This document shows, piece after piece, positions 1 to 20,810 of a stretch of 20,810 nt of DNA. Every line of letters starts with the position of its first letter. Position 1 is the stretch's first letter. This DNA is from Octopus sinensis. Lineage: Eukaryota. Location: NCBI RefSeq assembly GCF_006345805.1, contig NW_021823772.1, forward strand, positions 1 through 20,810, read 5' to 3'. Both the position numbers and the translations under genes were made by a program. The notes beneath the pieces are model-generated. The model was not told the DNA's origin, did no database searches, and saw nothing but the letters and a program-made list of their open reading frames with translations.

Positions 1-1056
1 CACCTACTGACCTACTGACCCCAATATGGTTTTAACCTACTGACCCCAACTTCACCTACTGACCTACTGACCCCAATATGGTTTTAACCTACTGACACCA
101 ACTTCACCTACTGACCTACTGACCCCAATATGCTTTTAACCTACTGACCCCAACTTCACCTACTGACCTACTGACCCCAATATGGTTTTAACCTACTGAC
201 ACCAACTTCACCTACTGACCTACTGACTCCAATATGCTTTTAACCTACTGACCCCAACTTCACCTACTGACCTACTGACCCCAATATGGTTTTAACCTAC
301 TGACACCAACTTCACCTACTGACCTACTGACCCCTATATGCTTTTAACCTACTGACACCAACTTCACCTACTGACCTACTGACCCCAATATGCTTTTAAC
401 CTACTGACCCCAACTTCACCTACTGACCTACTGACCCCAATATGGTTTTAACCTACTGACACCAACTTCACCTACTGACCTACTGACCCCAATATGCTTT
501 TAACCTACTGACCCCAATATGCCTTTTACCTACTGACACCAACTTCACCTACTGACCTACTGACCCCAATATGTTTTTAACCTACTGACACCTACTTCAC
601 CTAGTGACCTACTGACCCCAATATGTTTTTAACCTACTGACACCTACTTCAAATACTGACCTACTGACCCCAATATGGTTTTAACCTACTGAAACAAACT
701 TCACCTACTGACCTACTGACCCCAATATGGTTTTAACCTACTGAAACAAACTTCACCTACTGACTCCAATATGGTTTTAACCTACTGACACCAACTTCAC
801 CTACTGACCTACTGACCCCAATATGGTTTTAACCTACTGACACCAACTTCACCTACTGACCTACTGACCCCAATATGGTTTTAACCTACTGACCCCAACT
901 TCACCTACTGACCTACTGACCCCAATATGGTTTTAACCTACTGACACCAACTTCACCTACTGACCTACTGACCCCAATATGGTTTTAACCTACTTACCCC
1001 AACTTCACCTACTGACCTACTGACCCCAATATGGTTTTAACCTACTGACCCCAATA
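1..1056. repeat. Tandem satellite, 52-bp unit, ~20 copies, probably continuing left of the window
   Basis: Unit CACCTACTGACCTACTGACCCCAATATGGTTTTAACCTACTGACCCCAACTT restarts at 1, 53, 105 and so on. It is built from three CCTACTGA-headed modules (8+25+19 nt) and is strongly C-rich and G-poor on +. Confidence 0.97.
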
Positions 1057-1820
1057 AAAAAAAAATTTTATGCATTTTGGTTAAAATGAACAACTACGAT
1101 GTCCTCGACTTACATGATGAAAACCTTAAAACCTCCCCCCAAAAAAAATTAAAAAAATTTTTTCTGTATTTTGGTTAAAATGAACAACTACGATGTCCTC
1201 GACTTACATGATGAGGTCCTTAAAACCTTCCCCCAAAAAAAATTAAAAAAAATTTTCTGCATTTTGGTTAAAATGAACAACTACGATGTCCTCGACATTC
1301 ATGATGAGGTCCTTAAAACCTCCCCGCAAAAAAATTAAAAAAAAAATTTTCTGCATTTTGGTTAAAATGAACAACTACAATGTCCTTGACTTACATGATG
1401 AGGTCCTTAAAACCCTCCCCTCAAAAAAAAATTAAAAAAAATTTTCTGCATTTTGGTTAAAATGAACAACTACGATGTCCTCGACTTACATGATGAGGTC
1501 CTTAAAACTTTCCCTTCAATAAAAAATTAAAAAAGAAATTTTCTTCATTTTGGTTAAAATGAACAACTACGATGTCCTCGACTTACATGATGAGGTCCTT
1601 TAAACCTTCCCTTCAATAAAAAATAAAAAAAAAAATTCTTCATTTTGGTTAAAATGAACAACTACGATGTCCTCGACTTACATGATAAGGTCCTTAAAAC
1701 CTTCCCTCCAAAAAAAAATTAAAAAAATTTTTTTGCATTTTGGTTAAAATGAACAACTACGACGTCCTCGACTTACATGATGAGGTCCTTAAAACCTTTC
1801 CGCCAAAAAATCAAAAAATT
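1057..1820. repeat. Tandem satellite, ~95-bp unit (93-97), 8 copies
   Basis: The core TTTTGGTTAAAATGAACAACTACGATGTCCTCGACTTACATGATGAGGTCCTTAAAACC recurs at 1075, 1169, 1262, 1356, 1451, 1548, 1643 and 1738. Cores are separated by C/A/T homopolymer tracts of variable length. Confidence 0.96.
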
Positions 1821-1823
1821 ATT

Positions 1824-2510
1824 AGTATACTTGGGAGTAATGTCCCCCCTGTGAGGACAGTCCTCTGAGTAGTATACTTGGGAGTAATGTCCCCCCTGTA
1901 ACGACAGTCCTCTGAGTAGTATACTTGGCAGTAATGTCCCCCCTGTAAGGACAGTCCTCTGAGTAGTATACTTGGCAGTAATGTCCCCCCTGTAAGGACA
2001 GTCCTCTGAGTAGTATACTTGGGAGTAATGTCTCCCCTGTAAAAACAGTCCTCTGAGTAGTTTACTTGGGAGTAATGTCCCCCCTGTAAGGACAGTCCTC
2101 TGAGTAGTATAGTTGGGAGTAATGTCTCCCCTGTAAGGACAGTCCTCTGAGTAGTATACTTGGGAGTAATGTCCCCCCTGTAAGGACAGTCCTCTGAGTA
2201 GTATAGTTGGGAGTAATGTCCCCACTGTAAGGACAGTCCTCTGAGTAGTATACTTGGGAGTAATGTCCCCCCTGTAAGGACAGTCCTCTGAGTAGTATAC
2301 TTGGGAGTAATGTCCCCCCGTAAGGACAGTCCTCTGAGTAGTATACTCGGGAGTAATGTCCCCCCTGTAAGGACAGTCCTCTGAGTAGTATACTTGGGAG
2401 TAATGTCCCCCCTGTAAGGACAGTCCTCTGAGTAGTATACTTGGGAGTAATGTCTCCCCTGTAAGGACAGTCCTCTGAGTAGTATACTTGGGAGTAATGT
2501 CGCCCCTGTA
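1824..2510. repeat. Tandem satellite, 47-bp unit, ~14.6 copies
   Basis: Unit AGTATACTTGGGAGTAATGTCCCCCCTGTAAGGACAGTCCTCTGAGT starts at 1824, 1871, 1918, 1965 and so on. One unit is 46 bp, and the last partial unit ends at 2510. Confidence 0.97.
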
Positions 2511-3010
2511 GTGAAATTTTTTGACATTCGGTTATGGAAATGGTCACAAATTCGATCAAAGTTGGTTGATTGTTTACAGGATGTGGCCAAATATATTCGA
2601 GAGTAAAGATGGGCATGTAAATTGTCCAACAAATTGATTTAAAATTTAATTTTTTGTTCAACGTGACATCAAAATCAACGTGTATTGCAAGAATATTATT
2701 AAAATATCGAACAGTAAAAATCAAACAATTAATTATATTTCCTCGATTATGCACTTCTGCTCGAGTTTAGACAAGTTTGTTCTTTTAAACGATTTCTCAT
2801 TATTTGCCCTTTTCGAATTATCACGTTTCTTGAAATTATAAAATCTTGCCGTCATTCACTGCATTTTTCGTTTAATTTAAAATGAGATATTTTATGCTCT
2901 CTAATGTCTTTCTTAAAACCAAGTGTCTGTGGAATGTTAATTGATTTACAAAAATTCATTCTTCGAAGAAAAGAGTGACCTACATTGTAAGAGATTCAAA
3001 AATTTATAAG

Positions 3011-3909
3011 AATAAAGTGATTAGAAGTGCTTTTAATTCCGCGGGATTCCCGTCTATCCTGGAACCGGTTGGTGTCTTTCGGGCTGATGAAAAATCGAGC
3101 CACACACTTGTCATGGAAATTCTACGCTCTTTTTCTGAATTTTCCTTGGACACAAATGTGACGCATTTCAGCGAAGTCTGGAGGGAACAAGGTCTTGACT
3201 TTCCAGAAAATCGAATGTCTCAACGAGCCTGGAATCGAATTAGATGCAAGCAAACTTTCAATCTGCTGCTCGAGTAGTCCAACCAGCACCGCCGCGCTTG
3301 CCTTCTTTCGGCAGCATCCCCAGCTAGTTGAGCTTGGCTTTGTGCATTCCCGAACGGACTCTCCTCAACGATGAATTAATAAGGATCGGAATCTCTCTCG
3401 GGGTAAGGCAATATGTCTCTCACGTTTGTCGTTGTGACTGCACTGTTGACTCTTTTGGTCTGCATTCTTTATTGTGCAGGAGGAATGCCGGACGTTTTCC
3501 GAGGCACTTTGCTATGAATGACATCATACGTCCTGACGGGATGACCCTTTTCCTTTTTGAAGGCGGAAAAGGTCTCGTATCGGATGCAACCTGCTGGGAC
3601 ACTTTTTCTACTTCACATTTAATTTCATGTGCTCTGGAGGCTAAATCTGCTTCTAAGAAGGCTGAAGATTTAAAGCTATCCAAATATTCTGTCCTTTCGG
3701 AGAAGTTTTCCGTGGTGCTGATAGCGGCGGAGACGTCGGGTGCTCTTGGTTCAAAGACTGAAAAGTTCCTCCGCAAGCTTGGAGCAAAAATCTCAATGCG
3801 CACTCACGATCCTCGGGAGGTGGAGTGGCTAATGCAACTGTTCTCGATCGCCGTTATCCGGGGAAACAGTTTGGCAATCCGCCAGGCTGCTGGCCTTTCC
3901 TTCGATTAA
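3011..3909 (+). mobile_element. Degenerate 3' end of a CRE-like non-LTR retrotransposon (zinc knuckle plus restriction-like endonuclease)
   Basis: Motifs appear across stops and frameshifts: QRAW, QHRRACLLSAA, CRCDCTVDSFGLHSLLC (CCHC), RHFAMNDII, RPDG...DATC...KYS, AAETSG, DPRE, SIAVIRGNS. No RT domain or TSD was found. Confidence 0.8.
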
Positions 3910-4034
3910 TCGATCTTAATTAATTTAATATCATGTATAAATTGATATTAAAGAATTTGTAGAATTAACACAGTAATTCATGAAATGCCAAATAATTTAA
4001 AAATATTTAATAAGGTATCATTAGACGGAAAACC

Positions 4035-4107
4035 GGCCGTGTGGCGCAATGGATAATGCACCCGACTACGGATCGGGAGATTCTGGGTTCGAGTCCCACC
4101 ATGGTCG
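4035..4107 (+). tRNA. trnR-ACG: tRNA-Arg, anticodon ACG
   Basis: 73-nt cloverleaf with acceptor stem GGCCGTG/CATGGTC, D arm GCGC-AATGGATA-ATGC, anticodon stem CCCGA/TCGGG around loop CTACGGA, and T loop TTCGAGT. The T stem has one C-C mismatch. Confidence 0.93.
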
Positions 4108-4111
4108 TTTT
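4108..4111 (+). terminator. Pol III terminator T-tract of tRNA-Arg
   Basis: TTTT follows the discriminator base directly. Confidence 0.6.
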
Positions 4112-4802
4112 AACTCTGGTCCCTCAACGTTTCGCCAACCGTTATCCAGGCCTGTGGTGAAAACATTTTTTCCGGCCATGTGTTTTTATCAAACAGTATT
4201 GTTCTATAGCAATCCTGTAGATTTAATTTTTTAGACCTGAATTTTCTGTTTAGCAATCAAATAGTTCGGAAAATTTTTCAAAATATTACTGATAAAATAA
4301 AATTCACTTAATGGCATATTCAAGAAAATATAATCTGCTCGTAGACAGAAAAGATACAATTTCTGTTAAAACTTAATGTTTACAATAAATACCAGACTGA
4401 TAAGTCATTTTGCTACATTTACAGCAAGAGTCTCAAATACGTTAAAAGTCAGAATTTCAAAACCTAAAATCTGTTCTGACTCTTCCGTCCTGTCATAGCT
4501 AAGTAAACAAACACTAACATAATCCATTTTATTTCTGCATGTAAATTATGTCCATACTTAATTTAGATACTTACTTTGAAAGTAGCCTGACAACCAATCC
4601 TCGAATGAATGAATATACGCAAAACTGTCTACCTAATCTCTTACAATACTTGAAATCAATTAATAATTCTTATGTGAAATTATCTATTTAGAAAATGTCA
4701 TTTGTTTCTAAGATCAACAATTTCAGAACATGGCCATTCAAGCAAAACAAAAAGCTGACATTATTCGAATTAGTATTCGCAACAATATAAAAGTTTTTTT
4801 GT

Positions 4803-5102
4803 TTAATTAACAATTCCAGGGTGTGGATTATCACGCAGAAGTATGGTTTTGACTAGTTGAACCTTGCTATCCATTTTCTTGTTGTAAATCCTCATAAAAC
4901 GCTCTTTGCCGATTCTGTTACGTTTGATTGCAGGTCGCTCAGTAAAAAGATTGCGTTTGAATTCTTTATCTATTTTTTCTTTTGATAGAATTCTAAAAAC
5001 AATCAAGGAAGGGTACTTTTGAAGAGTGCTGTATGCCTCATTTAAATCTCCATTGCAAAATACTGTTCTTGACACATATTTTGACTTCTCCACTACTCCC
5101 AT
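4803..5102 (-). CDS. MRPS21: Mitochondrial ribosomal protein S21 (bS21m), 91 aa; exons 5102-5017 and 4992-4803
   Basis: After removing a 24-nt GT-AG intron (4993-5016) the protein reads KYVSRTVFCNGDLNEAYSTLQKILS...ERPAIKRNR...RIYNKKMDSKVQ...RDNP. This is colinear with animal MRPS21 as I recall it (KFIARTV..GNVESAYRTLNRIL..EKP..RIYNMEMARK..RADP). Confidence 0.85.
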   Translation of the reverse strand: MGVVEKSKYVSRTVFCNGDLNEAYSTLQKYPSLIVFRILSKEKIDKEFKRNLFTERPAIKRNRIGKERFMRIYNKKMDSKVQLVKTILLRDNPHPGIVN

Positions 5103-5262
5103 AAAGACAGCACACGAAAAACAGTATTTTATTTAAAAATTGAATTGCATTTAGTTATTAAATTTATAAATTTTTATTTGTAGATATCCAGCGTATTTCT
5201 GATGTGTTTTCTACTGGCCCGTTCAGATGGGATCCAACTTTTCAAATTGATGATTTCATGTT

Positions 5263-5556
5263 TTAGTTGAAATAAAAGTTAACCAGGGGATATTCCCATA
5301 TGAAAGGGACAAATTGTTGCCTCCATATATTTGTAGGAGTCTGATTATCTCGACCGATTTGAATGTTTTTGATACCCTGATACCCAAAAGTTGACAGACG
5401 GAGTATCGGACGGTCGCGCATCTCATTTGTGCGGCTACACAACGTCTGACGTCGATCTTCCTTTGTGAAAAACCACCTTGGTACGGCGGAAAGTACAAAT
5501 AATGTGAGGTAGTATCTTTTCAAGTCTTTTCTCAAGATTAAGGGTGTCCTTTCCAT
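5263..5556 (-). CDS. Hypothetical small protein (97 aa, possibly with a 3' intron)
   Basis: ATG-initiated ORF with coding-like GC content, lying between MRPS21 and PRUNE and divergent from PRUNE. No family was recognised. Confidence 0.3.
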   Translation of the reverse strand: MERTPLILRKDLKRYYLTLFVLSAVPRWFFTKEDRRQTLCSRTNEMRDRPILRLSTFGYQGIKNIQIGRDNQTPTNIWRQQFVPFIWEYPLVNFYFN

Positions 5557-5729
5557 AGGATTACCAGTTGTCCCCCTTCAGTCCTTCAATATTTATTCAA
5601 GTTGTCGAGTTACGTTCAGATAATTAAAAAAGCGATCTAAGCTTTTATAAACTATAATTTTTTTGATAAGATTTGAAAATTTATCAAATTTAAGTTGTTT
5701 ATTAAAACTAAATAAAATTTTTTGTTGTA

Positions 5730-6923
5730 ATGAGTTTAAAGGAATTTTTAATAAAAACGACAAAGTTGATCAAATCCTCAATTCCCGACCAAGTCCATTT
5801 CATTGTCGGAAATGAATCATGCGATTTGGATTCTGTCGTGTCCGCAATAGGATTGGCCTACTACTACCATTTCGCTTTTCCAGAATGGACCTGCATTCCT
5901 GTTTGTAATACTCACCGTAAAGAATTACCGACGAAAACAGAAGTGGTGTATTTATTCCGCAAAATGGACATACACGACTCTCTGTTGGTGTGCTTTGATG
6001 ACTTGAATTTTCCTTTCTCCACAAATCCTCAATCCACAAGGCTATCCTTGGTAGACCACAATTTTCCCGTCGGATTCTCAAAACGACTTTCTGGATGTTT
6101 ATTTTCAGTAGTCGACCATCACCAAATCACCGACGAGTCTTCACTCAGTCTAATCCCCGACCACGTTTTCATTCACAAAGTGGGGTCCTGTTCGACATTG
6201 GTAGCCGAAAAAGTGCTCACTTTGACACCATTCGACACAATTTTAGCCCAGTTGTTATATGGTTGGTCTTGTCAGCCAATTTAGACACAATCTTGCTTGA
6301 TTGCGCATTCACTGACCACAAAACGTGTTCTAAGGGTACTCCTAGAGATCTGGAGATGATTAATACTCTGAAGATCTGCTTGGTAGGGATCCGAAGGAGA
6401 GGCATCTCATATCCCGAGAATTATGGTCTGCTAGGAGCGACCTGTCAAGTAATCAAAATACTTATTAGATTTAACTTTCGAACAAATACTCAGGAAAGAC
6501 ATGAAGGAAATTCAGCCAAACCCGAACCGTCCTTCAACACAAATTGCATCAGTCCCCCTCAAACTCGATGTTGGCTTTCATTTATATTAGCTAGGAGTTG
6601 ATTAGAATGGTTCCGGAATTGGATCAGGAGATTGAGAATTATTCAAAAAGCAACAATTTGGACTTTTTAATAATTCTGACTTGGTTTTGGATGACTCAGG
6701 CTTCGAACGAGGAATAGTCGTACACCACAGTTGTTTGATGCGTATGAATGAGGAAAGGGTGGTGATGTTTATTTTGCAGTTCGTTGACCGTCTTTGTAGT
6801 CGAATCAATCTTGGTCTGTCGATGAAATTCCCCACTTGTCTTGTTTTTAGACAAGAAGATCAGTCTAGTTCCAGAAAAGTGCTTTCTCCTGTATTTTATG
6901 ACATAATTCAATCTTTGAATTAA
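5730..6923 (+). CDS. PRUNE1: PRUNE-family DHH/DHHA2 exopolyphosphatase, with micro-introns and two apparent 1-nt frameshifts
   Basis: Motifs GNESCDLDS, LVDHN, VVDHH, VGSCSTLV, TILLD, DLSNLTFEQILRKD and SSRKVLSP. Introns at 6262-6284 (23 nt), 6449-6468 (20 nt), 6570-6594 (25 nt) and possibly a 21-nt one ending at 6779. Frame breaks near 6369 and 6685-6688. Confidence 0.88.
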
Positions 6924-7033
6924 TAAATTTCATTTTTGTTTACATAATGGTAAACTCGAACGACAAAAGAGGACTAATAAGTACTGAACAAATCGATATT
7001 AATTGATAACGAGTGATTAGTAAATAAGTCCTG

Positions 7034-7162
7034 CTAGTAAATTTGATACTTATTGTAGTATTGAACAAGCAATGTCTTCAACTCTTCTTGTCCCTGGGAG
7101 TCGAGGTTAACCAGAGGAGCTCGGACAGGTCCCCCGTAAAGTCCAATCACATCCAAGGCAAA
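7034..7162 (-). pseudogene. HOGA1: Detached C-terminal part of the last HOGA1 exon, left of the LINE insertion
   Basis: The minus strand reads FALDVIGLYGGPVRAPLVNLDSQGQEELKTLLVQYYNKYQIY*. This matches the HOGA1/DHDPS C-terminus (human, recalled: MDWFGYYGGPCRAPLQEL) and continues the frame broken at 11316-11328. Confidence 0.85.
7150..7162 (+). repeat. Left target-site duplication, CATCCAAGGCAAA
   Basis: An identical 13-mer lies at 11316-11328, on the other side of the LINE. Confidence 0.9.
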
Positions 7163-7234
7163 GTTCTCTTAGGTGTTTGTGACGTGGTGTTCTTGTGAGC
7201 AAAATAAAAGAAAAATACTAATAACAATTTCACA

Positions 7235-8350
7235 ATGAATTATTCAAAATCCAAGAAGAATTTTAAATCCCCGAATATCCAGGCTTCTGTGCCATCAATC
7301 TCGGCTTCTGTGCGCTCTATTTCGGCCTCTGTGCCTTCTATCTCGACCTCTGTACCATCTATCTCGGCCTCCGTGCCATCTATCCCGGCCTCCGTGCCAT
7401 CTATCCCGGCCTCCGTGCCATCTGTATGCCTGAGTATTGTACTATCAATACACAACTCAGAGCTCGATTCTATTGAGATAGCAAACACACTTTGTGGTTG
7501 TGAAATCGCTTGTAAGGCTCGAGTGACACGTCGTCACTCGGGCGACTACGTTTTGGATTTCAAAAGTAAAGAGGATCTTTCGGCCTTTGTTGACTACTGT
7601 AAGTATACCCAGCCCTTTGGACCAAATGGCCACAAAATCGAGGAGGCAAAGCCACGTGCGTCCGCGATAATGCTTAGGAACCTCCCGAACTGGGTTGGAA
7701 CCGAGGAACTTGTAAAGTATCTGGGTAAACTAATCTCTCCGGGGTTTTTGGTTGAGAGATTTTTCCGAAATGGAAGTCCACTTCCTCTGGCTAAAGTGAC
7801 CATCCCCTCTAGGGGTGAAGCAGCCTCTCTCATACGAATGGGGTTGAAAATTGGTTTCCGCGAAATTTTCTGTAGTTGGTACAAGCAACCAGACACGCAA
7901 TGTTTCCGCTGCCAGCGTTTCGGACATATCTCACGGTTCTGTAAAGAAAAAGTGAGATGTCTCATTTGTGAGGGCCCACATACCCGTTCGGAATGTCCTC
8001 TGACTGGAAACTACCCTACCAAGTGCATAAACTGTGGATCCTCAACACACATGGCCAACTATGGAGGATGTCCTGTTGTCAAGGAGCTTCTTAAAAAGAG
8101 ATTACCTCGGAAAACTACAGATCAGTCTACTAAACTGAAATTTGATACATCTCCCGCAATGAAAATACAAGGAAAAACGATCAAAACTGAAACAGGAAAC
8201 GTGAAAGTACAAAATACCTGGAAAGGATGGAACTTTAATAAAAGTACAAAATTCGTGGATGCTGAGGTTCAGACTGACGATATCTCTGAATCCATGTCAA
8301 ACACTTTGAAAACTGCGACACCCACTATATCTACGCAAAAACAAAATTAA
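7235..8350 (+). CDS. LINE ORF1 gag-like nucleic-acid-binding protein (probably extends to 8616 through frameshifts)
   Basis: Three knuckles: CFRCQRFGHISRFC, CLICEGPHTRSEC and CINCGSSTHMANYGGC. A pre-knuckle segment NLPNWV...LAKVT and an N-terminal heptapeptide repeat are also present. Confidence 0.88.
   Translation: MNYSKSKKNFKSPNIQASVPSISASVRSISASVPSISTSVPSISASVPSIPASVPSIPASVPSVCLSIVLSIHNSELDSIEIANTLCGCEIACKARVTRRHSGDYVLDFKSKEDLSAFVDYCKYTQPFGPNGHKIEEAKPRASAIMLRNLPNWVGTEELVKYLGKLISPGFLVERFFRNGSPLPLAKVTIPSRGEAASLIRMGLKIGFREIFCSWYKQPDTQCFRCQRFGHISRFCKEKVRCLICEGPHTRSECPLTGNYPTKCINCGSSTHMANYGGCPVVKELLKKRLPRKTTDQSTKLKFDTSPAMKIQGKTIKTETGNVKVQNTWKGWNFNKSTKFVDAEVQTDDISESMSNTLKTATPTISTQKQN
7283..7423 (+). 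repeat. 21-bp (7-aa, ASVPSIS) coding minisatellite in ORF1, ~6.7 copies
   Basis: Reads ASVPSIS ASVRSIS ASVPSIS TSVPSIS ASVPSIP ASVPSIP ASVPS. Confidence 0.9.
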
Positions 8351-8612
8351 AGTTGGAACAAGGCGTAAACACAACCGAATATATGACTCAACCCAAAAAG
8401 AGGCATGAAACTCGGGGACACTTCCAAATCAAACCCGGGACAACCACCATGCAACATACAGGTGGCAGATAAAAGACAAATGCAATTGAACATTTAAAAG
8501 CAAAACTGGAGGACCTCCATCTTAAATCGAAAACGACGACTAAAAAAACGTTTAAAAATTTACTGGAACTGGTGGCGCTCGTTATGGAGGACAGTCACCA
8601 AAACTTGACGAG

Positions 8613-11202
8613 ATGAGCGTTTTTACGCTTATCAACGCCCGGTCAATTCGGAAACGGGCTACGGAGCTAACCTACTTGGTTAGCTCGGTAAACATGGACA
8701 TATTGGTTGTTAATGAAACGAAGCTTAAGGGAAATCAGCATCATAAAATCCATGGTTTTCAGTCGATTGATATCCCATGGCGACCTGACGCAGTGGCTGG
8801 CACTGGGACATCCATATATTATAAAGACAATCTGATGGTGAGGGACTTGAAAATCGTCGAACAAAATTTGTGCGAACTGATTACATTGAAACTACTAACA
8901 TCCCTTGGATGGATATCTGTCGGAGCTATGTACTCCAAAGCAATGAAGAATTATCAAAATCTTATTGAAGAATTTTTCCAGAACAATGATAGAGGAATTC
9001 TAATAGGAGACCTTAACGCAAAACACACATCGTACGGATGTGCCAACACAAATTCGGACGGTAATATACTCCTCAGATTATCGGAGAACTGCGGTTTTAG
9101 TGTTTTGACCTCACGAGAACCAAACCACTTCTCTTGTTATGGAGAGGATTGTATTGGAGTTTTCCTCGTATCGGCAGATCTTGTTCATCAATGCAGCATA
9201 CCAAGGATTGAGATAAACATTGGTAGTGATCACCTACCTCAATCCTTGTGTATGCGAACATCATCTACGATATGCGAAGATCTGTTTATCGGATACGATA
9301 CGTCTCGGACAATCTGGTCGGACCTTGAGGTATCAATGAAAAAGCATTTGACACCGTATCCAATACAAAACATCTCTTCGAATATACAAATTGAAAAACT
9401 TGATAAAATTCTCAGAGAAGCTATACTGGACTTTCTCCGAAAATCTTCAATCAGGAAATACATCATGTCAAATACTAACAGAAAAACCCGGATTGACGAA
9501 TCTTTGGGAAAACTTATAAAATGGAAGGGAAACCTTGAAAAGAAGCTAAGACGATGCAGTGACCCCATAGATCGTATTCGTCTTCGGATAAGATTCGTAC
9601 CGTGAAAATAGAGATAAATGATGTCGCAAAAAAACATTCAGACCTTGCTTGGAAGAGTCAATGCTCGAAACTGAATAAGAAAAACCCTCATTTTTGGAAG
9701 GTTTTCAACAGACTGAGTAATATGGAGAACAAAGGAGAAGAGATCCGACTAAAAACAACTGAAGGAATAGATATCCCGCTCGATGAAGTTCCCTCACATC
9801 TGCGAAGTCAACTGGCAAAAGTTCAAGAGGTGGATCCGATCGACATGGTTCCGAAAGAAGTTATATGTGAGGCTCAGAGAAGTCTAAGAGCTAATTTGAG
9901 TCATACGGGACCACTGTGCAGAGACATAACGTTGGAAGAAACGTATGCCGCAATTATGAGCTGCAAGAATAATGCACCCGGCCATGACTACATTCCAATT
10001 TCTGTATTCAAACATGCTCCAAATATTCTCCTACGATACTTGACCGCACTATACAATGCAAGCTGGAGACTTGGATACGTACCGGACTCTTGGAAAAAGT
10101 CAATCGTACGTATGATTCCAAAGCCTGGAAAAATAAAGGACCATGCAGAGAACTATAGGCCGATAAGCCTAATATGCTCCGTCTCTAAAATTATGGAACG
10201 GATTGTCTTCACAAGACTTTCGAACTTCGTAGAGGAATCAGGTGCACTTGCAGTAGAGCAGTGGGGATTCCGACGAAAAAGATCCTGTGGTGATTGTTTC
10301 GGAGAACTCGAGAAAGTCATCTCGCTTAGTCTTGCTAATAATACAGCGACTATTGCTATCTGCCTCGATGTCTCAAAAGCTTTTGACAGCGTATGGCACC
10401 TGGGCCTCTTGGAAAGTGTCGCCAAGAGCAAACCCGGGTCTAAAACGGTCAATTGGCTGAAGAGCTATTTATCAATGAGAAGGTCATACATACGATGCGG
10501 AAACCGTTTGTCGGAATCTGTCGATCTCAAAAGAGGGGTACCTCAAGGCTCGGTCTTGAGCCCCCTGCTTTTTAATATTTACGTTGCTGATGATTCCAAA
10601 ACCGAAAGATCCTACCAGTCGTCTCATGATCTACGCGGACGACATATTAATAACGGATGCTTCGTGGAGAAAAGAAACATCTCGTGGAGGAAGTTAAAAG
10701 GATACGTGACAAGAGTGGAAGAATGGTGCATATCAAAAGGACTGACGCTTGCAAAAGAAAAGTGCACCGCCACTTGGATTGCAAAACAGGGAGCAAAACG
10801 AAAACCGCCGAGAAACCTCTATGGGTTTACAGTAACGGAGAACCTGAAATACCTTGGGGTTGAAGTTGGATCCAAGGGTTCTTACTTCAGATACATCGAC
10901 TCGAGGAGAAGGAAATGCGCTCAAATTCTCAGGAGCATAATTCACTTCCACCTTCCCCGGAAACGTTTTTATATGTTTATAAAACGTGCGTCGAACCATT
11001 GCTTACCTACGGGTTCGAGGGATGGTATCCTACTGCTGAAAGGGATGGCATTATCGCTAAGCTCGAAAAGACGAGGCGATATGCCATCAAATTGGCAAAT
11101 GGACTCCAGTTGGACCAACCCATCCCTCAAGTGATGGAAGACGCGACGGAAACGGTTGGAAGTGTTCTTGAGAGAGCCTTTTCTTCTCGAATTAAATATT
11201 AA
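8613..11202 (+). CDS. LINE ORF2 (APE endonuclease plus reverse transcriptase) with four apparent frameshifts
   Basis: APE motifs INARSI, VVNETK, GDLNAKH, SDHLP. RT motifs YRPISL, QWGFR, CLDVSKAFD, GVPQGSVLSP, YADD (10632-10643, in a shifted frame) and YLGV. Frame breaks near 9600, 10590, 10660 and 10950. No RNase H or C-terminal zinc finger was seen. Confidence 0.9.
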
Positions 11203-11289
11203 AAAAAAAAAAAAAAAAAGAGGGAAACAACGAAGAAGAGGCATACGTTGTCTCATTAACTTTCTCCCTCTTTTTTCGGCTTTTCCGTT

Positions 11290-11318
11290 AATAAAAATTC
11301 ATTCATTCATTCATTCAT
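11290..11318 (+). repeat. LINE 3' end: AATAAA followed by an (ATTC)5 tail
   Basis: AATAAA at 11290-11295, then ATTC x5 at 11297-11316, running into the right TSD. Confidence 0.8.
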
Positions 11319-11328
11319 CCAAGGCAAA
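11316..11328 (+). repeat. Right target-site duplication, CATCCAAGGCAAA
   Basis: Identical to 7150-7162. The first bases overlap the ATTC tail. Confidence 0.9.
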
Positions 11329-12243
11329 CTTATACCCGGCAGAACAAGATTTTTTTTGCAACCTTCATGACTGAGCAATAATAGAACGAGGTGATTGAGT
11401 GGAAGAAAGCTCTGCTGCAACTCAAGAGCTTCCTGGAAGGACGATGACTGGAGGAGGGAGTACAACCTGCAGGCTGATCGAGGGAGTACTCCCGCCAACG
11501 AACTGATGCAGTATTGGCTCCTGTGGGTAAAGAAAAAAGGTGTACCCGCAACGTAGGCAGGTAGAAGAAGGGAGGCGGAGCCCATAAAGACATTAAACTC
11601 ATAGTTTTTAGTTAGAGAGACGACTTGTGATATTTTGATGATCTGAGATTATAAAATGAGACTCACATCTCCGCCGCTCTCTTGCAATCCGATTATATTT
11701 GGGTGTTGAGCCATTTCGGCAATGATTTGTGAGTCCATATCGATGCCCGTGAATTGAGTAATGTTGTACATAATGACGGGGAGGGGCGAGGCGTCGGCCA
11801 CCTGAATAAATTACAGCACTCTCACCTCGTTGAAGTACAAACGAAATGAGTCAGTATTCATTTGTGGTTTGTAGTAGTATGGGGGTTTCACCAGCACTGC
11901 ATCCACCCCACAGTCCGCCAGTTGGTTTATTTGCTCGATCGTTGCCCTCGGGGCTGCAGTTATACTTAACGGATGTACTTTCATATCCAGCTCCCGAAAT
12001 CAATACTTTGCTACTATTCAAAGCTTTTCTGGCAGTGCTCACTACTTGGATACGTTCGGATGGACTCAGTAGAGGGTATTCTCCGTTCGATCCGATCATG
12101 GTTATTCCATTTATGTCAGTCTCGTTCCACTTGCCAATATTCTCGGTCAGTTTTTGGGTGATAACATTGCCTTTATCGTCGAATGGGGTTGGGATAGGCG
12201 GAATGATCCCTCTTATTTTGCTTATATATCTTCGTGAAGCCAT
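11316..12243 (-). pseudogene. HOGA1: HOGA1-like 4-hydroxy-2-oxoglutarate aldolase (DHDPS family), 5' part, interrupted by the LINE
   Basis: Motifs GIIPPIPTPF, GSNGEY, GAGYE, PPYYY, VADASPLPVIMYN, QHPNIIGLQESGGD, FMGSA and CISSLAGVL. Introns at 11954-11978 (25 nt), 11802-11825 (24), 11643-11666 (24), 11521-11545 (25) and 11363-11387 (25). Small indels near 11512 and 11330-11355. The catalytic Lys reads Gln. Confidence 0.87.
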
Positions 12244-12780
12244 CGATGTGTGAATAATACTACTCAAAGATCGTGCCACTCCGATTTGTGGTTTGATATT
12301 TAATTGATGTACTTTTATTTTTTTTTTTTTTAATTTTGTTATTTATTAAATAAATTAATCATTATTTAAAGCTAATAATATTTCATACTATCTACAACTT
12401 TATTTTCATAAATAAACTACTGGTGGCATCGTGAAAGTGCTTATAATAATAATAAATAAACTACTCTTATAAAAATTTCAAGTAATCTTATTCATGGTTT
12501 ATCGAGTTGTTCACAATTAAGTAATATTCTACATTATCCGCTTTAAAATTCTTATCTTTGGTTAAGAATAAAAATAATCGTTCCACTTCGTACGATGTAG
12601 CCTGACATTTAATCAACAAAGAATAATCTATAGACGTAAAATAACAGAATAATTAACTTTATTGTTCTATCTCTGGCCTGTGAAAAATTTGTCTAGCATA
12701 AGCGAAAATTTTGTCACCTAGTTGTTGTAGATGGTTCTTCCGAGTTCATCATTAAGTTTTAGTTTTTCTGATTTTTTTGT

Positions 12781-13566
12781 CGCGCTGGTATTTTTACAGC
12801 TGATACGTTTGCGCTTCCTGCATGTAGCCTTTTTAAACGAACTCTCTGGATTTACCGGCCGACGACCTGCAGGAATTTCGGACCACAGCCAACTTCCCAA
12901 TTCCTTCTGAGATGTCCAGACAGAGGAATTGAGACGAGATCTGGGCAGCACACTCCTTTTCCATGCTACAGCCGCTACTGGACCAACATCGCCTGGCGTG
13001 CTTGCTTTCTGCAGTTCACAAACACATGACTCCTGACTCGACGCCTCCCAGACGCCATCAACGGGCTTGTTATTGGATGACGAGAATCTCCGAATTCGAG
13101 TTGCTCTTCGGTTGGGTATTGATATCTGTACGCTCCGTTGTTGTCGCTGGAGGAGTATGGTGAATGTGGAAGCCGCCCGAGCACAGGCCGCACGCCTCGT
13201 CACGGGGCACTCAACGACGTCATCTCGTAAGCACTCAATGTTGCCAGGTTTCTTGAATTTACTCAAACTAGTCGGTCTGGACAGGGGGGACGGCAAGCCT
13301 CTAAATAGGATAGCAACCTTCTTTCTCCGTAATGGCAAATGCCACATTTAGGATGCTACGTGTACAATTTAGTCCCCATCCGCATCTTCTCCTGGATCGG
13401 CTGCGGTTTTTGCAAATTCAACATAACGGAAAAGTGCAATCAAATTGCCCCTCAACATTTCTCTGTCTCTCCGATATTCGAAACCTCCGGAGCCTTCGGC
13501 TTGCAAAAATCAAAATTTCTGAAAAACGTCTCCCACATTATCGCTCGAGGATGTTCTCTGGCAATG
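12781..13566 (+). mobile_element. Second degenerate CRE-like retrotransposon 3' region
   Basis: Motifs across frameshifts and stops: AGIFTADTFALPA, LLDQHRLACLLSA, LLDDENLRIRVALRLG, HGALNDVI, VGLDRGDGK, DATC, FETSGAFG, IIARGCSLA. Colinear with the copy at 3100-3909. Confidence 0.75.
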
Positions 13567-13971
13567 CTGCAGATCGAGCTTGTTTTTTTCTCACTATCTT
13601 CTCTCATTCAATATAAAAGGTTAGATGTTAGTCAGCTCAACGACACCCCAATGCGTATTGAATGGCAGTTTCCGCGGAGCACGGCAATCGAGATTCGCGA
13701 AAGTGCCAGCTCGTATTTCTCCAGTCGTCTGTTTTCGAGGAGATTTTCCTAACATTGTCAGTGAGGAGTTGAGTCACAGCCTTTCGAATATTCCTGAGGT
13801 TTTGATAACAAGGACTGAAGACGGATCCGAAAAAGTCCATCCGGAATTTACCGCTTCAGTGATGAGATCGCCCAAGCAGTTTCCCGCAGAGATTCGACAA
13901 TTTTTAAAAACGATTAACTATAAACAATTATTTTTCTTCATCGGCTTGGAACGAAAATTACAAGGGAAAAT

Positions 13972-14037
13972 AAGGATCCCAACCAGACTTGTCATCTTTT
14001 TCAAAAAGTCTCGTTAGCGATCTTCCGAGAGAACTGC
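13972..14037 (+). mobile_element. Possible further CRE-like C-terminal fragment
   Basis: KDPNQTCHLFQKVSLAIFRENC resembles DPREVEWLMQLFSIAVIRGNS in the copy at 3328-3909. Confidence 0.35.
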
Positions 14038-14533
14038 AACCCATCTTGTACGGAAGAGTTCAAAATAATTCTTTTCTATGTTTAAATTCAAAATCAAAAA
14101 AAAATTCGCCGAAAAAAATTAAAATGTAAAGAGTGATATTTTAAAAAAGAACAAAATGCTCTCCAGTCAACGGGAACAATCTTCTTAACGTTCTAAAGCG
14201 AACGCCAAGTCACGTTCAGGCAATGCAGAGTAAAGAACATCATTACAGTTTTGTCTAAGAACATTTTTGATAAACGTTCTTTCTTAGAAATGATCCTGAA
14301 AGTATAGCCTTACTTCCAATAAATAGGAAGATAAAGATAGGTTTATTTTCACAAAGAGAATACTTGATATAAAATTAAAGAAAAGTAGCAGGCCTTATAC
14401 ACTAAGTCGTTCATGGCTATTTCCTTCTCTTGTCTAGAAACTTTAGGAACTGGCTTTCGACAAGTCACCAATTTCGTGACAGCTCATAAAAAAGGTTTTG
14501 TGACAGCTCGGTATTTTTTCTCTCAAATTTACG

Positions 14534-16745
14534 CTAAAGGCCACCTTGAGAGCTAATCTCCTCGTTTTTCCAGTAGTTTTATAATTCTTGCCTTAGAAAG
14601 GGACAAGATCCGCCCTTCCAGCCCAGACATCACCACAGAAAGAATGACTACCCGGAAAATAAATAGCACAGTCTCCGGGGTAGTTTGATTAGGTCCATAA
14701 TCATTTGTGTAAACATTTCATTAAAAAAATTAGACTTCCAGGTACAAAAACGATTAGCTCTTCCGAATAGATTCAATCGTATATGGTAAGGTTTTTGCAC
14801 TTCTTGCTTATACTTTAGTGAGCGTGCACTTCTCAATTAACAGAGTCAAGTACTTCAATACCATCCACTGTTTTATTTGCTTTAAGTAGATTTTAGTTTT
14901 ATTTCCGACGTCGTCGGAAGGGCTGCCTCGTTCGTGATAATAACGTCATCAGCATAAAGGAATACATTCGTTGAGATGCACACAGGTTTTTGGAAAGTCT
15001 GCCATGTACACGATGAACAAAAATGGGGTGAGAACTGAGCCTTGAGGTACTTCCTTTTTTGAAGAATAACTTTTGAATCTTAACCAAGATATTTGACAAA
15101 GGAGATCCTCCCATTCAAAAAACTCGCTAACTATCAAGGGTTTCTGCATCGACATCACAATATTCAAGATTTTCCAGCAAGATTGAGTGACAGACACTGT
15201 CGAAAACCTTCGACACATCCAAGCAGACAATACTGTTCGATAAGCCAGAATCTCGTGCCTTAGATACTATCGAATTCAGTCGATAGATGAAGTCAGCAAG
15301 GTTCGGCCCGGACGAAAACCCCACTGATCGTGAGAGAGCCAGTGATTCTATATGCAATACTAGACTTCTATATATGATTTTCTCCATTATCTTTGATGTA
15401 GATCAAATTAGACTTATAGGCCTATAGTCCAAGGCTTTTTTAAATTTCTTAGGTTTTCGAATTATTCGAACTTAGGTTTTTTCCATGATGTTAGAACGGA
15501 GGCTGGAATTGTAGAGTTTTGTAAGCACAGACATCAAACAAATCAGTGCATGCTTAATACAGGCCATTGGAATCTTGTCATATACTGGGGCCGCATTTTT
15601 GACTACGCTTATTACTTCTCGAGTCTCAGACTCAATAATCGTGTAACGTTGCAATCTGCGTGTGTAGTTTGCTGGAGGACGCTTTGGTAAAAAGGCAGAT
15701 GGATCTGCTTCCGAAACAGCTGCGAGCTGATTGCGGAGGATTTCAGTAATCTCCTCTTGGATCGAGAGGCATCCTCTCAGACGTCATTAATGTTGAATAC
15801 AGCATTATAGTCATCATCTTGGAAGTATGATCACCGCCGATGTTTTCGATTTTCCTCGTAGGTTTGCATAAGAGCTTCAATGAGGGTGAAGTTAGGAACA
15901 GCCGTAAGAAATCATCTCCATGACATGAAAAATAATTTGGCTCTTCCGATGTTTAAACATCAAAACCAACATGATCGGATATAGCTCGCAGGCTTTTTTT
16001 CTACTGAAGATGGGCATTTAGAATTTAGATTTCCAGCAATTAGTGAAAATTGATTTTCTTTAAAGAAATCAGCAATTAAGTTTTTGTTTTCAGCTAATTT
16101 CTTATAGTAAATTCCCCCAAGCAGAACCCATTCCTGTCTACATTAAAACTCGAGAGACAAAAATTTAAAAATAGTTTCGTTTTCTATTCTCAAGTTTTCC
16201 ATCTTTAACCAATCATATAGAAGATGACCGTGCCAGCAACTGGACACCATATGAAGTATAGCCATCCAAGGTATATCATTCCATGTTTTTATTTTGACTC
16301 GTTTACTACTAAAATATCCGGCTGATGGAAAGCCACGAGCCGGATTAGCTCGGAAGGCCGTCTCCATATTGATCTGACATTTAGGAGGATGACCACAAGA
16401 GAGCCTTTTACGCCACCATCTCTCGTAAATATCGATCTTTTTCGTTAGAGATCACATCGTTCTATCCCAATTAAATGATTTCCCCCTCAATTGATTTAAG
16501 TCACCTGTCTATCGACATATTGAGTTCCTTTTTAAGGATGACTTCTTTTTGAGACCCCTGCCTTTCGTTGTTTTTTGTTCCGGAATTAATTTTGAGACTT
16601 CTGCTGCTTCCAGATCTATAGTCATTATATTTGAGTCCGTAGGCTCATCCGTTTGGGTTCCAATGGATACACTGCTTTTAAAGACTTCTGTTTACAGACG
16701 ATTCTTCCAAAAATGGAGTCACAGTTTGCTGTTTCTTCCAAGCTG
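14534..16745 (-). mobile_element. Older decayed LINE related to the 7163-11315 element (ORF1 tail plus APE-RT), with an internal deletion
   Basis: The minus strand gives LLNVRSIWRRPSELIRLV..DILVVNESK, GWVLLGGIY..IAGNLNSK, IGGDH, ILRNQLAAVSEADP, KNAAP, CLDVSKVFD, VPQGSVLTP, YADD (14945-14956) and PETVLFIF, all colinear with the first LINE. It has many stops and frameshifts. Confidence 0.85.
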
Positions 16746-16885
16746 AGGTCATACTTGGGGCTTTCTTAGAGATCATATACAATCCAAAATCAGAAGGTAG
16801 ATTGGCTTCCGTGTTTGATGGTACTCAGAGACGAAAGTTTTTAAGGTCCATTTGGGAGTTATTAGTTTCCACATGAGATCTGAAC

Positions 16886-17002
16886 TCGATTGATGTTATA
16901 AAGTTATTGGACAGCAACTTTTTCGAAGGATATTAAGCTTATAGGTTTTCCATTATCCTCAATAAAGAAATATTCATGAGTCCAATCTTGACTAAACGTA
17001 CA
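16886..17002 (-). mobile_element. hAT transposase N-terminal remnant (GTF2IRD2/Charlie-like zinc-finger region)
   Basis: FSQDWTHEYFFIEDNGKPISLISFEKVAVQ*LYNINR matches the recalled family pattern F..EW...YFF...NGKP.CLIC...VAV.K.YN..RH. The Cys residues are lost and there is an in-frame stop. Confidence 0.6.
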
Positions 17003-17059
17003 ATTTGAAGATTTTAGTCGTCATTATTATTATCAAAACATTTTGGAGCTTGCGTTCGT

Positions 17060-17559
17060 TTACACGACCCCGCTGCACAGTAACAGCTTTTTTAATAAAT
17101 TATCTAAAAAATTTGCCAGATCTCTTTCCACTGTGGACGTCCCAACCCTATATTCCATTCAGAGTACTAACATAGCAACTCTTATCATATTTTTATTATT
17201 CCATAAGTCTCTTCTCTACTCCTATATGGCAAAAATATTGCATTTTCATCAGATCTATTAGCCCTGTGAATTTAAGTAAAAATTAATCCGTTTACCAACT
17301 CGATTCTAAAAGATATATACCATTTGACACGAAATACACCATTCTTATTTAAATTGAGAGTAATAGTTCGGGGGAAAATTACTTTTTTAGTAATTTTTTC
17401 CATTTCTAACGACAGATATTTAGCGGATTTTGCACAATTTGCTCCAGGAAGTTCGAAAAGTATTTTAACTTTGTTTGTATCCAGAAATGTTGGTCTTTCA
17501 GAATCTTTTTCTACAAATGGTTCCTTCGTTGATGTATATCTAAGCAACATAAAATACAA
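17060..17559 (-). CDS. Hypothetical multi-exon gene with micro-introns; start codon not resolved
   Basis: Open segments are joined by plausible 24-34 nt GT-AG introns and one homopolymer frameshift, giving ...KEPFVEKDSERPTFLD...LNKNESSWANRSDENAIFLPYRSREETYGII..MIRVAMVGTSTVERDLANFLDNLLKKLLLCSGVV*. No family was recognised. Confidence 0.35.
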
Positions 17560-17808
17560 TCAATCTTGGGACACCAAGTGTATCATTATTTCTCCTATAA
17601 GAAAAATTTTGCTGTCAGTAGGATATAACTTGTCCCTTTAAAAAATCCATTACTATTTTTCAAAATAATTAAAAATTGAGTCTTTTAGCTAAAAAGTGTC
17701 CGGATTTTTACGTCACTAAAAACACGTTTTACGCCTTTAACTATTGTTTTTAAAAACTTTTGAAAATATATTTTTTTAATACAAAAAATATAGGAACAAA
17801 TATTAATT

Positions 17809-18225
17809 TATCCAGCGGTAGATCACTTGGTATTGTGCGTCAAAGCACTTGTTGTCAAAAAGAATTTACGACGTCAATTATTTACAGAAATTGGATATTC
17901 ACCCGAGCCCATTGTAACTAGATGGGGCAGCTGGTCAAATGCTGCTGACTTGCAAAAAATTTAACAGAAATCTTCAAGAAGAGGATTTTTTTATTAAAAA
18001 TATTGAATCAAATAAATTCACTATTTCAAGAGCGTATCATTTTTGAAAAATACTGATTTTAAAGAAGATTCCTGTAAAATTCAAGACTACATAAGCTTAC
18101 AAATTTCAAGAAACGACATTTTAGAAACAATGGAGTTATCTAAGCTACCAATTACTTCATTTCGTCACGCATTATTGTCCGGCAACATCGTGCAAAGTAA
18201 AAAGGTCATTTTCTATTATTCATAA
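17809..18225 (+). mobile_element. Degenerate hAT-superfamily transposase fragment
   Basis: YPAVDHLVLCVKALVVKKNLRRQLFTEIGYSPEPIVTRWGSW contains the hAT P.P..TRW motif. A later frame reads DFKEDSCKIQDYI...NDILE. Stops and frameshifts are present. Confidence 0.55.
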
Positions 18226-18627
18226 AATTTTAACCAAATATTGCAATTTCCTACCTGAAAATGTTAAATATTATTTAATGTTGTGCTTTGATAAATTAAT
18301 TTCTGTTTCTTGAAACTTTTAATTTTTTAATGCAATTTAGTCGACTTTTAAGATCATTTTTTAATATTTTTGAGAGCAACTCTCCGGTTGCCCTAATTAC
18401 AACATGACTGCTCACCGAGAGGTGTTATAGTTACTTAGTAAATATCAATTAAGCATCGTGTAGAACTAAAAGATTATTTCACTTCTCATCGTAATCTGTG
18501 AAAATATTAAATTGGGCTTTTTTTAAAAATAACTTGGTTAAATATTTTAATTAGATTTATAATGGAAAAAATTGATTGATAATTATTTTAGAGCTAATAT
18601 GTATTCACATTTAAAAAGCACTTCGTT

Positions 18628-20810
18628 TTATTTTTTAGATGGAGATTTCCTAAAATATATAAATTAGATTGATACTTTTTTTTAGCTGAAGTAGATTTTG
18701 TACTTATTTTAGCTATTGATTACTTACCACGAACATCTAACCTTTATTTGTAGAAACTGGGGTAGCATTCGGGCGTTCCACATTCTAAACATAAACCAGA
18801 GGCCCATACATCTTCAAGTTCTAGTTCTTCGTTTTCTTTCGTAAGATCATCGAGATCCTCGTCCGTTATTATGCCAAAAGATTTGCTCTATGAAATAAAA
18901 AACAAACGCTACGTGCACATTCGATATATCGTAGCAATCAATTTCTTTAATTATCTATAAAGTTTTATTTGTCCTAATACTTTTATCCACTCATTCAAGA
19001 CCTCACTATCCTGCTCTGTGATCGCAGCGTGTCTCAGTGATATTTTCAATTTTTTCAACTCGTCGATGTCTTGTGGTTTTATGCACCGGCGACATTGCAT
19101 GATGACCGAACAGAGACTCAGTCGCACAATGGGGACGGGGTCATTGATCATGTCAATCAGATGAGAGACAAAGTGAATTTTGTTGAACCTCCTGGAATTT
19201 AGTTCAAACGAGTTTTTTGCAACATCAATGAATATAATCCGAAAATAACAATTTTGATTGAAACAGAATTCTAAATGTCAAATAAGCCACTAAAAACCAT
19301 TGAATATTTTTTGCAGAAATTCCTGTTGTTTCTGCTTTGGCTTTGTATACCGAATAATCATAATAATCAGCGAAACATACGAATCAATGACCGGTAATGG
19401 AAGCTATGATATAAACAAAAATTTTTAAGTCACCGAGCTTTTAAGATGTCTCCAAATAGAGGGAACAAATTTTTGGTAAATTACGTTCGATGGAAGTAAT
19501 TTCCAACACTTTTTAAACTGTTCGACAAATTTTACGTGAAGATGCCATTCGTATGTATTAATCAAAAGGGCCTCTATTTCTTGAAAGATTTTTATAAATT
19601 CGTTGATATACTCACACTAGTGGATTATTAGAAAGAAGTACGGTTATATTTTTACTTTCCTTGTGCCCTTTTGGGATATTTAAGAACAAAGTGACTATTT
19701 CACCCAGATTGGGAATTATCTCACAAATAACCTAATCATGTTGCTAAAAAAAACCTCAAGTTTGACATTTTTACATAGCTCTACAAATTGAGGCTGGACA
19801 CAGTAAACACTCAAACCCAAACCCAACATGATCTATCATCTTTATTCAGAACTAAATAACCTCCAAAAAAGTTTTTGCGACTGTTTTTTTAAGTTCAAGT
19901 TCAGAATCTTTCACGAGCGTTTTAAGACAGATGTGGAGATGTGAATGGAATAAAGCAACCCCTGCAATTTGTAAAACTTTCTAAGCAAAAAACAAATCCA
20001 GTTATACTCCAAAATTCATTGCAAAGCCCAGTTTGCAGTTAAGGTTCAGCGATTTTGAAATTTTTAGAAGAAATATTTCCTATAATAAATAAAAAATAGA
20101 ACATCATTTTTATCATCGAGAAAACAAAGGTTGGCAAAATACTCAACGAACCAACGCATTTGATGGTCAGTGATGTCTCCTGAGACATGACATTTAATTC
20201 TCATCAAACGTTTAAAATTGTCGAGGAATAATGAAAACTGTCGAGCAATCACTTGAAGTGTGTCTTCGCATTTGTTGTAAGATTCTTGGAACAGTTTTAT
20301 AATCATGGAAATGTATCCTTTCTTGACTTCTGACAAACTTAATGAGGAGATGTCGGTACATTACCGGTGTCTAGAATCGGCAAGATGCAAGCCAACGTTT
20401 CCACTGCAGCCGATTTGACAATAATAGAATCGTCTTTCAACAATTCCAGGAGTTCTGGAACTATTGACATGGCTGTGTTCTGGCCTCCAATTCTACTCTA
20501 ATAGCACATTTTATGTACCGCGATATGTGACGTAATTCTCCACACATTGCAGCTCGTACGTCGTAGTCAATATCTTGACATAGATCTTTGACTAGACGAA
20601 ACATTTTTTCAACCATCCTAAGATTTGAAAACATACATGACACGTCTTGTTTCTAATTTTATTTAACATAGGAGTGATTAGTCGACAACTGAGAATCCTA
20701 CTTCCCACTGACTTGGAAATAATTGCATTTTGTATTGAAAGAGGCATTATTTGGCACATCACAGTGTCTTGGGTCAAATAAGGAGTCACTCGAATTAGTC
20801 CTTCAAACCA
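18628..20810 (-). CDS. PPP4R4: Protein phosphatase 4 regulatory subunit 4 (HEAT repeats); 3' part only, 5' end beyond the window, ~16 micro-introns
   Basis: Colinear blocks: LVKDLCQDIDYDVRAAMC, VPELLELLKDD...AAVETL, LVKDSELELKKTVAKTFLE, YEWHLHVKFVEQF, LPVID..IIRYTKPKQKQQE, INDPVPIVRLSLC, EQDSEV and DDLTKENEEL. These match human PPP4R4 as recalled (e.g. LVKSLCQDVEYEVRSCMC, THDPVANVRMKLC). The stop position depends on the last predicted intron. Confidence 0.85.

Follow-up and report, generated by a model that had tools for sequence, protein, structure and literature searches.

A young LINE insertion in the last exon of a HOGA1-family gene that had probably lost its aldolase function beforehand

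HOGA1 is the last enzyme of hydroxyproline catabolism, a glyoxylate-producing pathway, and mutations of the human enzyme, which is mitochondrial, underlie primary hyperoxaluria type 3. The nucleophile of the human protein, Lys196, is essential for catalysis (PMC3188589). Insertions of L1 elements into coding exons are known as human disease alleles, and the locus described here resembles them in that a de novo-type insertion, flanked by a target-site duplication (TSD), has truncated a reading frame. It differs from them in that the target gene was apparently inactive beforehand and in that the host appears to be a repeat-rich, gene-poor parasite genome. In the window, by which we mean the whole analyzed stretch of 20,810 nucleotides, a LINE lies antisense to a minus-strand gene of the HOGA1 family, within the last coding exon (Table 1). 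A first-pass annotation had already described this arrangement, and the TSD, the domain content and the homology of the flanks all bear it out.

The protein encoded by the flanks has human HOGA1 (3s5o) as its best match among solved structures (E = 1e-58, compared with 5e-32 at best for DHDPS entries) and matches the Pfam DHDPS family at 8e-46. A hidden Markov model of seven orthologs matches at 12222-11968 and 11951-11346, and then once more beyond the LINE at 7159-7061, and the joined flanks, in which ...YKFALD is followed by VIGLYGGPVRAPL..., align to the orthologs with no gaps. The best 120 of 4,833 homologs are 38-44% identical over 92-97% of the query, and many of these are named 4-hydroxy-2-oxoglutarate aldolase. 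Furthermore, a neighbor-joining tree, computed with no bootstrap, places the gene in one clade with the named animal HOGA1 proteins, all four of which fall there. As in human HOGA1, the signature of the DHDPS-family fold spans the full length of the protein, and the GSNGE motif, the equivalents of Tyr140, Tyr168 and Ser198 and the C-terminal GGPxRxPL block have been kept. Unlike the human protein, it has no long N-terminal presequence, with only 9 residues ahead of the conserved core compared with 25-50 in the animal orthologs, and its coding sequence is not continuous, being split by the LINE and, in the assembled sequence, also shifted by two frame defects of 1 nt each.

None of the HOGA1-like exons contains a stop codon. 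Nevertheless, the gene is still unclean once the LINE is taken away, and our preferred model combines five mini-introns with two corrections of 1 nt each, the first in a G run (11546-11548) and the second in an A8 run. Under canonical splicing of the assembled sequence exon 5 is out of frame, and reading through mini-intron 4 instead creates an insertion of eight residues, TPFFFTHR, relative to every homolog. The A8 run in exon 6 (11350-11357) contains one A more than the homologous frame needs. We enumerated all GT/GC-AG intron combinations on the joined flanks in search of edit-free readings. The continuous reading frames that emerged use a 17-nt or a 59-nt "intron" or leave exon 5 out of frame, and we rejected them as the ancestral structure since they score 22-58 bits below the model. 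The rejoined frame proposed in the first-pass annotation holds in that the flanks align without gaps, but its "PGI" and "FALD" lie in different frames; the "(K)" placed between them conceals a 1-nt mismatch, and both corrections are needed.

Table 1. Positions of the HOGA1-family gene, the LINE and the target-site duplication in the window.
Feature	Position	Strand	Remarks
Exon 1, HOGA1-like (MASRRY...GAGYE)	11979..12243	-	
Mini-intron 1	11954..11978	-	25 nt, GT-AG
Exon 2	11826..11953	-	
Mini-intron 2	11802..11825	-	24 nt, GT-AG, in-frame TAA
Exon 3	11667..11801	-	active-site motif GLQESGGD
Mini-intron 3	11643..11666	-	24 nt, GT-AG, in-frame TAA
Exon 4	11546..11642	-	3' end GCGG, followed by GT; 1 base short for the homologous frame into exon 5
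Mini-intron 4	11521..11545	-	25 nt, GT-AG
Exon 5	11388..11520	-	homologous frame SQYCISSLAGVL...LPLNHL
Mini-intron 5	11363..11387	-	25 nt, GT-AG
Exon 6, portion upstream of the insertion	11329..11362	-	VAKKSCSAGYK in the homologous reading
Exon 6, detached portion	7034..7162	-	FALD-VIGLYGGPVRAPLVNLDSQGQEELKTLLVQYYNKYQIY and stop codon TAG (7036-7034)
Non-LTR retrotransposon, structurally full-length	7163..11315	+	4,153 bp; leader, ORF1, spacer, ORF2, 3' UTR, microsatellite tail
LINE ORF1, intact	7235..8350	+	371 aa; three CCHC-type zinc knuckles
LINE ORF2 part 1, AP-type endonuclease domain	8613..9605	+	Pfam
LINE ORF2 part 2 (reverse transcriptase, C-terminal region)	9602..11202	+	Pfam
LINE 3' UTR	11203..11315	+	A19 run, predicted stem-loop, (TTCA)n tail
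TSD, left copy	7150..7162		CATCCAAGGCAAA; minus-strand coding, F-A-L-D and first base of Val codon
TSD, right copy	11316..11328		first 3 nt, CAT, fit the register of the (TTCA)n tail as well

The two copies of the TSD are identical at 13/13 nt and abut the element exactly at both ends. As a control, the whole window was scanned for shared words of at least 13 nt at equal spacing, and such a word was found in 2 of 439 placements, both of which we assume to be located in satellite arrays. No terminal or long direct repeats were detected within 6500-12800. The LINE separates FALD from VIGLYGGPVRAPL...IY and the stop codon, so that the FALD frame now continues to FALDE and ends at a stop within the tail repeat. 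The 38 C-terminal residues (VIGLYGG...KYQIY), the GGPxRxPL block among them, are thereby cut off, in agreement with the truncation claimed at first pass.

Because the CAT at the start of the right copy is shared with the register of the tail, the length of the duplication is 10-13 nt, which suggests that the element was primed by a microhomology of three nucleotides. In such a scenario, the endonuclease would nick the coding strand of the gene after ...TTGGATG, and the 3' ATG would pair with the CAU end of the LINE RNA tail and prime cDNA synthesis by target-primed reverse transcription. A second nick 10-13 nt away would then give rise to the duplication, leaving a coding sequence that ends in ...FALDE-stop and is deprived of its last 38 residues. 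The empty-site sequence spanning the former junction is TTTGCCTTGGATGTGATTGG.

We also considered an assembly artifact, in which a chimeric join or a collapsed repeat would have placed the LINE in the gene and the true locus would be uninterrupted. The assemblies involved are error-prone at the base level and near-identical LINE copies may mislead an assembler, but a misjoin does not duplicate 13 bp of unique coding sequence perfectly and exactly at both ends of a complete element. Both junctions are moreover precise, the 5' junction lying within about 16 nt of the start of similarity to a sister copy and the 3' junction at the end of the tail, and we regard such an artifact as very improbable. 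Even less credible is that the LINE is spliced from the transcript, or that an alternative 3' end is used, and that the full-length protein is still made. We found no point in support of this, and the minus-strand 13-mer TTTGCCTTGGATG contains no GT, is followed by A past the upstream copy and offers a single GC donor position, use of which would demand an intron ending in TT. No canonical intron can therefore remove the LINE precisely, and the introns of the host are 23-25 nt long here, compared with 4.2 kb for the LINE.

The description of the LINE as full-length is correct for its structure, which is complete, but not for its coding capacity, since ORF2 is broken at four sites in this copy. 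A leader of 72 nt precedes ORF1, in which the zinc knuckles CFRCQRFGHISRFC, CLICEGPHTRSEC and CINCGSSTHMANYGGC were recognized by direct reading of the motifs. Its N-terminal part contains a 21-nt tandem repeat (7282-7423 according to TRF, with copies to 7428 in a second repeat search) that encodes a series of SVPSISA-like heptads. A Pfam search with ORF1 gave nothing at E<0.001, and a homology search gave four weak matches, none of them from the same family, which leaves ORF1 with no close relative. The first part of ORF2 matches Exo_endo_phos_2 (5e-13) and Exo_endo_phos (7e-7) and is closed by a stop at 9605, since, compared with the sister copy, one nucleotide is missing near 9585 and the frame is shifted. 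RVT_1 was identified at E = 8.6e-30 in the 9602-11134 reading frame, and the second part of ORF2 carries three further lesions, +1 (G, 10592), +2 (AA, 10675-10676) and -1 (T run, near 10952), the first two of which jointly throw the YADD box out of frame. At the 3' end, the A19 run (11201-11219) overlaps the stop codon of ORF2, a stem-loop is predicted between 11214-11225 and 11265-11276 (z = -3.0), and the (TTCA)n tail occupies 11298-11315.

A reverse transcriptase with an AP-like endonuclease N-terminal to it, a TSD, a tail and dispersed copies all identify the element as a LINE, and neither an RNase H domain nor LTRs were detected in it. It shares with APE-type LINEs of the Jockey/CR1/I group a TSD of variable length and two ORFs, of which ORF1 bears three CCHC knuckles and ORF2 encodes a reverse transcriptase preceded by an AP endonuclease, and with the CR1/L2-like "stringent" LINEs a stem-loop in the 3' UTR that is followed by a short microsatellite tail. 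Unlike its APE-type relatives, it has a tail of (TTCA)n and an internal A19 run at the stop codon of ORF2. Outside this family, the best reverse transcriptase matches reach no more than 30-42% identity, and the named relatives in the databases are labeled "mobile element jockey" or "X-element". The closest known elements are those of the APE-type Jockey/CR1/I group, and the pointers towards a CR1/L2-like or a Jockey/I clade are indirect ones (the microsatellite tail with the 3' stem-loop, the knuckles of ORF1 and the generic names of the matches).

A sister copy was identified at 8487-12615 of another contig, here called L001, which belongs to the "Octopus sinensis" assembly. It is 99.59% identical to the LINE in the window over 4,137 nt, with 5 substitutions and 11 gap openings, and has unrelated flanks. 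As judged from these few substitutions the insertion is young, and its description as recent in the first-pass annotation was well founded. The sister copy has one lesion of its own but is intact at all four sites where ORF2 is broken in the window, with the YADD box in frame, which indicates that the consensus of the family is intact and that it has recently been active.

The 1-nt frame disruptions deserve a separate comment. A repeat shared between L001 and a further contig, L002, differs by 2 mismatches and 12 gaps, and the HOGA1 gene, with two such defects over a length of about 1 kb, is close to ORF2 in the window, where lesions occur at about 1.5 per kb. Copies that differ mainly by 1-nt indels carry the signature of long-read consensus error, for which reason we do not consider any frameshift here to be reliable. 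The two disruptions in the gene and the four in ORF2 most likely represent such errors; should they be genuine mutations instead, both the gene and this LINE copy may have a greater age or degree of decay than is argued here. The neighboring DHH/prune-like gene, intended as a control for indels, proved so divergent that frames could not be assigned in it, with a match to Pfam DHHA2 at E = 0.011 only.

The order of events can instead be judged from substitutions. The Schiff-base lysine of the family, Lys196 in human HOGA1 and Lys in 120/120 homologs, is replaced by Gln171 (CAA at 11684-11682), a single-base change that was read from one assembled sequence. There are 53 columns in which 95% or more of the homologs agree, and this is one of 8 among them that are changed, whereas four to five of the five equivalents of human Ser77, Asn78, Tyr140, Tyr168 and Ser198 have been kept in the GSNGEY, PPYYY, VIMYN and QES alignments. 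The divergence of the LINE from its sister is at most 0.12%, which leaves room for about one substitution at most across the 921 nt of coding sequence after the insertion, and the chance that this particular base change arose in that time is about 4e-4, provided that a single neutral rate applies to the gene and to the LINE copies and that the copies were not homogenized by gene conversion. Since the LINE is too young to accommodate the loss of the lysine and the seven other changes, these almost certainly predate the insertion, and the gene had very probably ceased to work as an aldolase by then.

We therefore favor, with a probability of roughly 0.7, the hypothesis that a young LINE landed late in a dispensable, decaying or repurposed HOGA1-derived gene of a dicyemid and was not the inactivating event, the catalytic residue having been lost first and the indels being technical. 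The alternative proposed in the first-pass annotation, that a working HOGA1 was inactivated primarily by a recent and possibly polymorphic insertion, would fit the youth of the LINE, the stop-free exons, the retention of most active-site residues and the possibility that both frame defects are assembly errors. However, the nucleophile, which is essential for catalysis (PMC3188589), is Gln here, seven more near-invariant positions are changed, and it is implausible at this divergence that all of these changes followed the insertion, so that we consider this alternative unlikely. Taken broadly, the suggestion of a gene loss in progress is reasonable.

The open exons and the retention of the other catalytic residues indicate that neutral decay before the insertion was brief, or else that there was selection for a non-catalytic role. 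A conserved, inactive pseudoenzyme derived from HOGA1 could have been under selection until the LINE truncated this haplotype, or could tolerate the truncation. Such a protein would account for the replacement of the nucleophile alone within the active site, by a single-base change, and for an identity to homologs that is still 40-44%. On the other hand, the gene is known from one sequence, whereas constraint is assessed by comparison with a second; the changes at P146, G212, G259 and T255 resemble relaxed constraint; and the 38 lost residues include the family-invariant GGPxRxPL block. We find this idea more doubtful still than the knockout of a working enzyme, and continue to prefer an insertion into a gene that was already dispensable, decaying or repurposed.

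The introns provide a hint to the identity of the host. Those of the HOGA1-like gene, five in number, measure 24-25 nt and one in the neighboring DHH gene measures 23 nt, and dicyemids and myxobolids are the only animals known to have introns of less than 30 nt (PMC13644364). Dicyema japonicum has Octopus sinensis as its host (PMC6736024), and its genome consists of 49% repeats with many copies of LINE ORF2. In the "O. sinensis" assembly, introns of 26 and 29 nt interrupt a GOLPH3-like gene on contig L002, which is linked to L001 by an rve element that is 99.9% identical. Introns of 23-25 nt here, and a LINE copy of near identity in an assembly with 26-29-nt introns, lead us to infer that the host genome is most likely that of a dicyemid (Dicyema-like), a renal parasite of octopus, which is in line with the reduced parasite genome envisaged in the first-pass annotation. 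As the sister copy is labeled Octopus sinensis, we considered whether the LINE had passed horizontally between octopus and parasite, and set this aside in favor of contamination, given the link between L002 and L001 and the short introns of L002. GC content and the CpG observed/expected ratio did not separate the contigs. Large public "Octopus sinensis" contigs and the RefSeq proteins derived from them show a gene structure of dicyemid type and are probably parasite contamination. Searches for exact protein records of the LINE ORF1, the endonuclease reading frame, HOGA1 exon 1 in two versions and the insertion-allele reading frame returned none, and we found no paper on dicyemid contamination of the octopus assembly and none on HOGA1 pseudogenes in parasites.

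Our findings have implications for any user of the "Octopus sinensis" assembly, in which large contigs have gene structures of dicyemid type, and they call for caution against biological interpretations of 1-nt frameshifts in long-read contigs of this kind. They also add a previously undescribed and recently active LINE family, with at least two copies that are 99.6% identical, from a dicyemid-type genome. Taken by itself, the insertion is another exon struck by a transposon in a genome of which about half is repeats, and little is changed by it; overall, we see an ordinary LINE insertion and probably the ordinary decay of a dispensable gene rather than a fresh knockout. It does offer a concrete case of a metabolic gene, for the final step of hydroxyproline catabolism, that has been caught during its loss. 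It is a long shot that the Gln171 protein is a conserved dead pseudoenzyme of dicyemids and that the LINE allele segregates as a loss-of-function polymorphism. If so, the locus would capture LINE-driven gene loss under way in an animal genome that ranks among the most reduced, affecting a glyoxylate/oxalate-producing pathway in a parasite that inhabits the urine of its host.

A non-LTR retrotransposon, flanked by a genuine target-site duplication, interrupts the HOGA1-like gene, which is encoded on the minus strand. Two copies of the 13-mer CATCCAAGGCAAA, at 7150-7162 and 11316-11328, enclose a unit of 4,153 bp on the plus strand (7163-11315), and in a sliding control over the whole window, only 2 of 439 placements with the same distance had a word of 13 nt or longer in common. 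An A19 run directly follows the stop codon of ORF2, a stem-loop is predicted in the 3' UTR (z = -3.0) and a (TTCA)n tail adjoins the right copy of the duplication. The duplication begins with CAT, three bases that continue the phase of the tail repeat, so its length is 10-13 nt, and the junction matches the expected product of microhomology-primed reverse transcription. No close relative of ORF1 was found in the database.

Features of the window, including the parts of the inserted LINE
Feature	Position or length	Strand	Description
Satellite array, 52-nt unit	1-1057		Strongly C-rich on the + strand
Satellite array, 95-nt unit	1058-1818		
Satellite array, 47-nt unit	1823-2510		
DHH-family gene	5730-6925	+	Prune/exopolyphosphatase-like; 23-nt GT-AG intron, 6262-6284
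LINE leader	72 nt	+	
LINE ORF1	7235-8350	+	Intact, 371 aa; three CCHC-type knuckles, N-terminal 21-nt tandem repeat
LINE spacer, ORF1 to ORF2	260 nt	+	
LINE ORF2, piece 1	8613-9605	+	Pfam Exo_endo_phos_2/Exo_endo_phos
LINE ORF2, piece 2	9602-11134	+	Pfam RVT_1
Second LINE, different family	14784-16396	-	Degenerate; endonuclease and RT in several broken frames

The insertion point lies after the Asp codon of ...YKFALD and before the Val of VIGLYGGPVRAPL..., and the joined flanks of the LINE align to the orthologues without gaps. The first-pass annotation, which had placed a LINE with a target-site duplication in the last exon of HOGA1, is thereby confirmed, and so is its reading of the filled site: the frame ends FALDE-stop within the tail repeat of the LINE, and the last 38 residues are cut off, including the invariant G-Y-G-G-P-x-R-x-P-L positions. 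Rescue of the transcript by splicing out the element, which that annotation had also considered, is not plausible as judged from the sequence. Precise removal would require a splice donor within TTTGCCTTGGATG or at its end. This 13-mer contains no GT and is followed by an A; its single GC position would oblige the intron to end in TT, and the host introns here are 23-25 nt long, as compared to 4.2 kb for the element.

The minus-strand flanks of the LINE encode a protein of the DHDPS family (Pfam DHDPS, 8e-46), the best solved-structure match of which is human HOGA1 (3s5o, E = 1e-58), with 5e-32 as the best value for ordinary DHDPS entries. At E <= 1e-20 the database contains 4,833 homologues; the best 120 of these show 38-44% identity, and many of the 120 are named 4-hydroxy-2-oxoglutarate aldolase; the closest protein among the matches listed is 44% identical at most. 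In a neighbour-joining tree without bootstrap support, in which the HOGA1-like protein sits on a long branch, it is placed in a 13-member clade with all four named animal HOGA1 proteins. The animal proteins carry a mitochondrial presequence of 25-50 residues, whereas the HOGA1-like protein has 9 residues before the conserved core (12243-12217) and is similarly short to the bacterial homologues. Matches to an HMM of seven orthologues locate the gene at 12222-11968, 11951-11346 and, beyond the element, 7159-7061. The gene contains five GT-AG introns of 24-25 nt, two of them with in-frame stops, and in comparison with every homologue all five stand out as inserted sequence or a change of frame.

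With the reverse transcriptase as query, a single near-identical protein was retrieved ('uncharacterized protein LOC115229389 [Octopus sinensis]', 99% identity). Its contig is L001 (VCDQ01013128.1), 428 kb long and part of the public 'O. sinensis' assembly GCA_006345805.1, and contains a second copy of the LINE at 8487-12615. This copy is 99.59% identical to the window LINE (7179-11311) over 4,137 nt, with 5 substitutions, 11 gap openings and unrelated flanks. The four disruptions of ORF2 in the window (-G near 9585, +G at 10592, +AA at 10675 and -T near 10952) are all open in the L001 copy, which is broken at one other place, by -G at the equivalent of window 10092. The consensus ORF2 of the family is therefore intact and about 860 aa long, and the family was active recently. 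The insertion is real and young: since it occurred, the window copy can have gained no more than 5 substitutions in 4.1 kb (<=0.12%). At 10592-10676, the +1 (G) and +2 (AA), 83 nt apart, cancel, and a 510-codon ORF stays open with the YADD box of the RT active site out of frame. The N-terminus of ORF1 (7282-7428) consists of about seven tandem 21-nt units encoding SVPSISA-like heptads, a repeat that is kept in the L001 copy.

The proposal that removal of the element rejoins the reading frame held in part: the flanks join without gaps, but 'PGI' and 'FALD' do not share a frame. The best reconstruction (353.5 bits) combines the five mini-introns with two 1-nt corrections, one base added where exon 4 ends (GCGG|GT) and an A8 run at 11350-11357 shortened by one A; the earlier reading of the gene scores 331.9 bits and canonical splicing of the assembled sequence 295.9 bits. 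As assembled, the canonically spliced empty site forms a 921-nt, 306-codon ORF in which -1 and +1 cancel, yet exon 5 (44 residues) is out of frame. Young repeat copies in these contigs differ mostly by 1-nt indels, as in the LINE pair, where G is involved in 7 of the 11, and in the repeat pieces common to L001 (14672-16605) and L002, another contig of the same assembly (2 mismatches versus 12 gaps). An older repeat pair within L001 (3135-4415 and 17578-18857) has the normal evolutionary pattern, 39 mismatches and 1 gap. Such an excess of indels is typical of errors in the consensus of long reads; for D. japonicum, too, a PacBio RS II Falcon assembly was among those merged (PMC6736024). ORF2 in the window has about 1.5 frame lesions per kb, and the HOGA1 sequence has two in about 1 kb, as this rate predicts. 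The frameshifts in the HOGA1-like gene and in ORF2 are thus probably not real biology, and we do not count them as decay of either.

A technical cause is far less likely for the substitution of the catalytic lysine than for the 1-nt indels. Human HOGA1 Lys196 is the Schiff-base nucleophile and has been shown to be essential (PMC3188589). All of the best 120 of the 4,833 homologues have Lys at the aligned position, in the motif G-[IM]-K-[DE]-S-G-G-D, and the HOGA1-like gene reads GLQESGGD, with Gln encoded by CAA (11684-11682, minus strand). The equivalents of human Ser77, Asn78, Tyr140, Tyr168 and Ser198 are all kept. Among the best 120 homologues, 53 columns show a conservation of 95% or more, and the HOGA1-like protein differs from them in eight, with V105, F125, T146, Q171, M196, Y212, A255 and C259.

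With the divergence of the LINE as the yardstick, about one substitution is expected in the 921-nt coding sequence since insertion, and the one base change that turns Lys into Gln has a probability of about 4e-4 in that time; the eight replacements at near-invariant sites should therefore predate the insertion. The LINE would then have landed in a gene whose aldolase chemistry was already gone. Most likely, the HOGA1-derived gene was inactive before the LINE struck it, which makes the insertion a secondary hit rather than the knockout event. The recent insertional knockout suggested by the first-pass annotation is right about the age, given the 99.59% identical sister copy, but probably not about the cause, Lys having most likely become Gln already. 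Before the insertion, the gene may have been a young pseudogene or a selected pseudoenzyme; the exons are free of stops, which argues for a short neutral phase, if any.

The three satellite arrays are adjacent (1-2510), and long ORFs over the 47-nt array are repeat artefacts. ORFs of 100-209 aa at 2975-3909 (plus strand) and 12718-13350 (both strands), which include 3328-3909 and 12718-13347 and adjoin the promoter side of the HOGA1-like gene, gave no Pfam match and possibly derive from other mobile elements as remnants. The endonuclease and RT of the degenerate LINE show 28-41% protein identity to those of the inserted LINE. An ORF1-like protein on L002 (2156-2737, minus strand) has the CCHC-knuckle layout of the window ORF1 and is clearly diverged, and several families of this LINE group seem to share one genome. 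Downstream of the intron in the DHH gene, the frames switch without a clear assignment to introns or indels, and the DHHA2 match is weak (E = 0.011).

The convergent HOGA1-like and DHH genes have introns of 23-25 nt and only about 110 nt between their stop codons, an extremely compact organisation. The only animals with reported introns of less than 30 nt are myxobolid myxozoans and the dicyemid Dicyema japonicum (PMC13644364). D. japonicum inhabits the renal sac of O. sinensis, and its genome has 49% repeats and many LINE ORF2 copies (PMC6736024). L002 (VCDQ01000570.1, 854 kb) contains an rve element 99.9% identical to one on L001 and a GOLPH3-like gene (15886-16333) with GT-AG introns of 26 and 29 nt. 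The simplest reading is that the window, L001 and L002 all come from a Dicyema-like parasite, and horizontal transfer of the LINE between octopus and parasite need not be invoked. The 428-kb and 854-kb contigs of the 'Octopus sinensis' assembly look like dicyemid DNA. If they are, RefSeq proteins such as XP_029655612 and XP_029655613 are probably parasite-derived. In a repeat-rich genome, a young LINE insertion of this sort is an ordinary event.
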